Shown here: positions 1-64,000 of the stretch, piece after piece | How the letters are laid out: each line of letters begins with the position of its first letter | Position numbering within the stretch: the stretch's first letter is position 1 | NCBI GenBank assembly: GCA_963813025.1 | Contig: CAWEXO010000014.1 | Coordinates: forward strand, 64,001-128,000 | Source: an uncultured Verrucomicrobiae bacterium | Lineage (GTDB): Bacteria > Verrucomicrobiota > Verrucomicrobiia > Chthoniobacterales > JAFAMB01 | Direction: 5' to 3' | Length of the DNA stretch: 64,000 nt | The notes under the pieces: generated by a model | Database searches by the model: none | Seen by the model: the letters and a program-made list of their open reading frames with translations, nothing else | What the model was told of the DNA's origin: nothing | Made by a program: the position numbers and the translations under genes

Positions 1-205
1 TTGGGTGGATATCGACACGAGCTTTGGCGGCGACTACGGACACGCCATAGGCTATTTCAGCAATTTGCAAACAGATCTGCTGCAGGAGTCCCTGGTGATA
101 AAGACGATCAATAACAAACGGTTTTACGATTTTTATGTCGACCTTTTGACCAGGCCTGTGCCGGTGCAGCCGTCACCGGCAGCATCGAACGATCTGGAGC
201 CGTGA
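1..205 (+). CDS. 3' end of an unidentified protein (runs off window start)
   Basis: Open frame from the window edge to TGA at 203-205, followed by repeat arrays; no recognisable motif. Confidence 0.5.
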   Translation, partial: WVDIDTSFGGDYGHAIGYFSNLQTDLLQESLVIKTINNKRFYDFYVDLLTRPVPVQPSPAASNDLEP

Positions 206-211
206 AAGGTC

Positions 212-268
212 GGTGCCGGTGCCGGTGCTAGTGCTAGTGCTAGTGCTAGTGCTAGTGCTAGTGCTAGT
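212..268. repeat. Hexamer tandem array (GGTGCC)n/(AGTGCT)n
   Basis: ggtgccggtgccggtgctagtgctagtgct...; same unit recurs at 4374-4389, 5514-5570, 5631-5688 (inverted) and 27492-27518. Confidence 0.95.
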
Positions 269-271
269 TGC

Positions 272-332
272 CATCGCTCATCGCTCATCGGTCATTGGCC
301 ATTCGCCAGTGGTAATCGGCCATCGGTCATCG
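272..332. repeat. Degenerate heptamer array (CATCGST-like)
   Basis: catcgct catcgct catcggt cattggc cattcgc cagtggt aatcggc catcggt catcg. Confidence 0.8.
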
Positions 333-389
333 AATTTGGACTAGGCGCGCGTCGGATATTCGTGCATATTCCGAGCATTCTCCCCTGTC

Positions 390-758
390 ATGCGGCCCTC
401 CCTGCGAGCGATTTTGATCGAGCCCGAGACCCGCTGGAGCGGGTTCCCTCCACAGTATTGGCTGAACTGTTTTGGGAGTGATCCGGAACAGATTGATCAG
501 GACGAGCTAGCCAGGGCGGAGTGGCTCTGGCAGCGCCGGCCAAAGCGTCTGCTTTTCAAAGATGCTCGCGTGCGAGTGTGGCGCATCTTGCTCCTCCTCG
601 CTTGCGTAATTGTGCTCTGCTGTTTCGACGTTGCGGGCATTTTGGCCGCCGCCGGGTTGAGCGTGATTGCCGCGATGTTGTTGACTGCGGACCTTTATCG
701 AAGTGTCTTCTGGAAACGTGATTACGACGCGGCGATCGCTCGGCTCCCGCGCAGATAA
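390..758 (+). CDS. Hypothetical membrane protein (two C-terminal hydrophobic helices)
   Basis: 122-aa ATG-started ORF with ILLLLACVIVLCC and ILAAAGLSVIAAMLL segments; abuts next gene. Confidence 0.6.
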   Translation: MRPSLRAILIEPETRWSGFPPQYWLNCFGSDPEQIDQDELARAEWLWQRRPKRLLFKDARVRVWRILLLLACVIVLCCFDVAGILAAAGLSVIAAMLLTADLYRSVFWKRDYDAAIARLPRR

Positions 759-759
759 C

Positions 760-1239
760 TTGCCCCTCGAGGAGTTCAACCGCCAGCGAATAGTCGGAGT
801 GGTGTCGGATACCCACGGCTTGATCCGCGAAACCGTGTTAGCTACGCTTCAAGATGTCGATCTAATCCTTCACGCCGGTGATATCGGGTCCGCCGATGTT
901 TTGGAAACCTTGCGTAGAGTGGCTCCGGTTATCGCGGTCAAAGGAAATATCGATCATCAATATCCTGGCCTGGCGGACGGGGAACTCATTCGCATCAATG
1001 GAGACTTGATTTATTTATGGCACGATCTGGGAACGCTCGACCTCAATCCGCTGGTAGCGGGCATTCGAATCGTGATCACCGGGCATTCGCACCAGCCTCA
1101 GTTGCGAGAGCAAGGTGGTGTGATCTATCTCAATCCAGGCAGCGTTGGTCCGCGCCGTTTCCGAAACCCGATCTCAATGGCCAAGCTCCGCTGGCCAGCG
1201 GGGATTGTAAAAGCTGAGTTGATCCAGCTTGGGGAGTAG
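760..1239 (+). CDS. YfcE/MJ0936-family metallophosphoesterase
   Basis: Motifs SDTHG, HAGD, KGNID, TGHSH, NPGS; probable TTG start at 760 just after the upstream stop. Confidence 0.9.
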   Translation: MPLEEFNRQRIVGVVSDTHGLIRETVLATLQDVDLILHAGDIGSADVLETLRRVAPVIAVKGNIDHQYPGLADGELIRINGDLIYLWHDLGTLDLNPLVAGIRIVITGHSHQPQLREQGGVIYLNPGSVGPRRFRNPISMAKLRWPAGIVKAELIQLGE

Positions 1240-1349
1240 CTAGTTCCCCAGAACTCTGCGCGTTCTTTTTGCGGCAAGAAACACTGGATTGATCGCCTTG
1301 GGCATCTCGACGTAGAAAGTAGGCAGCAGTGGGTCGGCAGTTAAGACCG

Positions 1350-1500
1350 GTGTGGCATTGGAGCTTTATGCCCGATAGCTAGTTTGGTTCCGAGCGTTTT
1401 GGTTGTTGCATTAGCGAAGCTCCAGATCGGGTTGTTTGCCGATCTGGAGCTATCCTGTTTAGGAGATTTCTCTGTATCTACCAACTCGGGCCGATGCGCT
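1350..1500 (+). ncRNA. Predicted IS110 bridge RNA (boundaries approximate)
   Basis: Structured ~300-bp non-coding left end; TAGCTAG (1376-1382) equals left target+core; TTAGGAG (1459-1465) equals element right end+core; AACT (1483-1486) is complementary to core+left end; 13-bp hairpin 1418-1451. Confidence 0.65.
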
Positions 1501-1938
1501 GCAGTGTGAAAGCAAGAACAACATCTAACCCAAGAGAGGTATGGCAAAGAAAACCACGACCAAGCGAAAGAACAAATCAAAAACTCACCGGAGTGTTCTG
1601 GAACGGATCAATCTCAAGGCCGCAGGAATCGATATCGGGGCGAATTTTCACCTGGTGGCCATTCCCGAAGACCGCGGCTCAGAAACGGTGCGCAAGTTTG
1701 GCCCTTTTACGAGCGATCTGCAGCGGATGGCTGACTGGCTGAGCGAACACCACATTGAGACCGTAGTGATGGAATCAACGGGGGTTTATTGGATACCGGT
1801 GTTCCAGATTCTGGAGCAGAGAGGGTTGGAGGTAAAATTGGTCAACGCAGCTCATGTCAAGAATCTGCCTGGACGCAAAAGCGACGTCTCGGACTGCCAA
1901 TGGCTTCAACAACTCCACACCTTTGGTCTTTTAAACGG

Positions 1939-3354
1939 GAGATATTGTCAAAAGTTGTGTATCGGGGATGGGCGCATCCTTGTTAAAATGACTGGTTAGG
2001 CAGCTTGTTGGGTTTGTTCTTCGCCATCGACGAATCGGACACCAGTAACTACCTTTGGAATCAGTTCGAAGCCCTGAAGCCGGCGCCAATGCTTTTGGGC
2101 TTCCAGGCCGAGTTTAAAGACCATGGTCAGTGTTGCGATCCGTGAACCGGAACCCTTGGTTCGATGGGTTCGCAGCCGGACGGTAGCGAAGGTCGATTCG
2201 ATGGGATTGGTGGTCCGTAAATGCGGCCAATGTTGCGCCGGAAAGTCGTAAAAGGTAAACAGGACTTCTTTATCTTTCTGCAGGCATTCGCAGGCTTTTG
2301 GGAATTTGATTTGGTAACTGGAGATGAACTGATCGTAGGCTGCCAGAGCTGCTTTGCCGGTCGGCGCCAGGTACATTTCATGGATCAGTTGCTTGGCTTT
2401 GCCCTGAACGCTTTTGGGCATTTTATCCAGGATGTTGGCTGTCTTATGCACCCAGCAACGTTGTTGGGCGATCTGGGCCATATTCTTCCTGCAGAGCGAT
2501 CCAGAAGCCGAGCGAACCATCACCGATGGCCAGTTTCGGCGCGCCGGACAGCCCCAGGCGTTTGAGCTGCCCAAGCAGTTCACGCCAGGATTGAGCGCTT
2601 TCGCGATACCCGTCGACAACAGCTAACAGTTCTTTGGTGCCATCTTCGGTGGCTCCGATCAAGACCAGCACACAGGTTCGCTCTTCGTCGAGCCGGACGT
2701 TGAAATAGACTCCGTCGGCCCACCAGTAAACGTAACGCTTCTGACTCAAGTCGCGCTGACTCCAGGCCTTGTAATCTGCTTTCCCAACCCGCTCTTGAGT
2801 CGGACGATATTGGTTGCTGAAAGCCCACTGGCTCCTTCGCCCAAAATCGCTGTCAACGCTTCGCTGAAATCTCCGGTCGAGATCCCTTTCAGGTAAAGGG
2901 CTGGAATCAGAGCATCGACGCTGGGAGCCCGACGCATATACTTGGGCAGAATCGCACTGGAAAATCGACCCTTGTCACGATGCCGGACCCGTGGCTGACG
3001 AACTCGGATCGGACCAACTCCACTGACGACCTCCCGCTCCGGCAGATGTCCATTGCGTACCACCAACCGCTGTCCATTCTCATCCCGTCGATCCTTGTGG
3101 AATCTGGATATAGTCGATCACCTCATTCTCGATCGCCGCCTGTAACAGCTTCCTGGCTCCTTCTTGCAGCAACTGCTCCAGGAATGGCTTTTCTTCATCT
3201 TTTGCTCGCTCATCAAGCGAGACCACTTTACTCTCTGGCACTGGTGCATCCTTTCTTTTTGGCGCCCTCGAGTGAGGCCGCCGTCGTTTCTTTTTCTTGT
3301 TGAAAGGATGCGCCTTTCTTTTATCTCCTCATACACAAATTTCGGTTATACCTC
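1939..3354 (-). mobile_element. IS256-family insertion sequence (1416 bp)
   Basis: Terminal IRs GAGATATTGTCAAAAGTTGTGTAT / GAGGTATAACCGAAATTTGTGTAT (18/24); 9-bp TSD TTTAAACGG at 1930-1938 and 3355-3363. Confidence 0.95.
1996..3241 (-). pseudogene. IS256 transposase, frameshifted in this sequence
   Basis: Fragments VVRNGHLPERE, LYLKGISTGDF, YWWADGVYFNVR, GDGSLGFW, QRCWVHK, RTTNPIESTF lie in different frames. Confidence 0.9.
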
Positions 3355-4389
3355 TTTAAACGGCTCGTTCCGACCCAAGGACGAGGTCTGCGTCTTGCGC
3401 AGCTTCCTGCGCCTGCGCGACACCTTGGTTAAGGACTGCAGCAGCCATGTGTTACGCATGCAGAAGGCCTTAACCGAAATGAATATCCAAGTGCACCGCG
3501 TGTTGAGCGACATCACCGGTTATAGTGGCATGGCGATGATTCGGGCGATTTTGGCCGGAGAACGCAATCCGCTCAAGCTTGCCCAGATGAAACACCCCCA
3601 AGTGAAAGCATCCACTGATCAGATCGTCAAAGCCTTACAGGGAGATTACCGAGCCGAGCATCTCTTCGCCTTGCAAACGGCCCTGGAACTCTATGACACC
3701 TACCAGCTCAAGATCACCGCCTGCGAAAGCAAGATTGAGCAACAACTTGAGCAATTCGACACTAAACTAGATTTGGAGCAAGCCCTCGAGCAAAGCGGGG
3801 CGGCCCAAGCACGGTCGGCCCAAGTTCGCCTAGCCCTGCAGCGCCGAGCGCATCTGGCCAGCGTTTGTGGTGTCGATCTGAGTCAGTTGCCTGGCTTGAG
3901 CACCTTGGCGGTGGAAGTCATCATTTCGGAAACGGGTTTAGACATGACCTGTTGGAAAAGCGAAAAACACTTTTGCTCCTGGCTTAAACTCTGTCCGGAC
4001 AATCGCATCAGCGGCGGCAAACTGCTCAGTTCCAGCCCCAGAAAAACCAAGAATCGCGCGGCGGCCATGTTCCGGCTGGCGGCCCAAGGAGCCATGCAAA
4101 GTAAGACGGCCATCGGCGCTTTTATCCGCCGCATCAAAGCCCGATTGGGGGCACCCACCGCCATCAACGCCGGAGCTCATAAACTGGCACGCTTGTTCTA
4201 TCGCATGCTCAAGTTCGGAGTTGCCTATGTCGAGCAAGGGCAACTCTACTACGAGAAAAAAATACAAAGACCGCCTACTTCACAATCTCAGCCGACGAGC
4301 CAAAGAATTCGGACTCCAACTCACGCCTCTAGACCCAGCCACGGATTTAGTTTCTTAGGAGCCGTTAGCTGGCGCCAGTGCTAGTGCTA

Positions 4390-5513
4390 GTGCCTAATTG
4401 CGTAAGTTAGTTATATGTATGGCGACTTTCCCCTGGTGTACCTGGGATTTGGTCCATTCGAAGGGAGCCGCATTGTTATTGTAGTTCTTGATGAAGGTGT
4501 CGATGGCGTTGCGCAGCTCTGCCACGCTGGTGAAGTTTGCCCCCTGGAGGGCTTGGCGGCTCAAGATACTAAACCAGATCTCAATCTGGTTGAGCCAAGA
4601 AGCGTGGGTTGGAGTGAAATGAAAATGCACATTGGGGTGAGCCTTCAACCAGCGATCTTGCTTTGGCTTATGGGTCGCAAGGTTGTCTAAGACCACATGA
4701 ATTTCTTTGTCGAGATTTCCGGCAACTACCTGGTTCATAAACTCCAGGAATTCCCGTCGGCGCTGGCGCCGGTAATGACCAGCCTGCACTTGGCCGCTGG
4801 CAATGTTGAGGGCGGCAAAGAGAGTGGAGGTGCCATGGCGCTTGTACTCGTGGCTAAAACCCGTCAGCGCCCTGCCATTGGGCAAGCGAATCCAACCTTG
4901 GGCTCTTTCCAGGGCTTGAATGGCTGGTTTTTCATCAATGGCCAAGATGAGCGCATTCTGGGGCGGATTGAGATAAAGACCGACAATGTCAGCGGCCTTG
5001 CGCACAAACTCCGGATCGGTGGAAATGCACCAGCTGCGGCGCCGTTCCAATTCAATGCCTTGTTGGCGCAAAATGCGCCAGACTTGATCGGAGGAAACAT
5101 CGGCCAGACTCTGCGCCAGCAGTCGCCCATTCCAGCGCCCGTAGCCCGCCGGTGGATCTTCATCCAGCAGCGCCAAGACCCGCTTGACCGTCATTTGATC
5201 ATACTTGGCCGGCTTTCCACTGCGTGGCGCGTCTTCCAAGCCAGCCAGGCCTTGGCGCACAAAGCGCCGCCGCCATTTACTCACCGTCACCTCGGGAATG
5301 CGCAGGCTCTTGGCAATCGCACGTCCACTCAAGCCCGCTGCCGCCTTCAAGATAATCTGACTCCTGACCTTGAGCCGGTGTTCGACCCGTTGCGCTCGAC
5401 TCCAACCCTCCAAGAGCTTGCGGTTTTCCACAGAAAGTTTGATGCGACCCGTTGCCATCCATCCAACAAATCATAATTTTTCATAAATATAAAGAACTAA
5501 AGCAACTAAGTAC
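4390..5513 (-). mobile_element. IS630-family insertion sequence (1124 bp)
   Basis: Terminal IRs about 20/27 identical (GTGCCTAATTGCGTAAGTT.. / GTACTTAGTTGCTTTAGTT..); duplicated TA at 4388-4389 and 5514-5515. Confidence 0.92.
4394..5458 (-). CDS. IS630 transposase (intact)
   Basis: N-terminal HTH; AIDEKP, YKRHGT, VLDNLATHK, SWLNQIEIWF motifs. Confidence 0.95.
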   Translation of the reverse strand: MATGRIKLSVENRKLLEGWSRAQRVEHRLKVRSQIILKAAAGLSGRAIAKSLRIPEVTVSKWRRRFVRQGLAGLEDAPRSGKPAKYDQMTVKRVLALLDEDPPAGYGRWNGRLLAQSLADVSSDQVWRILRQQGIELERRRSWCISTDPEFVRKAADIVGLYLNPPQNALILAIDEKPAIQALERAQGWIRLPNGRALTGFSHEYKRHGTSTLFAALNIASGQVQAGHYRRQRRREFLEFMNQVVAGNLDKEIHVVLDNLATHKPKQDRWLKAHPNVHFHFTPTHASWLNQIEIWFSILSRQALQGANFTSVAELRNAIDTFIKNYNNNAAPFEWTKSQVHQGKVAIHITNLRN

Positions 5514-5688
5514 TAGTGTCAGTGCCAGTGCTAGTGCTAGTGTCAGTGCCAGTGCTAGTGTTGGTGCTGGACTGTGCCGCGGCCAGCTCACTGCGTTTCA
5601 CGGCGCTCCTGTCGGAGCTGGCAGCGCCGCAACACTGGCACTAGCCTGACACTAGCACTGACACTAGCACTCACACTAACACTGGCAC
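5514..5688. repeat. Inverted pair of (AGTGYY)n hexamer arrays forming a long imperfect hairpin; left arm begins at ~4374 and is split by IS630
   Basis: agtgtc agtgcc agtgct... (5515-5570) versus acactggcactagc...gcact (5631-5688). Confidence 0.85.
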
Positions 5689-5958
5689 TTACCTTACCAG
5701 GAGCGCCAAGGTGACGATCAGCAGAAGGGCAACAAGCAGATACAGCGCGATGACCAGCGCGGCCTGACGGAGGTCATCCCACCCGTGAGGGTAGACCCGA
5801 AACCGGCCGATCGCTTCGCGTTCCTCGGCTCGCGCGCGTTCCAGCGCGTTCTTGGCCTGGCGGAAATCGATGATTTTGCCGGACCGAAACCGGATCGAAG
5901 GCGCATTGCGCGTCGGCCCGGGAAATCTGATGAATTTTCTGGGTTCGTCGGTCAACAT
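5689..5958 (-). CDS. Small hypothetical protein with C-terminal TM helix
   Basis: MLTDEPRKFIRFPG... ending AALVIALYLLVALLLIVTLALLVR; ATG at 5958 chosen as start. Confidence 0.6.
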   Translation of the reverse strand: MLTDEPRKFIRFPGPTRNAPSIRFRSGKIIDFRQAKNALERARAEEREAIGRFRVYPHGWDDLRQAALVIALYLLVALLLIVTLALLVR

Positions 5959-6278
5959 TTTTCTCTTTTCAAAGGTTTTCTGGCTGGCCGTTTCGGAGGA
6001 GGTCCGATCGTCTTGTGTCTGAGAGAAAGATCCGGCCGGCCTGCGGTCCAAAAATGTGAAACACAATCGCGTTTCTGGACGATGGCCGGCCCGCTCAGCC
6101 GAGCGAAACAGCGAGCAATCGATTCTGGTTATCCTGCGCTCAAGCGGGAAGCCAGTCAGCGAGCTGCTCAAAAAGAGCTACTTACAATCATTGGGAGGCC
6201 GTCCACTTGGATCGTGGTAAAAACGGCACGAAAGGCTGCATGGCTCACAAATTTCGGAGGATTTGTGAGCCATGGAGG

Positions 6279-6812
6279 CTAAGGTACTGTTCGCCAAGTG
6301 AACCCGCTGAGCAGGGTTTGGAGCGCCGCCCGATCCGCGGGGGTCAATTGACGCATCTTCATGACGATGGTGACCTCTGTCCCGCCATTGTCCGTTCCCA
6401 AGGAGAACACGACATTTTTCTCCTCCTCGGTGGTACCGCGGCCGCGCACAAAAACTAGACAGAAAGGCTGGCTGGGATTGGCCGGAGACAATTTGCCTTC
6501 CAAGGCCCAGCCGTCGGCCGCGGAGTGATTCGCGGCGGCCACCGCCGCAGTATCAAGCAGAGCGATCGGCTCACGGGTTGAATGGATCTTGATTTCAAAT
6601 GCGTCCGTGGGGGGACCAACCCGTCGAAGGATGATCAACTCAGTGCCGGCCGGAGCGGCATCACTTTGAGTTTCGATCGTCCAATCGGTCACCGCAACCA
6701 CGATCTGCAGAAGACCGTTCGCGGTGGTAATCGTGGACCCGCGGTTCACCGGGTTCTGTCCATCCGCTGTTAGCGCGGCCAAACCGAGAACAAGCAGGCA
6801 AGACAGTCTCAC
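6279..6812 (-). CDS. Hypothetical exported protein
   Basis: Signal-peptide-like start RLSCLLVLGLAALTADG from GTG at 6812. Confidence 0.6.
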   Translation of the reverse strand: MRLSCLLVLGLAALTADGQNPVNRGSTITTANGLLQIVVAVTDWTIETQSDAAPAGTELIILRRVGPPTDAFEIKIHSTREPIALLDTAAVAAANHSAADGWALEGKLSPANPSQPFCLVFVRGRGTTEEEKNVVFSLGTDNGGTEVTIVMKMRQLTPADRAALQTLLSGFTWRTVP

Positions 6813-6940
6813 GCGGTACCCACCAGGATGGCATGGCAAAGCGGTCCGGACAAGAGGAGGCGTAATCCCAAAGGGTAATTGTCCCCGAATCGGCCAGATG
6901 TTAACAGGGGATCTTATTGACGGGGAATCTAAAAAATCCG

Positions 6941-7558
6941 ATGAAAAATGTGGCGAAATTACTTCAAGATGGCTGGACGCGCCGGCACTTCGCGGCCGCT
7001 CTGGCCAAAGGTCCGGGCGGGTTGGCGTGCCTTTTCGCCGCCGCTCTGTTGATCGTGTATTTCATCTGGGAACTGGCTTCAGTCGGGCACATCCGCCATC
7101 GGGTCCTGGCGCTTCTCCCTTATTTCGTCCTGTGCTGTATTGCGTTTCTCTTGATCGACGCGTTCCGCCTGGTTCGTCACAACGGATTAGAGCTGTTCCG
7201 CCGAGTCGCTCGTGACAACCAGGAGCAGCTCCGGCGTGTCGGTGTCGAGTTCCTGCCACTTTCTGACTTCCTTCGCGCACCCTGCCATCAGCCGCGGGGC
7301 CGAGTTGACGAACTTCGTCTCGTGGTGGAAGCGCTGGATCGGCTCACCGGAACGGCGCTGCGCTACGGCAATTCTGGCCGGAGCGTCTTTGAAAAAAATC
7401 TCGAACCGATCTCCATAGCGCTTTGCCTCTGGCGAGCGCTGCCGGAAGAGACCAATCGATCTTTCCTCAACCGGAGTCTCGCTTGCTGGTTACGGGAAGT
7501 GCCTGATTACGATCCGGAGGGTTGGTCCGGCGTGTCGAAACCGCGTCAGCTGGCTTGA
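6941..7558 (+). CDS. Hypothetical membrane protein (two N-terminal TM helices)
   Basis: ATG 6941; hydrophobic LACLFAAALLIVYFIW and LLPYFVLCCIAFLLI. Confidence 0.6.
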   Translation: MKNVAKLLQDGWTRRHFAAALAKGPGGLACLFAAALLIVYFIWELASVGHIRHRVLALLPYFVLCCIAFLLIDAFRLVRHNGLELFRRVARDNQEQLRRVGVEFLPLSDFLRAPCHQPRGRVDELRLVVEALDRLTGTALRYGNSGRSVFEKNLEPISIALCLWRALPEETNRSFLNRSLACWLREVPDYDPEGWSGVSKPRQLA

Positions 7559-7591
7559 CCTTGCGTGGACGAGTGAGATGTTTCGCGGCAA

Positions 7592-8797
7592 GTGGGAGTA
7601 ACGACTGGCTCAGAAGAGTTTATCGCACAAGGAATCTTTGGTCTGGTTCCTTTCTGGTACGAAGCCGATTGCGGACCGTACGAATATCACTTGGAGGTCG
7701 GTTTGCGGCGTTTTCCGTTTTGCACCCATCGCGCCCTGTCACAGGAATGGCACGCGCTCCTGGATGAAGCAAACTCCAGCGCTCACTCCTTCCTCAGGTT
7801 GGCAAAGACGCTCAAGAGCCTTCACCTGGTTGAGCATATGCAGGACAGCTTCGCGGTTTTCTGGATGAACCGCAAATTTCCCTGGGTGGACTGGAAATCG
7901 CTGATCCAATATCTGAGTGCCGCAGCGCGACGTTCTTACGAGAACAGGCCGGTCTCCGCCAACTTCATCATTTCGCGCAAAGCCGAAGGGCGGCTGAGCA
8001 TCCTTGATCCCTGCCTCAATAAATTTCTCGATCCGCTCACGAGTTCTCCGGACCTCTTCCTCGGGCTGGATGGATCGCTGGCTTTAGTTGATCTGGATCA
8101 GCTCGCCTGGACCGACCGAAAAAGCGAACCGACCTACAAGTATCACTCGGAATATCTCGGCAATTTCTGGACACATCTCGACGACGACGAGGTGTCGGTT
8201 CACCTGAGCCCACAAGGGGATTTCTATTTCATGTCGCGAGCCGGACTGCTCGCCTCCCGGCGGAAGGCGCGCTGGTGTTTACATGACGCAAAATCTCTGA
8301 GGGAAGCTTTTATTGAGATTTTCAAGGATGAATGGATCGGCACTAATCTTATGAGCATCGCCTACAGCCTGAGTTGGGAGCGCCGCGGGGCTGTGTTGAT
8401 TTTTGATCCGCAGCAGACGGTAATCGAAAATCTTTTGAACCCGGAAAGCCGCTTTGGCGGCGCGAGCGACATTGCGCGCAGCCTGATTGAACCAGCCGTG
8501 AGCAAGATTCGCTTAACTGAGCCACTTACCGTCGACCGCAGGCTACTCCTGACGGGAACTGCGGGTATGGACGGCGCGGTAATCTTTTCCAGTGACCGAA
8601 TCCTGGCGGTAGGCGCGATGATCCGGCCGCATCCAGAGGCTGGACGGTTCGTGGGGGCCCGGACCACGGCGACCTTCTCGGCCTACCTGTACGGCGGCAC
8701 ACCTGTCCAGGTCAGTTCGGATGGCGATCTGACATTACATTTTCATAGCGAAGCAAACCATGACAAGGTCTGCGACGCGCAGATGAGCTTTCTCTAG
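7592..8797 (+). CDS. Protein with C-terminal DisA_N/diadenylate cyclase-like domain
   Basis: RRGAVLIF...AGMDGAVIF...GARTTATFSA...VQVSSDGDL matches the DAC pattern (DGA, GxRHxxA, VSxDG). Confidence 0.75.
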   Translation: MGVTTGSEEFIAQGIFGLVPFWYEADCGPYEYHLEVGLRRFPFCTHRALSQEWHALLDEANSSAHSFLRLAKTLKSLHLVEHMQDSFAVFWMNRKFPWVDWKSLIQYLSAAARRSYENRPVSANFIISRKAEGRLSILDPCLNKFLDPLTSSPDLFLGLDGSLALVDLDQLAWTDRKSEPTYKYHSEYLGNFWTHLDDDEVSVHLSPQGDFYFMSRAGLLASRRKARWCLHDAKSLREAFIEIFKDEWIGTNLMSIAYSLSWERRGAVLIFDPQQTVIENLLNPESRFGGASDIARSLIEPAVSKIRLTEPLTVDRRLLLTGTAGMDGAVIFSSDRILAVGAMIRPHPEAGRFVGARTTATFSAYLYGGTPVQVSSDGDLTLHFHSEANHDKVCDAQMSFL

Positions 8798-8818
8798 CCT
8801 GCCTCGCCCCCCAAGTAT

Positions 8819-9292
8819 TTAGAGATTTGGGGGCGAGGCGGGCTGCGGCAGCGGCAAAAGCGGCGCAGTCTCCGGCTTCCAAGGATTGGTCTGGTACCGG
8901 TTTTCGACGAGTTGCTGGCCGTAGTCTCGACAAAGCTGGATCGCGTCAGCTACTTTGAAGCCCAGGTACCCGGGACTGAACGGCGTCAAGTTTTGCTCGG
9001 CCGCCAGGAAGAGGCGATAAGCCGGTCGCAATCGGCGGCCGTGGGTGGCATGTTCCGGGTGCTGGTACTGTTTCTTCAGATGCACGAATGCTCCGGCAAG
9101 CTGGATCAAACCCTTGAAAAACTGGTAAGATTGGTCCGAGGTTTTCAGCCAAAGGTGTTCCAGCACGTCATGCGCTTCATAGTATTTCTGGTCATTGAAG
9201 AGGGAGAAATAACCGAGGAAAAATCCGGCGTGAGATGTCTCGCCCAGAGCCAGCCCACGCACGAGCGATTCGATTCGGTCGGCCTTTTTCAT
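8819..9292 (-). CDS. DUF309 family protein
   Basis: LFNDQKYYEAHDVLEHLW...KGLIQLAGAFVH. Confidence 0.85.
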   Translation of the reverse strand: MKKADRIESLVRGLALGETSHAGFFLGYFSLFNDQKYYEAHDVLEHLWLKTSDQSYQFFKGLIQLAGAFVHLKKQYQHPEHATHGRRLRPAYRLFLAAEQNLTPFSPGYLGFKVADAIQLCRDYGQQLVENRYQTNPWKPETAPLLPLPQPASPPNL

Positions 9293-9341
9293 CTGGTATC
9301 AACATCGTCCTTAGCTGGTGCTCTGCGCAAGAGATGTGAGC

Positions 9342-10604
9342 ATGTCGCCTGAGATAGTGCCGGTGGCATCCGCCATTCTGCTCCTTCTGGCTCTGGCATC
9401 GGCTTTTTTTTCGGGAATGGAGACGGCCCTGTTCTCGATCAGTGGTTTCCATCTTCGGCGGTGGCAAGAACGAGACGCGAAGGCGGCGGCTCAATTCCAG
9501 GAACTCATGGCCAAACCGCGGAGTGTGCTGAGTGTTATTCTTCTCACCGACACGCTCATTAATATCCCTCTGATCGTGCTGTCGCTGGCCTGGGTGAACT
9601 CCGTGAGCAGCCCCGTGCCTGCCTGGGTGCAGACCTTAATCCTCTTCGGTCTTATCGTCGTTCTCTGCGATCTCCTGCCGAAGACCCTCGCACTAATCGA
9701 TCCTTTTCGGTTCGCCAAATCGGCTATTCGGATTCTCAGGTTCCTGATGCCGGTGATGGCGCCCGTTTCCAATTCACTGGAGCGGACGGCGGAACGTGCC
9801 GCCGATCTTTTCTCAAAGGCAAAACCCGAAGCCCAGGTCCATCTCGCCGATGACGAATTGATCACCTACATCGAGTGGAGCGCTGAGGAAGGCGAACTGC
9901 GGGATGATGAACGCGAGATGATTCGGGAGATAATCAAGCTCGGGAACAAAACCGTTGGTGACTGTATGACCCCTCGGGTAGATGCCTTCACGATTCCCGA
10001 TACCCTGGACAACGAAGAGGCGGTTCGCGAACTTCGGATTAAGCGCCATGGCTGGGTCCCAGTATACGGCGAAAGTCCGGACGAGATCCTGGGCATCCTT
10101 GATGTGAAACGATTCCTTCTTGATCCGGCGGAACACTACACTGAAAATCTCGATCCACCTTCTTATGTTCCCGAAACAATGCGGGCGCTCGATCTACTCG
10201 GGGCCTTTCTGACCCGTTCCCGGCGTCTCGCGATCGTCGTTGATGAGTTCGGTGGGACGGAGGGGCTGATCACCTTTAATGATCTGGTCGAGGAGATCAT
10301 CGCTGACGCCGCTCCGCGCGGCGACGATGAACTCTATATCGAACCAACCGCCGATGGTAAACTGTTGGCCAGTGGCAGCGCCCGGCTTGATGATTTGAGC
10401 GAAGCGTTGCATGTCGAAGTTGCTCACGAAGGGGTCGATACGATTGGCGGCCTGATCTTTACCCGGCTGGGATACCTGCCAAAGGCCGGCACGCGCGTGG
10501 AAATTCCGCCACTGGCCCTCGAAATTCGTCAGAGCAGCCGGAAACGGATTCTTGAGGTCGTGGTCGAACCGTTGGCGACATCCGAGGCGATCGGGCAGAC
10601 GTGA
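9342..10604 (+). CDS. CNNM/CorC (hemolysin C-like) DUF21-CBS-CorC protein
   Basis: SAFFSGMETALFS, MTPRVD, VVDEFGGTEGLIT, DTIGGLI. Confidence 0.92.
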   Translation: MSPEIVPVASAILLLLALASAFFSGMETALFSISGFHLRRWQERDAKAAAQFQELMAKPRSVLSVILLTDTLINIPLIVLSLAWVNSVSSPVPAWVQTLILFGLIVVLCDLLPKTLALIDPFRFAKSAIRILRFLMPVMAPVSNSLERTAERAADLFSKAKPEAQVHLADDELITYIEWSAEEGELRDDEREMIREIIKLGNKTVGDCMTPRVDAFTIPDTLDNEEAVRELRIKRHGWVPVYGESPDEILGILDVKRFLLDPAEHYTENLDPPSYVPETMRALDLLGAFLTRSRRLAIVVDEFGGTEGLITFNDLVEEIIADAAPRGDDELYIEPTADGKLLASGSARLDDLSEALHVEVAHEGVDTIGGLIFTRLGYLPKAGTRVEIPPLALEIRQSSRKRILEVVVEPLATSEAIGQT

Positions 10605-11551
10605 ATTGGCTCGTATTCGTGTTTTGTCTGTTTTTTTCTTTCGTTTTCTCCGGGACCGAAACGGGTTTGCTCTCGCTCAATCGAGTGCGTTTACGCCACC
10701 TGGCTCGTCAAAAAGATCCGGCGGCAGTCCGGCTGGAGCGGCTGCTACAGAATCCTACACGGCTGTTTGTCACGGTTCTTTGCATCACTAGTCTCTCGAA
10801 CATCACGGCGATCGTGCTCCTGACCGGCCAGGCTGTTGAGTTTTTCGGCAGGGCCGGGTACCTGGTTGCTTTGGCGGTTGCGGTGCCGCTGCTGCTTCTG
10901 GTGGTCGAAGTGCTACCTAAATCGATTTTTCGACGTTTTCCTTATCGAGCGCTCGCTTCCACCGCCATTCCGCTGGAGATAGCGTCTTTCCTGCTCGCGC
11001 CTTTCCTCAACTGTGGGGCTGTTCTGGCGCGTCACCTGTTTCGCGCCCCTGGACCCCGAGAGCTTTTTGTCGCTCGCGAAGATTTGAAATACGTCACCAG
11101 CGAAATCGAGCGGCTGGGCATGCTCAGTAGTTTCGAACGCCAGATGATTCATAACGTTGTCGATTTTCGCGCAGTGCGGGTGCGCGACGTCATGGTACCG
11201 CTGGCAAATGTTATCTCCGTAAGGCCGGAGACACCCTTGGAAGAGGTTGTCCGTCTCTCACGAGAGACCAAGTACGATCGGTTTCCCGTAGTTAGTTCGG
11301 ACGGGCGAATTCTTGGCGTTGTGAACGTGCTCGACTTGATCGTAGACCGGCGCCCCGAGGCAGTCGCCCGCCAATACCTTCGGCGGGTTCTTCATATCAA
11401 ACCCGACGAGCCTGCATCGACTGTTGTGCGGCGGCTCCGGGCGTCGCCTCAGAGCTTGGCGGTGGTCGACGCGAACCAGAAGCCGGTTGGCGTGGTGAGT
11501 GTGGAGGATCTGCTCAATCCACTGGTAAAAACGCGATCGATTTCCGAGTAG
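10601..11551 (+). CDS. Second CNNM-family protein (DUF21-CBS, no CorC domain)
   Basis: FSGTETGLLS, EVLPKS, VRDVMVP; overlaps upstream stop (GTGA). Confidence 0.9.
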   Translation: MNWLVFVFCLFFSFVFSGTETGLLSLNRVRLRHLARQKDPAAVRLERLLQNPTRLFVTVLCITSLSNITAIVLLTGQAVEFFGRAGYLVALAVAVPLLLLVVEVLPKSIFRRFPYRALASTAIPLEIASFLLAPFLNCGAVLARHLFRAPGPRELFVAREDLKYVTSEIERLGMLSSFERQMIHNVVDFRAVRVRDVMVPLANVISVRPETPLEEVVRLSRETKYDRFPVVSSDGRILGVVNVLDLIVDRRPEAVARQYLRRVLHIKPDEPASTVVRRLRASPQSLAVVDANQKPVGVVSVEDLLNPLVKTRSISE

Positions 11552-11801
11552 CGAGCGCGAAATCTGCTGTAGCATGTCGGCAAGCGAGGCCGTGCCTCAG
11601 ACAAAAGAGATTTTTTGAAAAAAAACCGACCTGTTGCCTGCCTCATCCGGCAGACTCGCTGTACAAAGTCCCTAGTGAGAGCCGTCCGAAAAAAACTTGA
11701 TTCATCTACGTCAAATTCCAGTGTTCAAGGAGTCTGACGCGGAGCGCCTGTCTGTTAAGAGTATGCGCAGCCCGAAACCAGATCTTTAATTGCCTGGCAT
11801 T

Positions 11802-12971
11802 ATGTCCACCGATTTATCGTCAACCACCGCAGCACCCGCCCCGGTTTACTCCCGGAAAAATCCATTTTCAGCGAAACTGCTCGTGAATCGCAAACTGAAT
11901 CTGGCCGGTTCGGAAAAGGAGACACGCCACTTCGAGTTTTCCCTGGCCGGTTCGGTTTTGCGCTATGAAGTGGGCGATTCCATGGGTGTCTTCCCGCAGA
12001 ACGATCCTGTTCTGGTGGAGGACCTTCTGCACGCCTTGCACTTTTCTGGGGGAGAAACGGTCACGACAAAGGAAGGCGACGTTCTGACCATGCGTGAGGC
12101 GTTGCTCCGTCAATACCAGATCACCCAACCCAGCAAACAGTTCCTGGAAGCGATCGCTCAGCGTTCTGCGAGTGCCGGGGAATTAGCGGAATTGATGCAC
12201 CCCGACCGGAAATACGATCTGGATCATTATCTCTGGGGATTGGAGGTTATCGACTTTCTACTGGATAACCCTTCGGTACGATTCACGCCGGAGGAGCTGG
12301 TGGCAACCTTACGTAAACTGCAGCCGCGCTTATACTCGATCGCTTCCAGTCTCAAAGAGCTGCCGGAGCAGGTACACTTGATGATTGCGACGGTCCGTTA
12401 CGAGAGCCACGGAAGACAACGCACCGGTGTCGCGTCGACTTATCTGTCGGATCGACTCTGCCTTGGTGGGACGGTGCCGATGTTTGTCCACGTCGCTAAA
12501 GGCTTTCGGCTGCCGGAGGATCCAGCGATGCCCATCATCATGGTTGGACCAGGGACGGGTCTGGCGCCGTTCCGGGCCTATCTGCAGGAACGCCGGGCGA
12601 CCGGAGCTACTGGCCGGAATTGGCTCTTTTTCGGTGAACAACGGGCTAACTCCGATTTCTTTTACCGGGAAGAATTTGCCGAGATGCAGCGCGAGGGGGT
12701 GCTTACGCGTTTTGATACCGCGTTCTCACGCGACCAAGCGCACAAAATTTATGTGCAGCACCGCCTGGCGGAGAATGGGCAGGAAGTGTATGCCTGGCTT
12801 GAAGAGGGTGCTCATTTCTATGTCTGCGGCGATGCGGCGCACATGGCCAAAGACGTCGATGTGACGCTCCACAAGATCGTTGAGGAACAGGGCGGTAAAA
12901 CACCGGAGCAGGCCGCAATGTATGTGGAAGACCTGAAAAAGGCGAAACGTTATAAGCGGGACGTATACTAA
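11802..12971 (+). CDS. Sulfite reductase flavoprotein-like FAD/NADPH oxidoreductase (no flavodoxin domain)
   Basis: PRLYSIASS, GPGTGLAPFR, YVCGDA, RYKRDVY. Confidence 0.9.
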   Translation: MSTDLSSTTAAPAPVYSRKNPFSAKLLVNRKLNLAGSEKETRHFEFSLAGSVLRYEVGDSMGVFPQNDPVLVEDLLHALHFSGGETVTTKEGDVLTMREALLRQYQITQPSKQFLEAIAQRSASAGELAELMHPDRKYDLDHYLWGLEVIDFLLDNPSVRFTPEELVATLRKLQPRLYSIASSLKELPEQVHLMIATVRYESHGRQRTGVASTYLSDRLCLGGTVPMFVHVAKGFRLPEDPAMPIIMVGPGTGLAPFRAYLQERRATGATGRNWLFFGEQRANSDFFYREEFAEMQREGVLTRFDTAFSRDQAHKIYVQHRLAENGQEVYAWLEEGAHFYVCGDAAHMAKDVDVTLHKIVEEQGGKTPEQAAMYVEDLKKAKRYKRDVY

Positions 12972-13897
12972 GCGGAGGGAGTGGAGGGAGCGGCTTCAGC
13001 GGAGGGATGTAGCGCGAGAGCAGAGGGAGATGAGAACGGGGGATGTCGGGTAGTGTCGGCTTTTTTGTTTTGCTGTCTAACCTCCGGGGCAAGTTGTTCT
13101 GAGGACGGCAGCTCGAGCCGGCGAGACCGCCCTCCAGGCGGTCGGTCCAGCGCCGGGCGAGCTGTGAGCAACGGGCTTTGGCGTTGTTCAAGTCCTCGGC
13201 AACAACTTGCCACTTTTCTCATGCTTACAGGGCGGCGTCAGCCGCCAAAAATCGTTCGCCGAATTGGATCGCAAATTGCGTCGCGGCCAGCTTCCAGGTC
13301 ACCGGCGGATTTTTCCATCTTTTGGTAATGTTGCCCAAGGCAAGCTAAATCAATTTGCTAGCCGCTTCGTCGCTGGGAAAATGCCCGCGGGTTTTGAGTA
13401 TCTTGCGTAATTGCATGTGCAGACTTTCGATCGCGTTGGTCGAGTAAATGATTCGGCGGATCTCGGCCCGATAGGCAAAGAACGGGACGACTTGGTCCCA
13501 GACTCTGCGCCAGCTTTGGATGCATCGAAACCGCTAAAACGCTTCTGGCCCTTGCGGATAAACTGAGGTTCAAATTGCCCAGCGCGCTCCCGTGGGATGT
13601 CGATTTGCAGCTCGCCTTCCTCGGTCAGCATGGTCTTTTTGCCGGCTCCGTTGCGGTAGTTCTCCCGTACCACCCCCTCTGCGCACTTGGGCGCCTGGCC
13701 TTCTGATAGCCCAAATGATGGCTCATTTCGGTTCCCAAAATCCGCTCGTAGAGCCGTTTTGGTGAGTTGCTCCAGGATCCCTCCACTTCCCACCACCACA
13801 CACAAACCCCGAACACGCTCGATATTTTTGTTAGTTTGATAGCTACATCCCTCCGCTGAAGCCGCTCCCTCCGCTTAATATCCGCTCCCTCCGTTAG
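12970..13897. repeat. GCGGAGGGA-type long palindromic repeat (arms 12970-13048 and 13821-13897) split by an IS256 remnant
   Basis: taagcggagggagtggagggagcggcttcagcggagggatgtagc / gctacatccctccgctgaagccgctccctccgctta; homologous to 15808-15982. Confidence 0.85.
13049..13820 (-). mobile_element. Internally deleted, degraded IS256-family remnant
   Basis: Fragments EMSHHLGY, RNGAGKKT...IDIPRERAGQFEPQFIRKGQKRFSGFD joined directly to the C-terminal IYSTNAIESLHMQLRKILKTRGHFPSDEAA; IS256-like end GAGCGTGTTCGGGGTTTGTGTG. Confidence 0.85.
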
Positions 13898-15400
13898 CTA
13901 AGGCTCGGTGACTTCCCGGACGAACACGTTCAATTGACCGTCCGCTCCGCGCCGAACATCCATGATCTGAAAGGGTCGATCGGCTCCTCGCTGCAGATTC
14001 TCGCCTTCGCGCGGTGTGGGCAGGCCGCGCGGCACCTCTACGACAACGCGGACATTACCTCGATTGAGCATACGATCGGCCAAGGATTGTCTTGGCCGCA
14101 ACACTGCGCGATTCTCACGCGCCGCGGTCACAACGAATTCCCCCCGCAGATAGATCGGGTCTCGGCCAAGGCCGCGATCAGCCAGATCCGCCGTTCGATC
14201 CGCCTCAATCAACCGCCCTCGCGGCATCTGACCAGGCCGATAGGTTGACCAGGAACGGATCTGGTCGTTGCCGGGCGTCGCTGCGGTGGTAAGCACCGGA
14301 GCCGCGGAAGGGTTTGGCGATGGCTCTGCCACGGGCGCTTTGACGAGCTGGGCTCTCGGCACTACCGGTTCTTTTTTCGCCGCCGCTGTTTCTGCGGAGG
14401 AAAGGCCAGCCGGCGGAGCCTCGGAAATCAACGGGACTGGACCTTTCAGCCCTGACTTTGTCGACGGTTTAGAGGAAGCCGCCGCCGTAGCAGGACCAAC
14501 CGGCAAAGCGCGCGCGATAGGGACCAGCTCGAAGGGCGTCGGGCCATTAGCGGCAGAGCCGGTGAGACCGTTGGCTCGCTTTACCGCGGAGTAAGATGCT
14601 GCCTCGATACCGGTCGCGCGCCGATACTCCGCATATCGCTTTTCGGCGTTCTCGATTTCGGCAGGTTTGGCGACTGGCAGGCCAGCCTTCACATTCACAA
14701 TTTTCGGAGGCTCCAGCCGAAAACCCGCTCCACTTTGAGTCGTACCATACGGGCCATACAACAAAGGCACGCAAGTAAACAGCAAGCGCCCGCCAGAGGC
14801 CGGCTTTACGTGAATAATCGCCGAAAGATCATAGGAGCGCCGAAACTCAATACCCAAGCCGGTAACCAGGATGTGCTGCATGGCCGGCAGGTTTTCCTTG
14901 GAAGCCGGGAAAAGATGTTCGACCAAAACCGCCGGCACGTCGACCGACTGGGCAATTACCGCGACGCCGCTGGTGAAAAACCGATCGTTCTGGAGTGGTA
15001 TCGCATCCAGCACAGTGAACTTTCCGGTTACGTAAGGCAATTTGGAAACCTGGTGATCGTAATTCCGCAAATAAGAGCGCAACAGACCATCGCTTTCGGC
15101 ACTGAGTTGGTTGGCGGTCATTGACCCGTAGCGTTGCAGCAGCTTATCCGGGCTGAGAAATTCTCCGGAAGGAGCAGCAGTCAATTCGAATCGCCTGGGC
15201 GAGTCCAGCTTGTGTAATCGACTGAGCAGCTGATAAGCAAACCCGATTTCCGGATGGCTAAAGATGTACAAGGTGCCGATCCAGCAGGTCAGCGCAAAGC
15301 CACATAAAAGGAGGATGAAGACCGTCCAGGCAAACAAATTCTCGTCCGCCGGAGCATGAATTTCACGACGTATCGGGCGTCCCAGCGGTACAGCTTTCAT
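13898..15400 (-). CDS. Hypothetical membrane-anchored protein with Pro/Ala-rich linker
   Basis: 500-aa ORF, N-terminal TM (LFAWTVFILLLCGFALTCWIGTLYIF). Confidence 0.8.
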   Translation of the reverse strand: MKAVPLGRPIRREIHAPADENLFAWTVFILLLCGFALTCWIGTLYIFSHPEIGFAYQLLSRLHKLDSPRRFELTAAPSGEFLSPDKLLQRYGSMTANQLSAESDGLLRSYLRNYDHQVSKLPYVTGKFTVLDAIPLQNDRFFTSGVAVIAQSVDVPAVLVEHLFPASKENLPAMQHILVTGLGIEFRRSYDLSAIIHVKPASGGRLLFTCVPLLYGPYGTTQSGAGFRLEPPKIVNVKAGLPVAKPAEIENAEKRYAEYRRATGIEAASYSAVKRANGLTGSAANGPTPFELVPIARALPVGPATAAASSKPSTKSGLKGPVPLISEAPPAGLSSAETAAAKKEPVVPRAQLVKAPVAEPSPNPSAAPVLTTAATPGNDQIRSWSTYRPGQMPRGRLIEADRTADLADRGLGRDPIYLRGEFVVTAARENRAVLRPRQSLADRMLNRGNVRVVVEVPRGLPTPREGENLQRGADRPFQIMDVRRGADGQLNVFVREVTEP

Positions 15401-15439
15401 GAAGGGCACGTGGAGCCAATAATAAACGCCCGAGACGTG

Positions 15440-15775
15440 TCAAGCTTCGGCCGATTTTTCAAACGAACTGCCGCAACCGCAACTTCGTACTGCATTCGGA
15501 TTGCTGATTTTAAATCCCGCCCCGGTGAGGCTGTCGGAAAAATCAACCGTCGAACCACGCAGAAAATCGGCGCTATAAGCATCTACCAAAACTTCGACAT
15601 CTTCCCGGCGAACGCGTTGATCGCCCTCCTTGGCGTGATCGAACTGCATTCCGTATTGCATTCCGGCGCAACCCCCGGTCTCGACATAAATCCGGAGCGC
15701 CTTGTCCCGATATTCAGGATGCTCCGAGATCAGCGTCTGAATTTGGCGAAAAGCAGCATCGGTAACAGTGATCAT
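15440..15775 (-). CDS. IscA/ErpA (HesB) Fe-S cluster carrier
   Basis: GGCAGMQY, NPNAVRSCGCGSSF. Confidence 0.95.
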   Translation of the reverse strand: MITVTDAAFRQIQTLISEHPEYRDKALRIYVETGGCAGMQYGMQFDHAKEGDQRVRREDVEVLVDAYSADFLRGSTVDFSDSLTGAGFKISNPNAVRSCGCGSSFEKSAEA

Positions 15776-15807
15776 GATAGCGCGGTAAAGTACCAAATTA
15801 TGAGATA

Positions 15808-15982
15808 CCAGTCAATTGAGCGGAGGAAGCGGCGGGAGCGGCTTCAGCTGAGGGAAGTAGCGCGAGAGCGGAGGGAGATGTGAACAGAGAAATGTCGAGG
15901 CCAACCTGATATCTTTCGCAAATTGACACCTACCTCCGCTCGCGGAAGCCGCTCCCGCCGCTTCCTCCGCTCAATTGACTGG
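15808..15982. repeat. GCGGAGGGA-type palindromic repeat, 38-bp perfect arms
   Basis: 15808-15845 is the reverse complement of 15945-15982. Confidence 0.95.
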
Positions 15983-16016
15983 CATTTGTCACTTGCCCAG
16001 CTGTACCCTCTCCCAT

Positions 16017-16186
16017 GCCAAAAGAGAGGTGCGTTTTCGCGAGCCCGATCAGGTTCATAGCACCCTCCTCGAAGTCGTTCGATGCACCCTCGAATCCGAT
16101 CGGACCCGCTGGACTTCACAATTTCGCGCCGCGCCGCGAACGACAAGAGGCGCTTTGCCGGCTGACGAACTCACCCACAGGCCCGC
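16017..16186 (+). repeat. 170-bp direct copy of mutL internal segment 17280-17449, fused to a copy of the mutL leader and ATG
   Basis: Two mismatches only (16068 C/17331 G; 16166 C/17429 G). Confidence 0.95.
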
Positions 16187-16215
16187 AGCCGGGTACGGTA
16201 CCAAGTTATGAGATA

Positions 16216-16341
16216 CCAGTCAATTGAGCGGAGGGAATGTGAACAGAGGGATGTCGAGGCTAACCTGATATCTTTTCTTAGTTGCCACCTACCTCCAGCC
16301 GCGGAAGCCGCTCCCGCTGCTTCCTCCGCTCAATTGACTGG
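16216..16341. repeat. Shorter copy of the GCGGAGGGA-type palindrome in the mutL leader
   Basis: ccagtcaattgagcggagg ... cctccgctcaattgactgg. Confidence 0.9.
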
Positions 16342-16373
16342 CATTTGTCACTTGCCCAGCTGTACCCTCTCCC

Positions 16374-18269
16374 ATGGGTCGGATCCTGCTCTTGCCCGAT
16401 GAAGTGGCCAGCCAGGTAGCGGCCGGCGAGGTAGTCGAACGTCCGGCCTCTATCGTCAAAGAATTGGTCGAGAACAGCCTAGACGCGCAAGCGAGCAGAA
16501 TTGAGGTGGCGGTTGTGCGTGGCGGCATGACATCGATCCGAGTGACCGACAACGGCACCGGAATGGATCGGGACGATGCGCTGCTCAGCCTCGAGCGCCA
16601 TGCTACGAGCAAAATCCGATCGGGAGAGGATCTCGCTCGGATCCACACCCTTGGTTTTCGGGGAGAAGCGCTTCCCAGCATCGCAAGCGTTACCCGGTTC
16701 CGTATGTCTACCCGGCCGCGCGAGGCTCTGGAGGGAACCGAGATTCTGGTCAGAGGAGGTAAAATCGAGTCGGTTCAAGCCGCAGGCGAAGCGTCCGGAA
16801 CGTCGATCGAGGCACGCTCTCTGTTTTTCAATCTTCCGGCCCGCCGAAAATTCCTGCGGAGCGAAAACACGGAACTGTCCCACATTCAACACCAGTTGTT
16901 GTTGCAGGCAATTGCCCGTCCATCGGTCGGTTTTACTTTTCTGCGAAACGGCGAAGTCGTTTTTCAAGCGCCCCCGGTGCAGGATCTCGTCGATCGGGTG
17001 AGAGACTTGCGAGGTGCGGAATTTCTGGAGCATTTGCTCCCGATTTCTCCCGCGAAAAGCCATCAGATAAGGTTGAGCGGTTTGCTTGGCCGCCCCGGTG
17101 TCAGTCGAGCGACTCGCGCCGAACAGCTGATTTTTGTGAACGGACGGCCGATCGAAAACGCGCTGGTCTCGCGCGCCCTGAGAGAAGGCTATCACACTGC
17201 TCTGATGAAGGGTCAGTACCCGGTCACCATTCTCTTCATTGAAATGGATCCAACGTCGGTCGATGTCAATGTGCATCCGGCCAAAAGAGAGGTGCGTTTT
17301 CGCGAGCCCGATCAGGTTCATAGCACCCTCGTCGAAGTCGTTCGATGCACCCTCGAATCCGATCGGACCCGCTGGACTTCACAATTTCGCGCCGCGCCGC
17401 GAACGACAAGAGGCGCTTTGCCGGCTGAGGAACTCACCCACAGGCCCGCGGCGAAGAACGAACCATCTCAGCCACCCGAAGTCGGTCCACTCATCCCGAC
17501 CGCCGAGCAGGTCTCACTCCGGCATGACTGGTCAGAAATCCCGATTTCGCGTGATACCGGGCGAGCGGACCAATCGTCGATAAGGGGTTCAGCAGCGCGC
17601 CCCGAACACCCGGACAACGATACGGCCGATCGATTCGTTTTACCTGAGTCCAAGCGCGGGGAACCGACTGGTGCGGTCTCGTCGCCGCCCACCGAGATCC
17701 GAATTATCGGGATCTTAGGAAAACTGTTCATTCTAATGGAGAACAAAGACGGGCTGGTGCTGGTCGATCAGCACGCGGCGCATGAACGCATTTTATTTGA
17801 GCGCATGCGTCGGCAGGTTGAGCAGGGTGGAGTGCCAAGCCAGCGATTACTCATTCCGTTGACGATTCAGGTTGGGCCGCGTGACTACGATTGGCTGCTT
17901 GGACATGCAGAAAGCCTCGAACGAATGGGCTTTAATCTCGAGCCTTTCGGTGAGTCGACGCTGAAGATCGATAGCATCCCCCAGTTTTTTCGGGTTTATG
18001 ACCCCGCGGGCGCGGTCCGGCGTCTCCTGGACGAGCTCAAATCAATTACGGCGAGCACTTCCAGCGCTCGGCTGGGCGAAGACGTCATTGCCAAAACAGT
18101 GTGCCGTCACGCGATTAAGGCAAACGACGAGTTACGCCGACCCGAAGCGGAGCAACTGGTGACTGACCTTCTGTCGTGTGACCTGCCTTACTGCTGTCCG
18201 CACGGCCGGCCCACCATGATCCAGATTCCTTATCAGGAATTGGAAAAGAAATTCGGGCGCAGAGGCTAA
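16374..18269 (+). CDS. mutL: DNA mismatch repair endonuclease MutL
   Basis: AAGEVVERPASIVKELVENSLDA, GFRGEAL, DQHAAHER, CPHGRP. Confidence 0.98.
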   Translation: MGRILLLPDEVASQVAAGEVVERPASIVKELVENSLDAQASRIEVAVVRGGMTSIRVTDNGTGMDRDDALLSLERHATSKIRSGEDLARIHTLGFRGEALPSIASVTRFRMSTRPREALEGTEILVRGGKIESVQAAGEASGTSIEARSLFFNLPARRKFLRSENTELSHIQHQLLLQAIARPSVGFTFLRNGEVVFQAPPVQDLVDRVRDLRGAEFLEHLLPISPAKSHQIRLSGLLGRPGVSRATRAEQLIFVNGRPIENALVSRALREGYHTALMKGQYPVTILFIEMDPTSVDVNVHPAKREVRFREPDQVHSTLVEVVRCTLESDRTRWTSQFRAAPRTTRGALPAEELTHRPAAKNEPSQPPEVGPLIPTAEQVSLRHDWSEIPISRDTGRADQSSIRGSAARPEHPDNDTADRFVLPESKRGEPTGAVSSPPTEIRIIGILGKLFILMENKDGLVLVDQHAAHERILFERMRRQVEQGGVPSQRLLIPLTIQVGPRDYDWLLGHAESLERMGFNLEPFGESTLKIDSIPQFFRVYDPAGAVRRLLDELKSITASTSSARLGEDVIAKTVCRHAIKANDELRRPEAEQLVTDLLSCDLPYCCPHGRPTMIQIPYQELEKKFGRRG

Positions 18270-18377
18270 TCAAAGCCAAGATTTAAAAAAATGTCCCAGA
18301 TGCTAGGGACGAAAACGTGACCGCAGCAGTGGCGAGGCGCCGCTTCAAATTTGTGGCATTTCTCTTGTCCCTATACG

Positions 18378-18501
18378 GGTAGGGCGAAATTTATTCGAGC
18401 GCCAAGGGAGAACTTGTTTGAGCCGTCTGGAGCGCCCGGCCGTTCCAGCGCCCGGCTCGAACGAGTCTTCGCCGAAGGCTCAGATAAATTCTCGCCCTAC
18501 C
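18378..18501. repeat. GTAG-type REP/REPIN-like palindrome, overlapping the ybeY 3' end
   Basis: ggtagggcgaaatttattcgagc...gctcagataaattctcgccctacc; second copy at 55976-56123. Confidence 0.85.
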
Positions 18502-18959
18502 GGAACACGGCCAGCCACCTTGTCGGCGCGGCGAGCGAGTCGCACCAGGCGCTGTTGAACTCCCCGCATCTCGCGAGCGGCATTTGCCTCGCTATCGTCG
18601 TAGCCCGCCAGATGCAAAATACCGTGAACCAGATACAGCTCGACTTCAGCGAGACAGGTCGACCGATACCGGTGCGCTTGTCTGGCGGCTGTCTCAACGC
18701 TGATGAAAATCTCACCGTGATGAAAAGTGATAACGTCAGTCGGTTCGTAAGTTCCCAGGAACTGGTTGTGCAGGCGGGCCATTCGTTCATCCGAGATCAG
18801 CACGACCACGATCTCGAATAAATTGGAGAACTGGCTGGCTCTTTTGGCGAGCGTCAGAGACAGAGCGCGCTCGGCAAATTGCTGAAGTCCTTGTCTGGGT
18901 ATCGAGTGCTTTCGTTGGCGATTAAGCACTCGAACTATCGGGACAGAGGAGCGGGCCAT
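18480..18959 (-). CDS. ybeY: rRNA maturation endoribonuclease YbeY
   Basis: PTDVITF, GEIFISVE, VHGILHLAGYDD. Confidence 0.92.
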   Translation of the reverse strand: MARSSVPIVRVLNRQRKHSIPRQGLQQFAERALSLTLAKRASQFSNLFEIVVVLISDERMARLHNQFLGTYEPTDVITFHHGEIFISVETAARQAHRYRSTCLAEVELYLVHGILHLAGYDDSEANAAREMRGVQQRLVRLARRADKVAGRVPVGREFI

Positions 18960-18986
18960 CGAAAAGCGGACCAATGATCAAGGAGA

Positions 18987-19829
18987 TCAATGCGTTTCCT
19001 CGATGAAGCGATACGGATAATACGGTTCCCGGTATCCTCTTGCCTTCTGTCGTGGAGGGAGATTCACTTTTTCAGGCTTGATATGGTCGTAAGGAATAAT
19101 GCTCAAAAAATGGGCGATGCAGTTCAATCGAGCCCGCCGTTTGTCGTCTGCCTGGACAACATACCAGGGCGATTCGTCGGTGTCGGTGGCGGCGAACATC
19201 GCGTCGCGGGCGCGTGAATAGTCGTACCAGCGCCGGTGGGATTCCAGATCCATTGGACTCAGCTTCCAGGTTTTCCGCGGATCATGGATACGTTCCAAGA
19301 ACCGGCGGGTCTGCTCGTCCTTGCCTACTTCGAACCAGTATTTGATTAGCACGAGACCGGAATCGATGACGTCCTTTTCCCAAGCCGGACAGATTTTCAG
19401 GAACCGCTCATACTGCTCGTCCGTGCAAAATCCCATTACTCTCTCAACGCCGGTGCGGTTATACCAACTCCGATCAAAAATGACGATCTCTCCGGCTGCC
19501 GGAAAATGTTCGAAATACCGCTGAAAATAAATTTGGGTGCGCTCCCGCTCAGATGGGGCAGGGAGAGCAATCACGCGGAAGACCCGGGGACTCACCCGCT
19601 CGGTCAGGCGCTTGATGACGCCGCCCTTACCGGCAGCATCTCTGCCTTCAAAGACAACGATGATCCTTGCGCCGGTGCTCTTCACCCAAAATTGCAATTT
19701 AACTAACTCTTCATGGAGTTCGGCGAGTCGCTGCTCGTATTCCTTGCGCTTCAGTTTCGGCTTAACGGCCGAACTTTCTTCTTCGCCGTTTGGCCTATCG
19801 GCAAGCTGCGTCTTTTGCTTTTGGCCCAT
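18987..19829 (-). CDS. ppk2: Polyphosphate kinase 2
   Basis: FEGRDAAGKGG, FDRSWYNR, WKLSPMD. Confidence 0.97.
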   Translation of the reverse strand: MGQKQKTQLADRPNGEEESSAVKPKLKRKEYEQRLAELHEELVKLQFWVKSTGARIIVVFEGRDAAGKGGVIKRLTERVSPRVFRVIALPAPSERERTQIYFQRYFEHFPAAGEIVIFDRSWYNRTGVERVMGFCTDEQYERFLKICPAWEKDVIDSGLVLIKYWFEVGKDEQTRRFLERIHDPRKTWKLSPMDLESHRRWYDYSRARDAMFAATDTDESPWYVVQADDKRRARLNCIAHFLSIIPYDHIKPEKVNLPPRQKARGYREPYYPYRFIEETH

Positions 19830-19947
19830 AGTTCAACAGTTAATTCGCCAGTTTATCACGTTGCGAGACGTTTCGGGAATTTTGTCCGACTACGGGAGCA
19901 AAAGCGGACGCATGAAGCCGTAGGTTTTGCGTAGCGCGATCGGCTTC

Positions 19948-21855
19948 TTATCCAGTTGTTAGCGGCGCCGGCTTTCTTTCCGGCGTCAGATGTTTGGAGA
20001 GAAAGCTTTCCATGGCCTCGTAGAAATCGAATCGGTTTTCCTCGTTATGAAAGCCGTGCCCTTCGTTTGGCTTAACCAAATATTCGACATCAATTCCTCG
20101 CTTCTTGAGAGCCTCCACGATCTGGTTTGATTCGTTGATGTTCACGCGCGGATCCTTGGCGCCTTGGGCGACGAACAACGGCGCCTTAATCTTGTCCGCG
20201 TTGAGTGCCGGGGAATGTTCGGTAAACCACGCCTTGTCCTTTTCCGGGTTGCCGACCATATCGTACATCATGTCCAGATAGGGCTTCCAGTACGGGGGCA
20301 CGGTTTTGAGAAAGGTGAAAAGGTTAGATACACCGACATAATCCACGCCAGCGGCGTACAAGTCCGGGTTCTTGGTCAGACCCTCCAGCACAGCGTAACC
20401 GCCGTAACTGCCGCCATAGATCGCAACGCGATGAGGATCGGCAATGCCTTGGTCAATCAGCCAACGCACTCCGTCCGTGATATCGTCCTGCATCGTCCCG
20501 CCCCATTGTTTGAAGCTCGCCTCCCAGAACTTGCGTCCGTAGCCGGTGGAACCCCGGAAATTGACCTGGAGGACGGCGTAGCCGCGATTTGCGAGAAACT
20601 GCACCTCGGGATTAAAGCCCCAGGCGTCGCGCGCCCAGGGACCGCCATGGGGGTTGACGATCGTTGGGAGATTCCGGGGGACGCGCCCTTTTGGCAGAGT
20701 AAGGTAGCCGTGAATAGTCAGACCGTCGCGTGACTGAAATTCGATCGGCTTCATCGGCGCGAGTTGATCCTCCTGTAGCCAGGGATTCCGGTCAGCGATT
20801 TTTGTCAGCTGCCCGGTTGCTTGCTCGTAAAGATAGAAAGCCCCGAGCGACCGGTCGCTGAGTGTTCGGACGACGAATACGTCCTCGTTCTTGTTGGCGG
20901 AGACGACTAACACTTCGTAACCCGGCAATTTCTGCTGGAGCGTGTTGTAAAGATCTTCCGCCTGCTTATCAAAAAAGTGCCGGTCCGTTTTCCAAGTAGT
21001 GTAGACGGCCGAAGTCAAAACCTTCCGCTTACGCGAGTAAGCCAGGCCATCGATGTCGACATCCGGATTCTCATAGAGCACTTTGGATTCTTTTCCGGCC
21101 TCCAGATCAAATTCGACAGCGGCCGCCTTATCTCGGCCGAGATTCGACACGCCGAAGAGATTCTTGTTGTCAAACGTGAAGAATTGGGGGCTGAACGACT
21201 CTTTGTAGTTTGTCGTTAAAATTGTTTTCCACTTCTCCTGGTCATTTTTCCGGTAGAGCAGGCTCGTGTTGACCCCGTCAGTTGTTATCGCAACCCGGAT
21301 GTTGCCGTCATGATCGGTCACCCAGGTGGCGATGTTGCCTGGATTTTCCGCAACCAGGGTAAGCTCGCCGGTTTCAACATTCAGGCGATAGGCGTCAAAG
21401 ACTTCCTTGTTTCGCTTGTTCATGCCAATGATGAGATCGGTCGGGTGATCCTCGAGATCGTCAATTATTTCCACCCGGACTCCATCAAAAGGCGTCAGTT
21501 GGCGCACACTAGTGCCGTCCCGATCGACTGCGTAGAGATGAAAGTTTTCGTCGCCGCCATTGTCCTTCACGTAGACGAGGTACTTGTCGCCTTTCCAAGA
21601 GAAACCGGAGATGTCGCGATCAGTCACTGATGTCACTCGCTTGGCGTCGCCGCCTTGCCGCGGCTGGACCCAGATATTCAGCCGACTTTCGTAGGGCTTG
21701 AGAAAAGCAATGTAATCCCCGCTTGGCGACAACTCGTACGCTGTCGTTTCGGGATTGCGGAAAAAATCCTTCAGAGGGATTTTTGGGGGCACAGACTCCT
21801 GAGCAGATGCAACCATGGCGAGAGAGGCGTAGATGGACAGAAACCCGATCTTCAT
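19948..21855 (-). CDS. S9-family (dipeptidyl/acylaminoacyl) peptidase, exported
   Basis: Signal peptide; HGGPW, GGSYGG, DPRV, EGHGF. Confidence 0.95.
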   Translation of the reverse strand: MKIGFLSIYASLAMVASAQESVPPKIPLKDFFRNPETTAYELSPSGDYIAFLKPYESRLNIWVQPRQGGDAKRVTSVTDRDISGFSWKGDKYLVYVKDNGGDENFHLYAVDRDGTSVRQLTPFDGVRVEIIDDLEDHPTDLIIGMNKRNKEVFDAYRLNVETGELTLVAENPGNIATWVTDHDGNIRVAITTDGVNTSLLYRKNDQEKWKTILTTNYKESFSPQFFTFDNKNLFGVSNLGRDKAAAVEFDLEAGKESKVLYENPDVDIDGLAYSRKRKVLTSAVYTTWKTDRHFFDKQAEDLYNTLQQKLPGYEVLVVSANKNEDVFVVRTLSDRSLGAFYLYEQATGQLTKIADRNPWLQEDQLAPMKPIEFQSRDGLTIHGYLTLPKGRVPRNLPTIVNPHGGPWARDAWGFNPEVQFLANRGYAVLQVNFRGSTGYGRKFWEASFKQWGGTMQDDITDGVRWLIDQGIADPHRVAIYGGSYGGYAVLEGLTKNPDLYAAGVDYVGVSNLFTFLKTVPPYWKPYLDMMYDMVGNPEKDKAWFTEHSPALNADKIKAPLFVAQGAKDPRVNINESNQIVEALKKRGIDVEYLVKPNEGHGFHNEENRFDFYEAMESFLSKHLTPERKPAPLTTG

Positions 21856-21911
21856 AAACCGATTGCCGGGCAGGTAACCGAAAAACCGGCCTTCCGCAAG
21901 TTTAGCCGTCG

Positions 21912-22775
21912 ATGATCACGATACTTTACGATCCGGCAGCCGCGAGATATCATCAACCCGCGCACCCGGAGAGACCGGAGCGGTTGACCCGTAGTGTGCC
22001 ATACCTGCGCGAGCGGCACCCGGCTTGGATTTGGCAAGCCCCGCCGATCGCCGAACCGCGGGACATCCTGGACGCACATTCTCCGGAGCACCTGGCGCGC
22101 CTCGAGCACGGACCGGATTTCGATCTGGATACACCATTTTTTCCAGGAATCAGCAAACATGCCCGGCAATCGGCTGGATCCGCGATCGAGGCGGTGGCAG
22201 TCGTTCTGCGAGGTGGTCGATCGTTCTCGCTGATGCGGCCTCCGGGGCACCACGCGTCGCGGGATCGAGCGATGGGGTTCTGTTATTTGAACTCAGTGGC
22301 AATCGCTGCGTTGCATGCTCTGCGGCAGGGTTGCTCCCGGGTAGGAATCTGGGACTTCGATGCACATCACGGAAACGGTACCGAGGCGATCGTCCGAGAT
22401 CATGGGGGAATCCGATTCAGCTCGATTCACCAATTCCCGGGGTATCCCGGAACAGGCCTAACGTCGATCGGAAATGTTTTTAATTTTCCCATTGCGCCTG
22501 GAACTGATCCGGTCGTACATGCGCGTAAAGTCCGGCAAGCTTTAGAGACGTTGATCGATTTTAAACCAGAGCTGGTTCTGGTTTCGGCGGGGTTCGACGC
22601 TTATGCGGGCGATCCGTTGACTGAAATGACCCTCCAACCGCAGCATTTCCATCAGTTTGGCGTCTGGTTAAACGAGACCGCTGTTCCTTCGGCCGCAATC
22701 CTGGAAGGTGGTTACAGCGATGAGTTGCCAGTCTTAATCGACGCCTTCTTGCGGGGCTGGACCGGTTTGGCGTGA
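21912..22775 (+). CDS. Histone deacetylase-family amidohydrolase
   Basis: HPERPER, RPPGHHA, DFDAHHGNGT, SAGFDA, LEGGY. Confidence 0.95.
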   Translation: MITILYDPAAARYHQPAHPERPERLTRSVPYLRERHPAWIWQAPPIAEPRDILDAHSPEHLARLEHGPDFDLDTPFFPGISKHARQSAGSAIEAVAVVLRGGRSFSLMRPPGHHASRDRAMGFCYLNSVAIAALHALRQGCSRVGIWDFDAHHGNGTEAIVRDHGGIRFSSIHQFPGYPGTGLTSIGNVFNFPIAPGTDPVVHARKVRQALETLIDFKPELVLVSAGFDAYAGDPLTEMTLQPQHFHQFGVWLNETAVPSAAILEGGYSDELPVLIDAFLRGWTGLA

Positions 22776-23806
22776 TGAGCTGGTTTCATTTCAGCTGGCC
22801 GAGCTTCTGGTTCTCCTTTCTGGCTCTTGCGTTCGAGGGGTTGCCTTTTGTCCTGGTGGGGTCGCTAGTCTCTGGAGCGATTGCGGCCTTTGTTCCGTCG
22901 CGAATGATCACCCGTTGCCTGCCGCGGAATGCGGTGCTCGCGACGTTGATCAGCGGGCTACTCGGTATTGTTTTCCCGGTGTGCGAATGCGGGGTGGTTC
23001 CGGTGGTTCGGCGGTTATTGCGGAAAGGGCTGCCGGTGTCGTGCGGGGTGACCTACATGTTGGCATCGCCAATCGTCAATCCAATCGTCGCGCTGAGCAC
23101 CTTTGCTGCTTTTCGTGGCCAAGCGCCGTGGCAGAGCATGCTTGTGCGCCTGGGCCTTGGTTATTTTGTCGCTGTGCTGGCTGGCTTAGCCGTACTTCGA
23201 CTGGATCCCTTAACCATTCTCAAGGCGACCGCGATCGCGCAACCACGACGTCGGCGTTCCACCTTTGCAATTGCCTCCCTCCCCGACGGCTCGAATGACA
23301 GTTTAACTCTCCGAGTAAAGTTTGGAGGGGCGGTCGCCCTGGCCTGCGACGACTTTATCGATACCGCATTTTATTTTATCATCGGAGCAGCGGTCGCCGC
23401 GACCTTCAACACTGCCGTGGATCAGAGTTTGATCCTGCCTTTGGCGGCAAACCCTATCTTGGCGACAGCATCAATGATGGCGTTCGCCGCAGTGCTCACC
23501 CTGTGCAGCACTTCCGATGCTTTCATTGCCGCGACCTTCGTCTCGTTCCCGATGTCTGCGCGCATGGCATTTTTGGTTTTTGGCCCCATGTTTGATTTCA
23601 AGCTGCTTTTTCTGTACAGCGCACTCTTTCGGAAAAGGTTCGTGGCAGCGCTGGGACTAGCTCTCTTTTGTGTGATTGGACTCGTCTGCAGCCAGGTGTT
23701 AGTGCGTTTGCCCAATGGTCTGGCACCGGCTCCGGCCCCGCTGACGCAGGCGGCGAAGACCGGAGCGCGGGATCGAACATCAACTTTCGGTATTCAAGAA
23801 CTTTAG
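22772..23806 (+). CDS. DUF318/YcgR-type permease
   Basis: FPVCECG, LCSTSDAF, GPMFD; multiple TM helices. Confidence 0.9.
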   Translation: MMSWFHFSWPSFWFSFLALAFEGLPFVLVGSLVSGAIAAFVPSRMITRCLPRNAVLATLISGLLGIVFPVCECGVVPVVRRLLRKGLPVSCGVTYMLASPIVNPIVALSTFAAFRGQAPWQSMLVRLGLGYFVAVLAGLAVLRLDPLTILKATAIAQPRRRRSTFAIASLPDGSNDSLTLRVKFGGAVALACDDFIDTAFYFIIGAAVAATFNTAVDQSLILPLAANPILATASMMAFAAVLTLCSTSDAFIAATFVSFPMSARMAFLVFGPMFDFKLLFLYSALFRKRFVAALGLALFCVIGLVCSQVLVRLPNGLAPAPAPLTQAAKTGARDRTSTFGIQEL

Positions 23807-23832
23807 TTTACTATAACGTCACGACATCTGCG

Positions 23833-24792
23833 ATGAGGACACGAATCACCCGCCTGTTAAATGCGCTTACATTGCTCGGCATCGGCGGTGTACTCATTTT
23901 CTTTTTTGCGAGTGGCCGCCTCGACCACTACTTGCATCCGCTTTTCCGGCCAGGGGTACTTGCTGCCGGTATCCTGTTCCTGGGAGGCGGTCTGGTCTAC
24001 GGTTTGAGCAACACCTCGGTTGAATGTTGTGTTGATGAAGAATGTTTACACCAGAGCACCCGGAGACCGTTTCAAGGCCTGCTGGCTTTCGGTGTTCTTG
24101 TTGTTCCTCTGATTGCCGGGACGGTTTTCTCGAAAGATGCCTATGACGCGACCGCCGTCCTGAACCGTGGCTTTGTCCAGGACGTGACCAAGCTGCCAGG
24201 GCGTAAACCGGAGCTGGCGCCGAACCCGCCGCCCGTCATTCCTTCGCAAGCTCTGGGAGGGGATATCGATGGCGTCGCTTCAGCGCCTGCTGCCTCCGGA
24301 AAGACCGCCGATAATCAGAGTGCCGCTCAATCGACGGCGCCTGCTTCGCAATACGAGCCTGCTCTTCCGCAAGAAAATCAAGCTGGTGGAAGTGACCCAG
24401 CCTCGCCGGATTCGCCCGATTACCTGCCAACCGGACCCGATGGCAACGTGTCCCTTCAGGTCACCGATTTGCTGTACGGTGAAGCCGAAGCGAGCATTCG
24501 GAAAGCGTTCACCGGTAAAAGGATTGAAGTGCTCGGCCAGTACCTGGCCGGCAAGTCAGCCGGGGAATTCAAGCTCGTCCGGATGTTTATCGTTTGCTGC
24601 GCGGCCGATGCCCGGCCGGTAGCGCTTCCCGTCGTTGCTTCAAAGGACTACCGGGGAACCGATATGAGCTGGATCAAGGTGATTGGAACTCCGGTGTATA
24701 AAGTCAATGAGGCAAACGGCAGTGCCACAGTCACGTTTCGGGCGGAAAAGATAGAGCCGGCGGATCCGCCCGAGGACGCCATGTTGTACTAG
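23833..24792 (+). CDS. TIGR03943/YcgQ-type permease partner
   Basis: G-L--YLHP, RMFIVCCAADARP; adjacent to DUF318 gene; ATG 23833. Confidence 0.85.
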   Translation: MRTRITRLLNALTLLGIGGVLIFFFASGRLDHYLHPLFRPGVLAAGILFLGGGLVYGLSNTSVECCVDEECLHQSTRRPFQGLLAFGVLVVPLIAGTVFSKDAYDATAVLNRGFVQDVTKLPGRKPELAPNPPPVIPSQALGGDIDGVASAPAASGKTADNQSAAQSTAPASQYEPALPQENQAGGSDPASPDSPDYLPTGPDGNVSLQVTDLLYGEAEASIRKAFTGKRIEVLGQYLAGKSAGEFKLVRMFIVCCAADARPVALPVVASKDYRGTDMSWIKVIGTPVYKVNEANGSATVTFRAEKIEPADPPEDAMLY

Positions 24793-24899
24793 AGCGTACG
24801 TTGGTATCGACACGAACGTGGAGGCGCAGGATGAAGAGAGTGTCTCGCAGCATCCTTCAATTCGAGATCTGGCTGGAAGATTCTGCCAGTTCACGGCGT

Positions 24900-25067
24900 G
24901 TCGTGAAGTGCGCGCGACTTGTCGCCGCTTTGAAACCGCGCGGAGCGCGGCCCCAACCCAAAAATCCCTTCCGCCAAGGAACTCGGCGCTTCGTGTTTAC
25001 TCCAGGACCGAGGCCGCGCTCCGCGCGAATCCGAAAGCGGCGACAAGTCGCGCGCACTCCACGACGC
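24900..25067. repeat. GAGTGCG...CGCACTC-type palindromic repeat
   Basis: 25-bp perfect arms 24907-24931/25034-25058; related copy at 61122-61298. Confidence 0.9.
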
Positions 25068-25158
25068 TTTCTACTCGAAACTGGCCCTGCGATAGAGACA
25101 ATGCCAGGCACTCGAGAAATCCTGATCAACTGACCCCGATCAAAGCGGAGAACCGACC

Positions 25159-26181
25159 ATGGATTCAATGAACTGCCTTCTCTATTCCGACTATGAGACC
25201 CTGACGTTCACCCAACAACCATTGCCAGCAATAGAGCCGGGCGAGGTGTTGCTCGGGGTCGCGGCAGTAGGTATCTGCGGGAGTGAGCTGGACTCATTTC
25301 GCCAAAAGAGTCCCCGACGAAAACCGCCGTTAATCTTGGGACACGAGTTTTGCGGACGCATTGAAGAGCTAGGCTCGGCCGTGACCGGATTTGACCGAGG
25401 ACAGAAGGTTGTTTCTAACGCGCTGGTGCCGGATGAGCAATCGCCCGAAAGCAGGCGAGGCAACCCGCACCTCAGTTCGGGACGTCAAGTGTTCGGCATG
25501 AATCGGCCCGGCGCATTCGCCGAATACGTCGCAGTACCGGCATCCTGTTTGCTGCCGTGGCCGGAGGATCTGCCAGCGGAAGCTGCCTGTCTTGCTGAAC
25601 CGTTGGCCAACGGAGTGCACGTCTACAATCTCGTTCGGCACTTTTCTCCCGCCACGGTGCTGGTCATCGGGGCGGGCCCGATCGGTCTTTTCTGTCTGCA
25701 GGTTTTTCGGCTGCACGGAGCCCACGTCCTGGTAAGCGACCCGCGCAGAGCACGAACTGAAATAGCCAAAAGCCTGGGCGCGATGGTCGCGATTGTGCCT
25801 CCAGATGAACAGCCGATCGAGGTTTGCCGGAGGCATACAGGAGGAGAGGGAGTCGATCTGGCCATTGAAGCCTTTGGCAGTGGAGAAACAAAGCGATTGT
25901 CGCTGGAGGCGCTTCGGCCCGGCGGTGTTGCCATTTGGATTGGATTGCATGAAGATCTCATGGATTTGCACTCCCACCGGGTCACGCTACCGGAGAAGGC
26001 CATTTTCGGAACATACGGAGCGCGCACGGCCGAACTTGGTGAAGCTCTGACGCTTCTACACGATAAGCGGGTCGATGTTTCCTCCTGGATCGACGCATTT
26101 CCCTTGCAGAAGGGCGTGGATGCTTTTTACCGGATGCTCCGCGGCGCTGATCGCGACGTTAAGGCTGTACTCGTACCTTGA
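25159..26181 (+). CDS. Zn-dependent alcohol/polyol dehydrogenase (MDR family)
   Basis: GICGSE, GHEFCG, GAGPIG. Confidence 0.92.
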   Translation: MDSMNCLLYSDYETLTFTQQPLPAIEPGEVLLGVAAVGICGSELDSFRQKSPRRKPPLILGHEFCGRIEELGSAVTGFDRGQKVVSNALVPDEQSPESRRGNPHLSSGRQVFGMNRPGAFAEYVAVPASCLLPWPEDLPAEAACLAEPLANGVHVYNLVRHFSPATVLVIGAGPIGLFCLQVFRLHGAHVLVSDPRRARTEIAKSLGAMVAIVPPDEQPIEVCRRHTGGEGVDLAIEAFGSGETKRLSLEALRPGGVAIWIGLHEDLMDLHSHRVTLPEKAIFGTYGARTAELGEALTLLHDKRVDVSSWIDAFPLQKGVDAFYRMLRGADRDVKAVLVP

Positions 26182-26238
26182 GACGGGCGCCACGCATGCT
26201 CCCTGAGGTCGCTCAGATCCTGTAGACCCCCATAGGTC

Positions 26239-27471
26239 CTAGGGCTCTCTGAGAATCTCTCGTGCCGCGGTCAGACCGCTTTGCATTGCGCCCTGGATAC
26301 TGGCGTGTGTCACCTGGTCTCCGCTTAGCCAAACGTTGGGGAACGGTTTTGCCACCTGGAGATCAAAAAGGCGTCCCGGGGGCTGCAGAGGTAAAGCGTA
26401 AGAGATCTCAATCAGTTTGATGAGCTGCAGGCTGTCGGCTGCTTCCGGAAAAACCTCGACGATTTCGGACCGCGCCTGAGCCAGGTCCCTGGCGGAAAGC
26501 GCTGGCTGGAGGACAGTTGCGCTGATTAACTGGCGGCCTTCCGGCGCGTATTCCGGAGCGACATTCGTCAGCTGGACAAAATGACGAACCGTCCGGGTCC
26601 GGCCAGCTGGCAAAACGATCAGTTTTTCTGAATAAAGCGGATGCTCAGTCGAGAAGTAGAGAACAGACACACCCTGACCGGGTTCAATCGGTTTTTGCAG
26701 AAGGCGCTGCGCGCAAGGTTGACTGCATGCCAGAACGAGGTGATCGCACCCGACTCGTTGGCCGTCCTTGAGCCGGACGCCGGTTGCACGTCCACGCGCA
26801 AAATCCAGGCCGGTCGCTTCGGAATTAAGTCTGATTGCTCCGCTCCTCAGACGGCCGGAGAGCTGGTCAGGAATGGCTTGCATCCCGCGGCGGGGTACTA
26901 ATGCGCCACCGGTGACAAACTTCCGAAAGTAATACCGGAAAAGAATCGAAGAAGTCTCGAGATCGTTATCCAGAAGAATTCCTCCGAAGAACGGTCGGAA
27001 AAAACGCTCAAACGCTTCATCCGTGAAGCCCCGCAAATAATCTTTGGTCGGGACATCTCCCCGTCCGCTGAGTATTTCGTCATCGGAACGAACCATGAGG
27101 CCGCCGCTCACGAGCGCCAGCCGAACCTTATCGCTCCAACTGATCGCATCATCCTTGGCCGGTCCAAGAATGCCGTCTCCTTGAAGAACGGGTTTTCGCA
27201 GTCGCAGGAACTTGCCTCGATCCCAGATGAGCGCGCCGGACTCGAAGTAGCGCGGCTCCAGTTGTGGAAGATCAAGGATCTCGCGCGCAGCCGGATAACT
27301 GTCGAGCAATATCTGGAAACCGAGGTCAAAGGTAAATCCATCCTGGGTAATCGAACCGACTCGACCGCCGAGGCGGAATGATTTTTCCACTAGCAGGAAT
27401 TCCCTGTCATTTTCCTGAAGCTTCCAAGCGCAGACCAGTCCGGCTAGACCGCCTCCGACAATGATGACCAT
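26239..27471 (-). CDS. FAD-dependent oxidoreductase (amine oxidase/HemY-like)
   Basis: GGGLAG, GGRV, DLGFQ, SIQGAMQSG. Confidence 0.9.
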   Translation of the reverse strand: MVIIVGGGLAGLVCAWKLQENDREFLLVEKSFRLGGRVGSITQDGFTFDLGFQILLDSYPAAREILDLPQLEPRYFESGALIWDRGKFLRLRKPVLQGDGILGPAKDDAISWSDKVRLALVSGGLMVRSDDEILSGRGDVPTKDYLRGFTDEAFERFFRPFFGGILLDNDLETSSILFRYYFRKFVTGGALVPRRGMQAIPDQLSGRLRSGAIRLNSEATGLDFARGRATGVRLKDGQRVGCDHLVLACSQPCAQRLLQKPIEPGQGVSVLYFSTEHPLYSEKLIVLPAGRTRTVRHFVQLTNVAPEYAPEGRQLISATVLQPALSARDLAQARSEIVEVFPEAADSLQLIKLIEISYALPLQPPGRLFDLQVAKPFPNVWLSGDQVTHASIQGAMQSGLTAAREILREP

Positions 27472-27591
27472 GAAGGAACGTAGCGATGTGGAGTGCCAGT
27501 GCCAGTGCGAGTGCCAGCGGACGGAGGCCTGCCGTCCCTTCTGGACAAACAGTCAAAGCAACTGCGACTGCTCGTGATAGTTTTGAAACTC

Positions 27592-28338
27592 ATGAACCGA
27601 TTTCTGGATCAAGTCGCCGTTGTCACGGGAGCTGGTCGTGGCATTGGGCAGGCGATCGCGCTGCGCCTTGCTCAGGAGGGCGCCCGGATCGCGGTGGTCA
27701 GCCGTTCCGAAGCGAATGCCCGGCAAACTGTCGAGCAGATCAACCTCGCCCGCTCGGAAAGCGCTCGACCTTATGCAGTCGATGTTTCCGACGGAGACGC
27801 AGTCTCAGCGATCTGCTCGACGATCATCAAGGATTTTGGCGGGGTGACAGTCCTGGTGAACAACGCCGGTATTACGCGCGACAGGATCAGCCTGCGCATG
27901 TCGGAAGTCGACTGGGACTCGGTCATCGATACAAACCTGAAAGGAGCGTTTCACTTTATCCAAAATTTGCAGCGTCCAATGATGCGGCGGTCCTACGGGC
28001 GGATCATTAATATCAGCTCAGTCAGCGGGTTGATCGGACAAGCCGGTCAAGTCAATTATTCGGCCAGCAAGGCAGGCTTGATCGGGTTGACCAAGGCACT
28101 TGCCCGGGAGATCGCTGGGCGAAACGTCACTGTGAATGCCGTAGCGCCGGGCTTTGTAACGACCGATATGACCGCCCGGCTTCCGGACGATGTGCGCAGT
28201 CAGGTATTGACCCACATCCCCTTAGGCCGTTTTGGCGGCGCCGAAGAGATCGCTGCGGCGGTCGCGTTCCTGGCGAGTTCGGAAGCGAGTTACATCACTG
28301 GGCAAGTGCTGACAGTGGATGGCGGCATGGCGATGTAG
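27592..28338 (+). CDS. fabG: 3-oxoacyl-ACP reductase
   Basis: TGAGRGIG, NNAGITRD, YSASK, VDGG. Confidence 0.92.
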   Translation: MNRFLDQVAVVTGAGRGIGQAIALRLAQEGARIAVVSRSEANARQTVEQINLARSESARPYAVDVSDGDAVSAICSTIIKDFGGVTVLVNNAGITRDRISLRMSEVDWDSVIDTNLKGAFHFIQNLQRPMMRRSYGRIINISSVSGLIGQAGQVNYSASKAGLIGLTKALAREIAGRNVTVNAVAPGFVTTDMTARLPDDVRSQVLTHIPLGRFGGAEEIAAAVAFLASSEASYITGQVLTVDGGMAM

Positions 28339-28427
28339 CTCGTTTGATGCTAGCGTTGGATTACCGAGTGGCTGGACCGTCGTGGTCCTGTGGAGCCCTG
28401 CAATGACACCAGACCGGAGTTTCGAGC

Positions 28428-30446
28428 GTGCCTAGTTTGTTTACACCGACGCCGACGGCCCCACCCTCACGCGACAAAACGCCGTCAGGTCGTTCACCGA
28501 ATCGGCCGCAACCGCCGCGAATCGATTGGCGCCAGCTGCTCTGGCTGGCTGTTCTTTTCGTCCTAATGACATGGATGTGGCAGGAAGGGCTTTCCCACAT
28601 GCTCGTGAAGACAATACCCTACAGCGAATTTAAACAGGAGCTGCACCAGGGTAAGGTGGTCGAATGCGTGGTGGGCGACCAGGAGATCGCCGGACGCATC
28701 GATCCGACCACAGGGAACAGTCCAGCGCCGACCGGCACGCCGTCACCAAATCCGAAAGTGTCACCCGCCGGTTCTCCTGCTCCACAAAACGCGTCAGCCG
28801 AGAAGCCTTACGTGTTTCGAACGGTCAGAGTTGACGATCCGAATCTGACTGCTGAGATGCAGGCAGCGCACACTACGTTCTCTGGTGAGCGTCCAGGATT
28901 GTTAACTGCTTTGTTGGGCGCTTGGGGCATTCCGCTCGCGTTGATGCTGCTTTTCTGGTTCGGCTTCAGCCGTTTAGCAGGCGCCGCCGGCCAGTCTGTT
29001 CTGGGTGTAGGTCGCAGTCGGGCAAAGCTATTGGTGGATAAGGACACTGGAGTCAGCTTCGGCGACGTCGCGGGAGAGGACGAGGCGAAACTGGAACTCA
29101 GGGAGGTGGTAGACTTTTTGCGCAACCCGCAGCGCTATCAGCAGCTTGGGGCGAAGATTCCGAAAGGTGTTTTGCTTGTGGGACCGCCCGGCACAGGAAA
29201 AACATTGCTTGCCCGGGCGGCCGCGGGCGAAGCCAAAGTGCCATTCTTCCTTCTGAGTGGCAGCGAGTTTGTCGAGATGTTCGTTGGGGTTGGAGCGGCG
29301 CGAGTACGCGATCTTTTTCGGCAGGCGAAAGAACAGGCCCCTTGCATCGTCTTCATCGATGAGCTTGATGCGATTGGGCGGCAACGAGGTGTGCATGTCC
29401 TGGCCGGAGGGAATGACGAGCGAGAACAAACCTTGAATCAATTGCTGGTGGAGATGGACGGTTTCGATCCAAATCAAGGTGTGATTTTGCTGGGAGCAAC
29501 CAACCGCCCTGAGGTGCTTGACCGGGCGCTCCTTCGTCCTGGTCGATTTGATCGTGTGATCCTGGTGGATGCCCCCGATCTGGACGGAAGAGAGGCGATC
29601 TTGCGGATACATGCGCGGGGGAAGCCTTTGGAACCTTCCGCTGACCTTCGGGAGACCGCCCGTTTGACCGCAGGGTTTTCCGGAGCAGATCTCGCGAATC
29701 TCATGAATGAGGCTGCCCTACTGGCAGCTCGGGAAGGCTCCACGCGTATCCAGGGGAAACATCTGGAGGATGCCTTTGAAAAGGTTGTGGCTGGACCGGA
29801 ACGGAAAAGCAGGCGCTTGGGAGAGAGCGAAAAAAGGCGCGTAGCTTACCATGAGGTTGGACATGCGCTCGTGGCGGCATTCACGAGTCATGGTGATCGG
29901 GTAGGCAAAATCAGCATTGTTCCGCGCGGCAAAGCCGCGCTCGGGTTTACGATGCAACTTCCGACCGAGCAGCAGTTTTTGATGACGCGAGAGGAGATCC
30001 TGGAAAGAGTTACCGGTTTACTAGGGGGCCGCGCGGCAGAGGAGTTGGTGTTCGGCGAGGGGACCACCGGCGCGGAAAGCGATCTGGAGCGAGCAACGGC
30101 CATGGTGCGGCAAATGATTTGTGTATTTGGGATGAGCAGAGTTGTGGGACTCGCCCATTTAGCTCAAAGACAGGATCCGGCGCTGCTCTCCGGGCCGGAC
30201 GGCAGTTTCAAGTACGATTGCAGCGAGGAAACCGCGCGCCTGATTGATCAGGAGGTCAAGGATCTGCTCGAGGAGTGCCACTCGAATGCTAAGAATCTGC
30301 TCTCTTCTCGACGCAACCTCCTGGAGTTGGTTGCGCAGGAGCTACTCGAAAAAGAATCTCTGGATGGCGATTCGTTTTACAAGCTTATCGGTGTAGAGCA
30401 GCCAAGTTCCGCCCGAGCAGAACTTCCGCCCCCGGATCCAGTTTAG
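28428..30446 (+). CDS. ftsH: ATP-dependent zinc metalloprotease FtsH
   Basis: Two TM helices; [19 protein letters not shown]. Confidence 0.96.
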
Positions 30447-30632
30447 GGAGCTGCGTCTCCACGACACGCAACGAATTGGCACTGGCTTCCTGGGTCTTTC
30501 GGACTTTGGAAATCTGTGGTGCGCGCAGTCGAGCTATGGTTCAGAAGGGAGCTTAGAGACTTGTCCCAACGGGTCTATGGTCCAGCGCCGGTAGGCGCGA
30601 ATTAAAAAGGCTGTCTCACGACACCCAAGGTC

Positions 30633-30711
30633 GGTAGGGTCAAGCTCCTGCTTGACCTCCTTAATGTTGGATCACGTCTAAATCGGGACGAGCAGGAGCT
30701 CATTCCTACCG
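30633..30711. repeat. GTAG-type REP doublet between convergent genes
   Basis: cggtagggtcaagctcctgcttgacc ... gggacgagcaggagctcattcctaccg. Confidence 0.7.
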
Positions 30712-30770
30712 CCGATCACGTGGTGGCGTACCACAGATTTCCAAAGTCCGACACGCCCATCCTACCAATC

Positions 30771-32144
30771 TTATTCCGGAGGCGCTTGATTCAACTTGTT
30801 CCGCAGGGTCCGGATGCTGATACCGAGCATTTGCGCAGCCTGTGTCCGGTTTCCGCCCGCCTTCTGGAGGATGTGGTGGATGTACTGACGCTCAATCTTT
30901 TCCAGCGGCAGGATTTGCTCCGGGAAGGTTAGCGCGTCTGCCTCGATTGTGCCGCTGGCCAGCTTTGTCCGGAGACTCACCGGGAAAAGGGGTGCGAGAA
31001 CTGCCGCCGTAATCGGTTGGCCCGATTCCGCCAGAATAACCGCCCGCTCGATGACGTTCTGTAACTCACGGACATTCCCCGGCCAATCGTAGGCGCTCAA
31101 CAGCCGGATTGCATCCGCCGAAATAGTGGGAGGCCGGACGCCGTGCTTGCGGGAAATGCGCTCGAGGAATAGCCCGGTGAGTTGGGATATGTCCTGTTTC
31201 CGTTGCCGCAAGGGCGGAACAAAAACGGGGAAAACATTTAATCGGTAATAAAGGTCCTGGCGAAACTCACCGCGTTTGACAGACTCCTCCAGATTGCGAT
31301 TGGTCGTGGCAAGCACGCGCACGTTCACCCGCAAAGTCCGGTTGCCGCCGACTCTCTCAAATTCCCGTTCCTGCAGAACCCGCAACAGCTTGGCCTGCAG
31401 TTTCAGCGATACCTCACTGATCTCGTCGAGCAGGATCGTGCCGTTGTTGGCTAGCTCGAAGCGCCCTTCCCTCTTTTCGCTCGCTCCGGTGAAGGAGCCC
31501 TTTTCGTGACCAAAGAATTCACTTTCGATGAGAGTCTCCGAAATAGCCGCGCAATTGACCTTGATGAATGGTTGCTTGTTCCGGCCACTGGCTCGGAAAA
31601 TTTCCCTCGCGACCAACTCCTTGCCGGTCCCATTCTCGCCAATAATTAAAACCGTGGCTTCAGTCGGCGCGACCTTTTGGATCATCTGACGCATCTGCCG
31701 GATAGGCTCGGTTTCACCAATGAGCGGCGCGGAATCGGCGGCTTGATCAATCAGCACCTCGTTAATCCGGATTGCTTGCGTGAAATTGTCCGCTTTCCGA
31801 ATGATGACGTCGATCTGGCTGGTCGTGAATGGCTTGATGATATAGTCGAACGCGCCAGCCCGAATGCAGGTAACGGCGGCCTCAATCGTGCCGTAACCCG
31901 TCATCATCACCATCAGCGGTCGATGGGGAGCAACCGCCAATCGGTTCAGGAGGTCGGTTCCATCGCCGTCCGGCAGGCGAATATCAACAAACATGAGATC
32001 AAACGTGTCGCCGGCAATACAGCGTTCGGCTTCACTGATCGAGGTGCAAACCGAGACGGCAAGACGTTTACTCTTAAGTTGTAGCTCCAGAGAGCGGCAA
32101 ACGATCGGATCGTCATCGATGACGACCACCTTTTCAATAGCCAT
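30771..32144 (-). CDS. Sigma54-dependent response regulator (REC-AAA+-HTH, NtrC family)
   Basis: VIDDD, GENGTGKE, GSFTGA, WPGNVREL, C-terminal Fis HTH. Confidence 0.96.
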   Translation of the reverse strand: MAIEKVVVIDDDPIVCRSLELQLKSKRLAVSVCTSISEAERCIAGDTFDLMFVDIRLPDGDGTDLLNRLAVAPHRPLMVMMTGYGTIEAAVTCIRAGAFDYIIKPFTTSQIDVIIRKADNFTQAIRINEVLIDQAADSAPLIGETEPIRQMRQMIQKVAPTEATVLIIGENGTGKELVAREIFRASGRNKQPFIKVNCAAISETLIESEFFGHEKGSFTGASEKREGRFELANNGTILLDEISEVSLKLQAKLLRVLQEREFERVGGNRTLRVNVRVLATTNRNLEESVKRGEFRQDLYYRLNVFPVFVPPLRQRKQDISQLTGLFLERISRKHGVRPPTISADAIRLLSAYDWPGNVRELQNVIERAVILAESGQPITAAVLAPLFPVSLRTKLASGTIEADALTFPEQILPLEKIERQYIHHILQKAGGNRTQAAQMLGISIRTLRNKLNQAPPE

Positions 32145-32363
32145 AACTGTTAGAACTTAACGCTACTGCACTGTCTCATATATACCGATGAAGTCGTTGC
32201 GTCCAAAATGGGCCGCCGGCAAGGCGGTCTCCCGAATTCCTTCGCCAAGGCGGTTTTCCCGCCCTAAGCTGCCGGCAAGCTGCTTCCGTTTCGCCGTCTC
32301 TTTTGTACGAAGACAAAAGTCCGTCTAAACTTAGCCAGCGCAGCGTCGATACCCTAAGAAACT

Positions 32364-32591
32364 GTGCTTGTGCTTGCGACCAGAAACAATCCCGAACACC
32401 CTGCTACTCGGTTGAGCAGCGGGTCGGTACCTCGAAACTGGCGTTTCGCCCCGCGACCTTCGACGGACTGGCCGCCTCCAGCGCCTCTCGATCGAACGCC
32501 CGGTGGGCTGGCGAGCGATCCGGATTATCCGAGCGAGGAGGTCCTGGAGCGTGTCGCTGCACGGTTGTTTGAAATTTTCCTGGCGCCCTGA
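32364..32591 (+). CDS. Possible small hypothetical protein
   Basis: 75-aa ORF ending DPDYPSEEVLERVAARLFEIFL; start uncertain. Confidence 0.3.
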   Translation: MLVLATRNNPEHPATRLSSGSVPRNWRFAPRPSTDWPPPAPLDRTPGGLASDPDYPSEEVLERVAARLFEIFLAP

Positions 32592-32681
32592 AGAGGCTGG
32601 TCGGCAAGTTCACCGGTGGATTAAGATTTGGCAGCCACACTCGGCTGGTCGGCGAAATGTTTCGGAAAAGAAGCGTGAACT

Positions 32682-33326
32682 GTGGGGAACAAGCACAAAT
32701 TGCAAACTAGGGAAACAGCGCGGGAAAGGTATCTGAGCTTTCTGCTCGACCGGCTTAATCACGACTTGAGCAACTCGGTGGGGGGCATCTTCTCGCTCGC
32801 GGATCATCATCTCCGAACTGGATCTGACGATCGCCAGAGCTTGGACGAAAGTCTGAAACTTATTTATCGCAGCTGCGAGGAATCACGGCGGCTGCTGCTG
32901 TTAATCGGCGAACTGCTGCAGCCGGCTGATTGCGAAATCGAGCTTTTTCGTCTTTCGACGCTAGCCAGAGAAGTGGCGGAGACGTTGAAGGTCGTTCTTC
33001 CGCGAAGCATTCAACTGCGTCAGTCATTTTCCAACCAGGACGGCGGTGTGTTCGTCAACCGTGCTCTTCTGATGCGAGCTTTCGTTGAGCTGGCGAGTTT
33101 AACCCTTCCGGAAGAGCGCTCCAAAGTAAGCGCGATCAGCTGCGACGCTCTGGTGGAAGAGAAAACGGCGACTTTTCATTACGAGTCTGACGTTCCCGCG
33201 AGTGCCGAACTCATCGGCCAAGTGCGAACACTTTTCGGAAAAATGCTTGAACCTGGCCAAATTGATTTTCCGGAGAAGCACGGCAACTTCAACCTGCGTT
33301 TACACTTTCCGCTGGTGCAGATTTGA
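32682..33326 (+). CDS. Histidine kinase-like protein (H-box, degenerate ATPase domain)
   Basis: RLNHDLSNSVGGI H-box; no clear N-box, DxGxG or GxGLG. Confidence 0.65.
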   Translation: MGNKHKLQTRETARERYLSFLLDRLNHDLSNSVGGIFSLADHHLRTGSDDRQSLDESLKLIYRSCEESRRLLLLIGELLQPADCEIELFRLSTLAREVAETLKVVLPRSIQLRQSFSNQDGGVFVNRALLMRAFVELASLTLPEERSKVSAISCDALVEEKTATFHYESDVPASAELIGQVRTLFGKMLEPGQIDFPEKHGNFNLRLHFPLVQI

Positions 33327-33512
33327 GTGGCATCGCGGTCAGTCTGGTGTGTCGTGGAGTGCGCGCGACCTTCCTTGGCCTGCGCGGTGCTCGGCTACGG
33401 CGCGGCAGGCCTTGTTTCCGCTTTCGGACAGCACGGAGATGGTGCGCCGGAACCGGAAGAGTTAGCAGCTTTGATCGGCTCGGTGTATATGTTCGCAGCA
33501 AGGGATTGGTGA

Positions 33513-34352
33513 ATGGCTCTAACCCCGCTGGTCTTGGTTGTGGACGATGATCGGGTGGTGCTCCACGCGCTCCAGGAGCAGCTCGCCAGGGACGCCTATC
33601 GAGTGGTTGCCTTGTCTCGGGTACTACCTGCGCTCGATCATCTCAGCCGGGAAACCTTTACGGTAATTCTCGCGGACCAGTTCATGCCGGGGATGTCCGG
33701 GCTGGAATTTCTGCGGAAGTGTCGTGAAATCCAGCCGCTTTGCACTCGGATTGCCATCACCGGATTGAATAGCCTTCCGGGAATACAGGACGCTCTGGCA
33801 AAAGGGCTCATCCATCGATTTCTCCTGAAACCTTGGAATCGCCTCGATCTCCTGCTTGCCTTGCGACAAGGCGTTGAGCGCTTCGAAACTCTGCAGGAGG
33901 TTGCCACCTTGTCACGTGAGAACAAGCGGCAAAGAGAGGAGCTGGCATCTCTCGTCTCCCGGCTGCGGGAGGCTGCGCCTCATCTGATCGGAGGAATGAC
34001 TGCTCCCGCCGCGACGGGCCCAGACCTTTTCGATCAGGTGTCCGGCGAAGCGTGCGAATCACCGAAACAAAGCCGGGCTTCCGAGCCGGCCAAGGATAAG
34101 GACGCTGCCAGCGCCCTCGAACAGACGGTTCACGATTTCAGAAATCACCTGGCGTCCATTTTGAGTTATACCGAGCTCGTTCTTGCGCGGCCAGACTTGC
34201 TCTCAGACCGGGAAAAAATTCTAGGCTACCTGGACCTGATACGGACCGCCACCCTCGAAGCCCAGACCTCTCTGAATCGCCTGCAAGATAGTTTACCGGA
34301 TTCACCCGCGGAGTCCCAAATCAAGGCCGGCCTTTCCGCTAAAGCCGTTTAA
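33513..34352 (+). CDS. Response regulator receiver + coiled coil + HisKA helix pair
   Basis: VVDDD, ADQFMPGMSG, LLKPW; VHDFRNHLASIL near the C-terminus. Confidence 0.85.
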   Translation: MALTPLVLVVDDDRVVLHALQEQLARDAYRVVALSRVLPALDHLSRETFTVILADQFMPGMSGLEFLRKCREIQPLCTRIAITGLNSLPGIQDALAKGLIHRFLLKPWNRLDLLLALRQGVERFETLQEVATLSRENKRQREELASLVSRLREAAPHLIGGMTAPAATGPDLFDQVSGEACESPKQSRASEPAKDKDAASALEQTVHDFRNHLASILSYTELVLARPDLLSDREKILGYLDLIRTATLEAQTSLNRLQDSLPDSPAESQIKAGLSAKAV

Positions 34353-35859
34353 GCTCGGGTAGCGAATACACTTTCTGCAGGTTGGGCGCGTCGGCGATCA
34401 CCTGTTGCGCATCGAGATAAATTTCGTGCGGATCCTCATCAAACTCGATCCGATGAAACCCGTTTTCCGGTTGTTGCGCAGCGCGCGCGAAGTCATCCAG
34501 GCTACGGATCGGGACGCCGTTTAACTTGGTAACCACGAGATAGTTGAGCTGTTCGTACCCGACAATATCCTGGGTGGGCAGGATCTGGCTCAGGATGACG
34601 ATCTTGCGCGGCTGCCGAAACAGCTCGGACTGGAACCGGTCATAGTAGACCAGCCGTTGCGGGGCTTCTTTCACCCAATTGCTGCCCCATTCCCGGAGAT
34701 ACGAACCGGACAATTCCTGGAACACCAGTCCACCGAGGACAAAATATTTCGGAGCATGTCCGTCGTTATAGGGTGGCACGACGTAGTCCTCCGGAGCGAT
34801 GCGCGAGAGGGTAATCGGGAGTTCCCGGCGTTCGCCGTTCCGCACAATGGTCATCCTGATATTGTCGCCGCAATAGCCGCCGGTTGTTGTCAGATTGACC
34901 AGCGCCACTTTGCCGTAAAGCGGGTCGTTATAATTCCCATCGGCGTCGATCGCTTGATCACCAACCGCAACCAGGATATCGCCCGCCTGCAGACTGGCTT
35001 TCGCGGCCGGCCCATTATACTCCACCTGGTTGACGTAGACACCGCCATCGGATTCTTTGAGACCAGCAAATCGTCGAAGTTGCGGATCGCGGGTCGGCGA
35101 AAAGCTAATGCCAACATGTGGAAAGCCCTGATAGGGCAATCGCTCGGTATCCCGCAAGAAGTGCTCAATGACCGGGCTGGGAATTGCGTCAACTGTTTGC
35201 GAGCGCGGGTCATAGCGCATCAGGAATCCTGCGAGTTTGTTATCCTTGACCAGGGGAAGCGTGAAGCTGTTCTCCCGGTACTGAAGCGGACAACTCAGTC
35301 GAAATAGTAAGAAATCCGTGTCCTCCAACACGTAACGTCCAACATCCACACTGGTTAGCAAAGCCTGCGTCGAGACTGGGGTCCCGTTGGCCTCGAGCTG
35401 GAGCAGGGCGAGGTGATCACCAGTTTTTACTTTGGTGTCGAGCTCAAGTGGTTGAAAATTGCTGATAAATTGGGGATCTGTCGGCTTGAGCGTGGCCAGG
35501 TTCGCTTCGCGATCGATGACCTCAACCTGCGCGGTGGATTTTTCACCTCCATCAGGACGCTCCAGCTCGATATAAGTGCTGTCATCAACGAGCTGCGCCG
35601 TAACAAGGATTTTTCCGCCATCAACGAAAACCCCAAGTCCGCGGCGATTAATGGGCGCTTTCTTACTCCACGGTCGGAAGAAATCGTACGATTGATTGGT
35701 CGAGTTCACCCGGACCACCGAACTTTTCTGGACGGGGGAAACCGTCTGTACTTTCGCGGTGAGCGGCGGGGGAGCTGCCGACGGCGTCGGCGTCGGTGCT
35801 GCGGCCAGCGCCAGCGAACTTCCTGCGAAGGTCAAGAAAGTCAGAATGTGCATCTTCAT
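34339..35859 (-). CDS. Deg/HtrA-like PDZ protein, catalytic residues missing
   Basis: Signal peptide; VTAQLV in place of TNAHV, no GNSGG; PDZ (AGDILVAVG). Confidence 0.85.
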   Translation of the reverse strand: MKMHILTFLTFAGSSLALAAAPTPTPSAAPPPLTAKVQTVSPVQKSSVVRVNSTNQSYDFFRPWSKKAPINRRGLGVFVDGGKILVTAQLVDDSTYIELERPDGGEKSTAQVEVIDREANLATLKPTDPQFISNFQPLELDTKVKTGDHLALLQLEANGTPVSTQALLTSVDVGRYVLEDTDFLLFRLSCPLQYRENSFTLPLVKDNKLAGFLMRYDPRSQTVDAIPSPVIEHFLRDTERLPYQGFPHVGISFSPTRDPQLRRFAGLKESDGGVYVNQVEYNGPAAKASLQAGDILVAVGDQAIDADGNYNDPLYGKVALVNLTTTGGYCGDNIRMTIVRNGERRELPITLSRIAPEDYVVPPYNDGHAPKYFVLGGLVFQELSGSYLREWGSNWVKEAPQRLVYYDRFQSELFRQPRKIVILSQILPTQDIVGYEQLNYLVVTKLNGVPIRSLDDFARAAQQPENGFHRIEFDEDPHEIYLDAQQVIADAPNLQKVYSLPELKRL

Positions 35860-37323
35860 AATACTGCTCCCGCGCCCAGATTCTGTTCGATCCGAACGTT
35901 GTAATTTGCCAGGATGCGTTTGCGCGCTTCCTGGACTGCCTGGCTTTCCAGGACAGCCGGCCGGGTTCCTCCGACGAACTTCACGATGTAATACTGAGCG
36001 GGTTTGCTCAAAGCCGAGGCGACATCATTCAAGGTGCGGATCTTTTGATCATTGATCTGATCCACGATCTGGTAGCGAAAGTCTGAAAAATAAGCATTGA
36101 TCGGATCCGGCAGGATATTTGACAAAACAATCACTTCCGGATGTTTCAGATAGATTTCGTCTGTGACAAAATAGTCGTAAAAATACCGGAGGCGGAGATC
36201 GTCGACCTGGTAGGCTTCCATGAAGTTTCGCGACAGCGGTTGAAAGAGAAGCCCGGCGAACAGCACGAAACGCGGATACTCATCATAGTGCTCCGCTTGC
36301 ATCAGGTACGGCTCATTTGGTTCCAAGGTCACCTCCACATTCATGGGCTCTTTGTCTCGCAAAATGCCGAAGTTTACTTTGTCGTCCTTCAGTTTGCGCT
36401 CGACGACCTCCGACATGTCGAGACGGGTGCCATCCAATTGCACAAAGCCGTCACTGGCAATCGGGTTCCCGTCGATCGTCGAAAAGTACGTCTCCCTGCC
36501 GGAGTTTGCCGTCGCAGGAGCCCCCGGCTGAGACTGTACTGACCATGACGCCCCGATCATCATCACTCAGACCCAGGGCCCGTCGTTCTGCGCTATTCAC
36601 CAGTTTCTGGTAAGTGATCGAGAGGTCGACATAACGATCGTAATGGCCATGAGCGATATCGTTGAGAAAACGCTCGATCACCGGGGTCGGAATCATGTAG
36701 CCGACGTTCTGTGCTACTTCTCCGGAATACCCCTGAAAGGCCACTCCGATCACTTTTCCATTTTGGAGGACCGGGCCGCCGGAATTACCGGGGTTGATTG
36801 CCGCGGAAATCTGAACTGCCAGATGGGTGTCCACACCCGAGTGTGTATAAACCTGGAAGTCAATCCGGGAGACGATGCCTTGAGTCACGGACATACGTTC
36901 TCCGCCGATCGGGTAACCGAAAACCTCCACGGACGACTCGATCTCGGGCAGATCCCCCAGCGTCAGCGGGATGGTATTCTTGAAAAAGCTCGGGTCGCTC
37001 ACTTTGAGAACCGCAAGATCGCAGTCGTGGCCGACAAACTGCACGGTAGCGACGTATCGGCGCGGGTCGTCTTCTTTCTCCAGGGTAATAAATCGTGAGT
37101 TGCTGACAACATGGGCGTTCGTCAGAATTCTTTGACCATCAATTACGAAACCGGCACCAACACCTCCGCCCACGTTACCGGGATTCCACGGGACCTTGTA
37201 ATCGGGCTCCTGGGAAGTGGTCGTGATCCGCACAAGACTTTTGCGGATCGCGGAAGCCGGCCCATTCTGGGCGAGCGCGTTCGTGGTGATAAGCAAAACG
37301 GCGAGAGCAATACTACGAATCAT
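35856..37323 (-). CDS. Deg/HtrA serine protease with PDZ domains, frameshifted at ~36483
   Basis: TNAHVV, DCDLAVL, NPGNSGGP; GDVL continues as STIDGNPIASDG in another frame. Confidence 0.9.
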
Positions 37324-37487
37324 CGTTATGAGCCGGGAAAGTGGACTAGAAGCGTGTTTGGTTCAATGGGCAAGGCAATTTACGTTCACGTTTCTGGTTT
37401 CTCGTTGCGCGACGGCGCGTCTGTGTCATGGAGAGCGACGCTCGATGCGACACGCGAAATGCAAAACGTGAACGCAAGACGTACCCT

Positions 37488-38612
37488 TCAGACGTTGAAC
37501 CTGAACTCCAGCACGTCGCCGTCCTGCACAACGTATTCTTTGCCCTCGACCCGGAGCTTGCCGGCTTCCCGGGCCCGCGCGAAAGAACCTAATTCTACCA
37601 GATCGTGGTAGTGCACCGTTTCGGCCGCGATGAATCCGCGTTGAAAATCTGAGTGAATGACCCCGGCGGCTGCGTGAGCTTTATCGCCGGAGTGAATCGT
37701 CCAGGCCCGCGTCTCTTTTTCGCCCGTGGTGAAATAGGTACGCAAACCGAGAAGATGATAGACGGCGCGAATCAGTGATCCGACACCGCTTTCCTGTAGT
37801 CCCAATCCAGATAAATACTCCTGCGCTTCGGATGGAGAGAGATCGATCAATTCACTTTCGATCTGCGCACTGATAACGACTGCTTCGGTTCCGAGGTGAG
37901 TCTTGACGTAGTCCTGCACCGCCGCCGTATGCCGGGCCGCGGGAGCGTCGGTCTTCTGCGCTAATGCTGCCGCCAGATCGCCTTCAGCCACGTTGCACGC
38001 GAAAATCGTCGGCTTCGCCGTCAGCAGAGAAAACGATCGGAGGAGGTGCTTTTCTTCTGGAGTCGTCGGCAGAGTAATGGCTGGACGCTCCTCATTGAGA
38101 AAGGGTAACAGCCGCTCCATCAATGCCGCTTCAGTCCTGGCCTGTTTGTCGCCACTCCGGATCTGTTTTTGCATGCGGTCGAGTCGCTTGGTCAGACTCG
38201 CGAGATCGGCCAGAACCAGTTCGGTGTTGACGATCTCGATGTCCCGAATCGGGTCAATCGAGCCGGTCACGTGGTGGATGTCGGGGTTTTCGAAACAGCG
38301 GACGACCTGCACAATGGCATCGACTTCCCGGATATGACTGAGGAACTGGTTTCCCAGTCCTTCGCCCTGGCTGGCCCCTTTGACGAGTCCCGCGATGTCG
38401 ACAAACTCAATGGCCGCCGCGATTGTCTTTTGCGACTTTGAAAGTGTGGTTAGGACCGTCAGCCGATCATCCGGTACGAGTACCACCCCCTGGTTGGGAT
38501 CAATCGTGCAGAATGGATAATTAGCCGCTTCGGCTTTCCGGGTCCGGGTGACGGCATTGAACAACGTTGACTTCCCCACATTCGGCAACCCAACTACTCC
38601 GGCGCTTAACAT
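37488..38612 (-). CDS. ychF: Redox-regulated ATPase YchF
   Basis: GLPNVGKST, NYPFCTI, DIAGLV, EGKEYVVQDGD. Confidence 0.98.
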   Translation of the reverse strand: MLSAGVVGLPNVGKSTLFNAVTRTRKAEAANYPFCTIDPNQGVVLVPDDRLTVLTTLSKSQKTIAAAIEFVDIAGLVKGASQGEGLGNQFLSHIREVDAIVQVVRCFENPDIHHVTGSIDPIRDIEIVNTELVLADLASLTKRLDRMQKQIRSGDKQARTEAALMERLLPFLNEERPAITLPTTPEEKHLLRSFSLLTAKPTIFACNVAEGDLAAALAQKTDAPAARHTAAVQDYVKTHLGTEAVVISAQIESELIDLSPSEAQEYLSGLGLQESGVGSLIRAVYHLLGLRTYFTTGEKETRAWTIHSGDKAHAAAGVIHSDFQRGFIAAETVHYHDLVELGSFARAREAGKLRVEGKEYVVQDGDVLEFRFNV

Positions 38613-38705
38613 AGTCCGTCGTACTTATTCCATTGTCGGAGCGATTCACCTGAAATCTTGACTTTTAAGCCACACTTTCTAGGCTCGTCAGTCTGACTGA
38701 AATTT

Positions 38706-39107
38706 ATGGCTGACACTATCTCGTCGTCTCCGACCGGAAGCGATACCGGGTTACCTTCCAACGTGGGTGGGGGTTTGTGCGCGATTTTTGTTCTGATCGC
38801 TGGCATCATCTTCTATTTTGTCGAAAAACGTGACCAGTTCATCCGGCACTGGTCGGTGCAGTCCATTTATTTCGGGGGAACCTGGATCGCTTTTCGAATT
38901 GCTCTGGGAGTTTTGCAGGCGATCTTTCGTACTCTCCCGGGCATCGGTGGACTGATTAGCGCCTTACTCCTTCTGGTTGGTCTTGTCGGTGGCCTCGCGT
39001 TTCTCGTGCTCTGGATCATTGGCATTATCAAAGCCTTTCAAGGTGCCCGCTGGGAGTACCCGTTCATCTCGGAGCAGTGCAAAAGGCTGTTCCCGAATTT
39101 GGCCTGA
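38706..39107 (+). CDS. DUF4870-like membrane protein
   Basis: TGLPSNVGGGLC, EKRDQFIRHWSVQSI, KAFQGARWEYP. Confidence 0.8.
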   Translation: MADTISSSPTGSDTGLPSNVGGGLCAIFVLIAGIIFYFVEKRDQFIRHWSVQSIYFGGTWIAFRIALGVLQAIFRTLPGIGGLISALLLLVGLVGGLAFLVLWIIGIIKAFQGARWEYPFISEQCKRLFPNLA

Positions 39108-39305
39108 GGAGGTTTCACGTTTCGCGACGGAGCGGTCGCTAACGCGGAACTTGTCGCGCCGGAGCGCCTTAGCTGGCACGTAGCGTGGACGGCCCGTCCG
39201 CACTTTCGGAACCGTGCACGAGGCGATGGCTTCTTACGCAGCGCAGTCGGTCAGCAGCGGCATCGCAGAAACGTGAAACGCGATAGGCGAAACGTGAAAC
39301 GCCCC

Positions 39306-40118
39306 TCAACCTCGCACCGCGGCAACGAGCGGCGCGACCAGACCGGCAATCCGGTCCGCCAAATCTGCTTCCCTGCTGTATTCGCCAATCTTTCGAACGA
39401 TGGCGCTGCCTACCACGACCGCATCGGCCCATTGAGCAACCTGCTGGACCTGCGTGGGGTTTGAAATTCCGAATCCAACGGCCACCGGCAACTCTGAATA
39501 CTGGCGGATCTTGGCGACCTGCGCCTGAATACTGGGAGCCAAATCGGCGCGCTCTCCAGTTACGCCTTCGCGCGAAACGTAATAGATGAATCCGCTTGCC
39601 CGGGCGGCGATCCGGGCGAGTCGAAACTCAGGCGTCGTCGGCGCCACCAGGCGGATCCGATGCAGACGGTGCGGTTCCCGGTCCGGAATCAATTCTTCGT
39701 CGGGGGGCAGGTCAAGCAGCAGCAACCCATCTACGCCAGCGGCGCAGGCATCCCGATCAAATCGGTCGATAGTGTATTGCACAATCGGATTAAGGTAGCT
39801 GTAGAGAATAATTGGGACTGCGGTCTCTTTGCGGATCCGTGAAACAAGCAAGAGTATTTTCGGAAGAGTCGTGCCATTGAGGAGAGCGCGTTGCGCGCCC
39901 AGCTGGTTAGCGATTCCGTCGGCCAACGGATCGGAGAAGGGCACCCCGATTTCCAGGAAGTCGATCCCGGTTTTCGCAAGCTGAAGCGCGATCTCATAAC
40001 ACGTATCCAGGTCGGGATCGCCACCAGTGATGTAGGCCATGAACCCGCATCGGTGCTGCTTCCGGAGGTGGTCGAAGACCTGGTCGATGCGGTTCGCTGA
40101 AGAATCGTTAGAGTTCAC
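39306..40118 (-). CDS. trpA: Tryptophan synthase alpha chain
   Basis: EIGVPFSDPLADG, VSREGVTG, VGFGIS. Confidence 0.97.
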   Translation of the reverse strand: MNSNDSSANRIDQVFDHLRKQHRCGFMAYITGGDPDLDTCYEIALQLAKTGIDFLEIGVPFSDPLADGIANQLGAQRALLNGTTLPKILLLVSRIRKETAVPIILYSYLNPIVQYTIDRFDRDACAAGVDGLLLLDLPPDEELIPDREPHRLHRIRLVAPTTPEFRLARIAARASGFIYYVSREGVTGERADLAPSIQAQVAKIRQYSELPVAVGFGISNPTQVQQVAQWADAVVVGSAIVRKIGEYSREADLADRIAGLVAPLVAAVRG

Positions 40119-40507
40119 TCAAATATTCCGATAAGTCAAAACTGGTTTCTGCGATGGATAGCGATCATCCGACTCTTTTAGCAGCGAGGCAACCTTTTGC
40201 CGCGGTGCTTCTCGCCGGCGGCCGCTCGCGCCGAATGGGTCAAGATAAAGGTTTATTGCAGGCTAGTCTGGGCACAAACGTCCTGCCGCTCTGGAAACGG
40301 CAGATCTGCGTCCTGCGCAGTCTCGCTCCGGCCCGGGTAATCATTTCCGGAGAGCCCAAGCCGTACTACCCCGATGGAGTCGACCTTTTGATGGATAAGT
40401 GGACCAAAGCAGGTCCGCTGGGCGGCCTCGCGACCTGCCTGGAGGCAGTGACTCAGCCGTTCGCGCTGTTCTTGGCGATCGATTTGCCAATGATCAGCGC
40501 TGATTTT

Positions 40508-40629
40508 CTCCTAAGAAACTGGATAAGGCCGGTCTAATAAAGTTAGCTCTTCCTAAGAGCCAAACAGCCCCCAATCGAGAACTCGGATGGTTTCTTGCCG
40601 CAACAAGAACCCGCAGCGGTTCTGGGGAA
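40508..40629 (-). mobile_element. 122-bp non-autonomous IS110-derived mini-element, copy 1 (includes one CT/AG core)
   Basis: Reverse complement begins TTCCCCAGAACCGCTGCGGGTTCTTGTTGCGGCAAGAAAC (36/40 to 1244-1282) and ends AGTTTCTTAGGAG (13/13 to 4349-4361). Confidence 0.92.
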
Positions 40630-40751
40630 CTCCTAAGAAACTGGATAAGGCCGGTCTAATAAAGTTAGCTCTTCCTAAGAGCCAAACAGCCCCCAATCGA
40701 GAACTCGGATGGTTTCTTGCCGCAACAAGAACCCGCAGCGGTTCTGGGGAA
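40630..40751 (-). mobile_element. 122-bp IS110-derived mini-element, copy 2 (identical tandem copy; closing core at 40752-40753)
   Basis: Base-for-base identical to 40508-40629. Confidence 0.9.
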
Positions 40752-41131
40752 CTAGCTAAGCTTCTCGGACTATGCGAATCCGGTCTCGGTGTCGTGCCCC
40801 AGACCGAAAATGGCTTTGATCCTCTGGCTGCCACCTATCCTGTGACGGCTTTGCCGATCACGCTCCGCCGGATTCAAACAGGGGATTATCGGCTCCAGGA
40901 CTTTGTCGCGGAACTAGTCCAGCAGGGCTTGGTCGTCCTCTACCCGGTTTCGCCAAGAGAAAAGAAGCTCCTGCAGAACTGGAATTGGCCGAGCGATGTT
41001 TTCTTACGGTTTGATCCCGAAAATCGGGAGTGATTTCAGCACGGACTCCGTCACCCCGAAGATCAAGGGGATGGTTACAACCAGCCAGACTGCTATTAGC
41101 TCGGCTGGCGAACTTGGGCGTTCTTCTGATT

Positions 41132-42516
41132 TCATATTCTATCTTTGATCTTCGACGGAAAGGGCGCCTGCTCCGGCGCCGGGACGTGATGGTGCTTCGG
41201 GTTTACCGGCGAGATAAGCAGATTGCAGATCAATCCAAGCAGAAGGAGACCCGCCATGATATACATGGTCGAATTATAAGCCTGTTGCTTTGGTACCCCG
41301 ATTCTTTTCAGGTGGTCAGAAATGTAGTTCACCAGGACCGGTCCAATGATGGCCGCAATCGACCAGGCAGTGATCAGGCGGCCATGGATCGCTCCCACCT
41401 GCAGCCCGCCGAAAATATCCTTGAGGTAGGCCGGGACAGTCGCAAATCCGCCTCCGTACATGGAAATGATCAGAAGGCAAATGAACAAAAACAGGGGGAG
41501 GTTCTTTGCCGCCTGCGTCCACGGAATCGAGGAGTAAAGGATCGCGCCAAGAACAAAGAAGAGCACGTAAGTATTCTTTCTTCCGAGGACATCGGATAAA
41601 GACGACCAACCGAATCGGCCGAGCATATTGGCGACACTGAGCAAGCCGGCAAATCCCGCTCCGACCGCGGCGCTGACACCAAACATATCCTGACAGAGCA
41701 GCGAAGCTTGCCCGAGGATTCCGATACCGGCGGAGACATTCAGACAGAGCACCGCCCAGAGCAGCCAGAACTGAGGTGTACGCCATGCGATATCGACTCT
41801 CACGTTTGCGTTGGTCACGAGGCGCCTGGCCGGTTGAGCCGTTCCAGCCGGCTGAGGCGCCCTCCAGTCCGGCGCCGGAACCCGCACGATGTACATGCCG
41901 AACATCATAAAGAGAAAGTAAATGACTCCCATAACGGCAAAGGTTTCGGCAACTCCGACGGAGGTCGATGAACGAAAATGGCTCATCAACTCTTGAGCGA
42001 GCGGAGCGCCGATCATCGCCCCACCGCCAAAGCCCATGATCGCGAGTCCGGTGGCCATGCCGGGACGATCGGGAAACCATTTCACCAAGGTCGAGACCGG
42101 AGAGATGTATCCCAGGCCAAGGCCGATCCCGCCGATTATCCCATAGCCAAGGTAGATGAGCCAGATGCTATGGAGCAGGACGCCGGCCGACGGGACCAGA
42201 AATCCACCACCAAAACAGCAGGCAGCAACAAACATCGTCAGCCGAGGACCCACTCGTTCGACCCATTTACCGAAAATTGCCGCGGAAGCGCCGAGCACGA
42301 AAAGCGAGATTGTAAAATCCAGCCGATCGTGGGTATGGACCAGTCGCTGGCCGTTGAGTGCGTGATCCCAAGTACACGGGACAAAGGCACGTTGAAAACG
42401 CTGAACCCATAGACTTGCCCAATACACATGTGTACGGCAAGTGCGGCGGGAGGGACCATCCAACGGGAAAAACCTGGACGCGCGACCGTTGACTCGCGCG
42501 AAAAAAAAGTGCGCAT
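41132..42516 (-). CDS. OFA-family MFS transporter (oxalate/formate antiporter-like), frameshifted at ~42314
   Basis: HMCIGQVYGFSVF, GLGLGYISPVSTLVKWFPDRPG, YGGGFATVPAY; adding one T restores GWIFTISL. Confidence 0.9.
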
Positions 42517-42556
42517 AAGGGGGTCTGGGATTTATGATCCAATCAAATCCACACAT

Positions 42557-42760
42557 CAAGCGGAAAGCGGCGGGAGCGAGAAGAGTAGCGGCTGGAGCGG
42601 ACTCAGCGGAGGAAGGTAACTGTGCAGCTGAGAAGCTCACGAGCGTTCAGGATTACGTTGCCATTCGCCAATGGACTGAGTTTCTGTCAGTTCCTACCGC
42701 TCTAGCACTACTTCCCACCGCTGAATCCGCTCCCGCCGCTCCCACCGCTTCCCGCTCCGT
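42557..42760. repeat. Degenerate GCGGAGGGA-type palindrome
   Basis: aagcggaaagcggcgggagcg...cggactcagcggaggaag / cttcccaccgctgaatccgctcccgccgctccc. Confidence 0.7.
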
Positions 42761-43034
42761 CCTCATCCTCGGGTCGTAGCGAGTCCGATCGAACCAGCTT
42801 CCCGTTTTCGGCAATCTGGAGCTCGAGGTCCGGTACGCCCTTCAAATCGAGATCCACCCGATAAATTTTTGTGTTGCCCCAGTCGTAGACTTCGGCGGAT
42901 CTAATGGTGCCGGCCGCGAGTTCGCGTTTGATCGTGTCGAGCACTGGTGCGGGGAGCTGGTCTGCGGGAATATCATCGGCCAACGCTCGAAAAGAAAGGC
43001 CGAAGGCGAGAAGGGTAAGAGCGAAGATTCGCAT
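42708..43034 (-). CDS. Small exported PepSY-like protein
   Basis: Signal peptide; DQLPAPVLDTI...YRVDL...ELQIAENGKLV. Confidence 0.7.
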   Translation of the reverse strand: MRIFALTLLAFGLSFRALADDIPADQLPAPVLDTIKRELAAGTIRSAEVYDWGNTKIYRVDLDLKGVPDLELQIAENGKLVRSDSLRPEDEDGAGSGGSGGSGFSGGK

Positions 43035-43109
43035 TGAACGTAGGAGTGTCTCCGGACGCAAATTCACGTTTTGTGGTACCGAGGTCAACTCACCGTTTGA
43101 ACAGGGAAT

Positions 43110-43180
43110 CTATAGGTCCTATAGGTCGTATACATCCTATAGGTCTTGTTCCTTTGTATCCTTTGTATCCTATAGGTAGG
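43110..43180. repeat. Degenerate 9-mer array (TATAGGTCC) upstream of dps
   Basis: tataggtcc tataggtcg tatacatcc tataggtct. Confidence 0.75.
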
Positions 43181-43214
43181 TCTTCCGGCACCTGCATCTC
43201 ATCAACCCAAAAAT

Positions 43215-43781
43215 ATGGCTAACATCAAGGCAAAGGCAGCTCGCCGAACCGCCCCCGAAGCAAAACTCCAGGCGGCAGGCGTGGCTCACGTTCATGAACG
43301 GCTCGGAACGCGGACGGATCTTTCCGAAAACGCGACCCGGGATATTGCAGCGGCAATCAACGGCTTGCTGGCCGACACTTTCGCCCTCTACCTCAAGACC
43401 AAGAACTTTCATTGGCACATGAGCGGTCCGCACTTTCGCGATTACCATCTTCTGCTGGACGAGCAGAGCGACCAGATCTTCGCGATGACTGATCCTCTGG
43501 CCGAGCGTGTTCGTAAGCTAGGTCGCAATACCCTTCATTCCGTCGGCGAAATCGCGCGAAACCAGCGCGTCCTCGACAACGATGCTGAGTATGTCGAGCC
43601 AGACGGCATGTTAGCGGAGCTACAGGAAGACAATCAGCAACTCGTCAAGCGCATGCGCGAGGCGCATGCCACCTGCGAAGATCACGGCGATGTCGCCACA
43701 GCGAGCCTGCTGGAGACATGGATCGATGAGGCGGAACGGCGCAACTGGTTTCTTTTCGAGGCGACCCGGCGGCACGCTTAG
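43215..43781 (+). CDS. dps: Dps DNA-protection ferritin-like protein
   Basis: KTKNFHWHMSGPHFRDYHLLLDE, DPLAERVR. Confidence 0.96.
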   Translation: MANIKAKAARRTAPEAKLQAAGVAHVHERLGTRTDLSENATRDIAAAINGLLADTFALYLKTKNFHWHMSGPHFRDYHLLLDEQSDQIFAMTDPLAERVRKLGRNTLHSVGEIARNQRVLDNDAEYVEPDGMLAELQEDNQQLVKRMREAHATCEDHGDVATASLLETWIDEAERRNWFLFEATRRHA

Positions 43782-43931
43782 CGATTGATTGCACCAGGAG
43801 CGCCCTGGAGTGCGTGCGACCGGGCAAGGACCTAGAATCCAGGATCTCGGATTTAGAATGCGGCAAACGGAGAATTTGGTTCTTTCCTCCGAGATCTCGG
43901 CTTCTAAATTCTAAATCCTAGCTCCTAGATT

Positions 43932-44768
43932 CTAGACCCTCGTGTCCTTGCCAAAGACAATTCTCTCCCGCCCTGAGTAGATATTAAATCGGCGATCGCG
44001 CAGGAACCCGACCAGCGTCGAATGGTATCGCCAAGCTAGCTCTACCGCAATGCTTGAGGGTGCGCCGACTGCCGCGAAGAACGGCACGCCCGCCATCAGC
44101 GCCTTCTGCACTAGCTCAAAGCCCGCCCGTCCACTGACTCCCAGCACGAGCCTTCCGAAAGTAGCTATGTTTCCGTCGAGGAGGACGCTCCCGATAAGCT
44201 TGTCGACCGCGTTATGCCGTCCAATATCCTCGTGTATGCGGAGCAGGTTTCCCTCCCGGTTGAAAAAAGCGGCCGCGTGCAGGCTGCCCGTGCGGCGGAA
44301 AACGTCCTGATGTGCTGCCAAGCTCAGCAGCGTTGCCGCATCCATTTTTGGCGCATCGGACGGAAGGTTGATAATCCGATTGATCGCGAGTGAATCCAGC
44401 GAGGCTTTGCCGCAAACGCCACAACTTGAACTTGTATAGAAGTGACGTTCAAGTCGATGCAGATCGATTGGTTGTTTCAATCGGAGAATGATTGAGTTGC
44501 CGCGCTGGCGTTCCTCTGTAATCGACTCAATCCAGGATGGATCGTGAATCAGTCCCTCCGTGAAAAGAAAGCCGGCCGCGAGTTCCCGGTCGTGCCCGGG
44601 AGTGCGCATGGTGATTGACACAGCCCGCTCAACCAAAGCCGCCCCGCGGCGGAAGGCAACCCGGATCTCCAATGGTTCCTCGATTGTGATTGCATCAAAA
44701 GCGGGAACGGCTGGACGGCCCTCCTGGTAACGGTAAACCGGAAGCTTTTTGACAACGGACGACGCCAT
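43932..44768 (-). CDS. fdhD: Formate dehydrogenase accessory sulfurtransferase
   Basis: EEPLEI, MRTPG, SSCGVCG, EDIGRHNAVDK. Confidence 0.95.
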   Translation of the reverse strand: MASSVVKKLPVYRYQEGRPAVPAFDAITIEEPLEIRVAFRRGAALVERAVSITMRTPGHDRELAAGFLFTEGLIHDPSWIESITEERQRGNSIILRLKQPIDLHRLERHFYTSSSCGVCGKASLDSLAINRIINLPSDAPKMDAATLLSLAAHQDVFRRTGSLHAAAFFNREGNLLRIHEDIGRHNAVDKLIGSVLLDGNIATFGRLVLGVSGRAGFELVQKALMAGVPFFAAVGAPSSIAVELAWRYHSTLVGFLRDRRFNIYSGRERIVFGKDTRV

Positions 44769-44903
44769 GGACTCGAGTGTTCTTCTCGCACGGAACTTAA
44801 AAATCTGCAGCAGGTTTGTCGGGAACTGTTTGTCATCGGTCATCGGCCTTTGGTCATCGCAAGATCAGTTTGGCCGCCGGCGATTTATGGCTAAGTTTCG
44901 GCC

Positions 44904-45437
44904 GTGGTCTTTGAGCGCGCCGCTATCAAATATCTTTACGTCTCGCCCGGGCACAATTTTTTTGGCCATTACGGGCGAGCTCCTTCGGATTATCCGATTC
45001 AGGAGGTAACCAGGATTCGTTGTCTCGCGGGACGCGGAATCGCAGGCGACCGGTTCCTCGATTACAAAGATGGTTACAAAGGCCAGATTACATTTTTTGA
45101 AGAGGAGGTTTACTTGGAACTGTGCAACCTCCTCAGCATCTATGATCGCTCGCCGGCAGTGCTCCGGCGAAATGTGCTGACGACCGGTGTGCGTCTTAAC
45201 GCTCTGATTGGCCAGACCTTTCAAATTCAAGGCGTTACGTTTTCTGGCGTCGAAGAATGCCGGCCCTGCTTCTGGATGGATCATGCTTTTGGGCCCGGAG
45301 CGGAGGCTCATCTCAAGGGACGGGGCGGGTTACGCGCCCGCATTCTGACCGATGGCTACCTGAAGACGAGCGCTCCTGATGACCAGCAAACCGCGGCTGT
45401 CGCGCAACCTGCAGGGGAGAGTCTTTTCGGTGGCTGA
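44904..45437 (+). CDS. MOSC-domain protein
   Basis: GIAGDRF, LRRNV, ECRPCFWMD, GRGGLRARI. Confidence 0.9.
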   Translation: MVFERAAIKYLYVSPGHNFFGHYGRAPSDYPIQEVTRIRCLAGRGIAGDRFLDYKDGYKGQITFFEEEVYLELCNLLSIYDRSPAVLRRNVLTTGVRLNALIGQTFQIQGVTFSGVEECRPCFWMDHAFGPGAEAHLKGRGGLRARILTDGYLKTSAPDDQQTAAVAQPAGESLFGG

Positions 45438-46089
45438 CAAACCTCCAACTTTGACGGTCAACGAGATCTATCGCTCAATCCAAGGCGAAAGCACCTGGGT
45501 GGGGCTTCCTTGCGTTTTTGTGCGCCTGACCTTTTGCAATCTGCGCTGTACTTATTGCGATACCGCTTACGCTTTTTATGAAGGGCGAAAAATGGCTTTG
45601 CCCGAGATTGTTGCGGCCGTCCTGGCCTTGAGCTGTCCCTTGGTCGAGATTACCGGCGGAGAACCCTTGCTTCAAAAAAATGTGTTACCGCTCATGGTGC
45701 AGCTTTGCGATCTCGGTCTGACTGTTTTGCTGGAGACAAGCGGCGCGCACGACATATCCAAAGTGGATCCGCGAGTGCACCGCATCATGGATCTCAAAAC
45801 GCCGGGCAGTGGTGAGGTTCGGCGAAATCGGTTCGCGAACATCGAGCATTTGACCGGTGGCGACGAAGTGAAATTCGTCATCGGATCGCGCGACGACTAC
45901 CTCTGGGCGAGAGAACAGATTGAAACGCATCGCTTGGCCAAACGATGTGGGACCGTTTTGCTTTCTCCGATCTTCGGGCGAATCGAGCCCAGGCAAATCG
46001 TCGAGTGGATGTTAGAAGATCGGCTGCTGGCGCGATTTCAGCTGCAGTTGCACAAATTTATCTGGGCTCCGGAGACCAAGGGCGTATGA
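45430..46089 (+). CDS. queE: 7-carboxy-7-deazaguanine synthase (radical SAM)
   Basis: SIQGES, CNLRCTYCDT, TGGEP, QLQLHK; adjacent to queD. Confidence 0.92.
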   Translation: MADKPPTLTVNEIYRSIQGESTWVGLPCVFVRLTFCNLRCTYCDTAYAFYEGRKMALPEIVAAVLALSCPLVEITGGEPLLQKNVLPLMVQLCDLGLTVLLETSGAHDISKVDPRVHRIMDLKTPGSGEVRRNRFANIEHLTGGDEVKFVIGSRDDYLWAREQIETHRLAKRCGTVLLSPIFGRIEPRQIVEWMLEDRLLARFQLQLHKFIWAPETKGV

Positions 46090-46451
46090 GAGCACGCTTA
46101 ACTAGGGTTTTCTTTTTTGAAGCGGCTCAGACCTTGCCCAAAGTGCCCAAATCACACAAATGCCGCCGGATGCATGGTCACAGCTTTAAAATCGAGGTAT
46201 CCGTTGAGGGTGAAGTGGATCCCGAGACTGGCTGGATTTATGACCACGCGCGGCTCGGGGAGATGATGAACCCGCTGCTGGAGCAGCTCGATCACTCCTA
46301 CCTCAATGACATCGTCGGTCTGGAAAATCCGACGATCGAATTAATGGCGGCCTGGTTCTGGAAGAAACTCACTCCGGGATGTCCTGGACTTTGCGAGATC
46401 GTAGTTCACGAGACCCCGACGGCGCGGTGCTCATACCAAGGTAGCGAATAG
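46086..46451 (+). CDS. queD: 6-carboxytetrahydropterin synthase
   Basis: CRRMHGHSF, LDHSYLND, NPTIE, HETP. Confidence 0.93.
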   Translation: MRARLTRVFFFEAAQTLPKVPKSHKCRRMHGHSFKIEVSVEGEVDPETGWIYDHARLGEMMNPLLEQLDHSYLNDIVGLENPTIELMAAWFWKKLTPGCPGLCEIVVHETPTARCSYQGSE

Positions 46452-46456
46452 AGTAA

Positions 46457-46629
46457 CAGGTAGCGGTCAATGGAGCGGAGGGAGCGGCGGAAGCGGCTTC
46501 AGCGGAGGGAGGTAGCGCGAGAGCGGAATAGTTGTGCAGCTGAAACCACAACCTCCGTTATGCTGCCTACCTACTTTCAACCGCTGAAGCCGCTTCCGCC
46601 GCTCCCTCCGCTCCATTGACCGCTACCTG
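46457..46629. repeat. GCGGAGGGA-type palindrome, 49-bp perfect arms
   Basis: 46457-46505 is the reverse complement of 46581-46629. Confidence 0.95.
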
Positions 46630-46686
46630 CTAGTTGGCACCGCTGTATTGACCTCTCGCCTATTCATCGAGTAAGAAAGCCTCCCA

Positions 46687-47631
46687 ATGAAAGATCGGAT
46701 GGTGCTCGCCATCGTCTTATTGCTTTTTGCCGCGCAAAACCTGCTCGCCGATTCTTTCACTTTTAACCTCATTTCCAGCGGGCGCCTGGCGTTTCCCGCC
46801 TGGATGCCCGAACGTCCCTTGGCGCTTCCGAGTGAACATGCCCAACTCTCCTTCCCGATTGTGCCGATCCCGGCGGACGACGACCTGGCTTTGACGGTCG
46901 TTTTCAACGACCTTGTGGCCGGTTATCTGAGCGTTCTTTGGGAAGATGCGGAAGGCCATCGCCAGATGCTGGCGGCCAATCTCTTCGAGAACATTGGACT
47001 ACCCGATCAACGCACCTTGCTGATCAGCCGGCCGACAATGGGAGGCCCGGGCCGGCTCATTCTGCAATCGAGCGAGCCGATTTTGAACGTTATCAGGGTT
47101 CGACTGGACTGGGTTCGGCCAGGGGTGATCCGGCTGACTGATAACCAGCCCAACGGCGCTCTAGTCACGAGCGGCGGTAAAATATTTGCTCCGGAAGAAG
47201 TTGATGGCGCCCCGCTGACCCCGATCGCCGACACCTGGGAAGGCATTATTTTGACGAGCTCAGTAACTGAGCGGGCTGAGCGTCTCGATCGCGGGATCGA
47301 TTTTCAGGTAAACGTTCCCCGCAAAGTCAATCGCATGCGCGTGGACGTTATGGTTAATGGATTACCGTTGGATCAAGCGTTTAATCTTTGGCTCAACGGG
47401 ATGCGGGTCGGGTCTTTGGCAATGGAAGTGCCCGACCTTACCGATCCGGGCTACGATCATAATGCCAATGTGAGCAGCGACGAGAACTTTACCGGCTGGC
47501 GGCGTGGTGTGCTGTATCTGACGGGCGACCGATTGCCTGTCGGCGATAATCATTTTGAGTTTGAGGGTCCCCCTGGTGTGCCGCTGGCAATCCGTGATTT
47601 CCTGATCCAGGTCGACTACGCACCGTACTGA
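46687..47631 (+). CDS. Hypothetical exported protein
   Basis: 314-aa ORF with signal peptide, beta-rich. Confidence 0.75.
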   Translation: MKDRMVLAIVLLLFAAQNLLADSFTFNLISSGRLAFPAWMPERPLALPSEHAQLSFPIVPIPADDDLALTVVFNDLVAGYLSVLWEDAEGHRQMLAANLFENIGLPDQRTLLISRPTMGGPGRLILQSSEPILNVIRVRLDWVRPGVIRLTDNQPNGALVTSGGKIFAPEEVDGAPLTPIADTWEGIILTSSVTERAERLDRGIDFQVNVPRKVNRMRVDVMVNGLPLDQAFNLWLNGMRVGSLAMEVPDLTDPGYDHNANVSSDENFTGWRRGVLYLTGDRLPVGDNHFEFEGPPGVPLAIRDFLIQVDYAPY

Positions 47632-47675
47632 AGCGGCCGGTCCTGCGTCCTGCGTATTGCGCCCTGCCGCCTTCA

Positions 47676-47734
47676 CGCATTACGCCGACACGCACTACGC
47701 ATTACGCCAACACGCACTACGCATTACGCCAACA
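47676..47734. repeat. 22-bp tandem repeat (about 2.7 copies)
   Basis: acgcattacgccgacacgcact acgcattacgccaacacgcact acgcattacgccaac. Confidence 0.9.
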
Positions 47735-47806
47735 TGTCCCGTGCCTCCTGCTCTCCCGGCCCCGCATTGACTTGCCGCCGTGAACACTTAGCTTCTGCAT
47801 TTGTCT

Positions 47807-48268
47807 ATGAGATGGACTCCCTTGCGCGCAATGCATTCGACTTCTTCTCTCCGCAAAGGCCGCTCAGTTTCTGGCTACACGCTGATGGAAATCATGCTGG
47901 TCGTCGCCATTATCGCGGTGATCGCGGGTGGGGTTATCATCAAGATGACCGGCGCGCTCGATGTGGCCAAGATCCAGCGAGCGGAACAGGATATTGCCAA
48001 TATCTATAGTGCCCTCAAGCTTTATGAAGCGCGGAATAATCAGATGCCCGATCAGAGCCAGGGACTCGATGCGCTGGTAAATCCGCCCACCACTGGCACG
48101 CCGCCCCCAAATTGGGTTCGGCTGATGGACAGTATGCCCGTCGACCCCTGGGGCACGCCTTACCAGTATCGCAATCCAGGAAAACGCGATCCGTCCGGAG
48201 TCGATGTTTTTTCATTTGGACCTGATCGCAAAGAGAGTGCCGACGACATCTATCGGCGCGTGCAGTAA
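47807..48268 (+). CDS. gspG: Type II secretion major pseudopilin (start uncertain)
   Basis: GYTLMEIMLVVAII, QGLDALV, DPWGTPYQY, SFGPD. Confidence 0.92.
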   Translation: MRWTPLRAMHSTSSLRKGRSVSGYTLMEIMLVVAIIAVIAGGVIIKMTGALDVAKIQRAEQDIANIYSALKLYEARNNQMPDQSQGLDALVNPPTTGTPPPNWVRLMDSMPVDPWGTPYQYRNPGKRDPSGVDVFSFGPDRKESADDIYRRVQ

Positions 48269-48273
48269 TTTTA

Positions 48274-48798
48274 ATGCTTTCTCGGCGATTGATTTTGTCT
48301 AAATCGTTCTCATCGGGTTTTCTGGTGGATGGGACGCTGCGTGGGTTCACGCTTCTCGAGGTGTGCTTCGCCTTGTTTATTGTAGCCGTGCTGTTTGTCG
48401 TCGCGGTGCCGCCGGCCGCGCACTTGTACGATGAAGAGCGGCTGCAGAAGCCGGTTCGCGAGCTGCAAGGCTTTGCCAAGACCGCGCGTCGAGAAGCGAT
48501 GACGAACCATCAGCCTTATCAAGTGCTCCTGCGCAGCGACCGATTGATTTTAACACCGGCGGAAAAAAAAGACGATCAAGAACAAAAGATTTACATGTTA
48601 CCGGGAGATGTGACGATGGAGGTGCGGCATCTCACCGATAAAGATTTCAAGCGGCCCGCTGAAGATCAATGGTCCTTCGCGGCGAACGGGCTTTGCGAGC
48701 CGTTGTCTTTCCTTTTCCAGAGGGGAAATGATTGGATTCGCTTTCAAGTCAGCCCGTTGACCGCGCGCATCGAAAACCGGCAGTCATTCATTCGATGA
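48274..48798 (+). CDS. Minor pseudopilin (GspH-like)
   Basis: GFTLLEVCFAL prepilin motif; position after gspG. Confidence 0.8.
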   Translation: MLSRRLILSKSFSSGFLVDGTLRGFTLLEVCFALFIVAVLFVVAVPPAAHLYDEERLQKPVRELQGFAKTARREAMTNHQPYQVLLRSDRLILTPAEKKDDQEQKIYMLPGDVTMEVRHLTDKDFKRPAEDQWSFAANGLCEPLSFLFQRGNDWIRFQVSPLTARIENRQSFIR

Positions 48799-49214
48799 GA
48801 GTGCCTCTTCAGGATTTTTTTTCTCTGAAACGCAGAAGCCGCAGGTCACCCGGTTTTGTCCTCTGGGAGATGATGCTGGCCCTCATGATTTTCTGCATTG
48901 TCGCGGTGAGTCTCACCCGGGCGCTGCACCAAACGATCGACACCGCGGTCATCCTCCGGGATGATTCAGAAGTGCGGCGGAACCTCCAAAACATCCTGGC
49001 GGAAAGCGAGACCATTAAACTGAACCCGGGTAAAGCCAATCTATCGATCGGCGATGGGCGAGTTCGCTACGAGCGTGAGATCAATCGCATTCAACCAAAG
49101 AACGACCGGAACCAGATCCTCGCCAACCTTTATCAAGTCATCGCCCGCGCTAACTGGACCTCGCAAAACCAGACGCGAACCAGTAAGGCGGAGATCGTGG
49201 TTTATCAGCCATGA
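48795..49214 (+). CDS. Minor pseudopilin (GspI-like)
   Basis: GFVLWEMMLAL. Confidence 0.78.
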   Translation: MRVPLQDFFSLKRRSRRSPGFVLWEMMLALMIFCIVAVSLTRALHQTIDTAVILRDDSEVRRNLQNILAESETIKLNPGKANLSIGDGRVRYEREINRIQPKNDRNQILANLYQVIARANWTSQNQTRTSKAEIVVYQP

Positions 49215-49909
49215 GGAGGAAGCGTGAAGCGTTGCGAGTCCCGGGTCCCGCGTCCCGAGTGGCGGAACCCGGGACTCGCGACGCGGAACCCGGGACTCGG
49301 GACTCTTCCTCCGGCTATCTCCTCTTTGAGGTGCTTTTGGCGATGGCCATCCTTACTATCGTCGTCGTCCTGGTGTTTCGGATAATTGAGAGCACGGTGC
49401 GCTCAACGCTGGACGTCAGTTATCTTCAGACGAAAGAGGAGCAGGCGGATGGTCTCTTCGAATTGCTTCGCCAAAACTTTGTTTCGCTTCCTCAACTGAC
49501 GGCGTTCCAAACGAGGGAACACTCCGGCGCCACTGAACTCATTTTCCGAAAGGCGCCTTTTAATTTTTCGTGGTCTAGCCAAGGTCCACAGTTCGGGACA
49601 ATTGTGCTCTCCGCCAGGCCTGGGGCGGATGGGCGCCTTTCGTTATGTGTCCTTCAGGAACCGGAGGACGCCTCGCAAAGCTACCTGGATGGCTCGTCGG
49701 ACGCCGAGCCAAATTGGTTCGTCATTCTTCCCGATCTTGAACAGTTAAGTTGGCGCTTTTATGACGGCGGCGCCGGCAAGTGGGAAACGAACTGGCCAAA
49801 TCCAGCGATCAAGCCAGAATTAGTCGAACTAACCTTTAAGTTAAGCGGAGATCCGCGCGTGCAGCGCGGAGTATTCCGTTGGCCAGTGGCCACATCCAGC
49901 GGGACCTAG
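49211..49909 (+). CDS. Minor pseudopilin (GspJ-like)
   Basis: GYLLFEVLLAM; WETNW...PELVELT. Confidence 0.78.
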   Translation: MRRKREALRVPGPASRVAEPGTRDAEPGTRDSSSGYLLFEVLLAMAILTIVVVLVFRIIESTVRSTLDVSYLQTKEEQADGLFELLRQNFVSLPQLTAFQTREHSGATELIFRKAPFNFSWSSQGPQFGTIVLSARPGADGRLSLCVLQEPEDASQSYLDGSSDAEPNWFVILPDLEQLSWRFYDGGAGKWETNWPNPAIKPELVELTFKLSGDPRVQRGVFRWPVATSSGT

Positions 49910-49931
49910 TGCGCCGCCTCAAATACCGATA

Positions 49932-51089
49932 ATGTGGTTGCCTTCAAGTTTGGTCACAACAGAGTTGCAAACCCTTCAGTCAAGAAAGCAGCACAGCCCT
50001 CCGGCGCCGCCGGAGAGTTGTGCCGCCACCGCCTGCATCGCTCACCACCGTAGCGCGGACGGCCTCGTCCGTACTCCGGAGGTGACGCACGGGGCCGTTC
50101 GCCTTACTTTTTGTGAGCCATCCAGGCGTAACGGATCGGCTTTGCTGCTCGTCCTGTTCACCATACTTCTCATCTCCGGTTTGATTGTGAGCGCAGTGGA
50201 ATTTGTGAAGCATGATGTCGACGAATACTCTGTCTTGTCTCACCGGTTTCGCGCCGAACAGTTGGCGGAGAGCGGGATTGCTTTTGGATGTAACCCGCAG
50301 GTGACAAACGAAGATCGCGCGATTCTCAACCAGCGGATGCCCGACGGAGGCGAATTCAGAGTCTCGGTCGCCAGCGAATCAACCCGCCTCAATATCAACT
50401 ATATCCTCCAGAGCGGGCGCGAATACCTTCTTCAGGAGTTGTTTGATCGTTGGGGTGTCTCCTCGCGAGACGCTCAGCAGGCCATTGCCGAATTGCAAGA
50501 ATGGGTATCAACCCCGCCTGGCGGCCTGCAAAATCTCGCAGCTGCCCCGCACAACACTTCGGCTGGAGCAGCGGCAATGTCGGTGCCGGCGCAGACGCAG
50601 GCTAAGGCAAATCCAGCGAACAACGCAGCCCCACCAATGACCCGTCTGGTACGCCCATTTCAGGCGGTCGAAGAGATGAGCCTTGTCAAGGCCTTCGCTC
50701 CCGTGATGAGTGCCCAACCAAACTGGATTAATTTTTTCACCATCTGGGGCGACGGCAAAATCGATGTCAACTTAGCCGATGCGCAGACAATCTCCCTGGT
50801 CACCGGGGTAGCCCCGGCCCAAGCCGAAGAGTTCGTCAAGTATCGGTGGGGACCCGACGGCATTCCTTTTACTCAGGACGATCGGGAGTACCAGTCCATG
50901 GAGCAGGTCAGAATGGCACTGGGCATGGCGCCCCAACAGTTCCAACTCGTCGACGATCTGTTGTCTCTGCAGAGCGCAATTGACCGCATCGAAAGCACAG
51001 GCATAATCGCGGGCTACACTCGAACCATCACTGTGATCACCAACCGCAACTCGGTGCCGATCCGCTATCTGTTATGGCAGGAAAGCTAG
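49932..51089 (+). CDS. GspK-like pseudopilin (true start probably ~50080)
   Basis: GSALLLVLF (no E+5), ESTRLNIN, GKIDVNLA. Confidence 0.85.
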   Translation: MWLPSSLVTTELQTLQSRKQHSPPAPPESCAATACIAHHRSADGLVRTPEVTHGAVRLTFCEPSRRNGSALLLVLFTILLISGLIVSAVEFVKHDVDEYSVLSHRFRAEQLAESGIAFGCNPQVTNEDRAILNQRMPDGGEFRVSVASESTRLNINYILQSGREYLLQELFDRWGVSSRDAQQAIAELQEWVSTPPGGLQNLAAAPHNTSAGAAAMSVPAQTQAKANPANNAAPPMTRLVRPFQAVEEMSLVKAFAPVMSAQPNWINFFTIWGDGKIDVNLADAQTISLVTGVAPAQAEEFVKYRWGPDGIPFTQDDREYQSMEQVRMALGMAPQQFQLVDDLLSLQSAIDRIESTGIIAGYTRTITVITNRNSVPIRYLLWQES

Positions 51090-52303
51090 AGAAGTCCTCG
51101 ACTTACTTTCTCCGCGCTGGAGAAGGTGAAGATTGGGAGCTCTGGATTTTGTCGGATGGCAGGCGGGCGGAGTTTGTGCGACGCACCAGCCAGCCCGCGG
51201 AAATCCCGGGTCGAACCGTGATTGCCTTGCCGGCCAGCCGGACAGTGAGTTTTCCCAGTTGGGTGGCCAGTGACGACAAAGCAGTCGTTCCCGAGATCAT
51301 TCATCTGCAGCTCGAAAAACGAGGTCTTCTCACGCGGAACGGCAGCGCGACTTCCACCGACGTGCGTATTCTGGAAACCCAGAGCGGTCGGACCCTTGCT
51401 TTGGCAACCGTTTTGCAAGCCGACTTCCCGGCCGATCTCACGATCGAGAAAGCGATTCGCTTCGAGCCCTCAGTTTTCACTCTCCCCCTGCCGCAAGATC
51501 GGATTGTGCTTTGGCGGGAGCAAGGCCGCCTTGCCTTGGCGGCGACCAGGGGCCGTGATGCGGTGCATTCCCAAGTTCTGTCGGATCGCGAGATTACCGA
51601 CGCGGTTGCGCAGGAGTTGCGCTGCGTGGTTTTTCAACTCCGGGCTCAGGGCGCTTGCGGTAACCTGCTCGGTGCCTCGTTGTGGGGCGACTTCACCGAT
51701 GAAGAAGCTCGCCGAGTGGAAAGGGCGACTGGTCTGCGCGTGGCCCGGGACGAATTTCCCGCACCAAGCCTGACCGCGACTCCTTCCTCTCTCTTGCCAC
51801 CGGCGGTGCAAACCCTCCATGCCAAAAGACAACGGCGTGATCAGATCCGGAGAACGATTCTCACCTTGTTGATTCTTTATGGGCTGGGACTTCTCGGCTT
51901 CGTCGGATACCTCGCTTGGCAGAAGTGGCAAGTGGCTCAGTTGGGAGACGCTATCCGTGCGGAACAGCCAACCGTGAATGCGATTCAACGAACCGCCGAA
52001 CGCTGGCAGCACCTGCAATGGGCGATCGATCCGAAGACCTTCCCAGTCGAGTTGCTCTACCAGGTCTCCAATGCGTTGCCTGATCAAGGCATGCGGCTGG
52101 TGCGCTTCGAGCTTCAGAAGGGCAAACTGATCATCCACGGCGAGGCCAGCGGTGCACCGGCTGCTTTTAAATTTGCTGCTGACCTCAAGGCCAATCCAGC
52201 CCTGCGATTTTTTACGTGGAAGATGCCCAGTCCCAGCTTGCGCCCAGATGGCCGGGCGGAGTTTATCATTGAAGGAGAACCAAGCCTTGCGAAAATGGAC
52301 TAA
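51074..52303 (+). CDS. GspL/PilN-like inner membrane assembly protein
   Basis: Cytoplasmic domain, single TM, periplasmic domain; operon position. Confidence 0.7.
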   Translation: MAGKLEKSSTYFLRAGEGEDWELWILSDGRRAEFVRRTSQPAEIPGRTVIALPASRTVSFPSWVASDDKAVVPEIIHLQLEKRGLLTRNGSATSTDVRILETQSGRTLALATVLQADFPADLTIEKAIRFEPSVFTLPLPQDRIVLWREQGRLALAATRGRDAVHSQVLSDREITDAVAQELRCVVFQLRAQGACGNLLGASLWGDFTDEEARRVERATGLRVARDEFPAPSLTATPSSLLPPAVQTLHAKRQRRDQIRRTILTLLILYGLGLLGFVGYLAWQKWQVAQLGDAIRAEQPTVNAIQRTAERWQHLQWAIDPKTFPVELLYQVSNALPDQGMRLVRFELQKGKLIIHGEASGAPAAFKFAADLKANPALRFFTWKMPSPSLRPDGRAEFIIEGEPSLAKMD

Positions 52304-52814
52304 AAACGAGATCCGGCTCAGTTGGCTGTTCGCCGCGGCTATCTTTATCATGGCCAATTTCTACGGCGTTGGCTATCTGCTCGATCGCCAATCCGAACTA
52401 GCGCAGAAGCTCAGTGAACTCAAGGCGACCCGAGGATCCGACCTGAATTGGTTGCGCGAACGGAATCTCTGGTTGCGGCGGGAACACTGGCTGGATGCGA
52501 AGCAGCCGAAAGTGAGCGGAAACGAGGTGCCGCAGTCGGACCTTTTGGAGTCGCTGACGAAGAGCGCGGCCGATCATCAGTTGCAAATCCAGGAACAAGG
52601 GTTTGGCGAGGCGAAGAGTTCCGCTTTTTACCGGGCCGTAGCCGTACGGCTCAGGCTGAGCGGTAGCTTGGAAAATGTGATGAAGTGGCTCGCGACGGTG
52701 CAGCAACCGGAACACTTCCAGGCGATAACCAGTTTTTCTTTGAAAAGCGAGAACGAGCCTCCTAGTGTCAGCCTCGAATTGGAGGTAGCCCGCTGGTATG
52801 CACCGCAAGCTTAA
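52287..52814 (+). CDS. GspM/PilO-like protein
   Basis: N-terminal TM, coiled coil, LRLSGSLENVMKWL; TTG start inferred. Confidence 0.65.
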   Translation: MRKWTKNEIRLSWLFAAAIFIMANFYGVGYLLDRQSELAQKLSELKATRGSDLNWLRERNLWLRREHWLDAKQPKVSGNEVPQSDLLESLTKSAADHQLQIQEQGFGEAKSSAFYRAVAVRLRLSGSLENVMKWLATVQQPEHFQAITSFSLKSENEPPSVSLELEVARWYAPQA

Positions 52815-53559
52815 CGGATGCGTCGACCGAACCTTTCGCGCCCGACGGCACGTCCCCCTAGTCCGAAGGTACGCTCTTCCGGTATTGGTTACGCTCTTCG
52901 CTGCAGGTGTCGTTCGTGCCGATGATCAGCTGCCGGTCGGATACAAAATCGATCGTTACCGGAAGATTTGGGAACGCAACCCATTTACCTTGGTGACACC
53001 GGCCGCGGCCCACGCTGCGCCGAACCCTTTTGAAAAGCTGTTTTTAGTCAGCTGGCTTAAGGACGGCGGCAAGGACATTATTTTCGTCCAAAACACCGAG
53101 ACCAACGATACCCAGAAGATCACGACGGAGCCGAACAAAGACAATCTGCGTTTGCTCCAGATGCATCCGAATGCTGATCCAAAGCTCGTAGAGGCGACAA
53201 TCGCCAACGGCGCCGAACAAGGGAACGTAAAATTTCACTTCGAAGCGCCAAATCCAAACGGAAACGTTCCGGGCCAGATGCCCGGCAATGTTCCCGGTAT
53301 CATGCCGCGTCCTGGGTTTCCCAATCCAGTTGGGGCATCGCCTAATGCTCCTGGCACGACCGGACGGTTTCCGGTTCCTCGTTCGGGGCAGCAACCCATC
53401 CCCGGCGTTCCGGGCAATGTCCCCGGCGCCCAGCCCAACGGTCCGGGAAGGTCTCCCCAAGCTCTACCCCAAGCTGTATCCCCGAGTCCTGGAGCACCTA
53501 GCCAACCCGAGATCCGGCGAAAGCGCTTGCCACCGCCTGACCAGGAAGAACAACGATAA
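52798..53559 (+). CDS. Proline-rich exported protein in the GspC position
   Basis: IWERNPF motif, PG-rich C-terminus, precedes the secretin. Confidence 0.65.
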   Translation: MHRKLNGCVDRTFRARRHVPLVRRYALPVLVTLFAAGVVRADDQLPVGYKIDRYRKIWERNPFTLVTPAAAHAAPNPFEKLFLVSWLKDGGKDIIFVQNTETNDTQKITTEPNKDNLRLLQMHPNADPKLVEATIANGAEQGNVKFHFEAPNPNGNVPGQMPGNVPGIMPRPGFPNPVGASPNAPGTTGRFPVPRSGQQPIPGVPGNVPGAQPNGPGRSPQALPQAVSPSPGAPSQPEIRRKRLPPPDQEEQR

Positions 53560-53562
53560 CTG

Positions 53563-55917
53563 ATGCAGTCTCACCCGGATTATTTTCACGTCGTCGGGCT
53601 TTCTCGTCTTCGCGCTTTCTGCACCGTTCGCGTACTCGCTAGGTTGTGTCTTTCCTTGAGCCTTCTTCTTTTGGCCGTTCCGGCACGCGCTCAGCCGAAG
53701 TCCGAACCGGCCGCTTCACCAGAATCGCCGGCCGTGCCGTCTCAAGAGCCAATGAGTTCTTTTCAGGCCGTGAATGCCAGCATCGATACCATTTTGCAAC
53801 AGTACGAGCAGCTGACCGGTAAAGTGCTGATCCGGGACAGCAATTTGATGGCCAACGCGGTGCCCATCACGATCTCCGTGCCGCATCCGGTTCCGCGCTC
53901 TGAATTGGTCCGTCTGATTGAGGCGGCTCTCCTCCTGAACAATTACGCACTCATTCCAGGCTCGGAGCCGAATACAGTCAAGGTGATTAACATCAATACC
54001 GGGAAAAATCCGCGGAGCGAAGGTGTTCGCCTTTATGCCAGTCCGGACAGCCTGCCCGCAGACGAGGAGGTAGTCAGCTACTACATGCCTTTCAAGTACA
54101 TTTCAGCCAATGAAGCGTTGACCGTTTTTCAAACGCATATCTTGCCGCGCGCCTTCACTTCGTTCGTGCCGATCAACAGCTCTCAGGCCTTACTCATCAC
54201 TGAAACCACCAGCGTTATTCGCCAGCTCATCGCGGTCCAGCAGCTCATTGATACTCCTCCCACCCGCACGGTCACTGAATTTGTGCAGCTGATCAGAGCC
54301 GATGCTGAAAAAGTCGCGGATACGATCAATAAACTGTTGGAGGCAGAACAAAAGGGGACCGGCAGTGCGCCGACAGCGGTGCCGCAAGCGCCGGGAGCGC
54401 CGGCTCGGGCCGTCAGTGAGGGGTCTTCTCTCGGCCAATTGATTGCTGATACGCGCACCAATCGGGTCCTGATTGTTTGCCGGCCGGGGGATCTGGACTA
54501 CTTGCGAAACCTCGTGCTGGACTTTGATAAAGCTGCGATTGCCTCCAGGCCTCTGGAATATCGGCTCCGCTACGTTTCGGCCGGAGACGTTTTGCCAGTG
54601 CTCGCTCAGGTACTGGCGGAAAGTGAGAAAGAAGTGGAGGCAGCAAGGACCGGCGCCCAGCCGCAGCAACAGCAGCAGGCTGGTGCAGGTCAGAATCGGC
54701 AGGTGAACTTCGGGGGAACTGGCGGAGGCCTCGGGAGTAACACTGCTTTCGGAGGAGCGGCTGGCGCTTATGGCGGGACTGGCCAGGCTTACGGCTCGAA
54801 TATCGCGGAGAGCCTCCTGCAGGAACCGGATCAGCCCGTCGGGCCGCAGGCGATTACCGTCGGAAAGACCAGGATTATTTCGGATTCGCGCAATAACAAG
54901 ATATTGGTGATCGGGCCGCCCGAGAGTATCCAGCGGGTGCGGACCTTACTGGACCGACTCGATCGGCGCCCGCAACAGGTTTATCTCGCCACCGTCATCG
55001 GGCAGTTGCAGCTGACCAACGATCTCGATTTCGGTATCGATTTTACGCAGACGTTTAAGAAGTTGGGTGGAGGAAACGGCGTCGCTTCGGCCAACCAGAA
55101 CAGCCCGATAACAACTGGAGGCAGTATCATTGATCCGCGGTCCATCCTGACCACTGGTGCTTTTCCGGCTAGCCCTGGTGGTTTGACTATTTACGGGAGC
55201 ATTACCGATGCGATCCGAGTGTTTATTCGCGCCACGGAAACGCATGACCGTTTTCGAATCTTGGCGCGTCCATCCGTTTACACTGCTAACAATAAGCTCG
55301 CGGTTATATCAAACGGTCAACAAATCCCTTATCCGGGGTCGACTCTCACGAGTGTTCAGTCTGGAACTACGGGCATCATTAGCAACAACACCACCAACGC
55401 AGTCGCTTCCACAGTTGAGTTTGCCAACGTAGAGTTGCGGCTGGAAGTCATTCCCTTGATCAATACCGATGGCGAAGTCACCTTAAAAATTGCGCAGGTT
55501 AACGATAGCGCGGGTACTCCAGTGACTATTTCGGGCAATCCGGTGCCTGAAATCAATAGTCAGCGCCTAACTACAACCGTGACCGTCCCTAGCGGGGCGA
55601 CGGTCGTGTTAGGCGGCCTGATTTCCGACAACCTCACGAAAACCGAGAGTGGCATCCCTTATCTTATGCGCGTCCCATACTTGGGGAATTTCTTCAAGTA
55701 CCACACACAGAATCACAGTCGCACAGAGCTAATCGTCTTTATCCAGCCGGTTGTCGTCAACGACGATGCCCAGTCGGTCTCCCAAAGCATCAGAGAGGAG
55801 AGACGGACAAAGCTCGGGCCGGACACTTACTCCCTGGCCCATCCGGAGGAAGGGCCGCCAGCGGAGGCGCCCCCAAAGACGAGATCAGTCAGAAAAAACA
55901 AGGGGTACGGCAAGTAA
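53563..55917 (+). CDS. gspD: Type II secretion secretin
   Basis: N-domains (ADTRTNRVLI), LEVIPLIN, VVLGGLI, GIPYLMRVPYLGNFF. Confidence 0.93.
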   Translation: MQSHPDYFHVVGLSRLRAFCTVRVLARLCLSLSLLLLAVPARAQPKSEPAASPESPAVPSQEPMSSFQAVNASIDTILQQYEQLTGKVLIRDSNLMANAVPITISVPHPVPRSELVRLIEAALLLNNYALIPGSEPNTVKVININTGKNPRSEGVRLYASPDSLPADEEVVSYYMPFKYISANEALTVFQTHILPRAFTSFVPINSSQALLITETTSVIRQLIAVQQLIDTPPTRTVTEFVQLIRADAEKVADTINKLLEAEQKGTGSAPTAVPQAPGAPARAVSEGSSLGQLIADTRTNRVLIVCRPGDLDYLRNLVLDFDKAAIASRPLEYRLRYVSAGDVLPVLAQVLAESEKEVEAARTGAQPQQQQQAGAGQNRQVNFGGTGGGLGSNTAFGGAAGAYGGTGQAYGSNIAESLLQEPDQPVGPQAITVGKTRIISDSRNNKILVIGPPESIQRVRTLLDRLDRRPQQVYLATVIGQLQLTNDLDFGIDFTQTFKKLGGGNGVASANQNSPITTGGSIIDPRSILTTGAFPASPGGLTIYGSITDAIRVFIRATETHDRFRILARPSVYTANNKLAVISNGQQIPYPGSTLTSVQSGTTGIISNNTTNAVASTVEFANVELRLEVIPLINTDGEVTLKIAQVNDSAGTPVTISGNPVPEINSQRLTTTVTVPSGATVVLGGLISDNLTKTESGIPYLMRVPYLGNFFKYHTQNHSRTELIVFIQPVVVNDDAQSVSQSIREERRTKLGPDTYSLAHPEEGPPAEAPPKTRSVRKNKGYGK

Positions 55918-55975
55918 ATGTATATTGTCCCGCCGTAGTGGGCTTGTGGGACGAGTTCTGCACAACGTATACGCA

Positions 55976-56123
55976 TGGCCCTGCGCCGGTAGGGCGAAAA
56001 TTCATTCGAGCGCCAGGCGAGAACTTGTTTGAGCCGTCTGGAGAGTGGTAATGCTCCGGCGTCCGGCTCAAACGAGTCCTCGCTAAGGCTCGAATGAATT
56101 TTCGCCCTACCGGCGCAGGGCCA
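55976..56123. repeat. GTAG-type REP/REPIN-like palindrome, 36-bp perfect arms
   Basis: 55976-56011 is the reverse complement of 56088-56123; between convergent genes. Confidence 0.92.
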
Positions 56124-56172
56124 AGAAACACTTCGAGCCGATCTCTAACAATCCGTTGTCACTCCGACCCAT

Positions 56173-59025
56173 TTAACTGCCGCGCTGATCCGCGAGTTCG
56201 CTGTTTTCACTCAACCGCAGATCGATCGTGAAGGCTCCGGGAAACATGGCTTCAGCAATCGGCCCCGGCACGAAAGACTGCACTTCGCCCTGCGCAAATT
56301 CTGCCTGGTCTGCTTGCAGAATGTACTGTCGCACCGGGTCGCCAGAGTCTCGATCAACCAGAACCAGGTTTAGCGGTACCTGCACCGGCAATCTCGGGTG
56401 AAGCGACGGATAGAAGTGGCAGTGCCGGTATCGGACCCCAACGGCATATTCCCGGGCCGAGAGTGAGCGGAACGTGATCTCGCGACCATTTACAAAGATC
56501 TGGTAATGGTGGCGGAACTCGGTGGTTCCCGAGAACTCTAACCGCCGCAAAGAAGTATCGACGAACCGGCTGGTCGAACCACCCGTGATGGGGCTTTCGG
56601 CCAGCAGAGGCCACGCTTCCAGCGCCCGACGAACGCTAAGGCCGGCAAACTCGAGCATCCGCGGAAAACGCCACTCCCAGATCTCGCGAAAAATCTTCGG
56701 CTCAAAACCGAAACCCCATTGCGCCAGCTCGGTCAGAATCCCCGTGAGATCGGACCATAACTCCGTTGGCAAGAGGCAGCGATCATGAAGGTCGTTACCC
56801 CAGGTTTTCAGTGGCTCGGTAAACGGCCGTTTCAGGAGATAAACGAGCAGCGCGCGAAACAAGAGGGTCACCGCGCTGGACCACTCGACTCGCGGAAATG
56901 TTTCCACGGCGCGAAATTCGATGAGGCCCAGCAGACCGGTTGGCGAACTCCAGAATTTGTCGACACTGATCTCGGCACGATGCGTGTTGCCGGCGATATC
57001 CGTATGTAGATGACGCAGGATTTCGTGGATCTCGTGCCGGGTGTCCCCGGCGGCAAGAGCTTCTAATTGATGATAGGCCAGTTCCAGGTTGAGCAGCTCG
57101 AGAGTGCTTTCATCGGCACGGGGCGCTTGCGAAGCCGCTCCCACGTACGCACCGGTGAACAGATAGGAAAGTGCGGGATGGTGCTGCCAAAAACGCAGGA
57201 TGCTCGCCAGCCAGGCCGGTCGGCTAAAGAACGGGTTCTCCGCAAGAGTCGGTCCCCCAAACAGAATGTGATGGCCACCGCCAGTACCGTTCTCGATGAC
57301 CCCCTCCCGGATCGTCCGTAGCCCCAGACTTTGGCCGATGTTCTCGAGTCGTTCTAACCATCGGTGGTAATCCAGCCAGGTACGGCAAGCCGGGACATTG
57401 ACTTCGAGAACGCCAGGATCCGCCGTAAACGCTATCCGAGACCAGCTCTCCGGGAGATCGACCGGCAGGTGCCCCTGCCAGCGGATCGCCATCTGTCCCT
57501 GAACTAGCTCGGCCAACACAGCGACCAGCTCGGCGGTGGCGGAGGCAGACAGAGGTGGAAGAAAAATATGAAGCGAATCGGCCTGACTCTCGAGCACCAG
57601 TGCTCGCTTTGTCAGTGATTCTGGCAAAAGGTGTAAAGGGAGACGCAGACCCGCCGGCCCTTCCGCGGCGATCAATTGCGGGCGATTCAAATTCCATTTC
57701 TCTGCCCGCCACTCGTCTGCCGGCTTGTCTAGCGGAAGAACCCAGACCGGCCGCCGTTTGGCCTTTGGATCGACGGCTTTCAGCCAGCGATCCTCGCAAT
57801 GAAGACGGCTCACCAGTCGATCACGCAACTGCCGCAACCATTTCTCATCGGTCCTTCCTCCGGCACCCATCTTCGTCACAGGCAATGCCAGCGGCCCGGT
57901 CAAGACCTGCAAAGCCCAGCGCGGATCCAGTTCACCCGGGTACAGTTTACCGGGCGTATAGAGGATGAGCGCTCCGGGCCAGACTTCGCTTGCGACGCGT
58001 TCGGCAAAGTCATAGGCGTACTGAAGTTTTCGCGGGCTAACCGCCGCGAAATGCCACTCATCGCCATCCGGCTTTTCCGGAATAAACGTCGGTTCCCCTC
58101 CCATCGTGAGAACGATCTCTTCCTCGCGCAAAGTTTGCTCCACGTGGGCGGCAATCTTCGAAAGGTCCGGTTCAGTCATCAGACTCAGATCCAAGCGCGA
58201 ATCGAATTGTGCAGGGACCCGTTCGTTCCCGTAGTAGCTGCCGGAGATCGGAGCGATATCGGTCGTCCGCGGTCCCACCGCCGTGGCAATGAACCGGTGA
58301 TCGCAAAAGGTGCCATTGGTCGGATCAACTCCGACCCAGCCCGCTCCGGGCAGATAAATCTCGACCCAGGCATGCAGCCCGCTGTCGGCTCTCCGGTCCT
58401 TGATGTCAACCTGGAACTCGCACAGGAAACCGCTGACCAAGCGCGCAGCTAATCCTGTTTTCCGTACGATAGTCGCACAGAGCAGGGCGGTGTCCCGGCA
58501 GGCGCCGATTCTGCTTTCGACCACTTGCGCCGGCGGCAAAGCCTCTCCGGTATCGCGCACAACGTACTCAATCTCTCGATGCAACGTCTGGACCAGGTTC
58601 ACGAGCGCGCTCACCGTGTCCTGTTGAGCATCGAGCCGCCAGATCTCCTCCGTCGCAGCATCTTCCTCTGGCGGGATCGCGAGAAACGGCGCGAGAAAAC
58701 TTCGCTCCGCCTCCGGGTAGGTGAAGGGGAGCTGCGCGGCATAATTTGCCACAATGAAATGAAAAGGATTTCTTGGCCACAGTTCGACCTCCAGCTGGAC
58801 GGCCACTTTCAAGTTATCCGACGGACGAGGGAAAAAACAGGTTGCTACGAGGTTATCAAACAAATCCCGGCGGTACTGGATATCGCTCTCAATATTGATC
58901 CGGGTCTCCTGTTTATGGGTGACGACTGACTGCCCAGTCCGGGGATAGAGCCGGACGGTGTGTAACGAAAAGCTGACCGGCTTTTCATACACGTACTCCA
59001 TCCAATTCTCGATTTGTACCCGCAT
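56173..59025 (-). CDS. Transglutaminase domain + DUF2126 (amidoligase-like) protein
   Basis: GACRD, LHAWVEIYLPGAGWVGVDPT, LTMGGEPTF, GTGGGHH, GNTHRAEI. Confidence 0.92.
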   Translation of the reverse strand: MRVQIENWMEYVYEKPVSFSLHTVRLYPRTGQSVVTHKQETRINIESDIQYRRDLFDNLVATCFFPRPSDNLKVAVQLEVELWPRNPFHFIVANYAAQLPFTYPEAERSFLAPFLAIPPEEDAATEEIWRLDAQQDTVSALVNLVQTLHREIEYVVRDTGEALPPAQVVESRIGACRDTALLCATIVRKTGLAARLVSGFLCEFQVDIKDRRADSGLHAWVEIYLPGAGWVGVDPTNGTFCDHRFIATAVGPRTTDIAPISGSYYGNERVPAQFDSRLDLSLMTEPDLSKIAAHVEQTLREEEIVLTMGGEPTFIPEKPDGDEWHFAAVSPRKLQYAYDFAERVASEVWPGALILYTPGKLYPGELDPRWALQVLTGPLALPVTKMGAGGRTDEKWLRQLRDRLVSRLHCEDRWLKAVDPKAKRRPVWVLPLDKPADEWRAEKWNLNRPQLIAAEGPAGLRLPLHLLPESLTKRALVLESQADSLHIFLPPLSASATAELVAVLAELVQGQMAIRWQGHLPVDLPESWSRIAFTADPGVLEVNVPACRTWLDYHRWLERLENIGQSLGLRTIREGVIENGTGGGHHILFGGPTLAENPFFSRPAWLASILRFWQHHPALSYLFTGAYVGAASQAPRADESTLELLNLELAYHQLEALAAGDTRHEIHEILRHLHTDIAGNTHRAEISVDKFWSSPTGLLGLIEFRAVETFPRVEWSSAVTLLFRALLVYLLKRPFTEPLKTWGNDLHDRCLLPTELWSDLTGILTELAQWGFGFEPKIFREIWEWRFPRMLEFAGLSVRRALEAWPLLAESPITGGSTSRFVDTSLRRLEFSGTTEFRHHYQIFVNGREITFRSLSAREYAVGVRYRHCHFYPSLHPRLPVQVPLNLVLVDRDSGDPVRQYILQADQAEFAQGEVQSFVPGPIAEAMFPGAFTIDLRLSENSELADQRGS

Positions 59026-59052
59026 GCGTTCTGCGCCGCTGAAGTTTTCGCC

Positions 59053-59964
59053 TTATCGATTTTCCGGTTCGTTCGATAGGCCGTTCCGCTGATTTCTCAT
59101 TCGGCGCATCGCTACCTGGACCTTCATCGATTGCGTCCCGGATCCTTTGAATGTCCCGCGAATCGGAGACGCTTCTCCGGCGTCTCGTCCGAAAGAGACG
59201 GCGATATGCTGTTCGCCGCACCAGACGTTATTCGTCGGGTCAAGAGCTACCCACTGCTGACCGGGAACAAACGCCTCGACCCAGGCGTGCGTCGCTATCG
59301 AGCCGACCAGGCGACGAGTCCGTCCTTGAGAATCTGTTCCGGTTGCCGTTTCGATGTAACCGCACACATAGCGCGCGGGCAAGCCAGCGGTGCGCAGAAC
59401 GCTGAGCATGACATGCGCAAAATCCTGACAGACGCCCGCGCGTTCTTTCCAGATGATGCCTACGTCGGTTCGGAAATCAGTGATACCTTTGCGATACTTA
59501 AAATTTTCATGCACAGTCTCCATTAACGTCTCCAGACCTTGCCTTAGAGAAAAGCGGCCGCTGAGGTATTTTCGGGCCCACTGAGTGGCTTCGCGCCCAA
59601 TACTCACCATCTCGGTCGGCTGCAGGTAATCGAAAACAAAGGGAAGGGCGCCATGAAGGATTTGTCGAGCTTCCTGAATACTCAGATCGAGACTCTCCTG
59701 TGGCAGCTGCGCTGCGGTAGTCTCAATGAGTGCATCGCTCCGAATGCTCAGTCGCGAATGGCGAAAGGGGAGCGCGAGAACTGAAACCCGGTTGCCAAAG
59801 TAGTCCTCGTACTCCGAACCGGTGGTAATAGGTTCCAGCGCAAGCTGGAAGCGTTTAATTTGCTGCGTCTCGCGGGTCGGAGGTTTTAGACGCAACTCCA
59901 GGTGTGCCTCGGCCACTGGTGCACTGTAGCGATAGTCCGTCCGATGGATAACTCGGAAAAGCAT
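59053..59964 (-). CDS. Bacterial transglutaminase-like protein
   Basis: HRTDYRY, GVCQDFAH, THAWVE, DPTN, GRD. Confidence 0.93.
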   Translation of the reverse strand: MLFRVIHRTDYRYSAPVAEAHLELRLKPPTRETQQIKRFQLALEPITTGSEYEDYFGNRVSVLALPFRHSRLSIRSDALIETTAAQLPQESLDLSIQEARQILHGALPFVFDYLQPTEMVSIGREATQWARKYLSGRFSLRQGLETLMETVHENFKYRKGITDFRTDVGIIWKERAGVCQDFAHVMLSVLRTAGLPARYVCGYIETATGTDSQGRTRRLVGSIATHAWVEAFVPGQQWVALDPTNNVWCGEQHIAVSFGRDAGEASPIRGTFKGSGTQSMKVQVAMRRMRNQRNGLSNEPENR

Positions 59965-60283
59965 GCGGGCTTATTTGTCAGGCTGAGCAACCATCATCAA
60001 ATGCGGATACGCAAGGTCTGTTTGCCAAATGCTGCGTCAAACCGAATTGGTTAGAGCGCTGGCCTGATATTGTCCGAGCCAAAGCTCAGCGGCACAACTT
60101 CCTGACAATCCACGGCCGGACACTTGCGGTTACAATGAGCGGCATGCAGGATACGGACGAGACCGTCCTCGCTACTTTTGATACCGCCCCGGTTGACTCG
60201 CTGCGGCGTGGGTTCAAAAAGCGCGAGATGATTTCAAACGCAAAACGTGAAACCCGAAACACGAAACGCGAAACGTCTACCCT

Positions 60284-61123
60284 ATGCGACTCTATAAAAC
60301 CTCCGATCAGTTAGCCGTTGAGTCTGACGGGAGATTCTATGCGGTGCCGGAACGTGACCTGGACATCTTGCTCAACGACCGCGATTTGGCGGGAGAACTC
60401 CAAAGAGCGATCTCGAGCGGGCAGTCCATTCCAGAGCCAGCAAATCTGGTGGCTCCGATCGGTTCTCAGGAAGTCTGGGGCGCTGGCGTCACCTACGAGC
60501 GCAGCAAACATGCTCGCGTCGCTGAGGCCGGACAAGGGGGCGACTTTTATACGCGCGTCTATGACGCCGAACGGCCGGAATTGTTCTTCAAATGCAATGC
60601 GTTCCGTGTGTGCGGACTGGGACAACCAATTCGGATCAGGCAAGACGCGCGCTGGAGTGTCCCCGAACCGGAGCTTACTCTCGTAATCAACCAGCGAGGA
60701 ACGATTGTCGGGTACACGATTGGCAATGATGTTTCTTCCAGGGATATCGAAGGTGAAAACCCGCTTTATCTGCCCCAAGCCAAACTTTACAACGGAAGTT
60801 GCGCGCTTGGCCCCGGGATCCTGGTGAGCGATCAAACGTTCGCCCCTTCGACCGAAATCAATTTGCGAATTTTTCGCGGCGCAAGCTTGCACTTTAGCGG
60901 CACGACGTCACTCGCTCGGATGCGACGCAAGTTTTCCGTGCTGGTCGAGTATTTATACCGCGAACTCGATTTCCCGATGGGCGCCTTTCTGATGACCGGC
61001 ACCGGGATTGTCCCACCGGACGATTTTACCTTGCAAGCCGGTGATGAGGTCAGGATCGCGATCGAGCCGGTCGGAGAATTGATAAACACGGTCGCTTCTT
61101 CCAAAGGGAAAGTGATATCTTAG
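60284..61123 (+). CDS. Fumarylacetoacetate hydrolase-family protein (KDX dehydratase-like)
   Basis: QEVWGAGVTY, VPEPEL, GNDVSSRDIEGENPLYLPQAK, TGTG. Confidence 0.93.
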   Translation: MRLYKTSDQLAVESDGRFYAVPERDLDILLNDRDLAGELQRAISSGQSIPEPANLVAPIGSQEVWGAGVTYERSKHARVAEAGQGGDFYTRVYDAERPELFFKCNAFRVCGLGQPIRIRQDARWSVPEPELTLVINQRGTIVGYTIGNDVSSRDIEGENPLYLPQAKLYNGSCALGPGILVSDQTFAPSTEINLRIFRGASLHFSGTTSLARMRRKFSVLVEYLYRELDFPMGAFLMTGTGIVPPDDFTLQAGDEVRIAIEPVGELINTVASSKGKVIS

Positions 61124-61298
61124 CGTGTCTTGGAGTGCGTGCGACTTGTCGCCGCTTTGAGATAGCGCGGAGCGCGGCCTAGACCGAGAACGGAACCGCA
61201 GAGTGCTGAATTCTCTCGCGAAAAAAACTGTTTTATCGAGAGCCGCGCTCCGCGCGGTCCGAAAGCGGCGACAGGTCGCACGCACTCCAAGACGCGCT
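61122..61298. repeat. GAGTGCG...CGCACTC-type palindrome between convergent genes
   Basis: gtcttggagtgcgtgcgacttgtcgccgcttt / aaagcggcgacaggtcgcacgcactccaagac. Confidence 0.9.
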
Positions 61299-61316
61299 CA
61301 AACGTACCTCCGCCTT

Positions 61317-62231
61317 CTAGTCCAGCCGCGCAACGACCACCAAATGTAAGTGGATCAAGTCGTTAACCAGATGTTTCCCCAGATAAGCGAAGAATTTCCC
61401 GGACCCGTATTGGACGTCCCAACGGGTTCGATCAAATTCCAGATGCGCTTGCGCGGCCAGCGTTCTCGAATCGGCCTGCCCGACGGTAGCCAAGAACGCA
61501 ACTTGATCGGTGACACCTTTCATGATCAACCGGCCAGTCAGGTGATAGCTGGGTGAGCCGGGTGTGCCTGCCGGAACCGGAGCAGCCGAGATAAGAACGA
61601 ATCGCGCCGCCGGGTATTTCGCGACGTCGAAGAAATCGTCGCTTGAAAGGTGCGCGATCAGCGTCTGGTTTAGCTGGGGATCCTTGAGGTCCTCGCAGGC
61701 CAGCGAATTCATGTTGATCTCGAACATCGCGTCTTCGAGCCGGCCTTCGCGCACCTCAAACCTGCCATCGTTGAAACGCAGCGTCCCGGAGTGGGAGTTT
61801 GCCAGATTGGAGCCCGTCCACTTGATGACGCTTTTCTCCAGATCGAGCCGGTACGACCCGCTCAAGGGTTCCTGCGAGGGTTGGTCCGCGTGCGGTTGTC
61901 CCTCCAGCCGAAAGCCTTTCTTGCGCCATTCCTCCAGACCACCGGCAAATTCCCAAACATCCGTAAAACCGGCCTTCTGGAGTTTATCCGCGGCCATCGA
62001 CGCCTCCCGGGACGCGGGACCGGCTCCGTAAACCACCACGGGCTGGGTCGGGTCCGTGACAGCATGGTGGACCTGATCGAGAAAATCGATTTCATAGACT
62101 GTCGCTCGATGAGCCCCTGGCAGATGCTCCCAGCCATAGCTTTCCTCCGGCAGAACATGCAGAAGAACCGGCGGTTCGATCTCTTTCAGCCAATCGTTCA
62201 CCCGCTCCGCGGCGATAGGTCTTGCACTCAC
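61317..62231 (-). CDS. Rhodanese-YceI fusion protein
   Basis: HLPGA, GGLEEW (rhodanese); HLSSDDFFDVAKYP, DRTRWDV (YceI); GTG start with AGGAG upstream. Confidence 0.88.
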   Translation of the reverse strand: MSARPIAAERVNDWLKEIEPPVLLHVLPEESYGWEHLPGAHRATVYEIDFLDQVHHAVTDPTQPVVVYGAGPASREASMAADKLQKAGFTDVWEFAGGLEEWRKKGFRLEGQPHADQPSQEPLSGSYRLDLEKSVIKWTGSNLANSHSGTLRFNDGRFEVREGRLEDAMFEINMNSLACEDLKDPQLNQTLIAHLSSDDFFDVAKYPAARFVLISAAPVPAGTPGSPSYHLTGRLIMKGVTDQVAFLATVGQADSRTLAAQAHLEFDRTRWDVQYGSGKFFAYLGKHLVNDLIHLHLVVVARLD

Positions 62232-62235
62232 GCTC

Positions 62236-62604
62236 CTAGCCGGCCCGCGGCTCAACCCGCGAAAGACGCTGTTTCAAGTACGAAGTGAGAATCGGCCTTG
62301 CAACCGACCAGATGCTGCCCCAGATGATTCCCGCCAGGACACCAGTTTTGGCTTCCTTCGCGATTTTCTGGTGAGTCCTGTCATGAATGTAGATCTTCTC
62401 CTTCCGGGACGGCAATCGGGACAATATCCATCCCACGATTGCGGCGAGGCTTAGCCATCCCCAGGAGTATTTCTCAAAGGTCTTCGAAAATCTCAGCGGA
62501 ACATTGAGACTGTAACGCACGCCACCGGCGCTATCGAGCAGGTCGGTGCGCGCGCGCGAGAGTTGCGCGATCAATCGTTCTTTGTCTTCGTCCGAGCGAG
62601 CCAC
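62236..62604 (-). CDS. YqjK-like membrane protein
   Basis: KERLIAQLSRAR + hydrophobic segments; third gene of a yqjDEK-like operon. Confidence 0.65.
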   Translation of the reverse strand: MARSDEDKERLIAQLSRARTDLLDSAGGVRYSLNVPLRFSKTFEKYSWGWLSLAAIVGWILSRLPSRKEKIYIHDRTHQKIAKEAKTGVLAGIIWGSIWSVARPILTSYLKQRLSRVEPRAG

Positions 62605-62990
62605 GAGCGGTCCTTCTTTAGTTCTGCACGAGTCAGTGGATAGATTGGCTTGGTAATACGGAAGCGCAGAACAACAGCGGAAACCGCGCTGAGTAAAAGA
62701 ACCACGCCACCGCAGATGAGCGCGCTCCAGCCCCACTCGATGCCAAAAAGCCGCATCACCAGGTAAAGCAAAAACACGCTGAAAAGTAAGAGGAACGCGA
62801 CAAAAAGGGCGACCGTGGCGGAAAAGAGCAAAATGAGGATCAAAAGATGAAGACCGGCTTCCTTCGACTCTATTCCAAGCAAACGGAGTTTAAGTTCCAA
62901 GTACCGTAAGAACGCGGCGACCCAGTGTTTGACTGAGTCGCTCGTTGATAGCTTTTCCGGAGTGGCTTGCGCAGAAGCCTCCGCGTCCAT
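62571..62990 (-). CDS. YqjE/phage holin superfamily membrane protein
   Basis: ELKLRLLGIE, two TM helices, TRAELKKDRSW. Confidence 0.8.
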   Translation of the reverse strand: MDAEASAQATPEKLSTSDSVKHWVAAFLRYLELKLRLLGIESKEAGLHLLILILLFSATVALFVAFLLLFSVFLLYLVMRLFGIEWGWSALICGGVVLLLSAVSAVVLRFRITKPIYPLTRAELKKDRSWLARTKTKND

Positions 62991-63007
62991 GGCTTGGTTG
63001 CCCAAAG

Positions 63008-63334
63008 CTATTTCCGAAACATGAGTCCGAGAAGGAAACCGGCTCCGAGCGCAATTAAGACCGCTTTAGCGGGATTTTCTCGCACATAAGCCTCGCCGTC
63101 AGATTGCCATGTTTTCGCCCGATCCTGGGCATCCGACCAGGCGCTTTGGGCCGCGCCCTGGAATTCATTTGCCTTGCGTTGGGCGTGGAAACGCAGCTCG
63201 TCGGCTTTTTTCTCGGCTGCCCGTCTAATCTCTTCGGCTTTGGCGCTTGCCGCATCCTTGAAATCCTGGGCTGCCGCTTTCACATGATCCTTACCTGTCT
63301 CAGCCGCAGTATGAGACTCAGTCTGTTCATCCAT
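63008..63334 (-). CDS. ElaB/YqjD (DUF883) tail-anchored protein
   Basis: YVRENPAKAVLIALGAGFLLG. Confidence 0.88.
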   Translation of the reverse strand: MDEQTESHTAAETGKDHVKAAAQDFKDAASAKAEEIRRAAEKKADELRFHAQRKANEFQGAAQSAWSDAQDRAKTWQSDGEAYVRENPAKAVLIALGAGFLLGLMFRK

Positions 63335-63446
63335 AGATATTTCCTCTGGTGGAATTGATCGTTAAATGGCGTTATTAGTTCGCTCCGAGTCTCTCGTTGA
63401 CGGCAGGAAAAAGCAAGAGCAGGGGAAGCCCTGAAACTCCTATCAG

Positions 63447-63665
63447 TCAAATCTCCCGAAAAATGATCCGGGCTTTGCCTAGGTCGTACGGCGAAATTTC
63501 AATCTCGACTTTGTCGCCTGGCACAATCCGGATAAAATTCTTGCGCATCTTCCCGCTGATATGGGCCAAAACCTTTTGCCTATTCGGCAGGGCCACCCGA
63601 AACATGGTGTTCGGCAGGATCTCGGTAACAATGCCTTCAACAATGAGAGGGGCTTCCTTTGGCAT
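63447..63665 (-). CDS. infA: Translation initiation factor IF-1
   Basis: [26 protein letters not shown]; 72 aa. Confidence 0.97.
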
Positions 63666-63762
63666 GGCGACTCCCGGTAATATGCCTGGAACCGCTTGCC
63701 GCTCAAATACCTGCATCGCTCGCAATTCGGGGAATTGGCGAGCGATGCGGGTTTTGGCAGCG

Positions 63763-64000
63763 TCAACGGGTGTTTTTTACTTCGTCAATCAGGTCGGAGA
63801 ATACCCCGAAAAAGTACGTCGCATCGTGTGGGCCCGGAGCAGCCTCCGGATGATACTGGACGCTGAACATCGGAGAATCGCGGTGCCGTAATCCTTCGAC
63901 TGTCTGATCGTTCAGATTGATGTGCGAAACCTCAATATTCGAAGGCAGAGATTCCGCATCTACCGCGAAGCCGTGGTTTTGCGAGGTGATTGCGACCTTC
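63763..64000 (-). CDS. carA: Carbamoyl-phosphate synthase small subunit, 3' end (not in the ORF track)
   Basis: Manual translation: [11 protein letters not shown]...[10 protein letters not shown]...[15 protein letters not shown]. Confidence 0.95.

What the first reader, a model, noticed from the sequence alone, without database searches (positions are those of the whole stretch)
1350..1500. Bridge RNA with readable target and donor guides, cross-checked by two independent insertion sites
Seen: TAGCTAG at 1376-1382 is identical to left target+core at both insertions (1237-1243 and the reverse complement of 40752-40758). It sits inside stems TGGAGCTT/AAGCTCCA (1359-1366/1417-1424) and ATGC/GCAT. 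Downstream, TTAGGAG (1459-1465) equals right end+core, and AACT (1483-1486) is complementary to core+left end AGTT, flanked by a CCTG/CGGG stem. Established: the order target-binding loop then donor-binding loop, with left guides identical to the top strand, is the IS621 bridge RNA layout. Inference: an AG-core bridge system. The right targets differ (AG-CCGT versus AG-AAAA), so right-side specificity looks relaxed; the candidate right guide region is the U/G-rich GTTTTGGTTGTT. A competing 13-bp hairpin (1418-1451) would disrupt the target loop and could be regulatory.
Basis: partly seen in the sequence, partly recalled or inferred. Interest (0 to 1): 0.88.

Follow-up and report, generated by a model that had tools for sequence, protein, structure and literature searches.

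The report
Bridge RNA of an IS110 element
The left end of a broken IS110-family insertion sequence encodes a bridge RNA whose target and donor guides can be read off the sequence; this is a known kind of system, here in a distant subfamily whose loops are arranged differently from the IS621 model.

Summary
TAGCTAG (1376-1382) and TTAGGAG (1459-1465) lie in the 297-nt non-coding left end of an IS110-family element (window 1244-4361). They equal the left flank plus core and the right end plus core. The guide reading holds in relatives. Of 50 distinct homologous RNAs, 24 have their own heptamer 7/7 and 17 have it 6/7 at the element's left boundary (controls 0% and 4.7%). The donor heptamer sits at the right end in 39 of 45 (control 2.8%). 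All guides end in AG, the core.

Its stems pair no better than shuffles (58.2% against 57.4%). The "competing" hairpin 1418-1451 is a constant part of the fold, present in 49 of 49 relatives. AACT and GTTTTGGTTGTT lie largely in conserved RNA helices and are not guides.

A weak right-target guide sits at 1351-1356, 5' of the left guide, the reverse of the IS621 order. No right-donor guide was found. The second "insertion" is two tandem 122-bp mini elements. The window copy's transposase gene is broken, and 13 copies exist in the genome. Transcription is untested. Verdict: a new member of a known kind, with a variant architecture.

The parts
1237..1243 (+). Left target TAGCT plus core AG of this insertion. 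TAG 1237-1239 is also the stop codon of the upstream ORF 703-1239.
   Evidence: 8 of 13 full copies in the genome have TAGCTAG here and 2 have TAACTAG.
1244..4361 (+). IS110-family element. Intact copies are 1692 bp. This copy is split by an IS256-family insertion at 1939-3354 (TSD TTTAAACGG 1930-1938/3355-3363). It also carries a +1 A near 4256 that shifts the frame.
1244..1282 (+). Terminal 39 nt of the left end, kept in the mini elements. It holds the inverted repeat AGAAC 1250-1254 / GTTCT 1262-1266 and GAAAC 1278-1282. GAAAC is the inverted partner of GTTTC 4350-4354 at the right end (sub-terminal inverted repeat).
   Evidence: In one search the reverse complement of the 5 nt before the right-end guide match lies at 32-42 nt in the left end in 24 of 28 relatives, and it covaries (GTTAT/ATAAC, GTTAC/GTAAC, GTTGC/GCAAC).
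1333..1495 (+). Structured core of the bridge RNA, closed by helix P1 (1333-1338 with 1490-1495). The RNA ends are unknown.
   Evidence: Covariation (P1: 6 of 6 pairs changed on both sides). MFE fold -82.9 kcal/mol, z -5.4. CM R1 scores 133 bits here.
1345..1389 (+). Target-binding module. Helix P_T (1345-1349 with 1385-1389) encloses the right target guide, hairpin P2 (1358-1364 with 1370-1375) and the left target guide.
   Evidence: P_T 98.7% paired, 3 of 5 pairs changed on both sides; P2 89.9% paired.
1351..1356 (+). Right target guide (weak). C1356 pairs with core G. [quoted passage not shown]
   Evidence: 63 of 125 Watson-Crick matches in 25 distinct guides against 34.3 +/- 5.0 when flanks are permuted (0 of 5000 permutations reach it). 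The C opposite core G is present in 33 of 35.
1376..1382 (+). Left target guide TAGCT plus core AG, identical to the top strand of the left flank.
1383..1384 (+). Two bases after the core (TT), identical to the first two bases of the element's left end.
   Evidence: identical in 24 of 27 relatives that have an exact guide match.
1390..1489 (+). Donor-binding module. Helix A/B (1390-1394 with 1485-1489) and short helix P_D (1399-1403 with 1480-1484) enclose hairpin P3 (base 1410-1414 with 1454-1458; distal stem 1418-1430 with 1439-1451) and the left donor guide.
   Evidence: A/B 89.5% paired, 5 of 5 pairs changed on both sides; P3 base 93.1%; distal stem 86.3%, 11 of 11. P_D: 55.2%, but own against cross pairing gives p<0.0002. 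A hairpin is present in 49 of 49 relatives.
1459..1465 (+). Left donor guide TTAGG plus core AG, identical to the element's right end 4355-4361.
   Evidence: (39 of 45 exact; control 2.8%).
1541..1938 (+). 5' part of the transposase gene. The intact protein is 463 aa (P0001).
3364..4358 (+). 3' part of the transposase gene. In intact copies the stop TAG (4356-4358) lies inside the right-end guide match, so the right end has no non-coding room.
4355..4361 (+). Right end TTAGG plus core AG (left donor plus core).
40508..40758 (-). TAGCTAG (40752-40758) followed by two tandem 122-bp mini elements (40751-40630 and 40629-40508). Each has about 39 nt of left end and ends in AGTTTCTTAGGAG. Neither has a bridge RNA or a transposase gene.

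Best explanation
Window 1244-1540 is the non-coding left end of an IS110-family insertion sequence. It encodes a bridge RNA with a structured core at about 1333-1495.

How it works:
- The RNA would bind the element's DEDD/serine recombinase (463 aa in intact copies).
- A short segment 5' of it (1351-1356) pairs loosely with the top strand of core G plus the right flank.
- Recombination at the shared AG then places the element after TAGCTAG.

What is shown: guide and flank covary, and the RNA fold is conserved with compensatory changes. What is inferred from the IS621 work: transcription, protein binding, the strand that is paired, and the cleavage site.

The window's own copy has an intact RNA gene but a doubly broken transposase gene, so it could act only with protein from the intact copies elsewhere in the genome.
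For: Family:
- P0001 matches Pfam DEDD_Tnp_IS110 (6.3e-20) and Transposase_20 (6.6e-07).
- It matches NCBIfam NF033542 'IS110 family RNA-guided transposase' at 247 bits, cut-off 140.

Own genome: there are 13 full copies. The left flank is TAGCTAG in 8 of them and TAACTAG in 2. All 13 end in TTAGGAG.

Sister lineage as a natural reprogramming test:
- L023 (79% aa identity) carries TTAGGAG at the target-guide position and TTAAGAG at the donor-guide position.
- All 8 of 8 of its insertions sit after TTAGGAG or TTAAGAG.
- 6 of 6 of its minis end in TTAAGAG.

Family-wide guide matches:
- Of 50 distinct RNAs with enough upstream DNA, the own target heptamer is found at 110-165 nt upstream 7/7 in 24 and 6/7 in 17.
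- With clearly different guides the rates are 0% and 4.7% of 2401 trials.
- The donor heptamer is at the right end in 39 of 45, against a control of 66 of 2330.
- 42 different target heptamers and 17 donor heptamers were seen; all those listed end in AG.

RNA-level signs:
- Of 17 single mismatches, 8 are guide G opposite target A, which is an rG.dT wobble on the bottom strand. The reverse type occurs once.
- The proposed fold pairs in 90.2% of cells against 78.6% in shuffles and 24-52% when slid, with 159 double-sided changes against 54.
- After CM realignment the figures are 85.6% against 68.8%.
Against: - No transcript evidence: no RNA run holds the stretch.
- No sigma-70-like promoter was found in the left end or at a natural RE-LE junction.
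- Rfam 15 gives no match.
- No right donor guide was found.
- Nine of 50 relatives show only 4-5 of 7 at the expected distance.
- The left boundary in single-copy relatives was located with the guide itself, so those counts are not fully independent. They are backed by the fixed distance, by the two following bases and by the multi-copy genomes.
- Related sequences share ancestry, so shuffle controls overstate significance.
- The window copy cannot make its own transposase.
Confidence: 0.93

Rival explanations
1. The region is only a structured 5' leader that controls transposase expression. The heptamer matches to the flanks are coincidence.
For: It lies directly upstream of the transposase start at 1541. 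It folds strongly. Its hairpin followed by a T-rich run scores as terminator-like. No transcript ends are known.
Against: Coincidence cannot give 41 of 50 relatives with 6-7 of 7 matches at a fixed distance, using 42 different heptamers. It also cannot explain the paired change of guide and insertion sites in L023. A leader role could exist alongside the guide role.
Confidence: 0.03
2. The match is read at the DNA level. The recombinase would recognise the same heptamers as double-stranded DNA inside the left end and at the target, with no RNA involved.
For: Sequence identity alone does not tell RNA from DNA. Expression is untested.
Against: The region keeps helices through compensatory and G-U changes on the + strand. 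Mismatches are skewed to guide G opposite target A, 8 of 17 against 1 for the reverse, which fits RNA-DNA wobble and not duplex-duplex identity. The protein belongs to the family shown to be RNA-guided (PMC11208160, passages read).
Confidence: 0.03
3. It is a bridge RNA folded, in the IS621 manner. An outer stem 1359-1371/1408-1424 would enclose the target loop, and the hairpin 1418-1451 would be an alternative regulatory fold.
For: The 8-bp and 4-bp complements exist in this sequence and its close relatives.
Against: Across 49 relatives these pairs form in 58.2% of cells against 57.4% in shuffles, with no excess of double-sided changes: 15 against 12.4. The hairpin is present in 49 of 49 and covaries at 11 of 11 pairs. 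The MFE fold of the window sequence also chooses the hairpin.
Confidence: 0.04

Closest known systems
IS621 bridge RNA and recombinase (E. coli; Durrant et al. 2024, PMC11208160; Hiraizumi et al. 2024, PMC11208158; passages and one section read)
   Same: - The RNA is encoded in the left end, upstream of a DEDD_Tnp_IS110 plus Transposase_20 recombinase.
- There are two modules, target first and donor second.
- The left guides are identical to the top strand and include a 2-nt core.
- An rG.dT wobble is tolerated.
- The right target guide is short.
   Different: - The protein is only distantly related (phmmer E 4.1e-05 to 8wt6_A; 463 aa against a 328-aa chain).
- The core is AG, not CT.
- The left guides have 5+2 nt, not 7+2.
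- In IS621 the order is stem, LTG (50-58), stem loop, RTG (77-80), stem. Here it is stem, RTG, hairpin, LTG, stem.
- Both modules hang on a three-way junction closed by P1.
- No right donor guide was found.
- Two bases after the target-guide core copy the first two bases of the left end.
CazIS110-1 of Caloranaerobacter azorensis (Sun et al. 2025 preprint, 10.1101/2025.10.25.684509; passages read)
   Same: It is a multi-copy natural IS110. Its target loop is described as pairing with the LT-RD junction and its donor loop with the LD-RT junction. Tandem repeats were seen as by-products.
   Different: No sequence comparison was made here. The figures were not visible.
Expanded IS110 loci with tandem modules and tandem non-coding repeat units (preprint 10.64898/2026.08.14.744561; passages read)
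   Same: Head-to-tail full copies and short non-coding units lie next to IS110 elements. The repeat-unit boundaries keep the left-donor match.
   Different: Here some lineages carry a target guide that equals the conserved right end of related elements. That by itself would produce head-to-tail insertion. This explanation was not found in the passages read.
IS1111 group / seekRNA elements
   Same: Same recombinase family. Sub-terminal inverted repeats are present.
   Different: In IS1111 the RNA lies in a long right end and the repeats are 7-17 bp (PMC11208160, section 12). Here the right end is coding to within 3 nt of its tip and the repeat is 5 bp.

Membership tests
IS110-family bridge RNA system (IS110 group) | Recombinase with a DEDD RuvC-like domain and a Tnp (Transposase_20) domain | tested here: met
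   Pfam PF01548 6.3e-20 and PF02371 6.6e-07. NF033542 247 bits against a cut-off of 140. A serine aligns with the conserved SG of the IS621 chain; the numbering offset is assumed, so this point is inference.
IS110-family bridge RNA system (IS110 group) | Long non-coding left end upstream of the recombinase gene, and a short right end | tested here: met
   The left end is 297 nt (1244-1540). The stop codon lies 3 nt from the right tip.
IS110-family bridge RNA system (IS110 group) | RNA segment identical to left target plus core, covarying with the flank (LTG) | tested here: met
   24 of 50 at 7/7 and 17 of 50 at 6/7; controls 0% and 4.7%. Own genome. The L023 switch.
IS110-family bridge RNA system (IS110 group) | RNA segment identical to the right end plus core (LDG) | tested here: met
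   39 of 45 exact; control 2.8%. 13 of 13 copies in the genome.
IS110-family bridge RNA system (IS110 group) | The same core dinucleotide at target and donor, contained in the guides | tested here: met
   All target and donor heptamers listed end in AG. The flanks show AG on both sides.
IS110-family bridge RNA system (IS110 group) | Right target guide complementary to the top strand of core plus right flank | tested here: met
   63 of 125 against 34.3 +/- 5.0 permuted. The signal is weak in the own genome: pyrimidine at the first flank base in 10 of 13. It sits 5' of the LTG, not 3'.
IS110-family bridge RNA system (IS110 group) | Right donor guide complementary to the top strand of core plus left end | tested here: inconclusive
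   No region of the RNA pairs better with its own left end than with others' (p 0.24-0.57). There is no consistent position. One weak offset signal appears.
IS110-family bridge RNA system (IS110 group) | Transcribed as a non-coding RNA that binds the recombinase | not testable with these tools
   No RNA run is listed. No promoter-like site was found.
IS621-type bridge RNA fold | Each loop ordered stem, left guide, stem loop, right guide, stem | tested here: not met
Here the order is P_T, RTG, P2, LTG, P_T. IS621 has LTG at 50-58 before RTG at 77-80.
Rfam families | Match to a curated covariance model | tested here: not met
   Only a chance hit appeared in 1100-4600 at E<=10. Whether Rfam 15 holds a bridge RNA model was not checked.
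IS1111 group (RNA in the right end) | Long non-coding right end with the RNA, and STIRs of 7-17 bp | tested here: not met
   The right end is coding. The STIR is 5 bp.

The most novel reading that the evidence does not exclude
This widespread, IS621-distant subfamily occurs in Verrucomicrobiae, cyanobacteria, delta-proteobacterial and other MAGs. It uses a bridge RNA whose loops are circular permutations of the IS621 loops: right guide, capped hairpin, left guide, all inside a basal stem. Both modules are joined on a three-way junction.

The other proposed features are:
- Only about 7 nt of firm target reading.
- No RNA guide for the right donor side.
- A 2-nt extension of the target guide that reads the incoming left end.
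- The right donor side defined instead by a DNA hairpin and a GTTTC/GAAAC sub-terminal repeat.

Several lineages have set their target guide to the conserved right end of sister elements. They therefore insert head-to-tail behind them and behind 57-122-bp mini elements that they can presumably mobilise.
Probability: 0.35. Interest if true: 0.55.

Novelty: new member of a known kind. Interest (0 to 1): 0.4.

Why it matters
Bridge RNAs are the programmable part of IS110 recombinases, which are being developed as genome-writing tools. This case adds no new principle. It does give a clean natural data set: 42 different target guides in one fold, a sister pair that differs in both guides with matching insertion sites, and mini elements that define a donor of about 50 bp.

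If the reversed loop order and the missing right donor guide hold up, they show that the guide loops tolerate circular permutation. They would also show that one donor arm can be read without RNA. Both points bear on engineering and on how the two IS110 groups diverged. A preprint of October 2026 reports 86 bridge RNA models, many deviating from the IS621 fold (10.64898/2026.10.21.760802, section 2.4 read). Its supplementary figures could not be seen, so this architecture may already be catalogued there.

Tried and rejected
- Rfam scan of 1100-4600 at E<=10 gave only a chance lncRNA hit.
- Sigma-70 promoter scans of 1100-1700 and of a natural RE-LE junction in L023 found none. The hairpin 1418-1451 scores as terminator-like, but it is an internal conserved helix.
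- Sequencing runs: no RNA holder is listed. Contigs of three soil metagenome runs were laid on 1000-2000. They showed no joints. They confirmed only that a contig starts at 1242 and that intact copies read on past 1938.
- Right donor guide: ungapped duplex scans of the whole RNA against core plus left end gave no consistent position. Own-against-cross tests for five RNA regions gave p 0.24-0.57. The segment symmetric to the right target guide (1404-1409) showed no signal at the expected offset and a weak one at another.
- Helix P_D pairs in only 55.2% of cells in the CM alignment. It is kept as a short helix because of the register-free test.
- One search was a trial alignment of no use.
- The script stopped with an error after 28 rows. 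The count of 24 of 28 is from those rows.
- The search of earlier findings returned nothing for this place.
- No structure prediction or complex prediction was run.

Full report
**What is at the site**

Window 1244-4361 (+) is an IS110-family insertion sequence. It starts TTCCCCAGAAC directly after TAGCTAG (1237-1243) and ends ...GTTTCTTAGGAG at 4361.

The genome that holds the window has 13 near-identical or related full copies. Intact ones are 1692 bp and encode a 463-aa protein, P0001. P0001 carries DEDD_Tnp_IS110 and Transposase_20. It scores 247 bits on NCBIfam NF033542, 'IS110 family RNA-guided transposase', whose cut-off is 140. It is only distantly like the solved IS621 recombinase (E 4.1e-05).

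The window copy is broken twice. An IS256-family element sits at 1939-3354 with a 9-bp duplication, and an extra A near 4256 shifts the frame. Its 297-nt left end differs from the consensus copy at two bases, 1294 and 1474. Neither lies in a helix or a guide.

**The observation**

In the 64-kb window TAGCTAG occurs three times and TTAGGAG four times. Every occurrence is a flank, an element end or the internal copy.

The 'second insertion' is a pair of tandem 122-bp mini elements at 40508-40751 (-). Each keeps about 39 nt of left end and 13 nt of right end.

**Are the two heptamers guides?**

Three lines of evidence say yes.

1. The own genome. The left flank is TAGCTAG in 8 of 13 full copies and TAACTAG in 2. 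The others are GGCTTAG, TAGCAAG and one copy with an unclear boundary. All 13 end in TTAGGAG. The right flanks are not conserved. With the minis, 17 elements were listed. Ten follow TAGCTAG and three follow another element's TTAGGAG.

2. A sister lineage acts as a natural reprogramming test. L023 (79% protein identity) has TTAGGAG in place of TAGCTAG and TTAAGAG in place of TTAGGAG. In its genome all 8 of 8 insertions of this type (2 full copies, 6 minis) follow TTAGGAG or TTAAGAG. All 6 of 6 minis and one of the two full copies examined end in TTAAGAG; the other full copy ends in TTAGGAG.

3. The wider family. 78 loci encoding relatives at 44-88% identity were fetched. Nearly all share one RNA scaffold in which only the two heptamers and a few linkers vary.
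   - Of 50 distinct RNAs with enough upstream DNA, the own target heptamer occurs at 110-165 nt upstream 7/7 in 24 and 6/7 in 17. With clearly different guides the rates are 0% and 4.7% of 2401 trials.
   - The donor heptamer lies at the right end in 39 of 45, against 66 of 2330 for foreign guides.
   - 42 different target heptamers and 17 donor heptamers were seen. All those listed end in AG, so AG is the core of the whole subfamily.
   - Among 17 single mismatches, 8 are guide G opposite target A and one is the reverse. That skew is what pairing of the RNA with the bottom strand through rG.dT predicts. Hiraizumi et al. saw such a pair in IS621.

A caveat applies to the third line. In single-copy relatives the left boundary was found with the guide itself. 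The fixed distance, the agreement of the next two bases and the multi-copy genomes back it up.

**The fold**

The conserved fold differs. Its helices are:
- P1: 1333-1338 with 1490-1495.
- P_T: 1345-1349 with 1385-1389.
- P2: 1358-1364 with 1370-1375.
- A/B: 1390-1394 with 1485-1489.
- P3 base: 1410-1414 with 1454-1458.
- P3 distal stem: 1418-1430 with 1439-1451.

On the MAFFT alignment four of these helices (P1, P2, A/B and the P3 base) pair in 90.2% of cells. Shuffles give 78.6% and slid partners give 24-52%. There are 159 double-sided changes against 54. After realignment with a covariance model, seven helices pair in 85.6% of cells against 68.8%.

A short helix P_D (1399-1403 with 1480-1484) is weak in that alignment (55.2%). 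A register-free test supports it: own mean 4.38 against cross 3.82, p<0.0002.

The MFE fold of the window sequence contains P1, A/B and this hairpin (-82.9 kcal/mol, z -5.4).

AACT (1483-1486) lies half in P_D and half in A/B. GTTTTGGTTGTT holds the 5' strand of P_D. Neither follows the flanks in relatives.

**Right-hand guides**

The eight bases between P_T and P2 end in CA. The C faces core G in 33 of 35 relatives. The five bases before it are complementary to the first five bases of the right flank in 18, 20, 19, 19 and 15 of 35, against 9-11 expected. Collapsed to 25 distinct sequences, this is 63 of 125 against 34.3 +/- 5.0.

In the window this guide is 1351-1356, and its best site would be CCACA. 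The 13 copies show C or T at the first flank base in 10 and CCA in 3. So right-side reading exists but is loose.

The order is therefore right guide, hairpin, left guide inside a basal stem. IS621 has stem, left guide (50-58), stem loop, right guide (77-80), stem. The two layouts are related by circular permutation of the loop. This is my inference.

Two bases after the target-guide core (1383-1384) equal the first two bases of the left end in 24 of 27 relatives. The RNA thus matches the left junction over nine bases. No right donor guide was found.

The donor DNA itself has conserved features: a hairpin near the start of the left end and a 5-bp inverted repeat. The repeat is GTTTC next to the right-end guide match and GAAAC at 32-42 nt in the left end. 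It is present in 24 of 28 rows and covaries. The minis keep exactly this part.

**Not shown**

- Transcription, RNA ends and promoter are all untested.
- Rfam has no match.

**Literature**

- Bridge RNAs of IS110 elements are established. Diverse folds were predicted for 85.7% of IS110-group elements (PMC11208160, passages and section 12 read).
- Tandem IS110 modules and tandem non-coding units are described in 10.64898/2026.08.14.744561 (passages read).
- Donor-only 'half-match' recombination is described in 10.64898/2026.08.31.748434 (abstract read).
- 86 bridge RNA models, many unlike IS621, were reported in 10.64898/2026.10.21.760802 (section 2.4 read; supplements closed).
- A search for bridge RNA, permut* and IS110 listed nothing on permuted loops.

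**Verdict**

The finding is a correct identification of a known kind of system. The variant architecture may or may not already be catalogued.

Noticed in passing
window 40508-40758 (-); own genome C13:343228 and C14:37100-37220: Mini elements of 115-122 bp consist of about 39 nt of left end plus a right end, with no RNA or transposase gene. There are five in the genome. Four are in head-to-tail pairs, and one pair sits directly behind a full copy.
   Followed up: partly
L023/L097-L106 (genome G001); L040, L043, L045, L048, L051, L056, L057, L086: Nine lineages carry a target guide equal or nearly equal to the conserved right end of related elements (TTAGGAG, TTAGAAG, TTAAGAG). They sit directly behind GTTTC/GTTAC plus that heptamer. 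The neighbour is a full relative in L045 and L023 and a mini in L043. This amounts to tail-targeting that builds head-to-tail arrays.
   Followed up: partly
L097, L103, L104, L106 (genome G001): Micro elements of 57 bp (TTCCTCAGAAC...CCTTA[A/G]GAG) sit after TAACTAG or TAATTAG, the target type of the window's element. Each has a larger element inserted behind it.
   Followed up: no
window 1939-3354 (-), TSD 1930-1938 / 3355-3363: An IS256-family element is inserted in the IS110 transposase gene. Its own reading frame is in pieces: several ORFs of 100-207 aa, and NF033543 scores 109 bits, below the cut-off of 150.
   Followed up: partly
window 4394-5458 (-): An intact-looking IS630-family transposase gene (NF033545, 252 bits) starts 33 nt beyond the IS110 right end.
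   Followed up: no
window about 205-268 and 4375-4392; own genome C9:95551: Hexamer tandem repeats (GTGCTA/GTGCCG units) contain CTAG. One IS110 copy sits inside such an array, and a CTAG-rich array also flanks a mini in L103.
   Followed up: no
window 1237-1239; own genome C13:326054 and C14:331246; L104: The target overlaps the stop codon of the upstream ORF 703-1239. Two other copies, and a relative's site, lie in TAACTAACTAG followed by a CCAAGGGCTTCGCCCTTG-type hairpin. Multi-frame stop motifs at gene ends may be the natural landing sites.
   Followed up: no
window 1335-1475, runs X2 and X3: Contigs from two other soil metagenome runs match only the bridge RNA core at 90-99%. One has G>A at 1378, which would make the guide TAACTAG. 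These are contigs of other organisms, so the evidence is weak.
   Followed up: no
own genome C14:486490 and C9:180483: Two diverged copies of 1704 bp exist. One is 87% identical with the same guides and target. The other starts GTCCCC after CTAACTCA, so its left boundary is unclear.
   Followed up: no

Follow-up and report, generated by a model that had tools for sequence, protein, structure and literature searches.

The insert that splits mobA in the window (the whole stretch of 64,000 nucleotides that was analysed) consists of two units of 122 bp, repeated head-to-tail as a perfect dimer. We consider it very likely that this insert is a non-autonomous, gene-less ('MITE-like') derivative of an IS110-family insertion sequence (IS), moved in trans by recombinase and bridge RNA. 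TRF reported a single tandem array at 40508-40753 (period 122, 2.0 copies, 100% matches), and the flagged 246 bases therefore consist of two identical units plus a closing core. A preliminary description had treated them as one 122-bp mini-element; the unit is real, but the dimer state was absent from that description. Read on the minus strand, the insert has the order TTAGCT-AG-(120 nt)-AG-(120 nt)-AG-AAAATC. The features of the window are listed in Table 1.

Table 1. Features of the IS110-family copy, the mobA insert and the interrupted gene (positions in the window)
Feature	Position	Strand	Details
Full IS110-family copy, inactive	1244..4361	+	Interrupted at 1939-3354; extra A in the A-run 4256-4262; compared with an intact copy
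TAGCTAG, putative bridge-RNA guide for the left target (5 nt of left target plus AG)	1376..1382	+	Equals left flank plus core in 8 of 13 IS copies; in related ISs this position varies together with the left flank
Putative left donor guide, TTAGGAG (last 5 nt of the right end plus AG)	1459..1465	+	Equals the right end of IS and mini-element; all 18 related ISs have an exact copy at their right end
IS256-family element inside the IS110 copy	1939..3354	-	1416 bp; 9-bp duplication TTTAAACGG at 1930-1938 and 3355-3363
mobA, N-terminal part, to the insertion point	40154..40509	+	Pfam NTP_transf_3, 6e-20; colinear with the intact 211-aa gene of G001
Second identical mini-element unit	40508..40629	-	AG core (CT on the plus strand at 40508-40509) abuts the right flank AAAATC
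Mini-element unit adjoining the left target	40630..40751	-	120 nt plus one AG core; starts TTCCCC at 40751; 100% identity (TRF), ends aligned to the IS ends
Left-end box of the unit, 43 nt, conserved	40709..40751	-	Repeated at 40587-40629
AG core, left junction (CT on the plus strand)	40752..40753	-	Further cores at 40630-40631 and 40508-40509
Left target TTAGCT	40754..40759	-	With the core gives TAGCTAG, identical to the 7-mer of the IS non-coding arm
mobA, C-terminal part	40752..41033	+	In frame with the N-terminal part after removal of 244 bp

The first 40 nt of the unit match the window IS copy's left end (1244-1282) in 36 of 40 aligned columns, with one column a gap, and that of a second IS variant (G000:C9:178780-180483) in 38 of 40. 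The corresponding BLAST E-values were 1.4e-7 and 2.2e-11 in the 4.4-Mb genome. The last 13 nt of the unit, AGTTTCTTAGGAG, are identical to the IS right end at 4349-4361. AG occurs once at every junction of the insert, and there is thus no target-site duplication; the left flank, TTAGCT-AG, compares with GTAGCT-AG at the full IS copy of the window. The match to the IS copy of the window, the right end, the core and the left flank had been described beforehand, and each is present in the sequence. The conserved left-end box contains three GTTCTT-like motifs (CAGAAC, GTTCTT and AAGAAAC). As was also stated earlier, the unit lacks a recombinase gene and a bridge-RNA region. Its middle 69 nt yielded no detectable match to either IS variant in local alignments (best scores of 16-22, against 58-70 for the left-end match), and judging from these scores the middle probably does not derive from the present ISs. 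The unit ends, TTCCCC... and ...CTTAGG, are not inverted repeats, and with a single AG at each junction the unit shows neither the terminal inverted repeats nor the target-site duplication of classical MITEs. The only subterminal pair in the unit is 7 nt long (AAGAAAC/GTTTCTT).

The N-terminal ORF upstream of the insert (40154..40537) matched MobA-like NTP_transf_3 at 6e-20, and deletion of 244 bp restored the mobA reading frame. An empty allele had been predicted, and mobA is indeed uninterrupted (211 aa) in the sister species G001 of the same genus, with a DNA identity of 80%. A 151-nt contig of sequencing run X1 gives the sole hint of an empty mobA allele in identical flanks; at a depth of ~2 it extends 10 letters past the junction, short of the 31 letters required of a bridging record. 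The unit lies antisense to mobA and destroys the gene. A tblastn search for a paralogue with the N-terminal part matched the locus itself alone in this 80%-complete assembly. Most likely, the insertion knocks out the only mobA (molybdenum cofactor guanylyltransferase) that is detectable for this organism in an assembly of that completeness.

Searching the genome with the unit returned 23 matches, namely five full-length units at three loci, 13 IS left ends and five matches at chance level (E>3). Both mobA units and the unit at C13:343107-343228 are 100% identical (three units at two loci). The third locus, C14:36986-38912, has the order IS-mini-mini; its two mini-elements are degenerate, with small deletions and identities of 98% and 92%, and its left flank, AGGCTT-AG, is not accounted for by the guide. 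An intact 463-aa recombinase ORF, which had been anticipated, was found in eight of the 13 full IS copies; two other copies are interrupted. The recombinase of the parent IS matched the Pfam families DEDD_Tnp_IS110 (6.3e-20) and Transposase_20 (6.6e-7), both above the curated cut-offs. The IS boundaries described for the window recurred in 12 of the 13 copies, the exception being the degenerate copy C14:486490 (CA-GTCCCC). The resident IS of this genome has a length of 1692 bp.

Exact TAGCT-AG was present to the left of 8/13 IS copies and was one base off in three more, while the right flanks of the 13 copies had no consensus. At the two free-standing mini-element loci the left flanks were TTAGCT-AG and CTAGCT-AG. 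With just 112 occurrences over both strands of the assembly, TAGCTAG is so scarce that the siting of the unit at this motif is not a matter of chance. The proposal of a non-coding derivative of IS110 ends that shares the AG core and the left target with the full IS is borne out. One contig of run X1 (154 nt) links the unit's right end to a flank which is unoccupied on C12 of the present assembly (...TTCT-AGCTAGAATCC); the C12 site is thus empty in this genome and filled in one contig of this soil run. Runs X2 and X20 contained only relatives of the unit with 90-95% identity, and run X21 had no match to the unit. The mini-element looks recently active.

We surveyed 21 related IS loci for the two putative guides, and in 18 of them a scaffold pattern located the pair of 7-mers. 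Of these 18 ISs, 14 have an exact repeat of the first 7-mer at the left boundary, 131-163 nt upstream, with 11 different 7-mers represented. An exact repeat of the second lies at the right end of all 18, as 10 different 7-mers. Taken at the level of sequence, both putative guide assignments (left target and right end) hold across the 18 related ISs. Right-side guides (RTG, RDG) were sought in 14 IS arms as complements of the core plus left end and of the core plus right flank, and nothing consistent was found. An RNAalifold model of five IS arms had only four pairs with compensatory change and placed both 7-mers on the 3' side of loops. This loop placement is unlike that of IS621, and we treat the predicted fold of the IS arm as tentative. 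The IS of genome G025 carries TTAGGAG and TTAAGAG at the two guide positions. All eight left flanks of IS and mini-elements in G025 correspond to TTA(A/G)G-AG (five exactly, three with one base off) and none to TAGCT-AG. Target and putative guide have shifted together in G025, which amounts to natural re-programming.

We also searched JGI metagenomes. An exact 35-mer of the unit interior gave 0 matches, and a gapped pattern of the ends gave 37 loci, which yielded 36 matches to the pattern and 27 distinct pairs of flanks. On the left of the mini-element, the flank was exactly TAGCT-AG at 22 of the 27 distinct sites, one base off at three and unrelated at two; the right flanks varied. The expectation of further copies at TAGCTAG-type left targets was thus confirmed in the genome as well as in metagenomes. 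Among three mini-element subfamilies, identity was 84-88% in the left 43 nt, 85-100% in the last 13 nt, 41-52% in the middle and 58-67% in the 3' part. The 43-nt left-end box is also kept in units of 57-59 bp found in relatives, and elements with the same ends thus fall into three size classes (57-59 bp, 114-126 bp and 1.7 kb). The relatives with mini-elements are Verrucomicrobiota-type genomes. Several of them contain arrays: G025 has the orders micro-IS-IS-mini, micro-mini (twice) and mini-mini; G323 has a mini-element followed head-to-tail by an IS whose recombinase is 49% identical; and on one contig of G299 three IS copies are neighbours, two joined directly via one AG and the third spaced to match.

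Mobilization in trans by protein and bridge RNA is the best reading of these comparative data. Each unit would retain just what the parent machinery reads in cis, that is, the 43-nt left-end box and ~13 nt of right end terminating in TTAGG, joined via the AG core. An intact IS copy would supply the 463-aa recombinase (DEDD_Tnp_IS110 plus Transposase_20) and the bridge RNA, in which the segment TTAGGAG would recognize the right end of the unit with the core, and the segment TAGCTAG the 5 nt of left target with the core. Recombination at AG would then insert the unit with no duplication. To the right of the core, the target appears not to be detectably read, and the left junction of a resident copy (TAGCT-AG-left end) would therefore stay a usable target; a second insertion at this occupied junction would produce the dimer. 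This route to the dimer and the cis role of the 43-nt box, like mobilization in trans, are inferred.

If only the left 5 nt and AG are read, occupied sites remain targets in general. In at least two lineages (G025 and G323), the target guide equals the family's own right end, TTAGG-AG. We tentatively raise the idea that the gene-less units are building blocks of a self-nesting system, including landing pads that seed arrays, beyond being passive hitch-hikers; this seems to us possible but doubtful. If it were true, units of 57-126 bp would be portable landing pads seeding head-to-tail arrays, and the presence of the 43-nt left box in all unit sizes would suggest that the ends are recognized at a second level as well, independently of an RNA guide. 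DNA of 57-59 bp is too short for closed double-stranded circles owing to the stiffness of DNA. Units of this size, if they move as units, must consequently go as single strands or by direct transfer.

The dimer could have arisen without the recombinase, by host duplication of a single unit (unequal sister-chromatid exchange or replication slippage) or as an assembly artefact. The 100% identity of the two units fits any duplication route, none of the 27 metagenome sites holds a mini-mini dimer (short-read assemblies tend to collapse such repeats), and no contig spanning the dimer was found in the sequencing runs examined (X1, X2, X20 and X21). However, head-to-tail arrays with exactly one AG recur at many independent loci of this IS clade, in the present genome and in G025, G299 and G323, and tandem units also appear in the available text of the ISPpu9 paper (PMC12288879) and of a 2026 preprint (10.64898/2026.08.14.744561). 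A host or assembly origin of the dimer is therefore conceivable, although we lean against it. Much harder to maintain is the view that the units are immobile relics, each left by an in-place internal deletion of a full IS. The two degenerate units (98% and 92%, with small deletions) beside a full IS in the C14 array would suit it, but the same 69-nt middle is common to all units and missing from both IS variants, which contradicts deletion in place. Moreover, three units at two loci are 100% identical, the same architecture is found at 27 distinct metagenome sites, and one site that is empty here carries the unit in run X1. We regard this explanation as extremely improbable.

The unit might also be kept for a function in the IS or the host, with mobility being secondary; it could, for example, act as an sRNA comparable to Ssr9 of MITEPpu9, as a terminator or as a recombinase decoy. 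MITEPpu9 carries the sRNA gene ssr9, according to the available text of its description (PMC12288879), and the 3' 45 nt of the unit are recognizably conserved between subfamilies. A terminator scan of 40400-40860 gave two terminator-like matches, which are the same hairpin in both unit copies (nine pairs, then CTTTATT). Yet the G025 subfamily has not retained this hairpin, and conservation within the unit is lowest in the interior. The promoter scan of 40400-40860 found 0 sites, and an Rfam scan of the IS arm and the insert gave chance-level matches only (E 0.28-9.9), none of them to a bridge-RNA family. For both strands of the unit and for one G025 unit, the predicted folds were no better than those of shuffled sequences (z -0.08 to -1.46) and do not support a structured RNA in the unit; for the IS arm, the fold from a single sequence had a z of -1.68. 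Here, in addition, the unit destroys a gene and lies in antisense orientation, and on balance we hold retention for function to be unlikely. It is more unlikely still that the units were moved by another IS110-type recombinase and RNA with the same TAGCTAG guide instead of by the resident 1692-bp IS. A distinct IS in G276 (recombinase 52% identical) does carry TAGCTAG and sits at CTAGCT-AG, and this genome has a relic of a G276-type left end immediately behind its C13 unit. The G276-type IS, however, has a different left end (CGTTCAC...) and a donor guide, TGGAGAG, without a match to the unit right end TTAGG-AG, whereas the unit ends match the resident IS. Short resemblances of the unit middle to the IS arm (AGACCGG and TATCCNGTTT) were noticed by eye only.

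Classical bacterial MITEs derive from elements with DDE transposases and are short, gene-less, multi-copy and served by a transposase in trans. The present unit is likewise short, gene-less and multi-copy and is probably dependent on a transposase acting in trans. It differs from them in the lack of terminal inverted repeats and of a target-site duplication and in an insertion site that is presumably chosen by an RNA guide.

Movement of gene-less units with copied ends by IS110 machinery is already published, and MITEPpu9/ISPpu9 of Pseudomonas putida KT2440 is a close precedent (PMC12288879; this and the following comparisons refer to the portions of the sources that were available). ISPpu9 is an IS110-family element with an AG core. 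MITEPpu9 has end boxes copied from the IS, lies behind the IS or alone, occurs as tandem duplicates and forms transposase-dependent minicircles, as was shown by PCR. Common to both systems are a gene-less unit between near-copies of the IS ends (with an A box of 43 bp there and a conserved left box of 43 nt here), AG at both boundaries, placement directly behind an IS or alone, and tandem duplicates. The dependence of MITEPpu9 on the IS transposase is a further likeness, in so far as the unit here would share it. The present unit is smaller (122 bp; 57-59 bp in relatives), has no sign of an sRNA gene, and is found in Verrucomicrobiota-type hosts rather than Pseudomonas. Its target is a short CTAG-rich motif, in contrast to the REP sequences of MITEPpu9, and it has inserted independently at many sites, including one within a gene. 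For MITEPpu9, minicircles were demonstrated, whereas the unit described here is known from sequence alone. The preliminary description had left novelty to be checked; given this work and the preprint on tandem units (10.64898/2026.08.14.744561), the family is much less novel than it had seemed.

The IS621 system (Durrant et al. 2024, PMC11208160; Hiraizumi et al. 2024, PMC11208158) resembles the present one in its DEDD/Tnp recombinase, a 2-nt core and insertion without duplication. In both, a non-coding arm upstream of the gene has one segment that equals the left target plus core and another that equals the right end plus core, and the donor can be short when the RNA is provided in trans. The differences are an AG core here and a CT core there; a target of which just 5 nt plus the core are legible on the left, with right-side guides not found and right flanks unconstrained; and the predicted loop geometry of the IS arm (RNAalifold on five sequences, with little covariation). 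The natural mini-elements also keep 43 nt of the left end, which is far above the 22-bp donor that suffices for IS621 with a bridge RNA supplied in trans (PMC11208160). With such a donor known to work, and with units of 57-59 bp having the same ends in relatives, the earlier designation of the 122-bp unit as a minimal donor does not stand. Half-match recombination and expanded IS110 loci in which non-coding repeat units stand in tandem have been described as well (Hu et al. 2026, bioRxiv 10.64898/2026.08.14.744561; Xie et al. 2026, 10.64898/2026.08.31.748434). As far as the available text of these preprints goes, they share with our loci head-to-tail non-coding units and whole IS copies beside an IS110, with boundaries that match one donor arm. 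Unlike those, our units are not confined to the neighbourhood of IS copies but lie far from any of them as well, at sites set by the putative target guide, and they have both ends, so that we read them as probably moving on their own and not merely as local expansions.

Bridge recombinases are under development as programmable tools for genome editing, and their natural cis requirements and off-target routes are therefore of practical interest. The family offers a clean natural data set, with three size classes that have the same ends and natural guide changes that would move the address. Dozens of independent insertions are found at a 7-nt address which would be readable directly from the RNA, and the arrays indicate reuse of occupied sites. 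Whether the 43-nt left box is needed in cis, and how a 57-bp unit moves and through which intermediate, bear on the debate between double-stranded cut-out and single-stranded copy-out. In the IS copy of the window itself, the transposase of the inserted IS256-family element is split over three frames (Pfam Transposase_mut at 2e-21, 4e-10 and 4e-11).

The MobA-like gene is split by a single array with period 122, 2.0 copies, 100% matches and indels 0 (Tandem Repeats Finder). The preliminary description had placed one 122-bp insert here; the unit length stands, whereas the insert comprises two such units in perfect head-to-tail repetition, each a 120-nt body with a 2-nt core. On the minus strand it reads TTAGCT-AG-unit-AG-unit-AG-AAAATC (in target sites, the last hyphen precedes the AG core), and each unit begins with TTCCCCAGAAC and ends with CCAGTTTCTTAGG. 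Once 244 bp are taken out, the downstream frame of mobA is back in phase. In the sister species G001, mobA is uninterrupted (211 aa), and the two halves of the window gene lie 4 bp apart on it, compared with 248 bp here; the two genes share 80% DNA identity, and the site is CTGACGAA in G001 instead of CTAGCTAA.

Further evidence on filled and empty sites comes from the soil sequencing run X1, from which contigs only, of depth 2-3, were used. In a contig of 154 nt, the right end of the unit continues into 48 letters from elsewhere. Thirty of these have a single match in our genome, on contig C12, followed by TTCT-AGCTAGAATCC; this counterpart is a TCTAGCT-AG site, unoccupied in our genome. Another contig (151 nt) agrees fully with the mobA left flank and continues with 10 letters equal to the sequence behind the dimer. 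This is no more than a hint of an empty mobA allele, as the 10 letters fall short of the 31-letter bar for bridging.

Both ends of the unit match those of the full insertion sequence (IS) of the IS110 family, as had been described: nt 1-40 match the window copy at 1244 in 36 of 40 columns, and the final 13 nt equal 4349-4361. A second IS variant, 88% identical and on another contig, matches nt 1-40 at 38/40. For the middle 69 nt, no match to either variant was found. Each unit contains a hairpin of nine pairs, TTGGCTCTT-AGG-AAGAGCTAA, with CTTTATT behind it. A simple scan classed this hairpin as terminator-like, and it is not kept in other subfamilies of these mini-elements (minis).

We searched the whole assembly (4.42 Mb, 16 contigs, 80% complete, the window being C14:64001-128000) and obtained 23 matches to the unit: five full-length units at three loci, 13 matches to nt 1-40 alone, all of which are left ends of full ISs, and five at chance level (E>3). 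The single unit on C13 stands at CTAGCT-AG, immediately before a relic (CGTTCACAA...GCAAGGAAC) whose sequence is similar to the left end of an element of another IS110 type, which is intact in genome G276 and also equipped with a TAGCTAG guide. A relic of the same type lies inverted beside a mini in G024 (L028). Both degenerate minis on C14 have TTCGCC for TTCCCC at the left end and differ in several 1-nt deletions, which suggests that they were duplicated from each other or from one source and decayed later.

Coordinates of the elements and associated features
Record	Positions	Strand	Feature	Remarks
Window	40508-40753	minus	Unit locus 1, mobA dimer	
Window	40154..40537		mobA N-terminal ORF	Pfam NTP_transf_3, 6e-20
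Window	40543-40563, 40665-40685	minus	Unit hairpins	
Window	1376-1382		TAGCTAG in IS arm	left target + core
Window	1459-1465		TTAGGAG in IS arm	right end + core
Window	1939-3354		IS256-family element, 1416 bp	9-bp duplication TTTAAACGG, within IS110 recombinase gene
C13	343107-343228		Unit locus 2, single unit	100% identical
C13	343060-343106		Single-copy relic, about 45 nt	adjoins C13 mini; outside window
C14	36986-38912		Unit locus 3, full IS, then two degenerate units (98%, 92%) at its right end	single AG joints
C14	36986-37220		Degenerate minis, outside window	
C13	324363-326054		IS	at CTAACT-AG repeat
C14	331246-332937		IS	at CTAACT-AG repeat
L051 (G025:C2)			57-59-bp unit + mini array	at CTAACT-AG repeat
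L051	544-600	minus	57-59-bp unit	
L036	1501-1558		57-59-bp unit	
L036	1679-1704		Run of target motifs	
L029	1501-1559		57-59-bp unit	
L050 (G025:C42:56500-61500)	705-761	minus	57-bp unit	array
L050	762-2457	minus	IS, 1696 bp	array
L050	2458-4153	minus	IS, 1696 bp	array
L050	4154-4273	minus	120-bp mini	array
L065 (G323)	1055-2991	minus	Mini and IS	

Of the 13 full ISs in the genome, 12 are near-identical and 1692 bp long; the other, of 1704 bp, is divergent. A complete ORF of 463 aa with DEDD_Tnp_IS110 and Transposase_20 domains is present in 8/13 copies, and its stop codon lies within the IS right end (...TCTTAGG). The window copy is inactivated twice. It is interrupted by an IS256-family element, and its A-run at 4256-4262 has seven A, compared with six in intact copies, so that the recombinase frame is shifted near the C-terminus. 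The IS256-family element has its own Transposase_mut gene broken into three frame fragments; at least seven near-full-length copies (about 88-92% identity) and further fragments occur in the genome.

The left flank is exactly TAGCT-AG in eight of the 13 IS copies. Three others deviate by one base (CTAACT in two, CTAGCA in one), one copy has a degenerate boundary, and the flank of the IS in the C14 array is unrelated. At the two free-standing mini loci, the left flanks are TTAGCT-AG and CTAGCT-AG. We found no right-flank consensus of the elements, C being at +1 in about half. On both strands, TAGCTAG occurs 112 times in the genome, compared with 456 expected from base composition, and ten of these sites carry an element. 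Across the genome, 7- and 8-mers that contain CTAG are far rarer than expected (CTAGCTAG: 12, 64 expected); thus, the IS aims at a rare word. Three insertions have in common the site CTAACT-AG, behind which lies a repeat with a hairpin, CCAAGGGCTT(T)CGCCCTTGATATCC. This repeat appears to be of the REP or terminator type, providing a target across genera.

When JGI metagenomes were searched for the ends of the unit as a gapped pattern, 37 loci were obtained, from which 36 matches with 27 distinct flank pairs were extracted. Since the pattern contained no flanks, the target readout is unbiased: 22 of the 27 left flanks were exactly TAGCT-AG, three were one base off and two unrelated, one of these following the right end of an IS110 element of another type. 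The right flanks were variable. In one metagenome mini (L114), the left flank is that of L089 and the right flank that of L097, all three minis being of the same subfamily, as would be expected from recombination between two mini copies.

In IS621, the left guides pair with the bottom strand and thus have the same sequence as the top strand of left target or left donor plus core (Durrant et al., PMC11208160). Of 401 genomes in the order, 30 contained recombinase relatives (E<=1e-60), and the non-coding arms of related ISs were searched with the purpose-made patterns CCG-N-[5 nt + AG]-N-WTGG and CCYG-N-[5 nt + AG]-R-N-T. Both 7-mers were detected in 18 of 21 examined related IS loci. The first, the putative left-target guide, was exact at the left boundary, 131-163 nt upstream, in 14/18 (11 different 7-mers); of the four misses, one copy lay at a contig edge, one had a single mismatch, and two gave no match. 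The second, the putative left-donor guide, was exact at the right end in 18/18 (ten different 7-mers). The core was AG in all related ISs with guides, and no right-side guides were found in their arms. In G025, another genus of the family, the arm has TTAGGAG at the first and TTAAGAG at the second guide position. All left flanks of two ISs and six minis of about 120 bp there were TTA[AG]G-AG, five exact to the first guide and three one base off; none of the eight was TAGCT-AG. The right end of these minis, TTAAG-AG, matches the second guide. The target of the unit follows the guide. The left-guide assignment is solid. The fold of the arm is not: a weakly supported RNAalifold model of five arms places both 7-mers 3' in their loops, unlike IS621.

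Within the family, eight of 42 further genomes had DNA matches to the unit or its left end; elsewhere in the order, a search of 358 genomes from 15 families gave none. Three mini subfamilies (114-126 bp) share 84-88% identity in the first 43 nt and 85-100% in the last 13 nt, compared with 41-52% in the middle and 58-67% in the 3' part. The smallest members are four units of 57-59 bp, three in G025 and one in G012, which consist of the left 43 nt and about 14 nt of the right end. A scan with one genome per species gave none beyond these four; the records concerned are titled as Verrucomicrobiota MAGs. All four units stand at [CT]TA[AG][CT]T-AG, and three have a mini or IS head-to-tail behind them. 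In one such array of G025, a 57-59-bp unit with a mini, the right flank is a run of target motifs, CTAGCTAGCTTAGCTTAGCTAGCTAG.

The sequence observations of the preliminary description are confirmed and extended. The view of the unit as a non-autonomous element served by protein and RNA of the IS is probably right in substance, whereas its minimality was overstated, given the 57-59-bp units. So was its novelty. In the literature on IS110 MITEs and miniatures, ISPpu9/MITEPpu9 was the only direct precedent we found, and supplements of bioRxiv preprints may hold comparable small units. According to PMC12288879, MITEPpu9 has A'/B' boxes copied from the ISPpu9 ends and AG at both boundaries; five copies lie behind ISPpu9 and three alone, tandem duplicates occur in related strains, and minicircles, one of which holds ssr9 alone, need the transposase. 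The ISPpu9 A box has the same length as the 43-nt left box here. Two further MITE papers mention IS110 in passing only. The mobA insert belongs to a known kind of element and is itself well documented by comparative data. Of note in this family are the 43-nt left box, units as short as 57 bp, and first guides that equal the family's right end.

Head-to-tail arrays with single AG joints are frequent in the IS and its relatives. A preprint counts 468 tandem non-coding repeat units and 437 tandem IS modules at IS110 loci and also reports half-match boundaries (Hu et al. 2026). In G025 we found micro-IS-IS-mini, micro-mini (twice) and mini-mini arrays, micro denoting the 57-59-bp units. The first of these (L050) has the left flank CTAACT-AG and one AG per joint. 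The first guide of its IS, TTAGGAG, equals the right end of sibling elements, so that this IS appears programmed to land behind relatives. A contig of G299 carries three recombinase genes on the same strand at about 1.67 kb spacing, with one junction of right end, AG and left end read directly.

Together with the unconstrained right flanks, these arrays suggest that a resident element still offers a target at its left junction. The mobA dimer would then result from two successive insertions, the second at the left junction of the resident unit. A host-driven duplication or an assembly artefact could also yield a dimer of identical units; beside the many arrays of relatives, we consider this less likely. 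In the literature, single-strand, copy-out intermediates have been argued for (Sun et al. 2025; Xie et al. 2026).

In G323, an IS of 1661 bp with a recombinase 49% identical lies directly behind a 126-bp mini ending in TTAGG-AG, and its first guide is again TTAGGAG. This IS is flanked on both sides by CCCGGTGGTTAG (12 nt) plus mini, a duplication of 138 bp.

What the first reader, a model, noticed from the sequence alone, without database searches (positions are those of the whole stretch)
40620..40642. Tandem junction reproduces the IS110 circular-intermediate donor joint
Seen: the two identical 122-bp units abut as (minus strand) ...TTCTTAGG-AG-TTCCCCAG..., that is right end-core-left end with a single core. 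Established: this joint forms when IS110 excises as a circle. Inference: a 122-bp circle is hard to bend, so the element may travel as a 244-bp dimer circle. Alternatives are a second insertion at the regenerated TAGCT-AG left junction or donor-donor recombination. Repeated cycles could grow arrays.
Basis: partly seen in the sequence, partly recalled or inferred. Interest (0 to 1): 0.72.

Follow-up and report, generated by a model that had tools for sequence, protein, structure and literature searches.

The report
Tandem miniature IS110 element in mobA
Two identical 122-base, gene-less hitch-hikers of an RNA-guided jumping gene sit head to tail inside a cofactor gene, joined the way that jumping gene joins its own ends, an arrangement already described in Pseudomonas putida.

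Summary
Two identical 122-nt units (40508-40629, 40630-40751) interrupt a mobA gene and share one AG core. The joint is right end-core-left end of an IS110 element that has 13 copies in this genome and whose bridge-RNA guides match the sites. The unit is a non-autonomous miniature of it. It also occurs here as a monomer and as [IS][mini][mini].

Relatives of 58-126 nt stand alone at 8 of 15 loci, and one identical 120-nt unit sits singly behind three different partners.

Most likely the recombinase made the joint in place, because both junctions stay fully guide-matched. The exact route is unresolved. An occasional dimer circle is not excluded, and no reads span the dimer.

The same three architectures are published for ISPpu9/MITEPpu9. 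This scan has noted tandem IS110 miniatures in three other genomes.

Newer side results: units as short as 57 nt, and relatives whose target guide equals a sibling's right end and that build mixed arrays. Verdict: new member of a known kind, interest 0.3.

The parts
40620..40642 (-). Head-to-tail joint: right end, single AG core (40630-40631), left end; same sequence as the circle (donor) joint
40630..40751 (-). Miniature non-autonomous IS110 unit, left-hand copy in element sense (122 nt with its right-end core)
40508..40629 (-). Miniature non-autonomous IS110 unit, right-hand copy (122 nt with its right-end core)
40712..40751 (-). Left-end box, 40 nt shared with the autonomous element (second copy at 40590-40629)
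40508..40520 (-). Right end, 13 nt identical to the autonomous element, holding the donor-guide match TTAGG-AG (second copy at 40630-40642)
40752..40758 (-). Left junction: target arm TAGCT plus AG core, a 7 of 7 match to the target guide (9 of 9 with the first two bases of the unit)
40665..40685 (-). Terminator-like hairpin inside the unit (second copy 40543-40563); consensus match only
40154..40509 (+). 5' part of the interrupted mobA-like gene (molybdenum cofactor guanylyltransferase); the frame now stops after 127 codons
40752..41033 (+). 3' part of the interrupted mobA-like gene
1244..4361 (+). One of the 13 copies of the parent IS110 element, here split by a 1.4-kb insertion (about 1939-3354)
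1339..1513 (+). Predicted bridge-RNA region of that parent copy, with target guide TAGCTAG-TT and donor guide TTAGGAG-AT

Best explanation
The 122-nt unit is a gene-less miniature moved in trans by the recombinase and bridge RNA of the resident IS110 (13 copies). Step 1 (shown by sites and guides): a unit entered mobA at TAGCT-AG. Step 2 (inferred): the same recombinase then made a second right end-AG-left end joint at this locus. In this clade each guide reads mainly the arm 5' of AG, so after insertion the left junction still matches the target guide and the right junction still matches the donor guide. My preferred route (about 0.3 of the 0.68) is the end-joining (excision) reaction run between the left junction of one sister chromosome and the right junction of the other, or a one-strand version finished by replication; a unit too short to loop easily would favour this over circle release. 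Re-insertion of a locally released monomer at the left junction (about 0.2) or at the right junction by donor-donor pairing (about 0.18) gives the same letters. The unit normally moves as a monomer.
For: Parent is an intact IS110 recombinase (NF033542, 246.6 bits, cut-off 140; DEDD and serine motifs placed). All 13 copies carry one guide set, TAGCTAG-TT / TTAGGAG-AT. 15 sites show T-A-R-C-T left of the core (14 of 15 per column) and no column right of it above 9 of 15. Guide identity is backed by covariation: the 2 nt after the target guide equal the element's first 2 nt in 22 of 28 guide sets (permutation mean 5.0, maximum 14). Joints are biased to miniatures: 3 of 5 mini units follow a right end against 0 of 13 full elements (Fisher p=0.012). 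A model of uniform re-insertion among 112-160 guide-matching sites gives P=0.001-0.003 for three joints with a mini on the right. Both minis of the second array share a private C-to-G change at position 4, as local copying predicts. Full elements are rarely in tandem: 1 of 62 with both ends. Precedent: a tandem cargo repeat in 3 of 96 CazIS110 excision colonies (10.1101/2025.10.25.684509); donor-donor and half-match recombination by IS621 (PMC11208158; 10.64898/2026.08.31.748434); tandem MITEPpu9 copies (PMC8450116).
Against: Numbers are small (3 joints, 3 loci) and two joints lie in one array, so the p-values overstate. No activity, RNA or circle was observed. The three routes leave identical sequence. 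Full-length tandems exist in G035, so shortness is not required. In G035 the arrays are better explained by a different target guide than by local duplication. In IS621, pairing of the handshake guide with its own substrate before exchange blocks the reaction, which counts against the left-junction route. Against that, 1 of 15 natural sites here has TT after the core. Short-read contigs can collapse tandems, which weakens the 1-of-62 control.
Confidence: 0.68

Rival explanations
1. Occasional dimer circle: two monomer circles fused by donor-donor recombination (or a dimer excised elsewhere) and the 244-bp circle inserted once into mobA.
For: One event explains two identical copies. IS621 does donor-donor recombination. 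Small ISPpu9 junction products reached about 4.6 per cell (PMC12288879). Composite ISPpu9 circles are shown.
Against: The only other mini pair in the genome has a different allele, so no source dimer is in the assembly (80% complete). Identical dimers make up 1 of 15 miniature loci. No 244-nt unit was seen at two different sites.
Confidence: 0.15
2. One reading: a 122-bp circle is too stiff, so the element travels as a dimer.
For: 122 bp is below the roughly 150-bp persistence length of double-stranded DNA (recalled, no call). Two of the three loci in this genome hold a pair.
Against: Monomer of the identical unit at C13. 8 of 15 miniature loci are monomers, down to 58 nt, where even a dimer would be 116 bp. 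An identical 120-nt unit occurs singly behind three different partners. IS621 releases a single-stranded circle, and CazIS110 can bypass circles.
Confidence: 0.03
3. Two independent hops from distant copies that by chance chose the same site, the second using the regenerated left junction.
For: The left junction is a 7 of 7 target match and right flanks are free. A uniform model expects 0.9-1.3 joints among 18 units.
Against: The same model gives P=0.001-0.003 for three joints all with a mini on the right, and full elements outnumber minis 13 to 5 yet never pair.
Confidence: 0.06
4. Assembly artefact: one unit written twice.
For: Copies are identical. No read or contig spans the dimer. The second array carries many small gaps that look like consensus errors.
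Against: The duplication starts and ends exactly at the cores. A second mini-mini joint with another allele exists in the same genome, and mixed arrays exist in G035. Perfect two-copy duplications are rare in this assembly (2 of 12 arrays). Megabase contigs resolve 1.7-kb repeats.
Confidence: 0.05
5. Host slippage or unequal crossover duplicated the unit without the recombinase.
For: It would give identical copies in place.
Against: The only homology at the boundaries is the 2-nt core, and all 3 joints in the genome fall exactly on it.
Confidence: 0.03

Closest known systems
MITEPpu9 (ssr9 module) with ISPpu9, IS110 family, Pseudomonas putida (PMC12288879; PMC8450116)
   Same: Gene-less unit with a ~41-43-nt left box and a ~14-16-nt right box taken from its parent; AG core; single AG at the joint; found alone, behind the full element, as [IS][unit][unit] and as orphan tandem pairs. 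The same three architectures occur here.
   Different: This unit is 122 nt, whereas MITEPpu9 must hold an sRNA of about 180 nt. Its interior does not come from the parent (longest match 11 nt). No sRNA is shown and no sigma-70 match was found. The target is TAGCT-AG, not a REP. Circles are shown for MITEPpu9 and untested here. Relationship of the two recombinases was not tested.
IS621 bridge recombinase and bridge RNA (PMC11208158, PMC13626964, 10.64898/2026.08.31.748434)
   Same: DEDD plus serine recombinase (E=2.2e-05 to 8WT6); left-end non-coding RNA with separate target and donor guides; 2-nt core; no target duplication; guide followed by a dinucleotide that matches the incoming donor, like the handshake guide.
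   Different: Core reads AG on the coding strand (CT on the other). Only one long guide per loop could be identified, both on the 3' side of the predicted loops; the opposite guides are short or absent. The protein is 463 aa against 328.
Expanded IS110 loci with tandem non-coding units and tandem whole elements (10.64898/2026.08.14.744561)
   Same: Tandem non-coding units next to IS110 (n=468) and tandem whole modules (n=437) are reported.
   Different: That survey found complete donor pairs essentially absent at internal boundaries and states that insertion does not regenerate a target. Here every joint is a complete donor pair and the left junction keeps the full guide match.
CazIS110-1 tandem cargo repeat (10.1101/2025.10.25.684509); IS117 tandem insertions (Smokvina et al. 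1994)
   Same: Head-to-tail repeats as a by-product of IS110 activity (3 of 96 colonies).
   Different: Those concern kilobase cargo or a full element. The IS117 paper was seen as a title in a reference list only (not held).

Membership tests
IS110 family (parent element) | DEDD RuvC-like domain and Tnp domain with catalytic serine | tested here: met
   PF01548 and PF02371 over cut-off; NF033542 246.6 bits; motifs at residues 29, 77, 113, 348
IS110 family (parent element) | Short shared core, no target duplication, sequence-specific target | tested here: met
   AG core and TARCT arm at 15 sites (one row out of register by an indel); one-core empty site restores mobA
IS110 family (parent element) | Bridge RNA with target and donor guides that covary with the DNA sites | tested here: met
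   Fold z=-3.9; guides track sites across relatives. Prediction only
IS110 family (parent element) | Four guide segments (left and right for target and donor) as in IS621 | tested here: inconclusive
   Only one long guide per loop found; no right-arm consensus
IS110 family (parent element) | Bridge RNA expressed; circular intermediate formed | not testable with these tools
   No RNA run or raw reads were laid
IS110-dependent miniature element (MITEPpu9 type) | Both ends of a resident IS110, no recombinase gene | tested here: met
   40-nt left box and 13-nt right end shared; 122 nt in all
IS110-dependent miniature element (MITEPpu9 type) | Dispersed copies at the parent's target, with empty sites elsewhere | tested here: met
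   TAGCT-AG at C13 and mobA; intact mobA in G001; in run X1 one contig has the unit at a site that is empty in G000
IS110-dependent miniature element (MITEPpu9 type) | Mobilisation and circle formation depend on the parent recombinase | not testable with these tools
   Needs an experiment
IS110-dependent miniature element (MITEPpu9 type) | Encodes a small RNA | tested here: inconclusive
   No promoter match, one terminator-like hairpin; only Rfam hit far below threshold (21 v 100 bits)
   8 of 15 miniature loci are monomers; 4 arrays mix unlike units

The most novel reading that the evidence does not exclude
This AG-core IS110 clade reads its sites essentially one-armed, so every insertion leaves two live junctions. 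Its miniatures shrink to 57 nt, below any plausible double-stranded circle, and so must move by a single-stranded or circle-free route, with tandem joints as the trans product of the end-joining reaction. Some relatives have turned their target guide into the conserved right end of sibling elements (TTAGG-AG; G035, L115, L217) and so home onto them, building ordered mixed arrays: an RNA-programmed parasitism of one IS110 on another.
Probability: 0.4. Interest if true: 0.6.

Novelty: new member of a known kind. Interest (0 to 1): 0.3.

Why it matters
As a genome feature it is ordinary: a tandem IS110 miniature that knocks out a mobA copy. It matters in two smaller ways. First, junction PCR or junction reads cannot be taken as proof of a circle when such chromosomal tandems exist. 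Second, the family offers natural 57-126-nt substrates and natural guide swaps. These make the open question of how IS110 elements leave their site (cut-out, single-strand copy-out or direct transfer) testable by size, and show how little cis sequence a bridge recombinase needs.

Tried and rejected
Copy number from reads: 5 runs listed, 3 laid, all contigs only; none spans the dimer. The X1 contig that runs from the 5' part of mobA into the 3' part has only 10 letters past the site, under the tool's 31-letter bridging rule, so it is a hint only. X2 and X3 (share 0.06) do not cover the site.

The exact joint pattern found 0 matches in the metagenome collection.

Polarity of growth from the second array: rejected. 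Its apparent decay gradient is mostly gaps (1 substitution + 2 gap positions; 3 + 7), which look like consensus errors. Its poor left flank is probably not the original target, because ligase homologues continue differently past the site.

A second bridge RNA in G000 aimed at the right end: not found; 13 of 13 complete guide sets are the same (assembly 80% complete).

The tandem in L097/L098 is a duplication of element plus 126 nt of flank, not a miniature joint.

Rows dropped from the 15-locus tally: G022 C499 (contig end); G022 C115 and G035 C9 (degenerate right ends); G035 C16, C21 (two), C24, C25 (no right end found); G022 C85, G028 C5:782637 and G009 (chance matches). In the guide test 24 of 78 loci lacked the motif and 9 of 37 guide sets had no usable junction.

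Handshake pairing as a way to exclude a route: my count is neutral for both junctions, so it was not used as proof.

A word search of earlier findings with eight words gave nothing.

Full report
OBSERVATION. The window holds two identical 122-nt units at 40508-40629 and 40630-40751. Read on the minus strand the locus is TAGCT-AG-[unit]-AG-[unit]-AG-flank, with cores at 40752-40753, 40630-40631 and 40508-40509. The pair interrupts a mobA-like gene (PF12804; MobA models). Removing 244 nt restores a 211-aa frame identical at 160 of 211 ungapped positions to the intact protein of G001. One contig of soil run X1 runs from the 5' part straight into the 10 letters that follow the left core, which is the empty site with one core; 10 letters fall short of the tool's bridging rule. 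No read spans the dimer, so copy number rests on the assembly.

THE PARENT. The genome (G000; 16 contigs, 80% complete) carries 13 copies of a 1692-nt element, one of them an 87.5% variant and two split by other insertions. It encodes a 463-aa IS110 recombinase. Its closest relatives (79-87%) lie in records titled Verrucomicrobiae. The unit shares the element's first 40 nt and last 13 nt; its interior has no match to the parent longer than 11 nt. Five miniature units lie at three loci: a monomer (C13:343107), this dimer, and [IS][mini][mini] at C14:36986-38912. In X1 one contig shows the unit's right end beside a flank that in G000 is an empty CTAGCT-AG site, so the unit is probably still moving (one contig, depth about 2).

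THE GUIDES. The left non-coding end folds well (z=-3.9) and holds TAGCTAG-TT and TTAGGAG-AT in all 13 copies. These match the target arm plus core and the right end plus core. Across 15 sites the five bases before the core are conserved and no column after it exceeds 9 of 15 (one row out of register). Relatives change guide and site together. Of 78 loci, 54 had the motif, giving 37 distinct guides, 28 with a usable left junction. In 22 of those 28 the two bases after the guide equal the first two bases of the element (permutation mean 5.0, maximum 14 in 20,000; kin are not independent). This is the geometry of the IS621 right guide plus handshake guide if the CT strand is taken as top (PMC11208158, passages); that mapping is my inference. 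The consequence is that both junctions stay matched after insertion: the left to the target guide, the right to the donor guide.

THE DIMER-CIRCLE IDEA. It predicts even numbers of like units. I searched 61 relatives with the dimer (6 with a match, G000 included) and 43 family genomes with a left-end pattern (7 with a match). Fifteen loci hold complete miniatures: 3 in G000, 8 in G035, 2 in G022, 1 each in G036 and G064. Eight are monomers (58, 58, 58, 59, 120, 122, ~125, 126 nt), six are arrays, one is ambiguous. Only this locus is an identical dimer. G022 and G036 are fragmented and could collapse tandems, but G000 and G035 hold both forms. In G035 one 120-nt unit is identical at three loci, each time once, behind partners that differ: two 57-58-nt units and a full element; the three 57-58-nt units heading those arrays differ by 6-8 positions. 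So units of this size move singly. Published routes remove the bending problem: a single-stranded circle for IS621 (10.64898/2026.08.31.748434; abstract and two results sections) and direct transfer for CazIS110 (10.1101/2025.10.25.684509; abstract, passages, one section).

WHY A DIMER HERE. Three of five minis follow a right end, against none of 13 full elements (Fisher p=0.012). Uniform re-insertion among 112-160 matching sites expects about one joint, and gives P=0.001-0.003 for three with a mini on the right. Both minis of the second array share a private substitution. Among 62 related full elements with both ends, 1 is followed by a left end (short-read contigs weaken this), and that one has a target guide one base from its own right end. 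This points to a local event biased to short units. I rank end-joining between sister copies first, then local re-insertion at the left or right junction; all give the same letters and none is shown. An occasional dimer circle (0.15) is not excluded. Evidence against my reading: counts are tiny, two of three joints share one array, full-length tandems exist in G035, and the second array cannot give polarity because its left flank is rearranged and its differences are mostly gaps.

MIXED ARRAYS IN RELATIVES. G035 has [57][IS][IS][120], two [57-58][120] and [114][120], each joint with one AG. Its element has target guide TTAGGAG and donor guide TTAAGAG. Its chromosomal sites read CTTAGG-AG, which is also the right end of the sibling family, so these arrays grew rightwards by ordinary targeting. 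L217 shows the same independently: a close relative's right end is followed directly by a different IS110 whose guide is TTAGGAG-CA and whose first bases are CA. L115 has the same 7-nt target guide. No such guide was found in G000, so this does not explain the mobA dimer.

WHAT IS KNOWN. ISPpu9 and its ssr9 module (MITEPpu9) have an AG core, boxes of about 41-43 and 14-16 nt, and a single AG at the joint. They occur alone, behind the element, as [IS][unit][unit], and as orphan tandem pairs; circles of the module alone were detected and need the transposase (PMC8450116 sections 16, 17 and passages; PMC12288879 abstract, introduction, one results section, first part of discussion; their supplementary figure of the tandems was not seen). 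A 2026 survey reports hundreds of tandem IS110 loci (10.64898/2026.08.14.744561, passages and two sections; preprint supplements closed). PMC13626964 (abstract and discussion) shows that excision is less efficient than insertion and that the donor loop alone supports it. Eight literature searches showed no listing on IS110 miniatures under 130 nt or on guides aimed at a sibling's right end. These were phrase searches of an open-access library and do not prove absence. This scan has noted tandem IS110 miniatures in three other genomes and this element's bridge RNA in this genome; I read those after forming my view and did not check the other genomes.

VERDICT. Real, correctly described, and a new member of a known kind. 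The dimer-circle requirement fails its own copy-number test. Interest 0.3; the side results on 57-nt units and right-end-targeting guides would deserve about 0.6 if they hold.

Noticed in passing
G035:C42:57.2-60.8 kb (L056); L217:1560-1740; L115: IS110 relatives whose predicted target guide (TTAGGAG) equals the right end of sibling elements; they sit directly behind such ends and build mixed arrays.
   Followed up: partly
G035:C30:13316 (L080), C36:56942 (L081); G022:C103, C52 (L035, L039): Miniatures of only 57-59 nt (left box plus right end) present as single insertions; the two G035 copies are identical.
   Followed up: partly
L056:5350-8799: In the four-unit array the donor-type and target-type right ends look swapped by one base between neighbours, as if the exchange point lay a few bases left of the core.
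   Followed up: no
L061:3939-4026 (G035:C49): After a 57-nt unit and a short target-like repeat comes another ~64-nt unit with the family's right end but a different hairpin in place of the left box.
   Followed up: no
G000:C14:36986-38912 (L022): The [IS][mini][mini] array abuts a cut-off gene fragment that looks like a DNA ligase C-terminal domain (label recalled); the other flank does not continue it, suggesting a recombinase-made rearrangement.
   Followed up: partly
window 1939-3354 and 4394-5458; G000:C3:33057-36496: Two parent copies are split by other insertions; the window copy also has a further transposase-like ORF next to it (family labels not tested).
   Followed up: no
G000:C9:93860-95551; window about 4362-4395; L059, L060, L070, L077, L078: Short tandem repeats of target-like 4-6-mers flank several insertion sites; footprints of earlier cycles or simply rich target fields.
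   Followed up: no
L097, L098, L101: A related IS110 is duplicated in tandem together with 126 nt of its left flank, plus a 0.59-kb partial copy: flank capture by one-sided recombination.
   Followed up: partly
G000:C13:723586-724065: A second, full MobA-like domain (PF12804) that might cover for the interrupted gene; not typed as MobA or MocA.
   Followed up: no
G000:C11:552343-552517; C5:184-186 kb; C16:81683-81941: Another perfect two-copy tandem (87 nt) and arrays built on an abundant palindromic repeat; unrelated to this element by sequence.
   Followed up: partly
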